Source: a virus | Taxonomy: Duplodnaviria; Caudoviricetes | IMG/VR virus record: IMGVR_UViG_3300028388_002071 | Span: 1-46,961 of that record | DNA length: 46,961 bases | Reading direction: 5' to 3' (one strand) | Part shown: positions 1 to 46,961 of the stretch, piece by piece | How positions within the stretch are numbered: the first letter of the stretch is position 1 | Layout of the letters: every line of letters starts with the position of its first letter | Program-made: the position numbers and the translations under genes | The notes under the pieces: model-generated | The model's database searches: none | Told to the model about the DNA's origin: nothing | The model's input: only the letters and a program-made list of their open reading frames with translations

Positions 1-99
1 CCCTTCCTTTGCTGCTCCAGTCGATCAGGGTTATGTGGCATCAGATTTTCCGCTCAGTTGAGCCCGCCGGCCGGCAATCCCGGCAGGCTTGCGGATCGA
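1..99 (+). repeat. Terminal direct repeat, copy 1 (assembly circularisation overlap)
   Basis: Identical to 46863-46961. Confidence 0.95.
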
Positions 100-205
100 C
101 CTCACCCACCGGGCGACAGGTCATTTCAATGGCGCCATTAATCGGAACGCACTCAAAAACGATTCCGTTCCAAACGATGACAAGGGGGACGATTAGTTCG
201 ATCAC
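41..205 (-). CDS. Hypothetical 54-aa Cys-containing protein (MIELIVPLVIVWNG...), not in ORF track
   Basis: GTG start after GGAG; its TGA overlaps the next ATG (TGATG), as elsewhere in this operon. Confidence 0.4.
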   Translation of the reverse strand: MIELIVPLVIVWNGIVFECVPINGAIEMTCRPVGEVDPQACRDCRPAGSTERKI

Positions 206-228
206 ATTCAGATCTCCAGAAGCGGTCG

Positions 229-468
229 TCAGGTTTCATCAACCTCGGCCTTGCCGTAGTTCACGTCGTGCGCGAAGGCATACCGGCACCGGAGGTCGTG
301 GATGACCCGGGACAGGTCAACCCCGGCCCGCATCTTCTGGCAAGCCTCGCGCCACGCGCGCTCCCGGATCATTTCGGCATTACCCGAGCGAGCCGGCGTC
401 ACATAATTGGCTGGGCTTTTGTAGTGCCCCGTGGAGGAACGGCGAAACGGGATTCCTTGCGTCGTCAT
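229..468 (-). CDS. Hypothetical protein
   Basis: Tightly packed in the leftward early operon. Confidence 0.6.
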   Translation of the reverse strand: MTTQGIPFRRSSTGHYKSPANYVTPARSGNAEMIRERAWREACQKMRAGVDLSRVIHDLRCRYAFAHDVNYGKAEVDET

Positions 469-470
469 GG

Positions 471-743
471 CTACACCCCGAACCGTTCGTAGTCGTCGAG
501 GCGATCGTTGATCTCATCGCCGACCCGAAGCAACCCGCGAAGCTCCCGCGCGTGATCGTCTGATCCGTGCTGATAGCCCTCGCGGTAGGCAGTGTCCATG
601 TAGCGGAGGATCGACCGGACCTGTTCATCGCTCAGCCGATCCGAGAACGCCGCGACCGTCTCGCCGTCGCAGTTATAGACACGGGCAAGCGAGCCCTCGC
701 GTTCGATCCAGTTTTCGTCTTCAACCCAGTGATATTTGCTCAT
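471..743 (-). CDS. Hypothetical protein
   Basis: AGGAG RBS, operon packing. Confidence 0.7.
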   Translation of the reverse strand: MSKYHWVEDENWIEREGSLARVYNCDGETVAAFSDRLSDEQVRSILRYMDTAYREGYQHGSDDHARELRGLLRVGDEINDRLDDYERFGV

Positions 744-766
744 CGTCTACTCCTGTTTTTTACCCG

Positions 767-851
767 AGCCAGCCAATCCGTGCCGGGACATGCCAAGCCC
801 CGCCAAGCCTTGCCAGCCAATCCGATCCACGCCCTGCCGAGCCCTGCCTGC
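767..851. repeat. Degenerate pentamer array (nGCCn on +, nGGCn on -)
   Basis: agcca atccg tgccg ggaca tgcca agccc cgcca agcct tgcc agcca atccg atcca cgccc tgccg agccc tgcc. Confidence 0.7.
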
Positions 852-856
852 ATTCA

Positions 857-2371
857 CTACGCCGCCTCCTTCCGGGCCTGCCGGATGGCCGCGGTCAGCC
901 GATCACGAAGCTGAATCGCCTCCTCCAGCCCGAGCGTCACCGGCACCCCGTCGTGCAGCGCGAGCACCACGTCAGGGCCGGCAGCGTGGGCCGTGTACGG
1001 GTCGAGACGGTCGCTCTTAGGCGGAACCATAGGCCGCTGCGGTTCAGGCGCGTGTGCGGGCGCTGGCGGCGCCTCAGCGACACGCTCGGCCGCAGCATGG
1101 CGCGCCCGAATAGCCGCATCGAAATCATCCGGCGCCTTGCGGGCGAGTTGGTCGAGATCGGGGAACAGCAGCACATCGCCCCCGAGTTCATTGTCGAACC
1201 GTTTGAGGTTAGCGCGGACCAGCGCGACCTCGCGCTGCACCGCGACCTTGGCGTCGGCCAGCACCTGATCAGCGGCGTCGCGGAGCGATTGCACCGTGCG
1301 CTTGCCCTTCATCGCCGCGGTCACATCGGCCGCGAACCCGACCGGCTCCCGCGGCGGAGATACCCGCGTGTCGTAGGGCCCCCACTCGTCAATGGCAGCC
1401 GCCAGCCGCTCCCTGGCCTCGCTAACGATCTCCCACCGAATTGCCTCCTTGCGCTTCTTGACCAATTTGTCGAGTTCGAGCCGCTTCGACCGCATTTCCG
1501 ACCGCAGCCGATCCACCGCGGAGAACAGATCCGCGATGCTCGCCGTCTGCCGAATGGCCGCTTGCTTGGCCGCTTCGACCTCCTTTTCCGCCTCGCCCAG
1601 GAACTTCACCGTAGCCTCGGCGTCGGCGAAGTCCTGATCCGTTTGCAGATCGGTATTGATCGACCGGATACGGGCAGCGACCGCGTTCGAGTACTCGACG
1701 ACATTCGACGCGATGACCGAGCCTTGAAGCTCGACGTGCAGCGTCGGCAGTACGTCAGGCGCCTGCCCGGTAGGTGCCGGCGCGACCTCCGTGTGCTTGT
1801 ACTCGGAGAGGTCTTTGGCGAACTGCTGCCAGCCGGCGAGCAGTGCGGCATAGCGTTCCTGCGTGGACTCGTACCAACAATGGACGCACCGATCCTCCGT
1901 GCCGTCGGACACCATAAACAGCACCCGAAGCGCCCCGGACACCAGCAATTGTTGGTCCAGTTGCGGCCGGTGGGTTTCAGGCACCACCCCGGCGCGCACC
2001 GACGCCGCGAGTTCCTCGTTCCAGTATTTGTGCTCCCAGGCGAACTCGCCCATCATAGTCAGCCCGTCCAGCGAGCCCAGGAGTGGAAGCCCGTCGATCA
2101 CGTCGGAGAGCGTCGTCGGAAACAGTTCCTCCCCGAGGATCCGCTCGGCGATAGGCCGCGCCGCGGCCTCCGCGTCGTGCCCCTTGGCGAACAGCGCTTG
2201 CTTGGCGGGCGGCACCTCGCCTTCCTCCCCGGTCGCCTTTGCCCGGAGCAGTTCAGCCCGCGTCATGTACGGGGACACCCCGAGCATCGCCGCCGCCTCG
2301 CTGGCCGTGAAATGCCGGCGCCGGAGATCCAGCCATTCGGAACTCCCCTGCTGCACGTTATGGGTTTTCAT
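857..2371 (-). CDS. YqaJ/lambda-exonuclease-like recombination nuclease with C-terminal coiled coil
   Basis: QGSSEWLDLRR-FTASEA, GHDAE, SLDG, EHK and QLDQQL motifs; adjacent to Bet. Confidence 0.9.
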   Translation of the reverse strand: MKTHNVQQGSSEWLDLRRRHFTASEAAAMLGVSPYMTRAELLRAKATGEEGEVPPAKQALFAKGHDAEAAARPIAERILGEELFPTTLSDVIDGLPLLGSLDGLTMMGEFAWEHKYWNEELAASVRAGVVPETHRPQLDQQLLVSGALRVLFMVSDGTEDRCVHCWYESTQERYAALLAGWQQFAKDLSEYKHTEVAPAPTGQAPDVLPTLHVELQGSVIASNVVEYSNAVAARIRSINTDLQTDQDFADAEATVKFLGEAEKEVEAAKQAAIRQTASIADLFSAVDRLRSEMRSKRLELDKLVKKRKEAIRWEIVSEARERLAAAIDEWGPYDTRVSPPREPVGFAADVTAAMKGKRTVQSLRDAADQVLADAKVAVQREVALVRANLKRFDNELGGDVLLFPDLDQLARKAPDDFDAAIRARHAAAERVAEAPPAPAHAPEPQRPMVPPKSDRLDPYTAHAAGPDVVLALHDGVPVTLGLEEAIQLRDRLTAAIRQARKEAA

Positions 2372-3192
2372 CGCATCGCCCCCTCGTAGTCGTTAACCCA
2401 GGCCGCATTCGGGTCGTCGCCCAGCACTTCCCCCGTCTCCGGGTCTACGTCGATTGGGGCCCCGATACCGCGGATGCGCGCGGCCTGCGCGTCGCTCAGG
2501 GTGTACTTGGACGAGATACGCGCGATCATCGCGTCGGCGGTGATGCGCCCAGCCTTGATGGCGGCCTCCCACTTGGGAAGGTTGCTGCCGAACTCGCCCT
2601 CGGGGTATTCGGGCAGCGAGGGCGGGTCCTGCCGCGGTGTGTCGCTCGAAACGACCTCGGCCGCACCCATATCCCTCTCGGCGATTACCTCGGCGTCGTC
2701 CGGGTCGTAGACCCCCGTGAAGCCAAACGCGAGACGGGCCGCCTGGATAAGGGCTTTATGCCGCAGCATCCGCCGCGGGTGGGACTGCCACGGTGGCGTC
2801 CCCCGCCGGCACTCGGCCATGTACTCCGTGACGACAACCGGCCGCGAGCGGTCCTTCCGATACAGGAGGCAGGTGCAGGCCTCGCCGTCAGGGGAGAACT
2901 CGAAGTCAACGCCGTCGAACTGCGGGTGATCGTTGCAGATCCGCGCCCACCCATCGACGCCGACCACCGGGACGATTTCGCCGCTCTTACCCGGGAACGC
3001 ATAAATCTCCTTCGTCCACGGGTTCAGCCCGTACTGGTTAGCGACGACGAGCAAGGCCGTCATCTGCTCATTCGTGACCTTCGCGTTAAAGGCGGTCGCC
3101 TTCAGTGTTTGGACGAGATCTGCGCTATCGACCTCGCCCATTTCGAGCTTCGCAGCGAGCTTCGCGGACAGGGTTGTGAGTGCCGTGCTCAT
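2368..3192 (-). CDS. bet: Phage recombination protein Bet (RecT/Redbeta-type single-strand annealing protein)
   Basis: ANQYGLNPWTKEIYAFP, VPVVGVDGWARI, PWQSHPRRMLRHKALIQAARLAFGF. Confidence 0.92.
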   Translation of the reverse strand: MSTALTTLSAKLAAKLEMGEVDSADLVQTLKATAFNAKVTNEQMTALLVVANQYGLNPWTKEIYAFPGKSGEIVPVVGVDGWARICNDHPQFDGVDFEFSPDGEACTCLLYRKDRSRPVVVTEYMAECRRGTPPWQSHPRRMLRHKALIQAARLAFGFTGVYDPDDAEVIAERDMGAAEVVSSDTPRQDPPSLPEYPEGEFGSNLPKWEAAIKAGRITADAMIARISSKYTLSDAQAARIRGIGAPIDVDPETGEVLGDDPNAAWVNDYEGAMR

Positions 3193-3404
3193 GCTTTGGC
3201 CTCCAGTTTTGCGTTGACGACGCCACCGGACGGGAACCCGTACTCATTCCGCGCGTCGGGCACGCCCCGCAGCGGGATAAAGGCAATGGAGCCGTCGGAG
3301 AGTTGGTGCGTGGAGCACCGCAGATCGAACGCCAGCGCGATCAACGTCGCGGCGGGTGTGGACCGCGGTATGCGGAGCGTCATGTAGTCGTTTTTTGCGT
3401 TCAT
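3189..3404 (-). CDS. Hypothetical protein
   Basis: AGGAG RBS; ATGA overlap with bet. Confidence 0.6.
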   Translation of the reverse strand: MNAKNDYMTLRIPRSTPAATLIALAFDLRCSTHQLSDGSIAFIPLRGVPDARNEYGFPSGGVVNAKLEAKA

Positions 3405-3415
3405 TTCGAACTCCT

Positions 3416-3454
3416 AAAAAGGGCGCCCAGGGGACGTGACTACCCGAGGGCGCC
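3416..3454 (-). terminator. Probable intrinsic terminator for leftward transcription
   Basis: GGCGCCC...GGGCGCC hairpin followed by TTTTT on the minus strand. Confidence 0.5.
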
Positions 3455-3465
3455 AACTGGAGAGA

Positions 3466-4440
3466 TCAGGCGACCAGCTTCAGGGCGGCGCTCAGAGCGC
3501 GCTGTTTGCGGTCGGCGGATTCGCCGAACCAGCCCGAGGCCAGCCGGTTGTTGTCGTTGCGGAACCGGCGCTGGTGGTCCTCGAAGTACGTCACCCCGTT
3601 GACCAGCCCCCAGGCGGTACCGGCGGTGGAGCGGAGGTTCTGGCCCTGGCCGCCCTCGACCGCGTTCCAGACCTTCTGCATGACCTTCGCATCGGCCTCG
3701 CTCTGCTTTTCGATGGGCAGCGACGGGTCGCCGAACACGTCGATCAGCCAGCGACGGGCCTCGAACTTGTCCACCTTACGGTCGGCCAGCGCGACCACTA
3801 CGTCGCCGAAGTCTTCCCAGGCGCGCTTCTTCAGCCCGAGTTCCGCCTTGACCACCTCGGCGTCGAAGGCCGTGGAGTGCGGAATGCGGACGGTCGGCTG
3901 GTGGTCGTGCCAGTCGGCCATGTGCAGCGTGTTCTGGCAGACCACCCGCACGGTCGTGAACTTGGCCGTGGTAGCCATAGACCCGTCGAAGGAGGTGGCG
4001 ACCAACAGGAAGCCCTGCACCTGATCCTGGCCCTTGATGACGAGGTCTTCGCCGACCCGCGCCAGCGCCCAGATCCGGCGTCCGCCGTCCAGAGAGCCGG
4101 CGGTTTCCATTTCGAGGTCGCCCGCCTTCAGGAACTCGTCGAAGAACCCGAGCGCGTCGCGCGGCTGGAGGATTTGATAGCGGCTTGACATAACGCCGAG
4201 CACGGCGCTGTTATCCGAGCGGTGAATGACGGTGGTATTGGGGATCTCGGCGTGCTCATCAGCACCGGCCGGCAGGAACCAAGCCGGCGACGTTTCAGCG
4301 GTCCAGTCCAGACCGGCTTCGCGCGCCCAGATTTCGAGGTCGGCGCCGGGGGTCAATTCTTGGCCCAGCCCGTGCCAGGGTTTCCGGCCGACGTATGCCA
4401 TATTCTCGCGGCCGTTGGTCATGTCGATCATGTGAGCCAT
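3466..4440 (-). CDS. DUF932 / phage-plasmid protein (TIGR03299-like)
   Basis: MAYVG..PWHGLG, AGLDW, ETAGSL.GGR.IWALA, TSFDGS.AT, VRVVCQNTL, GTAWGLVNGVT. Confidence 0.85.
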   Translation of the reverse strand: MAHMIDMTNGRENMAYVGRKPWHGLGQELTPGADLEIWAREAGLDWTAETSPAWFLPAGADEHAEIPNTTVIHRSDNSAVLGVMSSRYQILQPRDALGFFDEFLKAGDLEMETAGSLDGGRRIWALARVGEDLVIKGQDQVQGFLLVATSFDGSMATTAKFTTVRVVCQNTLHMADWHDHQPTVRIPHSTAFDAEVVKAELGLKKRAWEDFGDVVVALADRKVDKFEARRWLIDVFGDPSLPIEKQSEADAKVMQKVWNAVEGGQGQNLRSTAGTAWGLVNGVTYFEDHQRRFRNDNNRLASGWFGESADRKQRALSAALKLVA

Positions 4441-4475
4441 TTCGTTCTCCAGTTGGTTAAGTGGGTCCGTTTATT

Positions 4476-4531
4476 TACCGGACAGCTAAAGTATAAGCCG
4501 GAATTAACCCAAAAACAATAGCTGTCCGGTA
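4476..4531 (-). promoter_or_regulatory. Leftward sigma70 promoter flanked by two 13-bp operators
   Basis: TTGTTT-17-TATACT on minus; TACCGGACAGCTA (4476-4488) and TAGCTGTCCGGTA (4519-4531). Confidence 0.8.
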
Positions 4532-4537
4532 ATTTTT

Positions 4538-4825
4538 TTAGGGGAAAGCCCGGGCCCGATATTCCTCGCCCAGGTCGCGGATGTACTGCAAAGCCTGGAG
4601 CCGGAGCGCGTCCCGAGTAGACTCGGAGAGGTCGTCCATAACGTCGAACCACTTGCCAGCCTGACGGGCCTCGACCGAACGGATAGTGACCTCCGGCGGC
4701 TCGCCCGGATCAGCCCGGTCCACCGGGTACAGCACCGGGGGAGAGCCCTTGTCGTAGTGGAAGACCACCAGCACGGCGAGCCCGGAGCCGATAACCGTCG
4801 GCATCTGGTGAAAGCACTCGCTCAT
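4538..4825 (-). CDS. Hypothetical protein
   Basis: GGAG RBS, ATGA coupling with upstream gene. Confidence 0.65.
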   Translation of the reverse strand: MSECFHQMPTVIGSGLAVLVVFHYDKGSPPVLYPVDRADPGEPPEVTIRSVEARQAGKWFDVMDDLSESTRDALRLQALQYIRDLGEEYRARAFP

Positions 4826-4938
4826 GGCTGACGCTCCAGAATGTTTTCGATGAATGTCGCGATCAGCCCGCCGACCAACAGCGCGAACGAGATAATCCCC
4901 AGGACGATCAGCAGCAAGATCAGATCAGAAAGTGCCAT
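4822..4938 (-). CDS. 38-aa single-pass membrane peptide (MALSDLILLLIVLGIISF...)
   Basis: GGAGG RBS before ATG 4938; one long hydrophobic stretch. Confidence 0.6.
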   Translation of the reverse strand: MALSDLILLLIVLGIISFALLVGGLIATFIENILERQP

Positions 4939-5395
4939 CGACCACCTCCAGCGCGACCGACCCGGCCGCATACTCTCGCATCCCGTCATCGAATTTGGCG
5001 CCGCTGGTATCGTCATCGAATTTGGCGCCGCGGAGGATGCACCCGCGGAAATCCGTGTTCACCAGCTTTGCTCCGGTGAAGTCAGCCAACGAAAGGTCCG
5101 AGCCGCGGAAGTCCACATTCGCAAGGTCGGCCCCCTGGAACGTCGCCAGCCGGAAGGCGCCACCGGCGAGGACCGCACCGCGGAGGTCGGCCCCGTTGAA
5201 GTCTGCCGCCGGGGCGGTGATTCGCGTCATATCGACGAACCGGAGCTTGGCGCCAATAAAACACGCCGCGCGCACATTCGCCTCGACAAGGAACGCCGTG
5301 GTCAGGTTGGTGCCGATCAGCAACGCCTCCGGCAGATCGGCCCCCGACAGGTCAACCGCCTTCAGATCGCATCGGGATAGGTTCGCAATAGGCAT
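4925..5395 (-). CDS. Pentapeptide-repeat protein
   Basis: Continuous A(D/N)(L/F)xx repeats; GGAGG RBS before ATG 5395; 21-bp direct repeat at 4984-5004 and 5011-5031. Confidence 0.9.
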   Translation of the reverse strand: MPIANLSRCDLKAVDLSGADLPEALLIGTNLTTAFLVEANVRAACFIGAKLRFVDMTRITAPAADFNGADLRGAVLAGGAFRLATFQGADLANVDFRGSDLSLADFTGAKLVNTDFRGCILRGAKFDDDTSGAKFDDGMREYAAGSVALEVVDGTF

Positions 5396-5428
5396 AAAGC
5401 CCTCCGGGGTAAAGTAGCGTCGGCAACA

Positions 5429-5484
5429 TAGCCGACAGCTAAACTCTAGCCCCATGCGGAGGGTGTGGCAATAGCTGAAGGGTA
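5429..5484 (-). promoter_or_regulatory. Leftward pL-like sigma70 promoter flanked by two 13-bp operators
   Basis: TTGCCA-17-TAGAGT on minus; TAGCCGACAGCTA (5429-5441) and TAGCTGAAGGGTA (5472-5484); same 43-bp operator spacing as 4476-4531. Confidence 0.8.
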
Positions 5485-5550
5485 AAAAATTCAGGGTTTA
5501 TTACCCGGGCCCCTTCAGGTAGCCTGGGGCCCAGGCGGCAACGTGACGCC

Positions 5551-5596
5551 AGCCCCAGGGGACAAAACGTGTGTGCGCGCGCCCTGGGGCTTTTTT
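5551..5596. terminator. Hairpin/terminator at the 3' end of the repressor gene
   Basis: AGCCCCAGGG...CCCTGGGGCT followed by a T-run on +. Confidence 0.45.
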
Positions 5597-6020
5597 ATGC
5601 CCGCTCTACGAATACCCGCGCAATGTCGAGCAAGCGCGTCTGATCCTTCTCGTCCAGCAACCGGAACCGGGTGCAGAGTTCGAGCTCAGCTTCCTCGTTC
5701 CGCGTGGGCGCCGCGTCGATGGATATTCCGTATTGCAACAGCGACCGACGCAGCCCCGCCCGCCAATCCGTTCGTTCGATCTTCAGCCAATCCGTGACGT
5801 GCGGCGCGTCGAGCCACCCGGACGGGCGCCGGCACTTCTGCTCAACGATACGCGCTAGCCGACGTTCTACCGTCTTGTTGGGGTTCTTCCCAATCAGTTG
5901 GGAAATCTGCGATTGGGACCGTTCAAGTTTTTCGGCGAACTTGGACACCCCGCCCAGTTCCTCGGCCAGAAACCGCATGTTCCACACGCGGACTTCTTCA
6001 GCCGGAATAGATGATTTCAT
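5595..6020 (-). CDS. CI-like repressor (HTH, no S24 peptidase domain)
   Basis: R..N+R.L....GG...FA..L.RSQSQISQL.......AR.+E.....P.GWLD lambdoid repressor N-domain; divergent from a Cro-like gene. Confidence 0.8.
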   Translation of the reverse strand: MKSSIPAEEVRVWNMRFLAEELGGVSKFAEKLERSQSQISQLIGKNPNKTVERRLARIVEQKCRRPSGWLDAPHVTDWLKIERTDWRAGLRRSLLQYGISIDAAPTRNEEAELELCTRFRLLDEKDQTRLLDIARVFVERA

Positions 6021-6058
6021 CTTTACCTCCCCAGGTAAGCGTCTCCGACAATAGACAT

Positions 6059-6117
6059 TATCGTCCAGATAATCAACGCCACAAAACTGGACGCAAAAAT
6101 TACCGATGGGCTACACT
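6059..6117. promoter_or_regulatory. CI/Cro divergent control region with two operators
   Basis: TATCGTCCAGATA (6059-6071) and TACCGATGGGCTA (6101-6113); rightward TGGACG-18-TACACT. Confidence 0.7.
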
Positions 6118-6148
6118 TAGGGGGAGACTTTACCTAAAGGAAAACGAG

Positions 6149-6433
6149 ATGAAGTTCCGAGATTATTACCTGGGCTTGACCGACGAAGAACGTGCCGAGT
6201 ACGCGCGCCGCGCCGGCACCTCCCCACTCTACATGCCGCAGTTGGTCAACGAGCGCCCCTTCAAGGTGCCCAAGCCAGACCTCATCCGCGGCCTAGCCAA
6301 AGCGAGCGACGGTAACGTCAGCCTACACGAAGTGCTAGAGCACTTCTACGGGACGCTCCCCCACGAACCCATGCCTATTGCCGAGGGCTGGGAACACATC
6401 AGCGAGCCAATCAGGCGTTCGCGCGGAGGATGA
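6149..6433 (+). CDS. Cro/YdaS-like transcriptional regulator
   Basis: ERAEYARRAGTSPLYMPQLV HTH-like segment, AKASDGNVS; AAGGA RBS before ATG 6149. Confidence 0.75.
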   Translation: MKFRDYYLGLTDEERAEYARRAGTSPLYMPQLVNERPFKVPKPDLIRGLAKASDGNVSLHEVLEHFYGTLPHEPMPIAEGWEHISEPIRRSRGG

Positions 6434-6434
6434 C

Positions 6435-7403
6435 ATGGACCTGGCTACACGGGGGTTGCAGGTAGTGCGAAACGAACTACCCGATCCTCCATATCCCGAG
6501 GATACCGAGGCGAACGGATACAAGCCGGAATTCAATATTTCGCGCATCAAGCAAAGTCGAACATGGTTGCTGGCTGCGCCAGAGGTTCGCCCTTGGTTGC
6601 TCATGCTCTGGGCGGAAGCATGGTCATCAACCCCGGTGGGCTCCTACGAGGACGACCTCGAATATATCGCGGCCCGAATAGGGTGCTCCGTCGAATGGCT
6701 AGAGGTGCATCGGAAGATCCTGCTCCGCGGATGGGAAAGGCACTCAGACGGCCGCCTTTACCATCCCTATGTTGTTAATCAAGTTAGCAAAATGCTCAAA
6801 AACCGGCGCAACAATGCCGCGCGCCAAGCCCGTTGGCGTAACAGTGCATCACAAGGTAATAACGCGTCCGTAACGCGTTACGAACGCGTTAGTAACGCTG
6901 CGGAACAGGAACAGGAACAGGAACAGGAATATAAAACCCCCCCTATATGCCCCCCCTACGAGGGGGGGAACCAGCTTCCACTCGAAAAACCCGAACCCAA
7001 GCCCGAGAAAACCCAACCAAATACGTCGGGCAAAAAAAACAGCTACGGGGTAAACTTGGACAAAACCCCTCCCGGGATAAGCCAAGACGCAGCGAAGGAG
7101 TTCGTGCAGCACCGGAAGCTACTCAAAAAGCCACTAACCCAGAACGCCTTCGACCGAGCCATGAGCGCCGCCCTGCGCGCCGCCAGCCAACTCAACATCA
7201 GCCCGGACGAAGCCATCCACGTCACCGTCGATGCCGGATGGCAAGGCATCAATCCCGACTGGATCAAAAACCGCCTCAGCGGAGGACAGCATGAAACACG
7301 TCAGCGAGATGATCGCTCCCGCGCCAAACGCTTCGCCGACAAGCTCGACGAAATCGCCCGCCGCGACATCGAAGCCAAAGGGTTTACCGACGCATTGGAC
7401 TAG
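6435..7403 (+). CDS. Replication initiator (O-like; DUF1376/YdaU-like N-terminus)
   Basis: Follows cro; helical N-domain, RQARWR, EQEQEQEQE linker and internal ori-like repeats; GGAGG RBS before ATG 6435. Confidence 0.75.
   Translation: MDLATRGLQVVRNELPDPPYPEDTEANGYKPEFNISRIKQSRTWLLAAPEVRPWLLMLWAEAWSSTPVGSYEDDLEYIAARIGCSVEWLEVHRKILLRGWERHSDGRLYHPYVVNQVSKMLKNRRNNAARQARWRNSASQGNNASVTRYERVSNAAEQEQEQEQEYKTPPICPPYEGGNQLPLEKPEPKPEKTQPNTSGKKNSYGVNLDKTPPGISQDAAKEFVQHRKLLKKPLTQNAFDRAMSAALRAASQLNISPDEAIHVTVDAGWQGINPDWIKNRLSGGQHETRQRDDRSRAKRFADKLDEIARRDIEAKGFTDALD
6858..6968. other. Probable replication origin inside the initiator gene
   Basis: Repeated (T)AACGCGT units at 11-12 bp spacing incl. palindrome GTAACGCGTTAC, then (GAACAG)n, then a C-run/G-run inverted repeat. 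Confidence 0.5.
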
Positions 7404-7794
7404 CGCACTTTTCCGCAAACTCCAGGCGCGCTATGGGAACAAGTGGGTCGCCGCAATGGAAGGCATCGAAGAAACCGCCGTCGCTGAATGGGCCGACGGC
7501 CTCGCCGGCATCACCGCCGAGCAGATCAAGCGCGGCCTCGACACCTGGGACGACCCCTGGCCGCCCTCCCTACCAGAATTCCGCGCGGCCTGCCTCGGCA
7601 AGCGGCGCAACGGTTTCGGGCTCGACTACACGCCCGAATATTACCGAGCCAAGCCCGGATTCGACGCAGATCCAAAAACCCTGCTGAGCAGCAACGAGCG
7701 AGACGGTCGGCGAGCGAAGGCGTTGGCATCGCTACGGGAAGTTCGCCGCCAGCTAACCCGGGGAAACACTACCAACGACAATCAGGAGGCATAA
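7291..7794 (+). CDS. Replication protein P-like (helicase loader)
   Basis: LF.KLQARYG.KW...EW...L.G...EQI.RGL.....WPPSLPEF...C pattern directly after the O-like gene. Confidence 0.65.
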   Translation: MKHVSEMIAPAPNASPTSSTKSPAATSKPKGLPTHWTSALFRKLQARYGNKWVAAMEGIEETAVAEWADGLAGITAEQIKRGLDTWDDPWPPSLPEFRAACLGKRRNGFGLDYTPEYYRAKPGFDADPKTLLSSNERDGRRAKALASLREVRRQLTRGNTTNDNQEA

Positions 7795-7795
7795 C

Positions 7796-8269
7796 ATGGG
7801 CCTGAATTTTGCCATACCAGCCGCCACCGTAGAGCACCTCAACATCCGCCGCAGCGGCAAAGAAGGCGACGACATAGTTGCAATCGACGTGAAGCTCAGC
7901 GGCACGGTGGAAGCCAGGGCCCTGGCCCCCGCCGCCGGCGCCGAGCCGGAGGACCTCATCAACGCCCTCTGGGAAGAAGGGGGCAACGAGTTCCAGCCAA
8001 AGCTGCTCGGCGTCAGCGAACTGACCACCTGGGGCACATTCAAAAACCACCTCGTCGCCTTCGGCCATGCAAGCGGCGTTTTCGGCGAGATTAAAAAAAT
8101 CGCCATCAAGCCCATTGGCGGACAAGCCACCCAGGCCGACACGGTTTTCACCGTCACCGTGGACAACCCATCCGATGACCTAACCAACGTCCTCGTCGAT
8201 CACATCAAGAGCGAGGTCAGCGTCAAGGTAGAAGCGCCGCCCGAGTTCGAGTTCGGGGGCGACGAATGA
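7796..8269 (+). CDS. Hypothetical protein
   Basis: AGGAGG RBS, typical codon usage. Confidence 0.75.
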   Translation: MGLNFAIPAATVEHLNIRRSGKEGDDIVAIDVKLSGTVEARALAPAAGAEPEDLINALWEEGGNEFQPKLLGVSELTTWGTFKNHLVAFGHASGVFGEIKKIAIKPIGGQATQADTVFTVTVDNPSDDLTNVLVDHIKSEVSVKVEAPPEFEFGGDE

Positions 8270-8478
8270 CCAATCACCTCAACGGTGAGTCAGCCGGCGC
8301 CCAGGGGGCAGGTGGCGCCAGCGCAACGGGGCACTCCTCCGCGGGAGTTTCTAGCTCAACTCCTTCGCCCCGCGTAACAGCCCTCAGTCGGGGCAGCGAG
8401 CATATCCAGCCGCAGGCGACCCGACCGTCTGGTCCGCGTAACGGACCACCCACCACCCGCAACCGGAGAACGCCATGA
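8266..8478 (+). CDS. Hypothetical low-complexity protein
   Basis: ATGA overlaps on both sides, but Ser/Gly/Pro-rich. Confidence 0.35.
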
Positions 8479-8924
8479 GCCGCGGAGTCAACAAAGTCAT
8501 CCTCATCGGCAACCTCGGGGCCGACCCCGAAGTTCGCTACACCCAGAACAGCACCGCCATTGCCAACCTCCGCCTCGCCACCAGCGAGACGTGGAAAGAC
8601 AAAAACACCGGGGAGCAGCAAGAGCGCACCGAGTGGCACCGCGTCGTCTTCTACGGGCGCACCGCCGAGATCGCCCAGGAATACCTCCGCAAGGGCTCCC
8701 GGATCTACGTCGAGGGCAGCCTCCAGACCCGGAAGTGGCAGGACAACAGCGGGAATGACCGCTACACCACCGAGATCAAGGGGCGCGAACTCCAAATGCT
8801 CGGCGACAGGAGCCCGCAGGAGCCAGCAGGAGGCGCAAACGGGGGCAACCCTAGGCCAACCCATAGCCCCCCTCCCCAAAACGCCCCAGAACCCGACTGG
8901 ATCGAAGATGACATCCCGTTCTGA
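8475..8924 (+). CDS. ssb: Single-stranded DNA-binding protein
   Basis: [21 protein letters not shown]...TEWHRVV...DDIPF C-terminus. Confidence 0.97.
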
Positions 8925-9408
8925 ATCCGTTTTCTTCACCATCCCGGGGGCGCCCATCGGCAAGGGCCGCCCCCGCTCCCGCATCGCCAAGGGGCGCGAC
9001 GGCAAGTCGTTCGTTAGCCACTACACCCCGAAGGCCACGCGCCAGTGGGAAGACAAGGCCAGCCAGATCGCCCGCGCCGCAATGACGCCCCGGCGCCCAT
9101 TCACCGGGCCCGTGAGCGTCACCCTGACGATCAACATCACCCCGCCCAACTCTTGGCCCCAGTGGCGCAAAACCGCCGCCCTAAACGGCACCGTGCGCCC
9201 GACAAGCAAGCCCGACATTGACAACATCGCCAAGGCCGTGAAAGACGCCCTCAACGGCATCGTCTACGCCGACGACGCCCAGATCGTCCAGACCATCCAG
9301 CGCAAGCAATACGCGCCTTTCCCTGGCATTCACGTTCAAGTCGCGCCCCTACCGGGCGCCCCGGTCCAGGCCCCCAGGAACGAAGTCGATGCTCTGGCGA
9401 CAAGTTGA
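8908..9408 (+). CDS. rusA: RusA-family Holliday junction resolvase
   Basis: [43 protein letters not shown]. Confidence 0.9.
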
Positions 9409-9607
9409 CAACTACCACCTCGTCAGCGACTGCGGCCGATACAAGGTCAGTCGCGCCAAGGGCCCCGAGGGTCGCTGGATCTACCAAGGCTGGGGCCCGC
9501 GGCACCCGGGCAACTGGGTCAACCTCCTGTGCACCACCGCCGACCGGAAGGCCGCCCAGGCCGCCTGCGAAGCTCACGCCCGGGCTACAAGTAAAAAATC
9601 CGCCTAG
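9389..9607 (+). CDS. Hypothetical protein
   Basis: Overlaps rusA end; small nin-like gene. Confidence 0.6.
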   Translation: MLWRQVDNYHLVSDCGRYKVSRAKGPEGRWIYQGWGPRHPGNWVNLLCTTADRKAAQAACEAHARATSKKSA

Positions 9608-9698
9608 TTCTATACACGTTCTCGCGACGTGAACAGATTTTCCGATGACCGTTGTCAGATAAATCTGAGGAACTTAACCGAAAGGGTTACTCCGCACA

Positions 9699-9727
9699 TT
9701 GACATTAGTCACGCGGTAAACTTTAAT
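9699..9727 (+). promoter_or_regulatory. Near-consensus sigma70 promoter upstream of the modification-terminase-structural operon
   Basis: TTGACA-17-TTTAAT; degenerate operator TAGTCACGCGGTA (9706-9718) in the spacer. Confidence 0.65.
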
Positions 9728-9750
9728 TCGACCATCAACAGGGTGAACCC

Positions 9751-10053
9751 ATGTCAAAAGCGCAGGAAACCGCCGACGCACACCAGGGCGCGCCAGCCGG
9801 CGCGTTCCGCTCGCGCCTGGACGGCGAAGGCACCGAGGCGCCGGAGTGGGCTCCGATAGCGGAGTGGCCCGAATACGAAATAACCCGGAAAGGCGACATC
9901 CGCCGTCGGGCTGCGGCCAGGGGAACCAGACCGGGCCGGGTCATAAAGCAGACCAAAGGAAATCACGGATACAAGGCGCTCGGCGCCAAGTTCGGCGTGC
10001 CTTGGGGAACGATAAGAAACATTGTCACTCGGAGGACGTGGCTGAATGTCTAG
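9751..10053 (+). pseudogene. NUMOD4/HNH homing endonuclease remnant with the HNH core deleted in frame
   Basis: NUMOD4-like EW.PI.....YEIT..G.IR...GRVIK.....GY joined directly to C-terminal HTH-like A.KFGV...TI.NI....TW; no HRLV or H-N-N motifs. Confidence 0.65.
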
Positions 10054-12391
10054 CAAATTTCAAAGCCGGATCACCGGAGAGGGGAACGAGTCGCCAGAAC
10101 AAATCCTGGCTCACCCCTACAACTTCAGGCGTCACCCGAAGGAACAACTCGACGCCCTCGAAGGCTCCCTCGAAGAAATCGGCTGGATACAGCGCGTCAT
10201 CGTCAACCAGCGCACCGGGCACCTGATCGATGGTCACGCCCGGGTCGAACTGGCGATCCGGCGGGACGAACCCGAAGTGCCCGTCGTCTACGTCGACCTC
10301 AGCGAGAACGAGGAAAAGCTCGCCCTCGCCACCCTCGACCCGATCACCGGCCTCGCCTACCACGACGAAGAACAACTCGCCGCCCTGCTGCGCGAGATCG
10401 AAGTCGAGAACGATGCCGTCGCCGAGTTCCTCGACGAACTCAACCCCGACCGCAACGCCGCCGCCCAGGCCGATGCAGAGCAAGTCAAGTCATCCCTCGC
10501 CGAGCAATTCCTCGTCCCGCCCTTCACCATCCTCGACGCCCGCCAAGGCTACTGGAAGGATCGCAAGCGCCTCTGGCTCAGCCTAGGGATCAAGAGCGAG
10601 AAAGGCCGCGGCCAGGACGGGGAAAAGGCCGGCAAGGGCGGCCTCACCTTAAACCTCAGCTCCCAGCCCGGGCACGTCCTCGACCGCAAGCGCGAGCTAG
10701 AAAACCGGGATGGCAAAAGCTACACCTGGGCCGAATTCGCCGAAGCCTACCCCGAGGAACTTACCCTAGCCGGCGATAGCATCTTCGACCCGGTGCTCAC
10801 TGAGGTCAGCTACCGCTGGTTCTGCCCGCCCGGGGGAAAGATCCTCGACCCCTTCGCCGGCGGGAGCGTCCGCGGCATCGTCGCCGCCATGCTCGGGTTC
10901 AGCTACACCGGCATCGACCTCCGCGCCGAGCAGACTACCGCCAACAAGGCGAACTGGCGCGAAATCAGCGGAACCGGGGGCCTCAGAACGCCCCAACAGC
11001 CCGACGACTACATGCCCGACTTCACCCCCGTCGAGCGCCACGCCGACCACCTCGTCAAGCGCGACGACTTGTTTACCGTCGCCGGCGTCCGCGGAGGCAA
11101 GGTCCGCGCCTGCTGGCGCCTCTCCGAAGGCGCCCCGGGCCTCGTCACCGCCGGCAGCCGGCAAAGCCCCCAGGTCAACATCGTCGCCAACATCGCCGCC
11201 CGCCTCGGCGTCCCTTGCCGCGTCCATACCCCGACCGGCAAGCTCTCCCCCGAGGTCAAGGCCGCCCGAGACCAGGGCGCCGAGATCATCCAGCACAAGC
11301 CCGGATACAACAGCGTCATTATTGCCCGGGCCCGCGAAGACGCCGACGCCCACGGATACCGCGAGATCCCCTTCGGCATGGAATGCGAATACGCCGTCCG
11401 GGCAACCGCCGAGCAGGTACAGAACCTCCCATGGGGAGAGTTCGAGCGCATTGTCGTCCCCGTCGGCAGTGGAATGAACCTTGCCGGCATCCTCACCGGG
11501 CTCAAAGCCGAGGGGCGCGATGTGCCCGTCCTCGGCGTACAGGTGGGGGCCGACCCGACCAAGCGCCTCAACCAATACGCCCCCGAGGGCTGGCGCTCGC
11601 AAGTGACCCTGGTCAAGTCAAAGCTCGACTACCACGACCACGCCCCCAAGACACGCCTCGGCGACCTCCAGCTTGATCCCGTGTACGAGGCCAAGTGCCT
11701 CCCGTTCCTAAAACCCGGGGACCTGCTCTGGTGCGTCGGCATACGCCAGACCGAAATCACCGAGGAACAAGACCTCGGCGGACTCCGCTGGCTCACCGGC
11801 GACAGCCGCAACCTCGACACCCTGCTCGACGACGAACAAGCCGACCTCGTTTTTTCGTGCCCGCCCTACGCTGACCTTGAGGTCTACAGCGACAACCCGG
11901 CCGACATCAGCAACATGGGCTACGACGAGTTCCTCGAAGCCTACCGGGAGATCATCGCCAAAGCCTGCGCGCGCCTGCGCGAGAACCGATTTGCCGTGTT
12001 CGTCGTCGGCGACGTGCGCGACAAGGCCGGCTTCTACCGCAACTTCGTCAGCGACACGATCCAAGCTTTCGAGGACGCCGGCCTCCGGTATTACAACGAA
12101 GCGATCTTCGTCACCCCGACCGGCAGCCTCGCCATGCGCGCCGGCAATTTTTTCCGCGCCAGCCGCAAGCTCGGCAAAGCCCACCAGAACGTCCTCGTCT
12201 TCGCCAAGGGCAGCCCGACCGCCGACGACCCCGAGCAGGCCCTCGCCAACTACCTCGCCGCATGGTTCGGCGAGCACCGCCAGCTACTGCAAGCGCACGA
12301 AAAGCTGCTTGTCTTCGCTAAAGGTGACCCAAAGCTCGCCACCCAGGACGCCGGCACCGCCCTCATCGACGAACCGGAGTTCGTCGAGTGA
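10046..12391 (+). CDS. ParB-like domain + amino-DNA methyltransferase interrupted by a PLP-dependent fold-type-II (ACC deaminase/D-Cys desulfhydrase-like) domain
   Basis: ParB: HP.N.R.H, LIDGHAR; SAM motif I ILDPFAGG (aa ~266); PLP domain TPVE..VKRDDL...GGKVR, VPVGSG..LAG, LDPVYEAK (aa ~326-567); catalytic SCPPY (aa ~604). Confidence 0.85.
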   Translation: MSSKFQSRITGEGNESPEQILAHPYNFRRHPKEQLDALEGSLEEIGWIQRVIVNQRTGHLIDGHARVELAIRRDEPEVPVVYVDLSENEEKLALATLDPITGLAYHDEEQLAALLREIEVENDAVAEFLDELNPDRNAAAQADAEQVKSSLAEQFLVPPFTILDARQGYWKDRKRLWLSLGIKSEKGRGQDGEKAGKGGLTLNLSSQPGHVLDRKRELENRDGKSYTWAEFAEAYPEELTLAGDSIFDPVLTEVSYRWFCPPGGKILDPFAGGSVRGIVAAMLGFSYTGIDLRAEQTTANKANWREISGTGGLRTPQQPDDYMPDFTPVERHADHLVKRDDLFTVAGVRGGKVRACWRLSEGAPGLVTAGSRQSPQVNIVANIAARLGVPCRVHTPTGKLSPEVKAARDQGAEIIQHKPGYNSVIIARAREDADAHGYREIPFGMECEYAVRATAEQVQNLPWGEFERIVVPVGSGMNLAGILTGLKAEGRDVPVLGVQVGADPTKRLNQYAPEGWRSQVTLVKSKLDYHDHAPKTRLGDLQLDPVYEAKCLPFLKPGDLLWCVGIRQTEITEEQDLGGLRWLTGDSRNLDTLLDDEQADLVFSCPPYADLEVYSDNPADISNMGYDEFLEAYREIIAKACARLRENRFAVFVVGDVRDKAGFYRNFVSDTIQAFEDAGLRYYNEAIFVTPTGSLAMRAGNFFRASRKLGKAHQNVLVFAKGSPTADDPEQALANYLAAWFGEHRQLLQAHEKLLVFAKGDPKLATQDAGTALIDEPEFVE

Positions 12392-12813
12392 CCTTCTCCA
12401 CCGACAAGCTCACCGTCGGCGAGTCCGATATCCACGGGCTCGGATGCTTCGCCGCAACCCACATCAGCCCCGGGGAGGTCATCGGGTTTTTCGACGGGTT
12501 CTGGTATCTCTGCCCAATGGGGCCGGTCAAGCCGATCTACCCCGACAACGTCGACAGCCGCTTCTGCATCGACGTGACAACCTTCAAGTTAGGCCCCCGG
12601 ACATTCGCCGTCATCCTAGACCCCCTCGACGGCAGCGAAGGCACCCCACTCGACCGCATCAACCACTCCGACGAACCGAACTGCACCGCGAGAGGCCTCG
12701 CTGTCATCGCCGCGGGGCCGATTCGCCGCGGAACAGAACTGACGATCAACTATGACGACCTCAACTGCACCCCCCTGGTGCTCGGAGGCAGCAAAGGAGC
12801 CGTATATGGGTAG
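12388..12813 (+). CDS. SET-domain methyltransferase
   Basis: S.IHGLGCFA, RINHSDEPNC, I.RGTELTINY; GTGA overlap with the upstream gene. Confidence 0.85.
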   Translation: MTFSTDKLTVGESDIHGLGCFAATHISPGEVIGFFDGFWYLCPMGPVKPIYPDNVDSRFCIDVTTFKLGPRTFAVILDPLDGSEGTPLDRINHSDEPNCTARGLAVIAAGPIRRGTELTINYDDLNCTPLVLGGSKGAVYG

Positions 12814-13243
12814 GTCAGCAACCGGCGGCGAAAAGCTGAACAAGGCCGAAACAAAGAAGCAAGCGGTGATGCTTCGCAAGTCCGGGCGCACCCACCGGCA
12901 GATCGCCGCCCAGCTAAACAAGTCACCGGGCTGGATCTGCAAGCTGCTGAAAGAGGCGGTCGAGGACTACAACAAGGAAACCGCCGCCGAGGTCGAGGAA
13001 CTCCGCGCCTGGGAAGGCCAGCGCCTCGACCAAATGCTCCAGGGCATCTGGCCCCAGGTCATCAACGGGCACCTGGGCGCCATCGACCGCGCCCTCCGCG
13101 TCATACAGGAACGTGCGCGGCTCTATGGGCTCTATGCACCCTCCAAGGTCGCCCCAACCAACCCCGACGGCAGCGCAGAGTTCGGTGGCGGCCTCGCCGC
13201 CCTGCTCCGCGGATACGAGAGCGATGGCGGCAACAGCCATTGA
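12806..13243 (+). CDS. Terminase small subunit (HTH)
   Basis: LRKSGRTHRQIAAQL HTH, AIDRAL...ERARLYGL.AP; AAGGAG RBS; directly before terL. Confidence 0.75.
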   Translation: MGRSATGGEKLNKAETKKQAVMLRKSGRTHRQIAAQLNKSPGWICKLLKEAVEDYNKETAAEVEELRAWEGQRLDQMLQGIWPQVINGHLGAIDRALRVIQERARLYGLYAPSKVAPTNPDGSAEFGGGLAALLRGYESDGGNSH

Positions 13244-14750
13244 CGTGTCCGGGCGCATTGAAGAACAGCGCCAAGCCTACGTCGAACTCCGGCGGCACTG
13301 GCGCGTGGACCCCGAGCGGTATGCCTTCGAGCGCCTCGGACTCCGCGCCACCCACCAGCAACGCGACATATTCAAAGCCATAGCCAGCGAAGGCGCCAAG
13401 GTCAGCGTCCGCTCAGGCCACGGCACCGGCAAGAGCGGCGCCTGCGCCGCGTCTGTGCTTTGGTTCATGGAAACTCGGGACTTCGCCAAGGTGCCGTGCA
13501 CCGCGCCCACCAGCGCCCAGCTACGCGACGTGCTCTGGGCCGAAATCGGCAAGTGGATCCGCGCCGCCGACGCGAAGGCCGCCCGGGAAGGCATACCCAT
13601 GTCGTTCTGGCTCTCGCGCCTGTTCCGACTCACAAGTGATCGCCTCTACGACCCGAGCGCCCGGACGGAATGGTTCGCCGTCGCCCGGACCAGCAGTCGC
13701 GACAACCCGGACGCCCTCCAGGGGTTCCACGCCTCCGACGTGCAAATCAGCGAAGACGGCACCGAGGCAATCCACGCCGACGAAGACAACGCCGGCAGCA
13801 TCATGTTCGTCATCGACGAGGCCAGCGGCGTATTGGATCAGGTCTACGAGGTCGCCGAGGGCGCGCTCAGTTCCCCCGGCAGCCGCCTCCTGATGACAGG
13901 GAACACGACCAAGGCGACAGGCTATTTCGCCATGTCCCACATGAGGAACCGGGCCGAATACACCACCATCCACCTCCGCAGTTCCGAAAGCCCCCTCGTT
14001 GATCCCAGCTACCGCGCCTCCCTGGTTCGCAAGTGGGGCGAGGGGTCGAACGTCGTGCGTGTGCGCGCGGACGGCGATTTCCCCCTGCATGACGACGACG
14101 TGCTGATCGCCTTCGATTGGTGCGAGTCAGCCATCAGCCGCCAGCCCTACCGGGGTGAGAACGCCGAGATCCGCGTCAGCGTCGATCCCGCGAGATTCGG
14201 CGACGACCGCACCGTCCTCTGCGTCCGCCAGGGCCGCAACGTCCTTCACATGGAGGCACACGCGAAACAGGACACCATGGAAACCGTCGGCCAAGCCCTG
14301 GCCCTCCGCGAAAAGTACAGCGCCGCGGGCATCTGGGTCGGGGTCGCCGGCTTCGCAGGCATAGCCGACCGCCTGAAAGAGTTAGGTGAGCACGTCGTGG
14401 AGGTCGTCGAAGGCGCAGGGGCCCCGCGTAAGCGGAAGGACGACGAGTTCCAGCCCTGCCTCATCCGCGACGCCATGTGGGTCGAGGGGCAGCGGTGGCT
14501 AAGGGACGAAGAACCCAGCTTCGCCGCCCTCGACACCGACATGGCCGACGACCTCGCCGGCGAACTCTCCGCCGTCAAGTTCAGCTTCGACAGCAGTGGC
14601 CGGCTCAAGGTCGAGTCGAAGGACGAGATCAAAAAGCCCAAGCGCCTCGGCCGAAGCCCGGACCTCGCCGACGCCCTGCTAATCGGCCTCATGCCCGACC
14701 GCAGCGCGAAGAAATACGCCACCGCGGGCGAGCGCTTATTCCCAAGATGA
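13224..14750 (+). CDS. terL: Terminase large subunit
   Basis: Walker A SGHGTGKS, Walker B MFVIDEA, nuclease VDPARFGDD, RSPDLADAL. Confidence 0.95.
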   Translation: MAATAIDVSGRIEEQRQAYVELRRHWRVDPERYAFERLGLRATHQQRDIFKAIASEGAKVSVRSGHGTGKSGACAASVLWFMETRDFAKVPCTAPTSAQLRDVLWAEIGKWIRAADAKAAREGIPMSFWLSRLFRLTSDRLYDPSARTEWFAVARTSSRDNPDALQGFHASDVQISEDGTEAIHADEDNAGSIMFVIDEASGVLDQVYEVAEGALSSPGSRLLMTGNTTKATGYFAMSHMRNRAEYTTIHLRSSESPLVDPSYRASLVRKWGEGSNVVRVRADGDFPLHDDDVLIAFDWCESAISRQPYRGENAEIRVSVDPARFGDDRTVLCVRQGRNVLHMEAHAKQDTMETVGQALALREKYSAAGIWVGVAGFAGIADRLKELGEHVVEVVEGAGAPRKRKDDEFQPCLIRDAMWVEGQRWLRDEEPSFAALDTDMADDLAGELSAVKFSFDSSGRLKVESKDEIKKPKRLGRSPDLADALLIGLMPDRSAKKYATAGERLFPR

Positions 14751-14974
14751 GGAACGGAACCATGACCCCGCCGACGCTCCCCGAAAAGCCGCTGTTCCAC
14801 GTTACCGAGGCCGTCTGGATCCTGGCCCCCTACCTCGGCCGGTCCTACGCCGCCGTCGAGAGGCAAATCTACCGCGGCATCGAAGCAGGCCAGATCCAGG
14901 CCCGCATCCACCTAGGCCGCAAAATGCTCAAGCGCGAAGAACTGATCCGCATAATCGAAGGAGAACCCGCATGA
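14747..14974 (+). CDS. Small excisionase-like HTH protein
   Basis: V.EA..IL......V.RQIY..I..G.I.A...G....REEL pattern; ATGA coupling on both sides. Confidence 0.6.
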   Translation: MRNGTMTPPTLPEKPLFHVTEAVWILAPYLGRSYAAVERQIYRGIEAGQIQARIHLGRKMLKREELIRIIEGEPA

Positions 14975-16497
14975 AGTTTCCACGCCTGCTGCCCCGTTTC
15001 GGGTTCTTGGCGCCGCCGCCCCCCGAAGGCAAAAAGCCCACCACCCGCCAGCTTTTCGACGATACCGCCATCGAACAAATGGTCGAGGCTCTCACCGCGA
15101 TCCCCGACCCCGACGAGGTGCTCGACAACGCGGGACTCACCCGCGCCGACCTCCGAAAGATGGAGTACGACGACGAGATCGCCGCAGCCCTGGAAACTCG
15201 CCTCGCCGTCGTCCTAGGCACCCCCTGGCGCCTGGAACCGGGCGAAGGCCAAGAGGTCGATTTCATCTGGGGAGAGATAGAGCCCGTCATGGAGTCCCTA
15301 ATAACCGCGGCATGGTACGCCGTCCCCTACGGGTATAGCGTTGCAGAGGTCATCTACCGCCGCACTGAGGAAGGCCGCATCGGCATCGACCGCGTTGAAG
15401 AACGCCCATTCGAGTGGTTCTCCCCCAGGCCCACCGGCGAGCTTCGCTACTTCCCCGTGGACGGCGGCATTGAAATTGACGTGGACACCCGGTTCAAGTT
15501 CCTGCTGACCCGCCGGCGCTCGACTTACCGCAACCCCTACGGTCAAGCACTGCTCTCCCGCCTCTACGCGCCGTTCTTCCTCCGGCAGGCCGGTTGGCGG
15601 TTTTGGCCTCAGTTCCTTGAGCGGTTCGGCGCCCCCCTGCTGGTCGGCAAGACCACCGGCGACACCAGTGCCCTCGCCAGCGCCCTCACCCAGGCCCTCC
15701 AAAGCGCCGTCGTCGCCGTGGACAGCGAGGACGACGTCGCCGCAGTCGCCAGCACCGGCGACGGGGCCGCCTTCGAGCGGTTTGAAACGGCCGTGACGAA
15801 GCGAATCCAGAAAGTGATCCTGGGGCAGACCCTGACCACCGATGTGGGCAATGTGGGTAGTTATGCCGCCGCCCTGGTGCAAGACGGTGTAAGAACAGAC
15901 CGGAGAAACGCCGATCTCCGCATGGTCACCCGCACCGTGCAGCGCTTGGTCAACGCCATAACCGAACTCAACTGGCCCGGAGCCGAGCCCCCGGAGTTCG
16001 TCATGGAGGACGAAACAGGCCTGCAAACCGAGCGCGCCGAGCGCGACGCGAAACTGGTGCAGTCTGGAGTCGTCAAACTCACCGAAGACTACCTGCTCCG
16101 AGCCTACGATTTCGAGGTCGGCGACTTCGAGCTCCCGCAGCAGCAACCCACCTCCCCTGCGCTGCCCCAGCGCGAGCAAGAGGTCGCCGCCTCGTCCTAT
16201 TTCGCCCGCCCGCCGCATTACCTGTTCGCCAAGGGCGCGCAAGACCGATTCACGCCCGAGCAGGAAGCCGTAGAACAGCTTGCAGACGGCGTTCTAGCCG
16301 AAGCCCCTAGCCCTATATCCCCTGCCGCCCTTGCGCGCGCCGTGCGCGAAGCCAGGAGCCCCGAGGAGCTCGCCTCGGCCCTTGCCGCGGTCTACCGCGG
16401 GAACCAGCCCGATGAATTCCGCGCGATCTTAGAACGGGCCCTGTTCGCCGCCGACCTGATGGGCTATGTCCACAGCGAGGAAACGAATGGCGAATAA
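14971..16497 (+). CDS. Portal protein (Mu gp29/DUF935-like)
   Basis: A.PYGYSV.E, NPYG.ALL, W..FLERFG.P..VGK, I.K.ILGQTLT, GSYA. Confidence 0.9.
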   Translation: MKFPRLLPRFGFLAPPPPEGKKPTTRQLFDDTAIEQMVEALTAIPDPDEVLDNAGLTRADLRKMEYDDEIAAALETRLAVVLGTPWRLEPGEGQEVDFIWGEIEPVMESLITAAWYAVPYGYSVAEVIYRRTEEGRIGIDRVEERPFEWFSPRPTGELRYFPVDGGIEIDVDTRFKFLLTRRRSTYRNPYGQALLSRLYAPFFLRQAGWRFWPQFLERFGAPLLVGKTTGDTSALASALTQALQSAVVAVDSEDDVAAVASTGDGAAFERFETAVTKRIQKVILGQTLTTDVGNVGSYAAALVQDGVRTDRRNADLRMVTRTVQRLVNAITELNWPGAEPPEFVMEDETGLQTERAERDAKLVQSGVVKLTEDYLLRAYDFEVGDFELPQQQPTSPALPQREQEVAASSYFARPPHYLFAKGAQDRFTPEQEAVEQLADGVLAEAPSPISPAALARAVREARSPEELASALAAVYRGNQPDEFRAILERALFAADLMGYVHSEETNGE

Positions 16498-18619
16498 GCC
16501 GCTCAGCCTCAAGTCCGTCCCCTTCGCCGAGGCTCTAGTCGCCGCCCGCAGCCGGGGCGTCGTCCTGCCGGCGGAATACTACGGGGTGATGCAGGGCATC
16601 GAACGCGCGACCGCCTTCAGCGTCGCCAACGTCGCCGCACTGGACCAGCTACAGCAAACGCTAGACAGCCTAAACACTGCCCTCGACCAGGGCATGACCT
16701 TCGACCAGTGGAAGAACGAGGTGCTCGCTGCCCCGGAGGTGCTAGCCCTTCCGCAGCATAGGCTAGACAACATCTTCCGAACCAACCTTCAAGGCGCCTA
16801 CGCCCGGGGCCGCTGCCAGCAGATCGAAGCGAACAAAGAACAGCGCCCGTTCTTGATGTATTCGGCGACCAACGATTCCCGGGTTCGCCCCCACCACCTC
16901 GCCATGGACGGGTTTATCGGCGATGTGGATAGCGAGATATGGAAAAAGTGGATGCCCCCGGCCGGATACAGGTGCCGCTGCACTGTTATCGCCCTCACCG
17001 AAGAACAGGCCGCAGCGCGCAGGACGAAGGATCAGGTCAAGCTCGAAGAAGACACCGAACTGCTCGAAGCCCGCTACGGTGCGCTTATGAATGGCCCCGA
17101 CGACGGCTGGGACTACTCCCCCTGCGACGCGAACCCCGCCGATTGGGTCAAGCAAAAGGCCGTGGGCTACGACCCGGCCCTCGCCGTCGAGGCCCGTGCC
17201 ATCCCCGACGAGGCCGAGATCCTCCGCGACCAGTGGAACCCCGCCAAGTGGGAAAAGATCAGCGGCGCCAAGGGATCGAACAAGGGCGGCGTGTACGAGG
17301 CCCCAGACGGCACCCGGTTCTATGTGAAGCAATACGCCGACCCGGACCAAGCCCGCACCGAGTTCGCCACGAACAAGATCAACAACCTCATGGGGATCGA
17401 CACCCCCGAGAGCTACCTGCTCGACATGAACGGCGATCTCGTCATTGCCAACAAGTGGCGCGACGACTTCACCGCAGCCACCGTCGGCAAGCTCCAACAG
17501 TCCAAGTACAAGGTCGATATCCGCCGCGTCTACCAAGCCGCGGCCCTCACGAAAAACTGGGACGTGGTGGGCCTCGACTTCGACAACCTCGTCATCAACG
17601 GCAAGGGCCGCCTCGCCATCGTCGATAGCGGAGGCAGCCTCAAATTCCGCGCCCAGGGCGGCCCGAAGCCATTCGAGGCCGGCCCCATCGAAGAACTCGA
17701 CTCCCTGCTCAGCTACAGCTATAACCGGCAGGCCGCGGAGGTCTTCGGCAAGTACACGAAGGAGCAACTGCTCGTCGGCGTCCAGAACAACCTCGGCGAG
17801 ATTACCAAGACCAAGCTCGCCAACATCTTCCACGAAGCCGGTTTTGCCCCCGCTGAGGCAAAGTACCTCACCGACACCACCTGGGCGCGCGTGAAGTGGA
17901 TGCGCGAACTGGGCGCCCGGAGGAAGACCCGCACCCGGACAAAGAACCCCGTCCAGGCGACCGTCTTCCGCGATACCCCAGAGATCACGCCCGACGCAGC
18001 ATTCAAGCGCGCAAAGACAATCAGCCGGAGCACCGCCGAGGCTGGCTACAGAAAGGCCCGCCGCCTCGGCATGAGCGACGCCCAGGCAAAGGACGCCGGC
18101 ACCCTCACTGTCTACACCGGGGGCTCCTACCGTCGCATCAATAGGGTTCTCCGCGGAAAGGACAGTCCGAGCCCGTCGGTCTTGAACTACTCGAACGCGG
18201 CTGTGAGCGCTATGTCCCGGTTCGAGAAATACACCGGGGCAGTCACGCGAGGCCTAGATCTCTTCCCGGACGGGCAAGATGATTGGCTGAAGCGGATGAC
18301 AGCCGCAAAAGCGAAGGGCGAAGCGATAGAGTTCAAGTCGTTCGTCTCAACCGATACCAAGGGCGGCTGGGAAGCGGACACTAAGATTCACATCAACGCC
18401 ACCGGGTTTCAGGGCGTCGATGTGGATCGGTTCAGTGCGAACCAAGGCGAGAAAGAGATCCTATTCCCCCGGGGCGCCCGCTTTAAGCTCGACCGGATCG
18501 AATTCGGCGAGCCCATGTGGGACGGGAGAAGGCCGATGCACGTCTACCTCGAAGAAGTCCCCGAGGCATTCGAAGGGAAGGCCGTCACGTTCAGTCTTCC
18601 GGATCAAAGCCCCCAATAA
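16487..18619 (+). CDS. MuF/SPP1 gp7-type head protein with C-terminal kinase-like and ADP-ribosyltransferase domains
   Basis: MuF: IFRTN...AY.RGR, DSRVRP.H, PP.GYRCRC; kinase-like GSNKGG.Y...YVK...E, NWD....DN, IVD.GG; ART YTG..Y..IN..LR, TRG, FVST, EKEILF. Confidence 0.88.
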   Translation: MANKPLSLKSVPFAEALVAARSRGVVLPAEYYGVMQGIERATAFSVANVAALDQLQQTLDSLNTALDQGMTFDQWKNEVLAAPEVLALPQHRLDNIFRTNLQGAYARGRCQQIEANKEQRPFLMYSATNDSRVRPHHLAMDGFIGDVDSEIWKKWMPPAGYRCRCTVIALTEEQAAARRTKDQVKLEEDTELLEARYGALMNGPDDGWDYSPCDANPADWVKQKAVGYDPALAVEARAIPDEAEILRDQWNPAKWEKISGAKGSNKGGVYEAPDGTRFYVKQYADPDQARTEFATNKINNLMGIDTPESYLLDMNGDLVIANKWRDDFTAATVGKLQQSKYKVDIRRVYQAAALTKNWDVVGLDFDNLVINGKGRLAIVDSGGSLKFRAQGGPKPFEAGPIEELDSLLSYSYNRQAAEVFGKYTKEQLLVGVQNNLGEITKTKLANIFHEAGFAPAEAKYLTDTTWARVKWMRELGARRKTRTRTKNPVQATVFRDTPEITPDAAFKRAKTISRSTAEAGYRKARRLGMSDAQAKDAGTLTVYTGGSYRRINRVLRGKDSPSPSVLNYSNAAVSAMSRFEKYTGAVTRGLDLFPDGQDDWLKRMTAAKAKGEAIEFKSFVSTDTKGGWEADTKIHINATGFQGVDVDRFSANQGEKEILFPRGARFKLDRIEFGEPMWDGRRPMHVYLEEVPEAFEGKAVTFSLPDQSPQ

Positions 18620-18770
18620 ACGGGTCGTCATCGGCGAGCCAAGAGGGGGTGCCCTCGCGCTCCGCTTCTTCCGCACGGCGGCGCATCTGCGCGGCCCAGC
18701 CGTCGAGGTGCAGATCCCATTCTTCCTGCGTCCAGCCCTCCGGGGGCGGCGCCCTATAAACGTCAGACAT
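18591..18770 (-). CDS. 59-aa acidic protein (MSDVYRAPPPEGWTQEEWDLHLDGW...FDPED), not in ORF track
   Basis: AAGGTGA RBS before ATG 18770; convergent with and overlapping the MuF-toxin 3' end by 29 bp. Confidence 0.6.
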   Translation of the reverse strand: MSDVYRAPPPEGWTQEEWDLHLDGWAAQMRRRAEEAEREGTPSWLADDDPFIGGFDPED

Positions 18771-18793
18771 AAAATCACCTTTTAGGTTATAAT
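18764..18793 (+). promoter_or_regulatory. Promoter for the 123-aa gene in an AT-rich divergent spacer
   Basis: CAGACA-18-TATAAT; degenerate operator-like CACCTTTTAGGTT (18776-18788). Confidence 0.5.
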
Positions 18794-18824
18794 GGCATTT
18801 TAGTTAACCGCGGAGGAAAAGCAA

Positions 18825-19196
18825 ATGTGGCTAATCATGAATGACTCGTTCCTTTCCGTCGTTGCCCACCGGCACCGCCAGAACTACCTGCTCGTCCGCG
18901 CCCGCAAGGCCGGCGATATCGAAAAGGTCTTCCCCGACGCTCACGTCGCCGAGGATCCGTTCGCCGACTACCGATTCCGCGCCGTCATCCCGCGCGCCGA
19001 AGTCGCCCAGGCCGTCGCCGGCGAATTGCTGGCGATCAGCTACGACAACTTCAAAAACTCCGTCGCCGACGACTACCGTCACGACGTGTACGCCGACGTT
19101 TGGAGCGTTTTGACCAAGCTCCAGCCCGAGGGCGGCCGATACCACTTCGCGCAAAACGACGACAGCCCAGCCAGCGAAGCGTTCAACGTCTACTGA
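18825..19196 (+). CDS. Hypothetical protein, candidate MuF-toxin immunity protein
   Basis: GGAGG RBS, own promoter and hairpin; MW....F.SVV...LVRAR...DY.FR...YDNFK..V...Y..VW. Confidence 0.75.
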   Translation: MWLIMNDSFLSVVAHRHRQNYLLVRARKAGDIEKVFPDAHVAEDPFADYRFRAVIPRAEVAQAVAGELLAISYDNFKNSVADDYRHDVYADVWSVLTKLQPEGGRYHFAQNDDSPASEAFNVY

Positions 19197-19202
19197 CCCT
19201 CC

Positions 19203-19226
19203 GAGGCCCGCCACCCGGCGGGCCTC
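19203..19226. terminator. GC-rich hairpin between convergent genes
   Basis: GAGGCCCGCC-ACCC-GGCGGGCCTC perfect 10-bp stem. Confidence 0.65.
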
Positions 19227-19233
19227 ACCGCGG

Positions 19234-19407
19234 TTACGGCAACCGAACCGCATCGCCAGGGCGCATGAACGTCGCCCGCGCCAGGAAGCCCCTCTTGACC
19301 AGCAACGGCACCGCCGATCGGGCCGGGCCCGGAATGTTGGCGAGCATCAGCTTGCCGTTGTTGGTGGTTGCGAGCAGAGCTTGGATTTCGGCTAGTGGGT
19401 TGGTCAT
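19234..19407 (-). CDS. 57-aa basic protein (MTNPLAEIQALLATTNNGKL...), not in ORF track
   Basis: AAGGAG RBS; dedicated operator-bearing promoter upstream; hairpin downstream. Confidence 0.65.
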   Translation of the reverse strand: MTNPLAEIQALLATTNNGKLMLANIPGPARSAVPLLVKRGFLARATFMRPGDAVRLP

Positions 19408-19437
19408 TTCAGGCTCCTTGCAGGCGGGTTATTTAAT

Positions 19438-19478
19438 TAGCGTAGAGGTAATTTTAGGCGATGAAATTATGAATGCAA
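19438..19478 (-). promoter_or_regulatory. Leftward sigma70 promoter with 13-bp operator
   Basis: TTGCAT-16-TAAAAT immediately followed by TACCTCTACGCTA (19438-19450). Confidence 0.7.
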
Positions 19479-19565
19479 CTCCTGAAAGGGCGAAAAAACG
19501 AAAAAAATCCGTCGCTTCGGACCACCCCGACCAACCTGACACGGGAAAGAGCTATAAGCCAGGGC

Positions 19566-20525
19566 ATGAAAACGAAAATTCCACCCCAGGCATATCAGTT
19601 CCGCGTCACCCCGCCCGAGCTAGCGCAGCGCACCGACGTTGACGAAGCCCAGGGCGAGGAACCCCGCCGCTTCCGCGGCGTAGGCTACACCGGCAAGGCC
19701 CTCCGGCACCCCTACTGGGGGGTCGTGGTTTTCGACGTCGCGGGCACCCGGGCGAACAGCCCGACCCCGATCCTCGTCGATCATAACCCCGCCAAGCGCG
19801 CCGGCTTCGCCACGCTCTCCTTCGAGAACGGTCAGATCACCATTGACGAAGGCACCCTTCTCGACAACGAACACGGTGCCGCTATAGCCGCAGAGTCGGA
19901 CCAGGGGTTCCCCTGGCAGATGAGCGTTTACATCGAACCCGAGCGGGTCGAAGAACTCGCCGCCGGCGCCACCACCGAAGTCAACGGGCAGGCCGTCCAC
20001 GGGCCCGCCAACATCTTCCGCGGGAACTTCATCCGCGAAGTCAGCTTCACGCCCACCGGCGTGGACTATGAAACCACTGCCGAGGCCCTAAGCGCCGCAG
20101 CCGCAGTCAGCACCACCCCCCAAGATGAGGAACCGACGATGACCCTTGAAGAACTTCAAGAGCAAAACGCGGCGCTCCAGGCCAGCCTCGACGCCGCCAA
20201 CGAACGCGCCAGCGCAGCCGAGGCCCGTGCCCAGGCCGCCGAGGACGCCGTTCAGCAAGTTAAGAAAGACCAGCGCATGAGCGCAGTCCGCGAACTGTTT
20301 TCCGCCATCGGCAAGGACTACAGCGACGAAGCCGCCGCCCCCTACGCCGCAATGGACGACGCCGCTTTCGCCGCCGTCAGCGAGCAGATGAAAGCCCTCG
20401 CCCACAAGGCCCCCGAGGAACTGTTCTCGGCACAGGCCGAATCCGGCCGCAACCCGAACGCCGCCGACGACGAGGTGATCGACTACCGCGCGATCTACGC
20501 TTCGCACAACGGCCAAGTGTCCTGA
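19566..20525 (+). CDS. Prohead protease/scaffold (Mu gpI/Z-like); probable nested scaffold start at 20139
   Basis: F.GV.Y.G, P.LVDH, GFPWQMSV, IREVSF...G.D..T, then coiled coil; internal GAGGA RBS + ATG. Confidence 0.8.
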   Translation: MKTKIPPQAYQFRVTPPELAQRTDVDEAQGEEPRRFRGVGYTGKALRHPYWGVVVFDVAGTRANSPTPILVDHNPAKRAGFATLSFENGQITIDEGTLLDNEHGAAIAAESDQGFPWQMSVYIEPERVEELAAGATTEVNGQAVHGPANIFRGNFIREVSFTPTGVDYETTAEALSAAAAVSTTPQDEEPTMTLEELQEQNAALQASLDAANERASAAEARAQAAEDAVQQVKKDQRMSAVRELFSAIGKDYSDEAAAPYAAMDDAAFAAVSEQMKALAHKAPEELFSAQAESGRNPNAADDEVIDYRAIYASHNGQVS

Positions 20526-20551
20526 ACCTAACAGATCGCAGGAGATAGCTC

Positions 20552-20920
20552 ATGCCCTCGCTTACTCAAACGAACCGCACCGCCGAGTTCCTCGCCTCCG
20601 AGGCAACCGGAACCCGCAGCCGCGATGTAGTCACCCTCCTTGCCAACCAAGTCGTCAAGGCCGGCGAAGTCCTCGGCAAAGTGACCGCCTCCGGCAAGTA
20701 CGTCGCCTTCAACCAAGACGCCGCAGACGGCAGCGAAGCCGCCGCCGCTATTGCCTACGAAGACGCGGACGCCACCGGCGCCGACCTGAGCATCACGGTC
20801 ATTATCCGCGACGCCGAGGTCTACAGCGCAAAGCTCACTTGGCCGTCCGACATTACGGAAGGCGAACAGGCGACCGCCGAAGGCGAACTCGCCGCCCTTG
20901 GAATCATTGTGCGGTCCTAA
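20552..20920 (+). CDS. Head decoration protein (lambda gpD-like)
   Basis: SR+.+T....AG.VLGKVTASGKY......DGS..A.AI, L.WP, L..LGI. Confidence 0.88.
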   Translation: MPSLTQTNRTAEFLASEATGTRSRDVVTLLANQVVKAGEVLGKVTASGKYVAFNQDAADGSEAAAAIAYEDADATGADLSITVIIRDAEVYSAKLTWPSDITEGEQATAEGELAALGIIVRS

Positions 20921-20946
20921 CGCCGCGGAACTAACAGGAGATAGTC

Positions 20947-21924
20947 ATGCTTGACGTATTCACTCCCTCGGCGTTCAAACTGCTAACGCTGACCGGCGCA
21001 ATCAACAAAGTCCCCTATACCCCGACCCGCATCGGCCAGCTTGGCCTGTTCCAGAGCGCCGGCATCAATACCCTGGATGCCGTTGTCGAGGAAAACGGCG
21101 GCTCCCTGAGCCTCCTGAGTGCCATCCCCCGCGGCGCCCCCTCCAGCCCCGAGGTCGGCACGAACCGCACCGTCCGCACGTTCCGCGTCCCGCACATCGC
21201 CCAGGAAGCCAACATCATGGCCGACGAAGTGCAAGGCGTCCGCGCCTTCGGTGCGAACTCGCAAGCCGAGGTGCTCCAGACCCGCATCAACGAGCGCCTA
21301 GCCACCATGCGCCGGAACATCGACTACACCATCGAAGCCCACCGGCTAAACGCCATCATGGGGACGATGTACAACGCGAACGGCGGCACCACCTCGCTGT
21401 TCACCGAGTTCGGTGTCAGCCAGCAGACCGTGGACATGGTTCTCGACAGCGACACGACGGAGGTCCGCGGGAAGGTCCTTGATGCCAAGATCGCCATGGA
21501 AGACGCCCTCGGCGGCATCCCTTACACGGGTGTGCACGTTCTCTGCGGCATCACCTTCTGGAAGTCGCTGATCGAACACCCGCTGGTCAAGGAAAGCTGG
21601 ATCAGCACCGAGGCCGCCAGCGCCCTCCGTCAGGATCCCAACACCCCGCTGGTCTACGCCGGCGCAACCTGGGAATACTACCGGGGCACCAGCGCCGTAA
21701 AGATCGGCGATAACGACGCCTATCTGATCCCGATGGGTGTCCCCCAGCTTTTCATCACCCGCTACGGGCCGGCCGACTATAACGAGACGGTCAACAGCAT
21801 CGGTCTTCCGTACTACTCGAAGGGCGAGCCGCTCCCCTTCAACAAGGGCTGGAAGCTGGAGGCGCAGTCGAACCCGATCAGCCTCTGCACCCGCCCCAAC
21901 GCGGTCATCAAGCTCACCGTGTGA
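20947..21924 (+). CDS. Major capsid protein (lambda gpE family)
   Basis: F....LT.AIN..P..P..IG.LG.F, RG.P, ADEVQGVRAFG, QSNP..LCTRP. Confidence 0.93.
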   Translation: MLDVFTPSAFKLLTLTGAINKVPYTPTRIGQLGLFQSAGINTLDAVVEENGGSLSLLSAIPRGAPSSPEVGTNRTVRTFRVPHIAQEANIMADEVQGVRAFGANSQAEVLQTRINERLATMRRNIDYTIEAHRLNAIMGTMYNANGGTTSLFTEFGVSQQTVDMVLDSDTTEVRGKVLDAKIAMEDALGGIPYTGVHVLCGITFWKSLIEHPLVKESWISTEAASALRQDPNTPLVYAGATWEYYRGTSAVKIGDNDAYLIPMGVPQLFITRYGPADYNETVNSIGLPYYSKGEPLPFNKGWKLEAQSNPISLCTRPNAVIKLTV

Positions 21925-21930
21925 TGACCG

Positions 21931-22356
21931 ATGGCGTACTGCACTGAGCAAGACCTGATCGACCGTTTCGGTTCCGACGAGTTGCTTGACGCAACCGACC
22001 GGGACCGGGACGGGGTGGTCGATCCAACGGTGCTGGCCCAGGCAATCGCCGACGCCGATGCCGACATAGACCGTCACTTGCGCGCGCGGTACGTCGTCCC
22101 CGTAGAAGGTGCAGGCGAGCTCACAAGGCTCGCCTGCGACCTGACCCGATACTACTTCTGGGGCATCGCCGCCCCAGAGCACGTTGCCGAGCGGTACAAG
22201 GCCGCCCTGGCGACGCTCAAGGACTACGCAAAGGGAACCATTACCCTGGACGCAGAGCTTGTGACGGCCGCGGAGAGCGGCCCCAGGAGCCCCGCGGTAG
22301 TCGCCCCCAGCCGCATCTTTACCTCCACCGCGCTTGACGACTTGGAGGTGAAATGA
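21931..22356 (+). CDS. Head-tail adaptor (Mu gp36/DUF1320-like)
   Basis: MAYCT..DL..RFG..EL, A+ADA...ID..L..RY..P, CD+.RY, RY..A...L. Confidence 0.88.
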   Translation: MAYCTEQDLIDRFGSDELLDATDRDRDGVVDPTVLAQAIADADADIDRHLRARYVVPVEGAGELTRLACDLTRYYFWGIAAPEHVAERYKAALATLKDYAKGTITLDAELVTAAESGPRSPAVVAPSRIFTSTALDDLEVK

Positions 22357-22877
22357 GTTGGGAAATTGACCTCAACGACGGCGGCGCCAGCAAGGCACTG
22401 AATAAAGCCTACGACAAGCTCGCCAACCCCGTCCCCCTATACGACGAGATCGGACAAGCCCTCGCCGAAGAAGTCCGCCTGGGCTTTAACGATGCCTCGG
22501 ACCCCTATGGTCAGGCTTGGGCGCACCCGGTATTCCGCAGCGGCCAGCCGCTACGCGACACCGGGCGCCTCATGAACAGCATCACCCACGCCGCCGATAG
22601 CACCGGCATCGAAGTCGGGACCAACGTCTGCTATGCCGCCACCCACCAGTTCGGCGCGCTCATCAGCGCGACCCCCGGGCAGGGCGGCGAGAATGCCTGC
22701 GGCGCGAAGAAGGGCGCCCCCTTCCTCGTCTTCCAAGGCGCCAACGGCCCGATATTCGCCAAGCAAGTCAACGTCCCAGCACGCCCCTTCCTCCCGACGC
22801 AGGAAGGAGGGATGCCCGCCCACTGGCTCAACCTGATCGCCTCCCGCGTAAGCGCATGGACGGGGTTCGGCTCATGA
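22353..22877 (+). CDS. Virion morphogenesis protein (Mu gpG-like)
   Basis: DP.G..W, PL.DTG.LM.SI, VGTN..YA.THQFG, +PARPFL. Confidence 0.88.
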   Translation: MSWEIDLNDGGASKALNKAYDKLANPVPLYDEIGQALAEEVRLGFNDASDPYGQAWAHPVFRSGQPLRDTGRLMNSITHAADSTGIEVGTNVCYAATHQFGALISATPGQGGENACGAKKGAPFLVFQGANGPIFAKQVNVPARPFLPTQEGGMPAHWLNLIASRVSAWTGFGS

Positions 22878-23290
22878 TCCTCGACGTGGAAACCGCCATC
22901 GTCTCGCGCTTGCAGGCTCACGGGGTCTGCGAGGCCGTTTACACCGCCAGCGAACTCAGCGCCATCACCGAGCGCGCCCAGATCACGCCCGCGGTGCACG
23001 TCATCTATAGCGGCTATTCCCCGACCCGGGAAGTCGGCCGCGGCGCCATACAGGAAGTCGAGACCCGCTGGACCGTTGTGGTCGCCGTGCGGAGCGCCCG
23101 ACGGGACGGTCCACATGAAAAGGCGGATCAGATATTCGACGACGTGATCGCGGCCCTGGCGGGTTGGTCGCCGGGCGAGGGGCGGAGCCCCCTCCGCCTA
23201 ACCGCAGCCCCGGCCGCCGAACACCGCCCGGGGTTTTCTTACTACCCGGTCCAGTTCACCACCCGCGAGACGGTTCGCGGGACCACCTGA
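22874..23290 (+). CDS. Tail terminator/completion protein (Mu gp37-like)
   Basis: E.AI..RL, PAV.V.Y.G, W.VVV, V..AL.GW.P, YYP..F. Confidence 0.75.
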   Translation: MILDVETAIVSRLQAHGVCEAVYTASELSAITERAQITPAVHVIYSGYSPTREVGRGAIQEVETRWTVVVAVRSARRDGPHEKADQIFDDVIAALAGWSPGEGRSPLRLTAAPAAEHRPGFSYYPVQFTTRETVRGTT

Positions 23291-23301
23291 CAGGAGGCCG
23301 G

Positions 23302-23673
23302 ATGGCAGACCATGACGATGACCTTCGCAGGGTGGAGCACGAATTACACGCCATCGACAAGCGCCTGACGCGGGTCGAAGCGAACCAGTCCGCCGACGAA
23401 GACCGGCGCTCGCTATTCGAACACGCGATGGAGGAAACGCACCGCCAGCTTGAAAACAAGATCGACGGGGTGCGCGAGGCCGTCACGCTTGGCATTACCC
23501 GCGTCGACCGACGCCTCGCCGAGCACATTGATCAGGAAGACCAAGACCGGCGCGACCTACTCGCCGCGCAACGGGAAACGATCAACGGACTACGGAACGT
23601 CGCCTGGACCGTGGGCATAGCCCTCGCAACCGGATTAGCGACAATCGTTTTAAAGCACCTCGGGGTGCTGTGA
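23302..23673 (+). CDS. Coiled-coil protein with C-terminal membrane anchor (possible lysis accessory)
   Basis: AGGAGG RBS; heptad-rich; hydrophobic C-terminal helix. Confidence 0.65.
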   Translation: MADHDDDLRRVEHELHAIDKRLTRVEANQSADEDRRSLFEHAMEETHRQLENKIDGVREAVTLGITRVDRRLAEHIDQEDQDRRDLLAAQRETINGLRNVAWTVGIALATGLATIVLKHLGVL

Positions 23674-23684
23674 AGGAGTACGCC

Positions 23685-23894
23685 ATGCAGGAAGTGGAAC
23701 TTAACGACGACGAACGGACCAAGTGCGAAGTCTGGACCCGGGTGATGGGCTACCACCGTCCCGTGGACCAGTGGAACAAAGGCAAACAATCCGAACACGC
23801 CGAACGGCTCTACTTCCGCGAGGAACACGCCGTCGGGATTAAGGAGCGTGACTCATGGCGGCAAGAGTCTCCCCAGAACGCGCCCAGAAACTAG
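23685..23894 (+). CDS. Stand-alone NrdD C-terminal (glycyl-radical) domain
   Basis: RTKCEVWTRVMGYHRPVDQWNKGKQSEHAER matches the class III RNR C-terminal RVxGY loop; AAGGAG RBS. Confidence 0.85.
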   Translation: MQEVELNDDERTKCEVWTRVMGYHRPVDQWNKGKQSEHAERLYFREEHAVGIKERDSWRQESPQNAPRN

Positions 23895-24853
23895 CCGCCG
23901 CTTGGCTCTCGGGCAAGTACACGAAAATGTCGGAGGTCTTCGACGCCGTGGGCATTTCCACTTCAACGCGGAACCAACACGCGATCCGCCGCGAGGTGGA
24001 GCGCATGCTCGGTATTTCGCTGCCCCGGCTCAACTTCAACGGCGTCCCGAACAGCCCCGCGGCCGTTAACCTCCCGCACCGCATCGTACAGCACCGCGAG
24101 GAAAAGCCCTACACCATCGTCGTCTTCAGCGACGCCCATTTCTGGCCCGGGGACCGCACCCCCGCCTATTCGATCCTGCTCCAAGTCATTCGGGACGTGA
24201 AGCCCGACATCATCCTCGACAACGGCGACAGCTTCGACGGTAGCAGCATCAGCCGCTTCACCCCGAGTATTTGGGAAGACCTGCCGACCCTAAAGGACGA
24301 ACTCGCCGCGGTACGCGAGCGCTGCGACGAGATCGTCGAGGTCGCCCCGAAAAAGGCCAAGCTCTACCGCAACCTCGGCAATCACGACATTCGTCTAGAG
24401 GCGCGCCTCGCCGACGTGGCGCCCCAGCTTAAAGGCATGCCCGGGACGACCATCGACGAGATCCTCGGCCCCAAGTGGACGCACCAGTTCGCCATGTGCT
24501 TCAACGACGCCCTCGTCGTCAAGCACCGCATCCGCGGCGGCATCCACGCCCGCCGCAACAACGCCATCGCCGGCATGGTCAGCATCTGCACCGGGCACAC
24601 GCACCGCCTGGGCATCACCTATGTCGACAGCTACGCCGGCCGGATCTACAGCATGGAGACGGGCACCCTCTCCCAGGTGGACAGCCCCGCCTTCAGCTAT
24701 CTCGAAGACAACCCTCGGGACTGGCAATCCGGGTTCGGCATCTGGCACATCGACCCCGACGGCCCTGGCGGCAAGCCCCTACTCCACCCCGAGGTCGTCG
24801 AGGTCAAGCTCGACGGAACCGCATTCTACGGGGGCAAGAGGTACACGCCATGA
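23855..24853 (+). CDS. Calcineurin-like metallophosphoesterase
   Basis: SDAH, NGDSFD, GNHD, KH, GHTH motifs. Confidence 0.88.
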   Translation: MAARVSPERAQKLAAAWLSGKYTKMSEVFDAVGISTSTRNQHAIRREVERMLGISLPRLNFNGVPNSPAAVNLPHRIVQHREEKPYTIVVFSDAHFWPGDRTPAYSILLQVIRDVKPDIILDNGDSFDGSSISRFTPSIWEDLPTLKDELAAVRERCDEIVEVAPKKAKLYRNLGNHDIRLEARLADVAPQLKGMPGTTIDEILGPKWTHQFAMCFNDALVVKHRIRGGIHARRNNAIAGMVSICTGHTHRLGITYVDSYAGRIYSMETGTLSQVDSPAFSYLEDNPRDWQSGFGIWHIDPDGPGGKPLLHPEVVEVKLDGTAFYGGKRYTP

Positions 24854-25032
24854 GCACCGTCGAAATAGAGATGATGAACGAGTTGCTCGACCGGATCGTC
24901 GCCCTGGAGGCCCGCGGAGCCGACCAAGAGCGCCGCATTCGCTGGCTTGAGGACCGCGTTCAGCACCCTCGCAAGTACCAGCATCACAGTGACTACTGCG
25001 ACGTCGATTTCGCGCCTGGTGGTTCCGAATGA
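24850..25032 (+). CDS. Hypothetical 60-aa coiled-coil protein
   Basis: ATGA coupling on both sides. Confidence 0.55.
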   Translation: MSTVEIEMMNELLDRIVALEARGADQERRIRWLEDRVQHPRKYQHHSDYCDVDFAPGGSE

Positions 25033-25145
25033 AAAAGCTCGGCGACCTATACCTCGCCGCCCTGCGGAGCGCAGTCGCAGTCCTGGCGATAGCGATAGCC
25101 ACCATCGTTGGCTTCGCGTGGGGCATGGGGTACTTGATGCGATGA
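25029..25145 (+). CDS. 38-aa membrane peptide (MKKLGDLYLAALRSAVAVLAIAIATIVGFAWGMGYLMR), not in ORF track
   Basis: ATGA coupling on both sides; one TM helix. Confidence 0.55.
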   Translation: MKKLGDLYLAALRSAVAVLAIAIATIVGFAWGMGYLMR

Positions 25146-25840
25146 GAGTCATCGACCGCCCAGGGATCATCATCGAAGACCGGCACATTACCGGCCCGGG
25201 CCCCCTGCTGCTCGTCAACTGCCACGGGGCGAAGATCCGCCGCGTCACCGTGGACACGCCGCGGGAAGGCATTTTCCTCCGGGACTGCTACGGGGTCGAG
25301 ATTGAAGACGTGGACGTGCGAGCGTCGAGAACCGGGCTCTACTGCTCGCGCACCCGAGACGTGACCGTCCGCGGATCGACTTTCTTCGACTGCGGCAACG
25401 GCGGGCTCGCATGGTGGAAGCGCGAGGCCATCGCCCTCGACGGCGCCCAGGACACCCTGGTCGAGGACGTGAAGGTCATCGAATGCGACGTGGGCATCGC
25501 CACCTATAGCAACTGCGGCGAGCACGGGAGCGCCCCCAGGCAGCCAGCGACCCGCAACGAAATCCGTCACTGCACGTTCGACAATGGGCACATCGGCATC
25601 TGGTTCGGCTCCCGGCAGTGGCGCGACATGCGCGGCTGGGACTGCACCCGAGCCGGCGGCTGGGAGTGGGACGTGATGACCCCGAAACAGCCGTTCCCGA
25701 AGTGGCTAAAGCCGCGGTTCCCCTATTTTGGCGTCAGGTCTTGGATTGTGCCCGATGTGGTCTACGGGAACACCGAGACGGGGAACGAGTTCGGCGGGGT
25801 GAGCTACCCCGTGATCGACAACCAACTGAGGTCGAAATGA
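25142..25840 (+). CDS. Right-handed parallel beta-helix (pectate-lyase-like) protein
   Basis: Repeating GI.L..C....I.D, GLY......TVRGSTF, AIALDG...T.VE, N.IR.CTF rungs. Confidence 0.7.
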   Translation: MRVIDRPGIIIEDRHITGPGPLLLVNCHGAKIRRVTVDTPREGIFLRDCYGVEIEDVDVRASRTGLYCSRTRDVTVRGSTFFDCGNGGLAWWKREAIALDGAQDTLVEDVKVIECDVGIATYSNCGEHGSAPRQPATRNEIRHCTFDNGHIGIWFGSRQWRDMRGWDCTRAGGWEWDVMTPKQPFPKWLKPRFPYFGVRSWIVPDVVYGNTETGNEFGGVSYPVIDNQLRSK

Positions 25841-26145
25841 AAATCAAGGAATACGTCAACCTCACCGGCATCAGGCCCGAAATGCTCATCGCGCTGATGG
25901 CCGCTCAGGAGGCATACCGCAAGCGCAGCGCCGAGGTCATCATCACCTCCGCGCTCGACGGTCAGCACTCGGCAACAAGCCTGCACTATGCCGGCTGCGC
26001 CGTGGACCTTCGCACCCGGCACCTCCGCGGCACCCAGGCCCAGGAGATCGCCGACGAACTCAACGCCGCCCTCGGCCAGCAGTACGACGTGATTTATGAG
26101 GGCAACCACATCCACATCGAATATCAGCCGAGGTATCTCCCATGA
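25837..26145 (+). CDS. Endolysin, peptidase M15 / Hedgehog-DD-peptidase fold
   Basis: ITS..DG.H...SLHY.G.AVD.R ... HIHIE zinc ligands; adjacent to holin. Confidence 0.75.
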   Translation: MKIKEYVNLTGIRPEMLIALMAAQEAYRKRSAEVIITSALDGQHSATSLHYAGCAVDLRTRHLRGTQAQEIADELNAALGQQYDVIYEGNHIHIEYQPRYLP

Positions 26146-26612
26146 GCGGATTTGCCGAAGCTATTGCCGGCATTTTCAGCGCCGGCGCCAGCAAGCTCGT
26201 CGATTCCATCGGCGAGGCGCTCGACCGCAACATCACCAGCGATCACGAACGCCTCCAGCTTGAAGCGCAAGTGCAGGAAGCCCTCAAGGATTTGCAGGAA
26301 AAGGTGCTGATCGCCAAGCAAGTCGAAGAACAAGAGCTGACCAAGCGGGCCCAGGCCGACATGCAGTCGGATTCGCCGCTCGCGAAGAACGTCAGACCGC
26401 TAACGCTGATCTTCCTAACCCTGGCCGTCACCGGAATCGCAGTATGGACTATCGACGGCGTGGCACCGGAGCGGGTCGGCGTTCTTTCAGTGTGGACCGA
26501 CCTATTCACCGGATTGCTCATGTTGGTGTACGGGTTCTATTTCGGGTCCAGGGGATTAGAGAAGATCGCCGAGAAAATCGGCAACCGCCTATCAACCAAC
26601 CTCAAGAGGTAA
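26142..26612 (+). CDS. Holin (GTA-type 3TM-like)
   Basis: ID...TSD.E, R..ADM.SDS.L.KNVRP, two TM helices, FYFGSRG.EK. Confidence 0.82.
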   Translation: MSGFAEAIAGIFSAGASKLVDSIGEALDRNITSDHERLQLEAQVQEALKDLQEKVLIAKQVEEQELTKRAQADMQSDSPLAKNVRPLTLIFLTLAVTGIAVWTIDGVAPERVGVLSVWTDLFTGLLMLVYGFYFGSRGLEKIAEKIGNRLSTNLKR

Positions 26613-26618
26613 CTAATT

Positions 26619-27167
26619 ATGGCCGTTCCGTCTACCGACAACGAACTCCTTGGTTCGATGATCGAAATTCGCTCCCCGGAGGCAATTACCAACCCGGACG
26701 CGAACAACCTGATCTATTGGCTCGACTCCTACATGACCGAGTTCAGCCGCTGCCAGAGCGCCACCCGCCGGGAAACGACCCCGCACGACCGCCGTCGTTT
26801 GCATGAGTGCATCGACGCAGTTCGCGCGCGCGTAGAGCATTTCTACGACATTCCCGAACTCGACCGCCCGAAGTACCACCCGGAAGACATTCCCGTGAAG
26901 GCGCCGCCGGCCCTCAACCGCATTGAGAACGCCGATATCCAGCACTTCATCGACTCCCTGGTGGCGATTCGGATTCAGGTCAGCTTCATGGACAGCGCCG
27001 AGCGCGCGAGCGGCCTCAGCGGTTACGACTACGACCGCATGATCGCCGAACTCGACAAGCTGGATCGCTTCATGTCGGACATTGTTGACGACAAGCCCGA
27101 CAACGACTTGCCCGATGCCGACTACCAAGAGCCGGCCGCCCAGGCAGCGATCCGCAGCAACTACTAA
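26619..27167 (+). CDS. Hypothetical helical protein built from two internal repeats
   Basis: GAGG RBS; N.D...I..L.....S...SA.R....D..R+...+D......P..D.P occurs twice. Confidence 0.75.
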   Translation: MAVPSTDNELLGSMIEIRSPEAITNPDANNLIYWLDSYMTEFSRCQSATRRETTPHDRRRLHECIDAVRARVEHFYDIPELDRPKYHPEDIPVKAPPALNRIENADIQHFIDSLVAIRIQVSFMDSAERASGLSGYDYDRMIAELDKLDRFMSDIVDDKPDNDLPDADYQEPAAQAAIRSNY

Positions 27168-27206
27168 GCCAAGGCCCAGGGCGGCAGGGACGCCGCCCAC
27201 AAGACC

Positions 27207-27419
27207 GTGAGCGATGAAGTTATGGCAGTGGTTATCCAGATGAAAGACGGACGGAGATTCGCCGGCATCGGGCCTAGGAACGAAGCTCGCATACGCGCCG
27301 CCGTGATCGCCCTACGCCACGGGATTAACCCCCGCGTAGCGACCGATCTCACCGTCGATGAATACCACTACCAGGGCACCGAGGAACACCAGGGTATCGT
27401 CGTGGAGCATTACGCATGA
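27207..27419 (+). CDS. Hypothetical protein
   Basis: ATGA coupling to the next gene. Confidence 0.5.
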   Translation: MSDEVMAVVIQMKDGRRFAGIGPRNEARIRAAVIALRHGINPRVATDLTVDEYHYQGTEEHQGIVVEHYA

Positions 27420-27691
27420 GGGTGCCCAGCAGCTTCGGGGAGTGCCTAGAAGGCAAGAGCAACGAAACGCTCTATTCGTTGCTCCACTGTCTAGCGCACC
27501 TCCATGAAGAAATGGCCGACGACACCGCAAGGTTGGCCGACCACCTAGACAGAACGGGGCAACTCGTTCAACGGGAGTGCGACATTTGTGGGCTCAACGT
27601 CACCCGTGAGGTTGTCTACGCAATGTTGCACATGACCAAAGCAGCTATTGACCGGCGCGAAAAGCGCCAACAACTCAACAAAGAGGACTAA
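27416..27691 (+). CDS. Hypothetical protein (CxxC)
   Basis: Packed between neighbours; CDIC motif. Confidence 0.55.
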   Translation: MRVPSSFGECLEGKSNETLYSLLHCLAHLHEEMADDTARLADHLDRTGQLVQRECDICGLNVTREVVYAMLHMTKAAIDRREKRQQLNKED

Positions 27692-27694
27692 GCC

Positions 27695-28426
27695 ATGTCT
27701 GACTATTCATACATCGGTGTCGGCCAGATCTACCTCCGCGACATTAACGGCAGCGGCGGCCTGATCGAAATCGGCAACGTCTCCGAACTCTCGTTCGCCG
27801 TCAACGAGGAAACCAAAGAGTTGATGGATTACACCAGCGCCGGTGGCGGCACCCGAAACGAGGTGCGCCGCATCACCGGCGTCGAGGTATCTATCACCCT
27901 CCACGACCTCAGCCCCGACAACCTTGCGGTGGCCCTGTACGGCGACACCACCGTCGTGACGGCCGGCAGCGTTACCGACGAAGCCATTACCGCCAAGCTC
28001 GGCGCCCTGGTTAAACTTGCTCACGCAGGCCCGAGCAGTGTCACCGTCAACAATGAGGCGGGCGACGTCACTTATGTCGACGGCACTGACTACGAAGTGA
28101 AGTCGGGCGGCATTCTGATTCTGGCTGATGGCGCGATCACCGCGGACCAGACCCTCCATGTCGACTACAGCTATCCCGCCCAGGACGTAGTGCAGGCACT
28201 TACCGCCTCGGCTGGCGAGTACGAGTTGCTGTTCGATGGCGTCAACGAGGCCCGGTCGGGCAAGGCGGCAGTGGTCAACGCCCACCGCGTCCGCTTCGGT
28301 GCCGCCCAGAACCTCGACCTGATCGGTGACGACTACGCTGGCCTGGAACTGACCGGCAAGCTGCTCTCGGACGACACCCAGGGTGCCGGCATCAGCCGCT
28401 ACTTCACCTCCAAGGTCGTCGCCTAA
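27695..28426 (+). CDS. Major tail tube protein
   Basis: YIG.G.+Y......IGN.S.L, DY...GGG, L....PDNLA.AL, L.F.G.N.A..G; directly before tape measure. Confidence 0.8.
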   Translation: MSDYSYIGVGQIYLRDINGSGGLIEIGNVSELSFAVNEETKELMDYTSAGGGTRNEVRRITGVEVSITLHDLSPDNLAVALYGDTTVVTAGSVTDEAITAKLGALVKLAHAGPSSVTVNNEAGDVTYVDGTDYEVKSGGILILADGAITADQTLHVDYSYPAQDVVQALTASAGEYELLFDGVNEARSGKAAVVNAHRVRFGAAQNLDLIGDDYAGLELTGKLLSDDTQGAGISRYFTSKVVA

Positions 28427-28440
28427 CAGGGGCGTGAGTA

Positions 28441-31293
28441 ATGGCTAGCACCCTCGACCTATCGCTCAAAATCCGGGCCCTCGTACAGGGCCTGAAAGAT
28501 GTGGAGTCCTTGACCAATGAGGTCGAGGCCCTCGCAAAGGAAGCGGGTGCAGACTTCAACGATCCGACCCCGCCCCTCACGGGCGGGGCCCGGACAGCCG
28601 CCACCGAACTCGGCAAGCTCAAGACCCAGGTCGTCGCCCTAGCCGCCAGCCTGGGGGCCGGCGCGCTCGCCAAGTCATTCCTCGACTCGGCCGTGGCCGT
28701 CGAGAACTTCAAAAACCAACTCACCACCATCGAAGGCAGTTCCGAGGCGGCCGAACAGTCGCTAGATTGGATTCGGGACTTCGCCACCCAAACGCCCTAC
28801 GACCTTAACGAGGTCACCGGCGCGTTCGTCAAGCTGAAATCCTACGGAATAGACCCGACGGACGGCTCGCTCCAGACCCTGGGCGACACCGCCTCCGCGA
28901 TGGGCAAGGACATAAACCAAGCGGTCGAAGCCCTCGCCGACGCCATGACCGGCGAGTACGAACGCCTGAAAGAATTCGGCATCAAAGCCCGCACCGAAGG
29001 CGACAAGGTGAAGTTCACCTATGTCTCCAACGGGAAGGAGATGGCAAAGGAGGCCGACAAAAACAGCGCGACGATGATTAAGTCCACCCTGGAAGCGATC
29101 TGGAACGAACGCTATCAGGGCGGCATGGAGCGATTCATGACCTCTTGGTCAGGGATGACCTCGAACCTCGGCGACCTCTGGACGAAGTTCAAGACCGAGG
29201 TGATGGACGCCGGCGTGTTCGACGCGCTCAAGGGCGCGCTCGAAGACCTCATCGGGGAGATCGAAACCGCCAGCCAGAACGGCGAACTCCAGCGCTGGGC
29301 CCAGGACGTGGGCAAGGCAGTCACCGCGCTCATTAACGGATTGGTGTCCCTGACGAAGTTCATGGCGGAAAACCGCGAAACGGTGGAGCTTCTAGCGACC
29401 GCCTTCCTGAGCTACAAGGCAGCCACCAGCGGCATCGCCCAGGCCACGCTCTCCTTCGGTAGCGCCCTCGTCAAGATGGGGACGGGCGCCAAGGGCGCGA
29501 CGGTAGCCATGCAAGGCCTTGGGCGCGCGTTTGGGGCGATAGCGTTCGCCTCCCTAGCACTTGACCTTATCAAGATCGCCGGCGCTCTACGCGAGATCTC
29601 ACGGGCGAACGCCCTAGCCGAAGAACACGCCGCCAACCTCGCCGTCACCCTCGACCGCCAGAAGGAAGCCCTCGCCGCCCTCGCCGAGCGCACCGGCTTG
29701 GCGATTCCCGACATGGACGCCTTCAACCAGCTTGTCAAAGACGGCACCCTGGTCGCAGGCGAAGGGGAACACGCCTGGGTGCTTGCCAGCGAGGCAATGT
29801 CCGACACGGGCACCGCCGCAGCCGGTGCCGCCGATGGGATAGACGCCAGCAAAACCGCAGCCGTGGACGCAGCGGTCGAAGTCAAGGGCCTCGCCGGGGC
29901 CCTCGCCGAGGCAGCCGCCGCGGGCGGCGAAGCCAAAACCAAGCTCCAAGAGTTGATCTCAGAGCTTGACCTGACCGACCCCGCCAAGATCACCGAGCTA
30001 TCCGCCGAGATGGCCGGTCTTCGCATCACCAGCCAGGAGACAGCCGCCGCTGTCGATGAGCAGTTGGTCGTCGCCCTTGGCAAGCTGAACCCCGAGCAGC
30101 TAGGCCAAGTCGGCGCCGCGATCAAGACCGCATTCGACGCCGGCGCCATGGGAGCCCAGGAACTGGAGCGGTTAAACAACGAGGTGCTCGTCGCCTCGTT
30201 TGAAGCTCTGGGGCTGACCGCCGAAACCGAACTCGGACGCATAAGCCCCGCCGCCCAGGACGGCATCGCCGCGGTTGATGCCATACGGGCCTCGCTTGAA
30301 CTAGCCGGCGACAACGGCGAGGCGAAGATGGCCGCCCTGGGGGCGGCCATTTCGGCGGCCCTCGAAAAGGCAGACACCCTGGTCGCCGTGGACGAACTCA
30401 AGAGCCGCATCGAACAGATGGGAAAAACCGGCGAACTCGCCGGAACCAACCTCGAAACCGCCCTCGAAGGCGTGAGGAAAAAGCTCCGGACCCTGACGCC
30501 CGGTGTGAACGACGTTCAGGAGGCATTTGAGCAGCTTGGCATTACCAGCCCCGCCGAACTTAAAAAGGTCGAAGCCTCCGCGCGGAGCGCATACCAGACC
30601 ATCAAGCAATCCGGGCAGCCGATAGAAATTCAGCGGCAGGCCTGGATGGCATACGCCAAAACCGCCATCGACGCGAACAACGGCGTCGCCTCCGCGTCGC
30701 TCAAGGCGGAAGCCTCCGCCCTCGGCCTGAAGGAAGAACTGCAAAAGCTCACCGGCGCGAACGTAGACCTCAAAAACGCCACCGGAGACTCCAAACAAAA
30801 CATCCGCGACCTCGGCAACGAGGCCGACACCACTGCCGGCAAGATGGCGAACCTTAAAAGGAACACCGAAGAAGCCGCCGAGGCACAAAAACGGTTCACC
30901 GGAGGCACTAGGACGGTCAACGTCAGCCAGATGGATCAAGCCTACGGTGAGTTCATGAAGTCGAAGCGGATCCCGTTCATGGGGCGGCGCTGGTACGAGA
31001 ACGCGATGGACGAGTGGTCAAAGATGACCGACGAAGAACGCACCGCATTCATTCCCGGCGAAAAAGAGCGCCGCGCGAAGGAGGCCGCAGCCGAGGCGGC
31101 CAAACGCGAGCCAGCCGCCCCGATAACCTCTAGGACAACCGCAGCAGAGAACCTTGTCCAGCCCGTGAAGACCGTTCGCATGAACCTGAACCTAGGCGGC
31201 AAGACCAGTTCGTTCGACGTGCTAGAAGGCCAGGAGAGCGCCGTCGAAAGCCTGCTCCGTGACCTCGAAAAGAGCATGGGGGTCGTGCAATGA
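28441..31293 (+). CDS. Tail tape measure protein
   Basis: 950 aa, Ala-rich helical; FA..TPY.L.EV..AFVKL..YG.DP, GD.A.AMG, A.ADA.TGE.ERLKEFGI. Confidence 0.93.
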   Translation: MASTLDLSLKIRALVQGLKDVESLTNEVEALAKEAGADFNDPTPPLTGGARTAATELGKLKTQVVALAASLGAGALAKSFLDSAVAVENFKNQLTTIEGSSEAAEQSLDWIRDFATQTPYDLNEVTGAFVKLKSYGIDPTDGSLQTLGDTASAMGKDINQAVEALADAMTGEYERLKEFGIKARTEGDKVKFTYVSNGKEMAKEADKNSATMIKSTLEAIWNERYQGGMERFMTSWSGMTSNLGDLWTKFKTEVMDAGVFDALKGALEDLIGEIETASQNGELQRWAQDVGKAVTALINGLVSLTKFMAENRETVELLATAFLSYKAATSGIAQATLSFGSALVKMGTGAKGATVAMQGLGRAFGAIAFASLALDLIKIAGALREISRANALAEEHAANLAVTLDRQKEALAALAERTGLAIPDMDAFNQLVKDGTLVAGEGEHAWVLASEAMSDTGTAAAGAADGIDASKTAAVDAAVEVKGLAGALAEAAAAGGEAKTKLQELISELDLTDPAKITELSAEMAGLRITSQETAAAVDEQLVVALGKLNPEQLGQVGAAIKTAFDAGAMGAQELERLNNEVLVASFEALGLTAETELGRISPAAQDGIAAVDAIRASLELAGDNGEAKMAALGAAISAALEKADTLVAVDELKSRIEQMGKTGELAGTNLETALEGVRKKLRTLTPGVNDVQEAFEQLGITSPAELKKVEASARSAYQTIKQSGQPIEIQRQAWMAYAKTAIDANNGVASASLKAEASALGLKEELQKLTGANVDLKNATGDSKQNIRDLGNEADTTAGKMANLKRNTEEAAEAQKRFTGGTRTVNVSQMDQAYGEFMKSKRIPFMGRRWYENAMDEWSKMTDEERTAFIPGEKERRAKEAAAEAAKREPAAPITSRTTAAENLVQPVKTVRMNLNLGGKTSSFDVLEGQESAVESLLRDLEKSMGVVQ

Positions 31294-31685
31294 CGATTCT
31301 ACTCTCCGACGGCAACAGCACGGTCGAGCTTCCCGACGACCTCAACTGGGTCGATGAGTACGATTGGGTTTCAGCCCGCCAAAGTTTCACGCGCTCGGTG
31401 AGCGGTAGCCTCATCATCCAGGCCGCGGCCCGCACCGCCGGCCGCCCGATCACCCTGGAGCCCCCCGACAACGGCGGTTGGATCACCCGCGCCGCGCTCG
31501 ACGCCGTGAAGGCATACGCCGACACCCCGGACCTTCAGATGACGCTCACAATGCGGAATGCGAACTACACCGTGATGTTTCGCAGCGACGAAGGCGAGCC
31601 GATCACCGCCGAGCCCCTCATGTTTTTCGCCGACCCGGCGCCCGAGCACTACGCCCTGGCGACGTTCCGGTTCATAACCGTCTGA
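31290..31685 (+). CDS. Tail tip (distal-tail-like) protein
   Basis: LP.DL.W.DE..W....Q......G.L++Q.....GRPITL; follows TMP. Confidence 0.7.
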   Translation: MTILLSDGNSTVELPDDLNWVDEYDWVSARQSFTRSVSGSLIIQAAARTAGRPITLEPPDNGGWITRAALDAVKAYADTPDLQMTLTMRNANYTVMFRSDEGEPITAEPLMFFADPAPEHYALATFRFITV

Positions 31686-31693
31686 GGTAAGTC

Positions 31694-34600
31694 ATGCCCA
31701 TTCAGGAAGGCAATATCGTTTTCGTAGAGTCCCAGGTGATGGACGACGTTCCCGAGGGCGGCGGCGCCGCCACCGGACAGGTCATCGTTGACGGGCAAAT
31801 GAACAACGTCTTCGACGACATAAGCGACCTCGACAGGGCTTATGGGCGCTTCAATCTGCGGAAGCTGTTCCTCGCGGTGAGGGCGGTGAACACCGACCTA
31901 TATGGTGGCGCAAAAACGGTCATCACCCAGCTACCCGAGGACCCGGCCGTGAACTACACGATGTTCACGACCAACGATCCGTTCGACACCCGCAACGAAG
32001 CCAGCGAAAAAGTCGAGGCATACCTCTACAAAGGGCCGGAGTGGCACGGGGTCTTGTACGGCGATCACATCGAAGGGATGCGCGCCATCAGCGTGATTCA
32101 GCGAGTAGGAACGGCGCTACCGCCTATAGGGAAAACGCTGTGCTTGGTGCAGCACGAAAACGAAGTTGGCGAGTTCGTGCAGTACGTCCGCGTCACCGAA
32201 GTCGAAGCGACGCCGACCACCTTTGCCTATCAGGTGTCAGGGGATAACGTAGTCGAGTATCAGCGTTGGGTGGTCAGGATGTCGATCAGCGATGCCCTGC
32301 GCCACGACTTTACCGGCCATGCCCCGAGCCCAACCGACAATTACAGCTTCAGCGCCAAGACGCGGATCCGCGACACTACTGTCGCCGACGCCACCCTCTA
32401 CTATGGGTCGCAGCCCCTAAAGGCCCCCGCGAGCATCGGCGACCTCTCGGTGAGCGCCGCCAGCATGTTCACGCAACTTGTGCCCAGCGCACAAACGGAA
32501 ACGGCCATGTCCTCGCAGCCGCTAGCCAGCGAGGTCGTCCCGGTAGTGGAGTCGAAGGCTGGCACCTACTCCTACACCGAACCAAGCCTGACTCTGGGAG
32601 ACGGCAACAAGCTGGTGCTGCGTTCTGGTGTGAAACCGGGCACGTTGAGCTTCAGCGTTGGTGGGTATTCGTTCGATGATGGGTATGGCATCGGGTACGT
32701 CGTGCGGAACGGCGCCGTCAACGGGACCATCGACTACACCACCGGAGAGATCATCTTCAACAGTTTGGTCCCCCAGGGTTATTCGGCCAGCCTGTCGGTC
32801 AGCTACCAGCCAGCCGCCGGCGCCGCCCAGCAGTCGCACCAAAAGAGTTTCGCAGTTACCGCTGAGAACCGGCGCCTGAACTGGCTCGACACACTATCGC
32901 CGATACCAGCCCCAAGGACCATCTCGGTCGCGTTCATGGCTCAGGGGAACTGGTATCAGTTGACCGACGACGGCAACGGGTCCATCGAAGGCGATGACGC
33001 CAGCATTGGCGCCGGAACCATCAGCTACGTCACGGGCGAGCTAGCCCTCACCCTGGGCGCCTTGCCCGACGCCGACAGCGAATTGATGCTGACCTGGGGA
33101 TCGCCGGTGCATTACAACACCCGCGGCGAGGACAACAGGATCGACGCGCGGCTGAAGATCAAGCATGACGTCGGCGAAGCCATAGCCCCAGGGACATTGG
33201 TGCTAACCTGGATTTCCGATAGCGCCACCAAGACGGCAACCGCCACAATGCACGGTGAGCTTGTCGGGCCGCCCGGGACGTCAGGGTTGGTGGTGTGCAG
33301 CGAGGGCACGTTCGAACTGGAGATGGAGCGGCCGCCAGACCCCGGCACGAAGATCGGCATCGACTACGAAAAGCACGTCACAAAGACCAAGACATTCACC
33401 GGAGTCGGCGCGGACGGAGGGATAGCCAACCTCAGCATCGGCGAAGCGGTCAAGCCCGGGAGCCTCGTTCTTCGTTGGTGGACTCAGACCACCCTCGCCA
33501 ACGGTGGCGGCCAGCAAACTCAGCAACAAAGTTCGTATGGTTCCTGGTCCTATAACCGCACCTCCAGCGGCTCGACAACTCGCCGTTTCAATCATGTCAC
33601 GACTGATGCGGGATACATGACCGAGGCCGGCAACGGCGTCATCTGGGACGGGCAGAATACTTGGGGGGCGTGGGGAAATTTTGCCTTGCTGTTTGCCAAC
33701 TGGTCGGGCGGCTTGATCAACTACTTCACCGGGGAAATAACCCTCCCGGTTATCCCTCCCGTACCGCAACAGTCGTCGTCGCATGAAGGGGGCAGTGGAT
33801 CAAGCGTGTCGTATGGCGGGTCCACGTTTTCGTGGACGGGGGCGAGTTCGAAGTCGCACGAATTTGTCAGTGGAACCGTCATCGCCGAGTACACCGCGGA
33901 CACCGAAACCAGCGTCGCGGTCAGCACCGAAATCGACATTCCCGACCTTGAGATTCGGGTTTTACCGCGCCTAGTCGACGAAATGTGTGTTCCGAACAGC
34001 CTCATCATGACATGGAACGGGCATCATTATGTCGACCGCAACGGCACCGTCTACCGCGATATAGACCCTGCCACCGGCAGCGGCATAGTCGCCGGAACTA
34101 TCGACTATGTGGCGGGGACGGTTTCGCTGTCGGACTACGTGGTGGGCGGGAGCGCTCCGTTCGTCAATGCCCTGCTGACGCGGAACGGCGACTGGATGGC
34201 GATTGAGGGATATTTCAGAACCCAGCTAGCCCCGCTCAAGCCCGAGGCCGTCAGCATCACTGTGGTAGCCGCAGACGGGGAGCAGTTGACCGGATACGCC
34301 GACGCCGATGGGAACATCACCGGCAGTTCAATAGTCGGCGAAATCAACTATGACTTCGGCACCGGGCGGGTGGCCTTCGGCGAGTACGGGCCAGACCCCG
34401 ATTATACCGGCGACGGGGAAGCGCCGACGATCTGGATTCCTCGGCTGGTAGACCCGGGCACCATGCGCTACTCGGCCGTCGCCTACAGCTACCTACCGCT
34501 CGACGCCGGCATCCTCGGCATCGATCCCGTGCGACTGCCCAGCGACGGCAGGGTCCCGATCTTCAGGGACGGTGGGGTCGTCATGGTCATCAATGTGCAA

Positions 34601-35410
34601 GAGCTCGCCCCTGCCACCTACGCCAACGGTCAGACCGTCTCATGCGGGCGCACTCGCGTCGCGTGGGTGAGGGTGCTGGACGCCGCAGGAGCCGCTATAA
34701 GCGGCGATCTCTACACCCTAGACCGAGCCAACGGCACGATAACGTTCGGCGATCTGACGGGCGTCACGCAGCCCCTGACGGTAAAGCATACAGTCGGCGA
34801 CCTCCGCATGATTACCGACGCTCAGATCAGCGGCCAGTTGACCCTCTCCCGCGCCCTTACGCACGAATACCCCGTCGAGGGCAGCCTCGTTGCCGGGTGC
34901 CTGATCTTTGGCGACCGCCGCGCCCGCGTGAGCGCCACCTGGGACCAGACCAGTTGGGACGGCACCTGGGTCGATTACCAGAAAGGGAGCAACGCCACCG
35001 CGACACTCAACTTGATCGACTTTCCGATCACCGTCACAAACGAGGGCTGCGACACCGACCGCTGGATTCTGCGCTGGACTAGTAGCAGCACCGCGGAACT
35101 CATCAGCGAGAAGCGCGGCCTCGTCTGGTCGGGAAGCTACACCGCCGGCGGGGCCGATATCGCACCAATAAACCCCCGTACCCGCACTCGCCTGGAGGAC
35201 GGCACCTATGTCGGAGGTGAGCCCTACATGGTCATCCCGGGGGCTGCCAATGGTGGCGGCTGGAGCGCCGGCAACGTATTGCGGATCAATACCATCGGCG
35301 CGATAGCGGACTTCTGGCTCGCCCGGGCGATACAGCAGTCCGAGGAACCCCTCGACGAAGGCACTGACTGCGTTGAGCTATACGCGCTAGGCAACATCGA
35401 CCGACCTTAA
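31694..35410 (+). CDS. Large tail/baseplate structural protein
   Basis: 1238 aa beta-rich; repeated G.I.Y.TG motifs; LGIDPVRLPSDGRVPIFR. Confidence 0.8.
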   Translation: MPIQEGNIVFVESQVMDDVPEGGGAATGQVIVDGQMNNVFDDISDLDRAYGRFNLRKLFLAVRAVNTDLYGGAKTVITQLPEDPAVNYTMFTTNDPFDTRNEASEKVEAYLYKGPEWHGVLYGDHIEGMRAISVIQRVGTALPPIGKTLCLVQHENEVGEFVQYVRVTEVEATPTTFAYQVSGDNVVEYQRWVVRMSISDALRHDFTGHAPSPTDNYSFSAKTRIRDTTVADATLYYGSQPLKAPASIGDLSVSAASMFTQLVPSAQTETAMSSQPLASEVVPVVESKAGTYSYTEPSLTLGDGNKLVLRSGVKPGTLSFSVGGYSFDDGYGIGYVVRNGAVNGTIDYTTGEIIFNSLVPQGYSASLSVSYQPAAGAAQQSHQKSFAVTAENRRLNWLDTLSPIPAPRTISVAFMAQGNWYQLTDDGNGSIEGDDASIGAGTISYVTGELALTLGALPDADSELMLTWGSPVHYNTRGEDNRIDARLKIKHDVGEAIAPGTLVLTWISDSATKTATATMHGELVGPPGTSGLVVCSEGTFELEMERPPDPGTKIGIDYEKHVTKTKTFTGVGADGGIANLSIGEAVKPGSLVLRWWTQTTLANGGGQQTQQQSSYGSWSYNRTSSGSTTRRFNHVTTDAGYMTEAGNGVIWDGQNTWGAWGNFALLFANWSGGLINYFTGEITLPVIPPVPQQSSSHEGGSGSSVSYGGSTFSWTGASSKSHEFVSGTVIAEYTADTETSVAVSTEIDIPDLEIRVLPRLVDEMCVPNSLIMTWNGHHYVDRNGTVYRDIDPATGSGIVAGTIDYVAGTVSLSDYVVGGSAPFVNALLTRNGDWMAIEGYFRTQLAPLKPEAVSITVVAADGEQLTGYADADGNITGSSIVGEINYDFGTGRVAFGEYGPDPDYTGDGEAPTIWIPRLVDPGTMRYSAVAYSYLPLDAGILGIDPVRLPSDGRVPIFRDGGVVMVINVQELAPATYANGQTVSCGRTRVAWVRVLDAAGAAISGDLYTLDRANGTITFGDLTGVTQPLTVKHTVGDLRMITDAQISGQLTLSRALTHEYPVEGSLVAGCLIFGDRRARVSATWDQTSWDGTWVDYQKGSNATATLNLIDFPITVTNEGCDTDRWILRWTSSSTAELISEKRGLVWSGSYTAGGADIAPINPRTRTRLEDGTYVGGEPYMVIPGAANGGGWSAGNVLRINTIGAIADFWLARAIQQSEEPLDEGTDCVELYALGNIDRP

Positions 35411-35425
35411 TCCGAGGAACCGACC

Positions 35426-35896
35426 ATGAACGTCAGCACCGCTCACGCCAACGCCGTCATCGACGCTTGCCGCATACCGGCCCTCAACGCGCGGCTCGCC
35501 TTGCTCGCATCAGCCGACGTCAGCCGGAGCACCATCGCCTTCTTCGACGGCACCCAGCCAGCCGACGCCGACACCGCCGAGGGTGCGACCGCCATCGTCA
35601 CGCTCACCATGACCCAGGCCGCCGGCGTCGTGGACGAGGCCAACTTCAAGATCGTCCTCGACACCCCGCTTGAGGAACAGGTCGCCAACGCCGACGCCGT
35701 GAACGGCAGCGTCCCAACCTGGGCGCGCATCTATACCCCGGCCGGCGCCGCCTGGGCCGATCTCTCCGTGACGGTGGAGGGCGACGGCGGTGAAATCCAG
35801 CTGGTGCAGACCGGCACCGACGGGGGCGGCAACCCCGAAGCCCGCCTATTCAACGGCGCCTATGCCCGCATAGCCAGCGCAGAGATTCAGGGGTAA
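35426..35896 (+). CDS. Tail-associated hypothetical protein
   Basis: GAGG RBS; tail context; F.GT.P, P.WARI. Confidence 0.7.
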   Translation: MNVSTAHANAVIDACRIPALNARLALLASADVSRSTIAFFDGTQPADADTAEGATAIVTLTMTQAAGVVDEANFKIVLDTPLEEQVANADAVNGSVPTWARIYTPAGAAWADLSVTVEGDGGEIQLVQTGTDGGGNPEARLFNGAYARIASAEIQG

Positions 35897-35899
35897 GCC

Positions 35900-38842
35900 A
35901 TGTCCGAATACCAGAGCATAATTAAGGCCCGCAATCCGCTCGCCTATTACGGGCTAGATGACCAGGACGAGTTCATATCGTTCGATGTTCTGTGTCTCAA
36001 CTTCGATGGCGAGGCCGGCGACAACGTGTTCGTCGACCAAGCGTCAGGGAAGGGGGCTGCGACCGTTGAGGGTGGTGCCGTCATTTCGACTGCCCAAAAG
36101 AAATTCGGCAACGGCTCCCTCTTGCTAAACGGGGCGAACCAGTTAATCAAGTGGGACAGCCACGCAGATTGGAATATCTCAGGAGACTTCACGCTTGAGG
36201 GGTGGTTCCGCTTAAGCGCGCTTCCTCCAAGCGGGACGTGGGCAACGCTATTCGCGTGGCATAACGCTGTCGCCAACCAAGGCTGGCGATTGATCGTAGG
36301 TGTCGCCGGTCAATTGCACTGGTCAACCGATGCTGGCGGGAATAACGGGTTCTTGGTTAATGCGGGAATAACAACAGGGCAGTGGTATCACATTGCCGTG
36401 ACGAACGAAGGCGGGGTGCTAAAGGCATGGCTCGACGGTGCGCTGATAGCTACCGATAACGGTTGGAGTTTCACGCCCCCGACAAACGAACCTTTCCGTA
36501 TTGGCGCAACCAGCGACGGGGACTGGGAATTTAACGGATTCGTCGATTCGGTGCGCTTGACGAAAGGTGCCGTTCGCTACACCGACAACTTCACCCCGCC
36601 GACCGAACCGTTCAGCACCGCTGAAGATCTCTCCGGTAACGGCCGCCACGCCAATCTCTGGCGTCGCCCGACCGTCGGTCAGAATCCCCTCATTCACGAA
36701 AGCCAGGGTGGTAAGTCATTTCTGTTCGATGGTGTATCCAAGGCCCTCGAAAAATACGACGACGCTTTCAACACGTCGGTCTATTCGGTAGAGGCGTGGA
36801 TAAAGCCGCAGAACTTACCCGCAGGAACAACGCCGCAACTGATAACCGGAGTCGCTGAGGCATTCGGATCATCGAATACGGACAAGCTGTTAATGATCGA
36901 CCAAAACGGCAACCTCAAAGGCTATGTCTATGACGGGGCGCAAAAATGGGTGACGGGTTCGACCGTGCTAAGTACGGGGAACGCATACCACGTTGCGATG
37001 GTCGTCGATGGTTCGACCATGAAGCTATACGTCAACGGTCGCGAAGATGGGAGTTTGGCTGCCAGTGGCTCATTCGTCGGTTATGCCACGCCGGCCCTAT
37101 TGATCGGCGGCAAGACAGCCGGCACCAGTACCACCACGAATCACTTCGACGGGTTTATTGACGAGGTTGCTGTATACGACAGGGCGCTGACCCTGGAGGA
37201 GATTTCAGAAAGCTATGCCTATGGCTACATGGCCGCCGGTTACGCAAGGGCCGTGCACGAAGATCGCCCCGTCGCTTACTGGCGGCTCGGCGAGACGTCT
37301 GGCGTCACGGCGGTAGACGAGACCGGGAATTATGACCTGACCTACGTCAACGGCCCGACCATGGGTCATCCGTCACTGCTGCCGCAGGATAGCGACAAGG
37401 CGGTTTTGTTTAATGGGATCGATCAGTATGCGGTTCGCAATGAGGCCGATTTCCGAGCGGCTGACTCGCAGGGCAGTATTGAGCTCTGGTTTAGCGCCAC
37501 AACGATTTCGGCGAATTCCGCCTTATTTGGATCCGCCGACACCGACTTGCCCTTTTCGAGCATCTATTTCTACCTGTTTGTGACACCGGCTGGTGAAGTC
37601 TACTTGTCGGTGCGGGATGACACAAATAGGAACGAGGTAAAAACCGCCGGCGGTTTTAATGACGGCAACCCGCATCACCTAGTTATTACCTCTGATGGCG
37701 CATCGTGGGAAATATGGATAGATGGCGTGAGCCAGGGGCTAACTGTCAACAATGGGGCCAATAACGGCAACTGGTTTGCAGATATCGACGGTACGCGGGA
37801 GAGCGTATCGGTTGGCGCTTTGGTTAGGGGCGCTGTCGGAGGTCTATTTCAAGGCACCATCGACGAAGTAGCCGTCTACGACTATCCCCTAACCCCCCAG
37901 CAGATAGCCAAGCACTACGCCTGGGGCATGATGACAGGCTACGAACGAGCCGTCCGGGCATCGGCCCCTGTGGCGTATTGGCGGCTGGGGGAAACGACCG
38001 GGCTGACTGCCGAGGACGAAATTGGCAACTACGACCTGACCTATGTCGGCCCGCCGACCCTCGGGGCAGATTCGTTGGTGACGGTGGAGACGGACAAGGC
38101 GGTTACGTTCAACGGGACGGATCAGTATGCAAGTAGATCTGTGGCGAATTTCCGAGGCGGGGATTCGCAAGGCAGCATTGAATTTTGGTTTTCTGTTTTC
38201 GGACTTACGGCGACTCATACGGTGTTCGCTTCTGGCGATTCTGACACCTTATCTTATGTTTCATCCAGATTATTAAGCACAGGCGAAGTAGCTTTAATCC
38301 AGAGGAGCAACGACACGCATGATTATGTAAAGTCAGTTAATACATTCGATGACGGCAATCCGCATCATGCCGTTATAATTTCGAATGGCAGTTCTTGTTC
38401 GATATTTGTAGACGGTGAAGAACAATCGTTAACAATAATAAATGGAGCCAACACCGGCGATTGGTTTGCAGACTCAGCGAATCGAGATATTATACTTATT
38501 GGTGCTGATAGATATAGTTCTACGACAGCCAATTACTTCAACGGCACCATCGACGAAGTAGCCATCTACGACTACGCCCTAAGCGCCGAGGAAGTCGCAG
38601 CCCATTACCGCGCCGCAACCACGGTCTACGAGTTTTCGATTCAGGGGTCGGTAATGACCGCGGCTGGGGTTGCGGCCGATAAAGTCTGCATCTTCGGCTG
38701 GGATAGCTGCACCCTAGCGACGACCGTCATCCCGAACTCAGACGGAAGCTGGGGCGCGATGCTGGACCCCGGGCAATACGGAATAACTTACATCGCCGAA
38801 GGGTGCCAGCCTGTCACACACGGCCCCTATACCGTCGAGTAA
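35900..38842 (+). CDS. Multi-LamG (concanavalin A-like) adhesin / receptor-binding protein
   Basis: Four LamG units with (T/S)(L/V/I)E.W, H+.+, F.G.+D..; PVAYWRLGE repeated. Confidence 0.85.
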   Translation: MSEYQSIIKARNPLAYYGLDDQDEFISFDVLCLNFDGEAGDNVFVDQASGKGAATVEGGAVISTAQKKFGNGSLLLNGANQLIKWDSHADWNISGDFTLEGWFRLSALPPSGTWATLFAWHNAVANQGWRLIVGVAGQLHWSTDAGGNNGFLVNAGITTGQWYHIAVTNEGGVLKAWLDGALIATDNGWSFTPPTNEPFRIGATSDGDWEFNGFVDSVRLTKGAVRYTDNFTPPTEPFSTAEDLSGNGRHANLWRRPTVGQNPLIHESQGGKSFLFDGVSKALEKYDDAFNTSVYSVEAWIKPQNLPAGTTPQLITGVAEAFGSSNTDKLLMIDQNGNLKGYVYDGAQKWVTGSTVLSTGNAYHVAMVVDGSTMKLYVNGREDGSLAASGSFVGYATPALLIGGKTAGTSTTTNHFDGFIDEVAVYDRALTLEEISESYAYGYMAAGYARAVHEDRPVAYWRLGETSGVTAVDETGNYDLTYVNGPTMGHPSLLPQDSDKAVLFNGIDQYAVRNEADFRAADSQGSIELWFSATTISANSALFGSADTDLPFSSIYFYLFVTPAGEVYLSVRDDTNRNEVKTAGGFNDGNPHHLVITSDGASWEIWIDGVSQGLTVNNGANNGNWFADIDGTRESVSVGALVRGAVGGLFQGTIDEVAVYDYPLTPQQIAKHYAWGMMTGYERAVRASAPVAYWRLGETTGLTAEDEIGNYDLTYVGPPTLGADSLVTVETDKAVTFNGTDQYASRSVANFRGGDSQGSIEFWFSVFGLTATHTVFASGDSDTLSYVSSRLLSTGEVALIQRSNDTHDYVKSVNTFDDGNPHHAVIISNGSSCSIFVDGEEQSLTIINGANTGDWFADSANRDIILIGADRYSSTTANYFNGTIDEVAIYDYALSAEEVAAHYRAATTVYEFSIQGSVMTAAGVAADKVCIFGWDSCTLATTVIPNSDGSWGAMLDPGQYGITYIAEGCQPVTHGPYTVE

Positions 38843-38857
38843 AGCCCGGAGGGGCGC

Positions 38858-41554
38858 ATGGCTTGCACTGCCCCCGACTTAGTAACCCCGGTCGTCCTCG
38901 CTACTGGGTACAGCGCCCCGGACCTCGCCGCCCGGGGCGTCATTCTTTCCGACTGCACGAACGCCGCCGGTTGGCTTGACGCGACCGCCGGCCCGATCAT
39001 CACTGCGCCGACCTTCGTCGGCACCGGGGAGATCACCGAGCTAGCCGGCGGCCAGGGCTGGCTCGACGCCAGCATCACCGTCCACGCGAGCGTGACAGCG
39101 CCCGTGCCGGCCGTGGCCGTCAAGCCGATACCCGAAGCCACCCTGGCGGCAGCGGACGCCGTGACGGGCTATGTGACCGCCCCCTCGGCATCGAACGTCA
39201 CCGAGTACATCAACGAAGTCGCCCTGGGCGCCACCCAGGCGGTCGCCGCTTCGATCATCGCCCCGACCGCTACGGTCAGCGGCGATCCCGGGGAGCGCCC
39301 GCAGTACTGGCGACCGAGCCTTGCGCTGCAAGTCACACTCCAGGGCGACTACACCCCGCCGGTGCTGCCCGGGAGCGTCACGCTATGCCTCGCCGACGAT
39401 GTTCGGATTGGCTACCTCGGCGCGACCATCAGCGTGTCGGGTTCGATACCAGCCCCGACAGCCGCCGCCAGCGGCGATGTGCCGGCCACTGCGACCGCGA
39501 CCGCAACCACCGCGGCACCCATAACCCCGCCGACCGCCGAGGCCCGAGAGCGGCCCCCAGGGGCCGGAGCGGAAAGCCTCTACGTCAAGGCGCCCGCCCC
39601 GCCTCACGCGACACCGGCCGGCACCGCCCAGGGCGACCTTGTTCTGCCCGCGCCCCTGGCCGCTACCACCGCGCCGACCATCACGCCGCCGACCGCCCGC
39701 ATCTTCGAGCGGATACTGTGGCTGAACATCAGCGCCCAGACCTCACCCATCATCATCGCCCCGAGCGCCACCGCGAGCGGTGACGTTCTCCCGACGTTCT
39801 ACGCCAGCGTCACCACCGCGCCGCCCGAGCCGATAGCCCCGTCGATGGTGTCAACAGTCACGCTCCAGCAAGACCTCGAACTCGTCAGCGACGAGGGCCC
39901 CGGCTTCAACGTGCCGAGCAATACGTCGATGCAGAAAACGACAAACCGCATGGGCATGTGCATCGACCTCGCCGCGCTCAAGACCCAGACCCGGCTCGGC
40001 GTGTTGTTCACCGCGGCCGACCCGATAACCGTGCCCTCGAAACAGCCCACCGCTGAAATGGTGCGGTTCCGCCGGGAAGCCGAGCTTGACTATCAGGAAG
40101 CCATCAGGGTTCAGACCGGAGCCGAGGCGAACTACGCCGAAATGATCCGCACCCGGCGCAACGTGAGCGTGGACTATCAGGAAGCGATTCGCTTCCGCGG
40201 CTACACCTCCGCGCACTACGCCGAGATGATCCGCCTCCGTCAGCACTTGCTCACCGAGCATGACCGCAAGGCCGAATCCCTGCCCGCCGCGCTCGGCATC
40301 TGCCGCAGCCTACACGGGCAGCCAGTACGCACCCTGCTTCACTGGTGCTACACCGACATGGATGACCCCGCCCCCGGGCGCTGGTGGCCGAAGTACGAAA
40401 CGCCCGGGCTCAACATCATCTTGCCGTGCACGGGCGACTACACCCCGCGCGACACGCGCTGCATGGTCGTTCTCGGCCATGACTACGCCCCGCAGCCCTA
40501 TTGCCCCGAGGCGGGCGACCCGTTACCGACGACCGTCGTCCCCATTCAGGAGATCTATGTCGTGATTAACTCATTTTCGCTAGCCCGCACCTCGGACGGG
40601 ACCGTGCTCTCCGCGACCGACTTTAGCGCAAGCCTCGACTATCAATCATGGGCCTGGAGTTGGTCGGCCCGGATACCCGCTAGCCAGCTTTCACTGATCG
40701 CCGCGCCGAGCTACCAGAACCCCGTCGAGGTCACCGCGACCATCAACGGCACCGCCCTCCGGCTCGTCGTAGAGCAGATTCGCCGTGAGCGCCGATTTGG
40801 CAGCGGCTGGGTGACCATCGGGGGCCGAAGCCCTACCGCGTGGCTCGCGGCCCCCTACGCCGTTGTGGAGGCCCGAAACAACGCCGCGCAACAGTACACC
40901 GCCCAGCAACTCATGAACGAAGTGCTCAAGATCAACGGCGTGAGCATGGGGTGGACCGTGACCTGGGGCCTGGAGGACTGGAACGTCCCGGCCGGCGCCT
41001 GGGCCCACCGCGGAACCTACATCGAAGCCCTTGCCCGCATCGCCGAGGCCGGCGGTGGCTACCTCCAGCCGCACGACACCGCCGACGAGGTGATCGTCCT
41101 TCCCCGGTACGAGTACGGGCCCTGGGATTGGGGGGTGCTCACGCCGAAGTTCGACCTCCCCGACAGCGTGGTCGAGGTCGAGGGCATCGAATGGCGCGAC
41201 GCCGCGCCCTATAACGCGGTCTACATCGTCGGCGGCACCACCGGCGGGCGGAAGGACCGCGTGGTCATCCAGGGGGGCGGCATGGACACTTACGCGCCGA
41301 CGGTCGTCGATCCCCTCGCCACCGACACCATCATGACCCGCCAGCGAGGCCTCGCCGTGCTCGGCGATACCGGCCGGCAGGCGCACGTCACCCTGCGCCT
41401 CCCCGTCCTGGCCGAAACCGACATCATCCGTCCGGGCGACCTTGTGGATTATACCGCCGAGGGGACGAAGTACCGTGGTCTAGTCCGCTCCGTGAACGTC
41501 CAGACCGGGCACCCGGATATTTGGCAAACGATCAAGGTGGAAAGCCATGTCTAA
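38858..41554 (+). CDS. Tail tip/hub protein with Ala/Thr/Pro-rich N-terminal stalk
   Basis: Tail context; DW.VP.G.W, IAEA.GG.+Q, P.YNAVY+.G; 84-bp internal repeat at ~40088-40235. Confidence 0.75.
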   Translation: MACTAPDLVTPVVLATGYSAPDLAARGVILSDCTNAAGWLDATAGPIITAPTFVGTGEITELAGGQGWLDASITVHASVTAPVPAVAVKPIPEATLAAADAVTGYVTAPSASNVTEYINEVALGATQAVAASIIAPTATVSGDPGERPQYWRPSLALQVTLQGDYTPPVLPGSVTLCLADDVRIGYLGATISVSGSIPAPTAAASGDVPATATATATTAAPITPPTAEARERPPGAGAESLYVKAPAPPHATPAGTAQGDLVLPAPLAATTAPTITPPTARIFERILWLNISAQTSPIIIAPSATASGDVLPTFYASVTTAPPEPIAPSMVSTVTLQQDLELVSDEGPGFNVPSNTSMQKTTNRMGMCIDLAALKTQTRLGVLFTAADPITVPSKQPTAEMVRFRREAELDYQEAIRVQTGAEANYAEMIRTRRNVSVDYQEAIRFRGYTSAHYAEMIRLRQHLLTEHDRKAESLPAALGICRSLHGQPVRTLLHWCYTDMDDPAPGRWWPKYETPGLNIILPCTGDYTPRDTRCMVVLGHDYAPQPYCPEAGDPLPTTVVPIQEIYVVINSFSLARTSDGTVLSATDFSASLDYQSWAWSWSARIPASQLSLIAAPSYQNPVEVTATINGTALRLVVEQIRRERRFGSGWVTIGGRSPTAWLAAPYAVVEARNNAAQQYTAQQLMNEVLKINGVSMGWTVTWGLEDWNVPAGAWAHRGTYIEALARIAEAGGGYLQPHDTADEVIVLPRYEYGPWDWGVLTPKFDLPDSVVEVEGIEWRDAAPYNAVYIVGGTTGGRKDRVVIQGGGMDTYAPTVVDPLATDTIMTRQRGLAVLGDTGRQAHVTLRLPVLAETDIIRPGDLVDYTAEGTKYRGLVRSVNVQTGHPDIWQTIKVESHV

Positions 41555-41768
41555 TCCGTACAAGCGCCTCATTAGTCTCATTCCCGGCGATCCCCTCGAC
41601 ACCGGCGAGGTCGTCGCCACCAGCGGCGATGGCGTGACCGTTCAGTTGCTTTCAGGGGAGCACGTCAAGGTCCGCGGGACCGCGAACCTCGGGGAGCACG
41701 TCTACATCAGGGGCGGCGTCATCGAAGGGCCAGCCCCCGATCTTCCGGGGGTGGATATAGGGGTCTAA
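41547..41768 (+). CDS. Small tail-associated protein
   Basis: N.Y.RL..L+P.....G.V......V....G....VRG......V++R.G.I.G.AP.L. Confidence 0.7.
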   Translation: MSNPYKRLISLIPGDPLDTGEVVATSGDGVTVQLLSGEHVKVRGTANLGEHVYIRGGVIEGPAPDLPGVDIGV

Positions 41769-42220
41769 TCGTTCAGATTAGTGGGGTCCGGGTTCTCCGT
41801 CACGCTGACCACCCGGCCGTTCTCGACATAGACATATTGCGTCGGGACGCCCCGACCGTACCGATAGACCCACTGCTCGCGCACCGCCCCGCCGCTGATG
41901 CTGCGGTTGATCCGCGTTGGCGACCCCCAGGCGTCCTCGACGCGCTGCCGGTTCATGCCCGGAGCAACCCGACCCGAGCCAGCCAGCATTCGCTGGTCGA
42001 AGTTATCGACCATCGCCGCGGCCCCCGAGGACAGGGGTCCACCCAGGCCGGTCGGCGAAGTGTCAACCTCTACACGGGCCGCATTGGGGGCGCACCGGGT
42101 CTGTGAGTACGTCACGCGGCCGTCTACCTCGCACCGATAGACACCGGCCGCCCCGGCGCCCGAGGCCGCGAGAGCGGCGCACAAGGCGCCAGTCAGCAGA
42201 GTCAAATTCGCGGTAGTCAT
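41765..42220 (-). CDS. Exported DUF4124-like + SmpA/BamE-like protein
   Basis: Signal peptide, VYRC..DG.V.YSQ..C, GM....V..AWG.P..IN, EQWVY, YVY.ENG.V. Confidence 0.75.
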   Translation of the reverse strand: MTTANLTLLTGALCAALAASGAGAAGVYRCEVDGRVTYSQTRCAPNAARVEVDTSPTGLGGPLSSGAAAMVDNFDQRMLAGSGRVAPGMNRQRVEDAWGSPTRINRSISGGAVREQWVYRYGRGVPTQYVYVENGRVVSVTENPDPTNLND

Positions 42221-42439
42221 TCAGGAAGCAACGCGCAACGAGTATCGCGGGTCGCCCTGGTATTCGGAACGGAACCATTCGACCGCCTTGCGGGATGCCG
42301 AAGCGTAGGTCAAGAGCCGGCCGGCGAAGTAGACATTCATCACCTCGCCGCTACGCATCACTTCAAACGCCCAGTTGCCGCGACCACGGGGAGCCCGGAC
42401 GTGAGCGGCGATGTAGTGGGTGGCGTCGATAATTTTCAT
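42221..42439 (-). CDS. Hypothetical protein
   Basis: GGAG RBS preceded by a hairpin; PRGRG.WAF. Confidence 0.7.
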   Translation of the reverse strand: MKIIDATHYIAAHVRAPRGRGNWAFEVMRSGEVMNVYFAGRLLTYASASRKAVEWFRSEYQGDPRYSLRVAS

Positions 42440-42482
42440 GATGCGTCTCCGGTCGTGGCCCGCACCCCGCGGGCCGTTGAAT

Positions 42483-42526
42483 TAACTATAGGCTAATGCG
42501 ACGTGACATGCAATAGCTCACGGCTA
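42483..42526 (-). promoter_or_regulatory. Leftward sigma70 promoter with two 13-bp operators
   Basis: TTGCAT-17-TATAGT on minus; TAACTATAGGCTA (42483-42495), TAGCTCACGGCTA (42514-42526). Confidence 0.8.
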
Positions 42527-42531
42527 ATTTT

Positions 42532-42948
42532 TTAGCCCGAACGAAGTTCGGCAAGGTGCCGCGCCAGATCCTCCGCGGAGTACAGCACCCCCCAGGGGCT
42601 TCCGCGGAACCGGCGCGCGAGCACCCGGCCGTCACCCGTGAACCGGAGTTCGTAGTGCTTCCAGTGCGCCCGTATCGCCGACCGCTCGTTCTCGCTAGCG
42701 TTCGTCGCCGGCGCCGGCCCGGAGGGGATTTCGTGCCCGTGCTCGACAAGCCACGCGACCCCCGCCTCGGTGGGGTAGATCACCAGCCGGTCCTCGTCGG
42801 GCCCTACACCGTAGTCGGCCCGGGCGAAGCCCTTGGCGTTCAAGAGGCGGAACGTGTCGCTATACTGGATGACCAGAGGACGGGCCCCGGCTGCGACCTG
42901 TACCAGCAGGCCAAGCTGGTCGCGGCGTAGTCGTTTTACGGCAGTCAT
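42532..42948 (-). CDS. Hypothetical protein
   Basis: GAGGAGG RBS, ATGA coupling. Confidence 0.65.
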   Translation of the reverse strand: MTAVKRLRRDQLGLLVQVAAGARPLVIQYSDTFRLLNAKGFARADYGVGPDEDRLVIYPTEAGVAWLVEHGHEIPSGPAPATNASENERSAIRAHWKHYELRFTGDGRVLARRFRGSPWGVLYSAEDLARHLAELRSG

Positions 42949-43193
42949 GTTGCCTCCTCGGACAGATCGATGGTGTCGTTCAATTCGATTTCATAGTGGA
43001 TGGCGCGCGCCGCCAGCCGGTTTGCCTGCGCCCGGAGTCGGCAGAGTTGGGCATGGGCGCCCAGGTCGCGCGCATCGGAGTCGTCCGCGTAATCCTCCTG
43101 GGTGGCGGCTTCGGCGAGCAGGCGCGTCGCTATGCGCTCGGCAAGGAATAGCACCTGCGGGTCGATGTGTGGCGGGGGCGCGCGTTTCATCAT
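42945..43193 (-). CDS. Hypothetical protein
   Basis: AAGGAG RBS preceded by a hairpin. Confidence 0.65.
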   Translation of the reverse strand: MMKRAPPPHIDPQVLFLAERIATRLLAEAATQEDYADDSDARDLGAHAQLCRLRAQANRLAARAIHYEIELNDTIDLSEEAT

Positions 43194-43232
43194 CGGGCTC
43201 CTTGCCCGGGCCGGAGCCCGGGCGGTGGTGGG

Positions 43233-43382
43233 TTAAAGGACGTGCCAGGGACGTTCGCCCCGGACATAGCCCCACGGGAGGCCCCATTCGTACTCCAGCA
43301 CCCCCTCGGGGTCGCGGGGGCGAAAGCCGTGCGCGTCCTTGTAGAGGTCGCTGAAAAGGTTGATGTCGAAGGTGTATGCCAT
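43233..43382 (-). CDS. 49-aa protein (MAYTFDINLFSDLYKDAHGFRPRDPEG...), not in ORF track
   Basis: GGAGAG RBS preceded by a hairpin. Confidence 0.6.
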   Translation of the reverse strand: MAYTFDINLFSDLYKDAHGFRPRDPEGVLEYEWGLPWGYVRGERPWHVL

Positions 43383-43426
43383 CTCGGCTCTCCAGGGGCC
43401 CTGGAGGGCCCCGCAATGGTGGAGGG

Positions 43427-43531
43427 TTAGGTCAAGGCCGCCAGCGCGAGCAGGCCGGGGAGGATAGACGTCACGGCCAGGGCGATGACGACGAAGATCA
43501 TGTATGCGCGGGGGGTGAGGTCAGCGGTCAT
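43427..43531 (-). CDS. 34-aa membrane peptide (MTADLTPRAYMIFVVIALAVTSILPGLLALAALT), not in ORF track
   Basis: GGAG RBS after a cUUCGg hairpin; first gene after the promoter. Confidence 0.6.
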   Translation of the reverse strand: MTADLTPRAYMIFVVIALAVTSILPGLLALAALT

Positions 43532-43571
43532 TTTGTTTCTCCGGTTGTGCCCCGAAGGGCGAGTGCGTTAT

Positions 43572-43613
43572 TAGCTTGTAGGTAATACTAGGACATGTCA
43601 TTAGCCGCCGCAA
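43572..43613 (-). promoter_or_regulatory. Leftward sigma70 promoter with 13-bp operator
   Basis: TTGCGG-17-TAGTAT immediately followed by TACCTACAAGCTA (43572-43584). Confidence 0.75.
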
Positions 43614-43668
43614 GGCTCATGGCGAAAAAAAGTTGGGCGGAAAGTTTTCGCCCAACGGCAACCCCGCC

Positions 43669-43900
43669 CGTGACCAGAACGTGACGCCCCCAGGGCGCCC
43701 ATGGTCCCCCATGGTCACGCGGAGTCACGCCGGCAGGGGGCGGCAGGCCCTAAGCTATTGAAACGGAAGGAGAAGCCCCGAGGGCCATGGATTCACACGG
43801 CAGGGGTCGCTGGTTCGAACCCAGCCGCGCCCACCATAAAATCAGTCACTTACGCCCTGACCGCCTTATGGAAAGCGGCGTGACGTGACTAGAACGTGAC
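43669..43900. repeat. attP arm-type repeats and IHF-like sites
   Basis: CGTGACcAGAACGTGAC (43669-43685) and CGTGACtAGAACGTGAC (43884-43900); AATCAG-N4-TTA at 43839-43851. Confidence 0.6.
43792..43836 (+). other. attP core: 3' half of tRNA-Val(CAC)
   Basis: TT-CAC-AC anticodon loop, GGCAG, GGGTC, T-arm GCTGG-TTCGAAC-CCAGC, acceptor strand and ACCA; next to the integrase 3' end. Confidence 0.88.
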
Positions 43901-44967
43901 TCACCCCCATCCAGCACCGCCACCGCGGCCCGGACGTTTTCGGGCGCGAGGTGGGCATATCGCTCCGTCATCTTGATGGTCGAGTGCCCGAGTAGATCGC
44001 GTACCTCCGGCAGCGCCACCCCGGCCGATACCAGCCACGCCGCGCAAGTGTGCCGGAGGTCGTGCACCGTGAAGTCTGCGATGCCCGCCCGGGCGCATGC
44101 CGAAGCGAAGGACTTCTTCACGCTGGCGACGCGCGCGCCCTTCCTGTTGGCGAACACCCAGGGCGAGCCCGGGCAGTGCGCCGCTCGCCACCGGGCCCGG
44201 GACCGGAGCGCGGCCGCGGCCGTGGCGTTCAGCGGGACCGACCGGGTGCGCCCCGCCTTGTTCGACGCGCGCCCCTCGTCGACGGACAGCAGGATCAGCC
44301 CCCTCGCCAAGTCCACCCGCGACCACTCCAGCCAGAGCAGTTCGCCCCGCCGGCAGCCAGTGTGCAGGGCAAGGAGCACGAAGTCGGCCAGATGGGGAGC
44401 GCGGTATTCCTCGCCGGCCGCGCGGACCAGGGCGGCAGCCTGGGGGCGCGTGAGCCACCGCACCCGGCCCTCGGGCTCCTTCAGCCGGCGGCCGGCGGCC
44501 GGGTTGGGTACGTCCCAATCCAGTTCCCGCCGTGCGTAGTTCAGCGCCGCGGACAGGAGTCCGACTTCCTTGTTGATCGTGCCCGGCTCGACGCCCTCGG
44601 CGAGGCGCGCGTCGATGTACGCGCGAACATCAGCCGGAGACAGCGTGTGTAGGTCTTTGCCGGTGAAGTGAGGCGTCAGCCGGCGCGCGCTATAAGTATC
44701 GCGCTCGGACGCCCGCTTGCGGCGGGATGGGCCGCCTAGGTAGAGCAGCATCAGTTCGTCGTAGGACCGGGACGGTTGCTCGCCCCACTTCGCCTCGCGG
44801 TGCGCCTCCAGGCGCCACTTGCTCAGGAGCGCCGCGGCTTCACGTTGGTCGGCAGTGCCAGTACTGCGGCGAGTTCGTCGGCCGCCCGCGTCGGTGTACG
44901 ACGCCCACCAGAACGGCGAGTCGGCGCGTCGATAGATTCCATCCTTGTCGGCCTTTCGCTTCGGCAT
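43846..44967 (-). CDS. int: Tyrosine recombinase/integrase
   Basis: TGCRRGEL, K, HDLRH, LLGH, TERY catalytic residues. Confidence 0.96.
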   Translation of the reverse strand: MPKRKADKDGIYRRADSPFWWASYTDAGGRRTRRSTGTADQREAAALLSKWRLEAHREAKWGEQPSRSYDELMLLYLGGPSRRKRASERDTYSARRLTPHFTGKDLHTLSPADVRAYIDARLAEGVEPGTINKEVGLLSAALNYARRELDWDVPNPAAGRRLKEPEGRVRWLTRPQAAALVRAAGEEYRAPHLADFVLLALHTGCRRGELLWLEWSRVDLARGLILLSVDEGRASNKAGRTRSVPLNATAAAALRSRARWRAAHCPGSPWVFANRKGARVASVKKSFASACARAGIADFTVHDLRHTCAAWLVSAGVALPEVRDLLGHSTIKMTERYAHLAPENVRAAVAVLDGGESRSSHVTPLSIRRSGRK

Positions 44968-45170
44968 GATTCACCCCCGGGATAATCCCCGGGAGTATGC
45001 CGCGAGCTAATCTGCTCCGCTACCCACTCGCGCACCGCATCGACCGGCACCAGCGTTCGCCGACCAACCCGCACCGCGGGAAGCTCGCCACGGTAGATCA
45101 TGCGGCGCACAGTGCGGGGCGACACCCCGCCGAGTTGATTCGCGGTTTCGTCAAGGGACCAGAGAATCAT
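44823..45170 (-). CDS. xis: Excisionase (HTH) overlapping the 5' end of int
   Basis: SLDETANQLGGVSPRTVRRMIYRGELPAVRVGRRTLV. Confidence 0.8.
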   Translation of the reverse strand: MILWSLDETANQLGGVSPRTVRRMIYRGELPAVRVGRRTLVPVDAVREWVAEQISSRHTPGDYPGGESCRSERPTRMESIDAPTRRSGGRRTPTRAADELAAVLALPTNVKPRRS

Positions 45171-45334
45171 CACTCACCCTTTTGTGACATTGCGGCGTTT
45201 CGCTCTGCTCGGACACATGCGTCGTGCCAGTCCTCGGCGGACTTGCGCAGCCGCTCTATCTCAGCCCGCAAAACATCTGCGGCGTCACCATTTCGCATAG
45301 CCACAAGATTCAGTGCGTGCTCTATATCGTTCAT
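45170..45334 (-). CDS. 54-aa cassette protein (MNDIEHALNL...LRAEIERLRK...GE), not in ORF track
   Basis: Shared GGTGAGTGATG junctions at both ends. Confidence 0.65.
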   Translation of the reverse strand: MNDIEHALNLVAMRNGDAADVLRAEIERLRKSAEDWHDACVRAERNAAMSQKGE

Positions 45335-45591
45335 CACTCACCCTCGATGGCCGCGTCTATGGCGGCATCTGCCATCCGGTCTAATCGTTCTTCTATTGCC
45401 TCATCTGGCGGCAAGTCTCCTAAACTGGGCCACCCACAATTTACACACGCTGCTGGCGACAAATTCAGCCTCGCGTATCTCCACCGCTCAGCATCAGCCC
45501 GCAGCCGTTCGACCTCAGCCAGCGCTTCGTCGCGCTCGCGGACCAACTGGGCGATGGTCGCTGAGTTGTCCCGGTTGAATTCGTCCATCAC
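45334..45591 (-). CDS. Cassette protein (ERDEALAEVERLRADAERW; CxxC)
   Basis: Shared junction and coiled-coil motif. Confidence 0.7.
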   Translation of the reverse strand: MMDEFNRDNSATIAQLVRERDEALAEVERLRADAERWRYARLNLSPAACVNCGWPSLGDLPPDEAIEERLDRMADAAIDAAIEGE

Positions 45592-45821
45592 TCACCTTCC
45601 CGCACGTGGACACCATCCAAGTTCTGCCACGATTCCTCCTGGTACTGGCGAAACTTCCACCACGGACCTGTTACCTCAATGCCGTACTGATCGCGGTTGG
45701 TTGGCGGTGTCACCACTCCGGTTTCTTGGTCCAAGTAAATCGCAACTTTTGTGCCGTCCACGATGACGCGCACAATCGGCCCGTGCTGTGGGTCCATTTC
45801 GAACTCTGCTGATATGTTCAT
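45588..45821 (-). CDS. Hypothetical cassette protein
   Basis: Ends in GE-stop at the shared junction. Confidence 0.65.
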   Translation of the reverse strand: MNISAEFEMDPQHGPIVRVIVDGTKVAIYLDQETGVVTPPTNRDQYGIEVTGPWWKFRQYQEESWQNLDGVHVREGE

Positions 45822-46144
45822 TTCAGCCGCCCTACCTCAGCCCGCAACCGCTCAACCTCGGCCCGCGCCTTGTCGCGTTCTGTCTCGGCTGCTAACGTGA
45901 TTTCAAATGCTCCTCGCAGTGCGGCCTCTAGTCGCTCTACCTCAGCCCGCGCCTCGTCGCGCTCGCGGCGGCACCCTAACAACAACGTCAGGTCGACTAC
46001 CTCATCAGGGATCGCAATATCCCCGGTGTTGTCTATACGCCCGTTCCTACGGCGGTACTGGTATTCGCAGACGCCACCTCCGACGCGGCTGTGCGGACGG
46101 TCGCGGTCCCAAAAACCGCACTCGCATTTGATCGGCTCCATCAC
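45818..46144 (-). CDS. Cassette protein (Cys/His N-terminus, two ERD.ARAEVERL motifs)
   Basis: Shared motif and junction. Confidence 0.65.
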   Translation of the reverse strand: MMEPIKCECGFWDRDRPHSRVGGGVCEYQYRRRNGRIDNTGDIAIPDEVVDLTLLLGCRRERDEARAEVERLEAALRGAFEITLAAETERDKARAEVERLRAEVGRLK

Positions 46145-46377
46145 TCACCTCCTCGCTGTTGGATGGCAGCGAGCCTCGCGTCCATATCTGAGTCGCCGAG
46201 AGTCGATACCCCAGGCACTACGCCTGCGTCGATCAATGCACGACGCAACCGCACGGTATGCACCAGTCGAGCAATCCAACGATGCCCCGCGTAGCGAGCG
46301 CCCGCATACGCAGCGCCGATCAGTGTAGAGCCATTTCGCTCGGCCCACCCGACGGCAAAATACAGGCCTTCCATCAT
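46141..46377 (-). CDS. Hypothetical cassette protein
   Basis: Ends in GE-stop at the shared junction. Confidence 0.55.
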   Translation of the reverse strand: MMEGLYFAVGWAERNGSTLIGAAYAGARYAGHRWIARLVHTVRLRRALIDAGVVPGVSTLGDSDMDARLAAIQQRGGE

Positions 46378-46760
46378 TCACCCTCCCGCGCCGCGTCGAT
46401 GTCACCATCCCACGCTCGACGGTCAATGTGGCAGTAGTAGGCCAAGTCGTCGCTATTCGCCTTGTCCCGCAGCCACCGATACCGCTCAGCGTCAGCCCGC
46501 AGCCGCGCGCACTCAGCCCGCGCCTCGTCGCGCTCACTCTCCGCATTGTGCAGCCGCTCGACTTCTGCGCGTAATTCTTGAACCAGCCGTGCCTTGTCTC
46601 TGCACTGGTTTTTCATGCCGCACCGCTGGTGGTCGTATACGTCCATCGCTCTCCTCTCCGTGACTTTCAAGATTTGGCAGATGACAACCGCGATCAGGTA
46701 AAACACCCCGACCATGAACACCGCCCCGGCCGCGGTAAGGAACAAGCCGACCCACTCCAT
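46374..46760 (-). CDS. Cassette protein with N-terminal TM helix and ERDEARAE..RLRADAERYRWLR
   Basis: Shared motif and junction. Confidence 0.7.
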   Translation of the reverse strand: MEWVGLFLTAAGAVFMVGVFYLIAVVICQILKVTERRAMDVYDHQRCGMKNQCRDKARLVQELRAEVERLHNAESERDEARAECARLRADAERYRWLRDKANSDDLAYYCHIDRRAWDGDIDAAREGE

Positions 46761-46903
46761 CAGTCGCCACCCCGCTTCTTCGCTTCCTCGTAGACCCGGC
46801 GCGCCCGCTTGGTGTCGCAGTGCGGCGCGCGCCCCCAGGGCGACGCCTTCCGCGCGAGACGCCCCTTCCTTTGCTGCTCCAGTCGATCAGGGTTATGTGG
46901 CAT
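46760..46903 (-). CDS. 47-aa basic protein (MPHNPDRLEQQRKG...), starts inside the terminal overlap
   Basis: TGATG coupling on both sides once the genome is circularised. Confidence 0.45.
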   Translation of the reverse strand: MPHNPDRLEQQRKGRLARKASPWGRAPHCDTKRARRVYEEAKKRGGD

Positions 46904-46961
46904 CAGATTTTCCGCTCAGTTGAGCCCGCCGGCCGGCAATCCCGGCAGGCTTGCGGATCGA
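46863..46961 (+). repeat. Terminal direct repeat, copy 2
   Basis: Identical to 1-99. Confidence 0.95.

Follow-up and report, generated by a model that had tools for sequence, protein, structure and literature searches.

A candidate swappable cassette for amino-alkyl DNA modification, built around a methyltransferase-fold protein with a nested PLP enzyme, upstream of a phage terminase

Phage genes annotated as DNA methylases are usually assumed to methylate. The window analysed here, meaning the whole stretch of 46,961 nucleotides, is a complete phage genome in which a cassette just before the DNA-packaging genes appears to suggest a different chemistry. Its central protein has an amino-methyltransferase (amino-MTase) fold with Cys, not Asp, Asn or Ser, at the catalytic motif (CPPY), and relatives swap the enzyme nested within it, which suggests that the DNA probably receives an undescribed amino-alkyl mark rather than a plain methyl group. 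Our tentative reading, to which we assign a probability of roughly 0.4, is a swappable pre-terminase cassette for aminocarboxypropyl transfer, PLP-dependent decarboxylation and optional N-methylation by a SET protein. The CPPY domain would transfer the aminocarboxypropyl arm of SAM, instead of its methyl group, to a DNA base (N4 of cytosine or N6 of adenine), the nested PLP domain would decarboxylate that arm to aminopropyl, and the SET protein, where present, may N-methylate the free amine. DNA is the putative substrate, given the ParB fusion, the position of the genes and the closest solved relatives; which group is transferred, in what order the steps run and what SET acts on are likewise predicted. 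Such a mark would probably be sparse and tied to a particular sequence. The locus is laid out as follows.

10046..12391, + strand: 781-residue ParB::CPPY amino-MTase-fold protein with inserted PLP domain; ORF without internal stop, AlphaFold2 model of mean pLDDT 87.8
10097..10432, + strand: ParB/Srx-like N-terminal domain, residues 18-129; phrog_620 (E = 1.5e-19) and related PHROGs
10493..10960, + strand: N-terminal half of the MTase, about residues 150-305; SAM-binding motif I, DPFAGGSVR, at 10847-10873
11000..11749, + strand: inserted PLP fold-type-II domain, about residues 319-568; PF00291, predicted Schiff-base Lys352 at 11099-11101
11777..12220, + strand: C-terminal half of the MTase, residues 578-725; motif IV, CPPY, with Cys605 at 11858-11860
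12388..12813, + strand: 141-residue stand-alone SET-domain protein of a small subfamily; PF00856 (E = 2.2e-10)
12806..13243, + strand: HTH protein, probable terminase small subunit; phrog_645 (E = 2.7e-23), HTH_23 and HTH_29 below cut-off
13251..14750, + strand: terminase large subunit, start codon uncertain; phrog_2 (E = 2.8e-34)

An earlier, sequence-only reading had described a 781-residue protein with ParB, amino-MTase and PLP domains just upstream of terminase, and both the ORF with its PHROG and Pfam matches (PALP, E = 3.3e-16, and N6_N4_Mtase, E = 5.9e-9, both above cut-off) and the large terminase downstream bear this out; the Pfam scan returned no Pfam ParB match for the ParB domain. 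The three domains are all present, but they do not form a simple fusion: the whole PLP domain sits between MTase motifs I and IV, that is, between D268-R276 and C605-Y608. The GTGA at 12388-12391, where the stop of this ORF overlaps the SET start, is present in the sequence as had been noticed. The SET ORF in turn overlaps the next ATG (12806) by 8 nt, so that the reported overlap stands, although the name terS for the overlapped gene is a putative one drawn from its position and HTH, its best profile (phrog_645) being labelled 'Rnase E'. Upstream of the cassette, positions 9692-9838 give a weak tblastn match to M6 gp65 (E = 4e-4). The genome strongly avoids many 6-bp palindromes, and blanket protection of the packaged DNA from restriction, which had also been proposed, is therefore doubtful.

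The CPPY domain has a Rossmann fold with motifs I and IV (PF01555 above cut-off; AlphaFold2 model), and the 781-residue protein departs from the canonical (D/N/S)PP(Y/F) motif. Among 203 distinct profile-matched ORFs, the motif IV residue is Cys in 195 and Ser in 8; motif I reads GSVR in 184 of the matched ORFs, any other variant occurring once or twice, and its R276 is invariant. Structure and profile comparisons both place the domain closest to DNA amino-methylases, and the predicted methionyl pocket is unlike that of the solved DNA amino-MTases on both sides (CPPY versus SPPY, FAGGSVR versus FAG(S/T)GTT). We estimate that the family occupies about 3000 stored IMG/VR stretches. Its members usually appear to work alone, since among the matches listed 75 of 79 loci selected by their MTase have no partner; a PLP gene is near only 4 of these 79, and SAM decarboxylase, QueC-like and SET genes are near none. 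Whole-record searches selected in the same way returned neither SAM decarboxylase (0/49) nor SET (0/49). A partner is likewise missing from 7 of 10 cultured-phage regions, phiFL3A and B054 being among the phages that carry the CPPY enzyme alone, and some CPPY genes sit among replication genes without ParB. The tabulation of inserts and neighbours carries a top-80 bias, covering best matches only, and MTase selection favoured uninterrupted MTases, so that insertions are undercounted.

The insertion site in the MTase is a swappable slot for partner enzymes. The nearest relative found, with an MTase 81% identical to that of the window, has a QueC-like ATPase in the slot and retains SET. At locus L037 the MTase is split, with a QueC-like PP-loop protein between its halves; at L308-L310 a QueC-like domain is inserted in frame into the MTase, and a CPPY MTase is found at 10 of 12 full-length QueC-like loci. 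The QueC assignment is firm for L033 alone, and at L037 it is weak, the match (E = 6e-4) falling below cut-off. In most cases PLP and PP-loop enzymes replace one another as partners, and the window cassette has no PP-loop gene. In the cultured phages ZRG1 and P2559S, which are sister sequences and therefore represent one event, SAM decarboxylase genes overlap the MTase and replace PLP, and at L313 a SAM synthetase abuts the CPPY MTase. For these partners the best reading is action on an amino acid, at its carboxyl or its amine, which points to aminocarboxypropyl transfer from SAM followed by decarboxylation. In L315 the ORF that follows the QueC-like gene was considered as PALP-like, a reading set aside for lack of a profile match.

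Profile comparison by hhalign joins the PLP domain to ViI gp226 (98.6%, E = 7e-16) and M6 gp52 (96.1%), both DNA-acting decarboxylases, in agreement with the earlier comparison to PLP enzymes that process amino-acid adducts on DNA. Lee et al. (PMC8989533) describe these two as decarboxylases of amino-acid:base conjugates for which a free primary amine is required. A plain methyl group would give decarboxylases of this type no substrate, which counts for transfer of a non-methyl group, and such transfer, already suggested from the sequence as one option, holds up as the best reading. K352 is invariant in 80 aligned homologues. A CPPY MTase accompanies 75 of 82 PLP-selected clusters (PLP inserted in 52, C-terminal in 4, a separate gene in 19), and members of a second PLP clade either occupy that MTase site as an insert or lie adjacent. 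Two of the seven clusters without a CPPY MTase (L092/L102 and L093) have pairs of PF09924 aminoacyl-transferase-like genes as neighbours, which we propose as another route supplying the amino acid. The closest solved PLP relatives are eliminases, namely D-cysteine desulfhydrase and ACC deaminase. An amidoligase reading of a domain fused behind PLP in L077, prompted by a motif resemblance, was rejected when neither Pfam nor PHROGs gave a match.

The 141-residue SET protein has intact GxG, RINHS (RxINHS), PN and ELxxxY motifs. Characterised SET domains methylate protein lysines. Its subfamily comprises five proteins at E <= 1e-12 among 917 candidates, and in all three lineages seen (the window, L037 and L112-L116) it lies directly behind a CPPY module and before terminase; two of the three have the QueC-like ATPase and no PLP domain. 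A CPPY MTase was found at none of 85 generic SET loci, these controls being distant SETs from a metagenome scan covering 22 of 64 parts; for the subfamily that scan returned only such distant SETs, and GenBank phages gave no SET match at E 0.1. Beside the fusion a SET gene is rare: one occurs in 1 of 82 PLP clusters and in 1 of 50 whole records of fusion homologues (0 of 13 near-complete ones). Of the 12 full-length QueC-like loci two have one, both of the same lineage. A search of 99 whole records turned up a single SET, an unrelated protein in L077 that also lies behind a CPPY module and before terminase.

On these cluster and whole-record counts we reject the fixed MTase-PLP-SET sequence of the original proposal. 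The recurrence that it proposed to look for is borne out for MTase with PLP but not for SET, and of the two observations that it had named as telling against itself, one was made, namely a SET gene not conserved beside homologues of the fusion. As the gene is rare beside the fusion yet tied to CPPY modules, an optional add-on, not a conserved third step, is plausible. Since the window is closely related to L037, their common SET may be simple inheritance. A SET beside a PLP gene in L161 was judged incidental because the same SET position recurs near clamp-loader-region genes in L176. Given the core mechanism, we put the odds that SET acts on the cassette amine at about even.

Less probable than this mechanism, though a serious contender, is that CPPY proteins are ordinary N4-C or N6-A DNA methylases, with PLP, QueC-like and SET genes being passengers of a pre-terminase recombination hot spot or serving other targets. 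The ancestry of the domain, the many partner-less loci and cultured-phage regions, and the varied genes that gather before terminase would all fit; the Cys in motif IV would not, nor would two PLP clades and a QueC-like domain placed in frame at one site with catalytic residues intact, nor the near-confinement of these partners to the CPPY family (75/82 and 10/12). We regard as improbable a reversed order, in which PLP decarboxylates free SAM and CPPY then transfers aminopropyl as spermidine synthase does, giving the same product. True SAM decarboxylases do stand in for PLP in ZRG1 and P2559S, nesting of PLP beside the SAM-binding motif would permit channelling, and partner-less enzymes could draw on decarboxylated SAM of the host. 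However, the characterised PLP kin act on DNA-bound adducts (PMC8989533), QueC-like partners would need the carboxyl to be retained, and the two SAM-decarboxylase cases count as one.

Marginally less probable still is that the module acts in a diphthamide-like way on something other than DNA, whether RNA, a small amine or a protein of virion or host, or that SET by itself is an unrelated protein-lysine methyltransferase. Protein and tRNA chemistry offer examples of aminocarboxypropyl transfer, N-methylation and PP-loop amidation, the PDB matches of SET are histone methyltransferases, generic phage SET genes are found where there are no modification genes, and the ParB-less CPPY genes among replication genes fit as well; the ParB fusion, the pre-terminase position, the DNA-MTase ancestry, the action of PLP kin on DNA and a SET subfamily seen only behind CPPY modules argue for DNA. 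Very improbable, finally, is sulfur chemistry of the Dnd kind, with PLP freeing the sulfur of cysteine and the motif IV Cys or a PP-loop partner passing it to DNA. D-cysteine desulfhydrases are the top fold matches of the PLP domain, but DndA is a cysteine desulfurase of a different PLP fold, PLP and PP-loop partners mostly exclude one another, and SAM decarboxylase partners would be unexplained. A PLP desulfurase does occur together with a PP-loop ATPase and a ParB protein in Dnd systems (PMC10853773).

If the amino-acid arm of SAM is indeed transferred, the present annotation of thousands of phage genes is wrong, and DNA can carry charged marks of a new class; making a primary-amine handle on DNA from ordinary SAM would also provide a useful labelling tool. 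Cultured phages carry the PLP variant (Pam4, vB_EliS-R6L and Vincenzo), the SAM-decarboxylase variant and the partner-less variant. A wider and unlikely generalization would make the CPPY enzymes a large family of DNA aminocarboxypropyl transferases with a plug-in slot, in which PLP or SAM decarboxylases yield aminopropyl, QueC-like enzymes amidate the carboxyl and SET proteins N-methylate up to a quaternary trimethylammonium, a diphthamide-like DNA chemistry with the first SET on DNA; we know of no SET enzyme acting on DNA. Our literature search found no published account of the cassette, and Iyer et al. 2013 (NAR), reportedly a survey of ParB-terminase modification loci, or its supplements may list the architecture.

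Several known systems resemble parts of the cassette. Diphthamide and betaine-lipid (BtaA/BtaB) pathways combine aminocarboxypropyl transfer with N-methylation, diphthamide adding amidation by a PP-loop ATPase; these involve other enzyme families and non-DNA targets, and they serve as an analogy only. In beta-class DNA amino-methyltransferases (PDB 2zie, 8s9n, 1boo M.PvuII and 6pbd CcrM) the regions of motifs I and IV align with those of the CPPY enzyme, which differs in its permuted order (I before IV), catalytic-position Cys, motif I Arg and 250-residue enzyme insert. Phage ParB-fold::N6_N4 fusions at ParB-terminase loci (PMC12704722, PMC4738411; phrog_498) share the architecture and the pre-terminase position; they are presumed plain methylases, and the relevant passages mention neither a PLP insertion nor a SET partner, PLP terms giving 0 hits in either paper. 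In its passages on the fusion, the R6L paper describes a CcrM-like methylase and gives no data on modification.

Thymidine hypermodification in ViI and M6 uses a homologous fold-type-II domain with an aligned Schiff-base lysine, and the window matches the PHROGs of gp226 and gp52, 3650 (E = 2.9e-36) and 7093 (E = 7.8e-14) in descending strength, whereas the window domain, about 25% identical, is nested in a CPPY MTase. The window genome also lacks an hmU synthase, kinase and aGPT-Pplase, as had been noted: tblastn of the complete genome with M6 gp51, gp53, gp54, gp55 and gp58 and Montesquieu aGPT-Pplase2 (best E 0.33) found no gene for an hmU source, 5-hmU DNA kinase, aGPT-Pplase2 or amino-acid:DNA transferase. 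The CmoA-CmoX-CmoY system of Synechococcus phage S-B43 differs in that CmoX is a C5 enzyme with an SPPC motif that uses carboxy-SAM (PMC12783734), while the window enzyme has an amino-MTase profile and CPPY, and its family is partnered by PLP, SET, SAM-decarboxylase or QueC-like proteins. A general Pfam scan, not specific for CmoA, found no CmoA among 43 + 14 window ORFs. The same account presents CmoX as a DNA-MTase fold that installs a SAM-derived non-methyl handle for an ATP-dependent enzyme to tailor, at loci that often have ParB genes nearby, and CmoX/CmoY thus offer a phage precedent for the transfer proposed here.

The window is a complete phage record of 46,961 bp that bears direct terminal repeats; its genes include an integrase, RecT/YqaJ and a Mu-like portal. 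The locus examined here is arranged as follows.

10046-12391: 781-aa ORF combining a ParB-like region (phrog_620), a methylase fold of the N6_N4 type and a PALP domain
141-aa SET gene, starting within the stop codon of the 781-aa ORF (GTGA) and overlapping the next gene by 8 nt
HTH protein gene 3' of SET, called terS from position only
large terminase gene, after the HTH gene

The ParB, amino-methyltransferase (MTase) and PLP composition proposed by the sequence-only reading was borne out by these domain matches, as was the overlap between the SET start and the preceding stop codon. Its statement that SET overlaps terS holds for the overlap and the terminase that follows; terS is a probable name for the gene. 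An AlphaFold2 model of the 781-aa protein was confident (mean pLDDT 87.8, pTM 0.70), and its best Foldseek matches in the PDB were fold-type-II PLP enzymes, with D-cysteine desulfhydrase and ACC deaminase first. The PLP domain (residues ~319-568) is placed between MTase motif I (DPFAGGSVR) and motif IV (CPPY). The last MTase strand motif is present in two copies (HQNVLVFAKG and HEKLLVFAKG, 12182-12326) in five stored proteins including this one, and also in L037, a syntenic phage. Elsewhere, a Mu gpF-like head protein (16466-18619) bears a C-terminal ADP-ribosyltransferase-like domain (PF03496, E 8.5e-10), and a calcineurin-like phosphoesterase plus beta-helix protein (23855-25840) lies amid tail genes.

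With residues 300-580 as query, 507 proteins matched among 4815 candidates of 429-1367 aa. GGK(V/A)R was kept in all 120 matches listed, in which the order was motif I-PLP-motif IV in 97, PLP C-terminal in 16 and partial in 7. The Schiff-base lysine K352 and R276 of motif I were invariant across 80 aligned homologues, and C605 of motif IV was at least 90% conserved; the motif-IV profile matched 203 distinct locus ORFs, with Cys at this position in 195 and Ser in 8. Solved DNA amino-methylases can be aligned at both motifs but carry SPPY and FAG(S/T)GTT, whereas the window protein has CPPY and FAGGSVR, changes that may remodel the methionyl pocket.

The PLP domain matched PHROGs 3650 and 7093, derived from ViI gp226 and M6 gp52, and profile alignment recovered both enzymes (98.6%, E 7e-16, and 96.1%, respectively) with all three Schiff-base lysines in register. 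According to sections of Lee et al. (PMC8989533), these enzymes decarboxylate DNA-attached amino acids and require a free primary amine. In the PLP tree, the window clade stood apart from both, on long branches flagged as unsure by the program, so a like activity, which the alignment suggests for the window domain, is not inherited with certainty. The M6 and ViI genes that supply amino acid:DNA adducts are absent from the complete genome, in keeping with the earlier exclusion of the known thymidine (hmU) route. Two T4-like contigs (L161:1001-3113 and L176:1-375) hold further fold-type-II PLP genes, nearer the M6 gp52 side of the tree, amid unexplained enzyme clusters.

Selection by the PLP domain only gave 101 loci, or 82 clusters at 90% identity, and 75 of these contained an MTase with the CPPY motif: the PLP domain was inserted in 52, C-terminal in 4 and a separate gene in 19. 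Two of the seven remaining clusters adjoin paired PF09924 aminoacyl-transferase-like genes; these same-clade PLP loci (L092:3441-6843 and L093:5974-9460) may represent a separate amino-acid-appending system. Among cultured phages, PLP is inserted in Pam4 and adjacent in AlanGrant and Vincenzo, and the insert of R6L and ZS04 comes from a second PLP clade. The reverse link is loose: a PLP gene occurred at 4 of 79 loci selected by the uninterrupted CPPY profile, and 7 of 10 further cultured-phage CPPY regions had no recognisable partner. Mapped onto a tree of 60 chosen MTase rows, PLP presence required 12 changes, at least five forced by strong branches. Partners have been repeatedly gained and lost on one CPPY enzyme family, estimated at ~3000 IMG/VR stretches. 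In Staphylococcus phage Alsa_1 (Herelleviridae; L005:3921-6681), the gene for an SPPY methylase sits together with a PLP gene and a QueC-like gene broken into fragments.

The slot within the MTase is swappable. L037, which has the closest SET homologue in IMG/VR, encodes an MTase 81% identical over 210 columns, split at the window's PLP insertion point, where a 325-aa PP-loop protein (SGGKDS, CGxCxKC) takes the place of the PLP domain; the order of SET, HTH gene and terL after it is that of the window. Support for naming this protein QueC is weak; of it and its relative in L033, only the latter passed the cut-off. A scan for the QueC-like clade in 26 of 64 database parts found at least 15 loci, 12 full-length; ten of the 12 had a CPPY MTase, one an SPPY family member (L315) and one a distant member (L311). 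In L308-L310 (4296-6266), the QueC-like domain is inserted in frame at the same site as PLP; together with L037:3413-6860 and L112-L116, where the ATPase lies between MTase halves or adjacent and SET occurs in two lineages, these form a candidate diphthamide-like set. In the cultured phages ZRG1 (L206:3527-5372) and P2559S (L207:3512-5153), a SAM decarboxylase gene overlaps a ParB-CPPY MTase just 5' of the terminase region; their MTases are sisters, so this pairing is one event, and PF02675 was found in none of 49 other records. In L313, a SAM synthetase abuts the CPPY MTase.

SET had been proposed as a possible third step after MTase and PLP. None of the first 36 loci surveyed carried it, and among the 82 PLP clusters it was present in one (L077, in a different subfamily). 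Whole-record searches found SET in 1 of 50 PLP-module records, which were longer contigs drawn from the PLP-selected loci, and in none of the 13 near-complete ones; of 49 records selected by CPPY, 0 had it. SET is therefore not a standing third step conserved beside fusion homologues. The window's subfamily is very small, with 5 of 917 candidates reaching E<=1e-12, and in all three lineages with visible context (the window, L037 and L112-L116) it lies directly 3' of a CPPY module and 5' of terminase genes, two having a QueC-like partner and no PLP. As L037 is closely related to the window, independent SET-CPPY associations number about three, counting L077. In L077 (2545-6254), a ParB-CPPY MTase is followed by PLP joined to 290 aa that matched no profile, apparently read in a frame that overlaps the MTase end, and then by SET. 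No CPPY enzyme occurred at 85 generic SET loci, 41 of them at least 4 kb.

Two unrelated types of decarboxylase, and an ATPase that adenylates, make little sense as partners of a methyl mark; they fit an adduct ending in an alpha-amino acid. SAM would donate its aminocarboxypropyl group to a DNA base, leaving such an adduct, and that this would suit all partners is the central point of our reading. PLP would then decarboxylate it, with SET N-methylation of the amine optional; to this mechanism we assign a probability of about 0.4. Because decarboxylation and amidation both leave the amine free, an optional N-methylase is compatible with either partner. For SET taken by itself, a lysine in a protein is as likely a target as this amine.

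The suggestion of protection against restriction fared less well. The genome strongly avoids several 6-bp palindromes (observed versus expected: ACCGGT 0 vs 33, CTCGAG 0 vs 29, CTGCAG 0 vs 19, CGATCG 4 vs 44.5, GTCGAC 22 vs 94), which argues against a dense coat; the mark is more likely sparse and sequence-specific, serving one restriction system or packaging. ATCGAG/CTCGAT is likewise avoided across 1-46961 (2 vs 29). Activation of DNA-modifying enzymes of phages by ParB partners is known (PMC13229309).

The module is real, widespread and uncharacterised. Full-text literature, consisting largely of freely available articles and not including Iyer et al. 2013, yielded no account of the fusion, the CPPY motif or such aminocarboxypropyl or aminopropyl DNA. 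The material covered included portions of PMC7824862, PMC13458397, PMC13444090, PMC5463345 and PMC10853773. ParB-methylase fusions at terminase loci are described without PLP in the available portions of PMC12704722 and PMC4738411, whereas the window fusion has PLP. The window adds two things: PLP exchanged for QueC within MTases that are nearly identical, and the link to SET. The module works like a handle-plus-tailoring hypermodification system and falls outside the thymidine route, the Cmo system and the canonical amino-methylases; the nearest precedent in logic, from partial accounts, is CmoX/CmoY.
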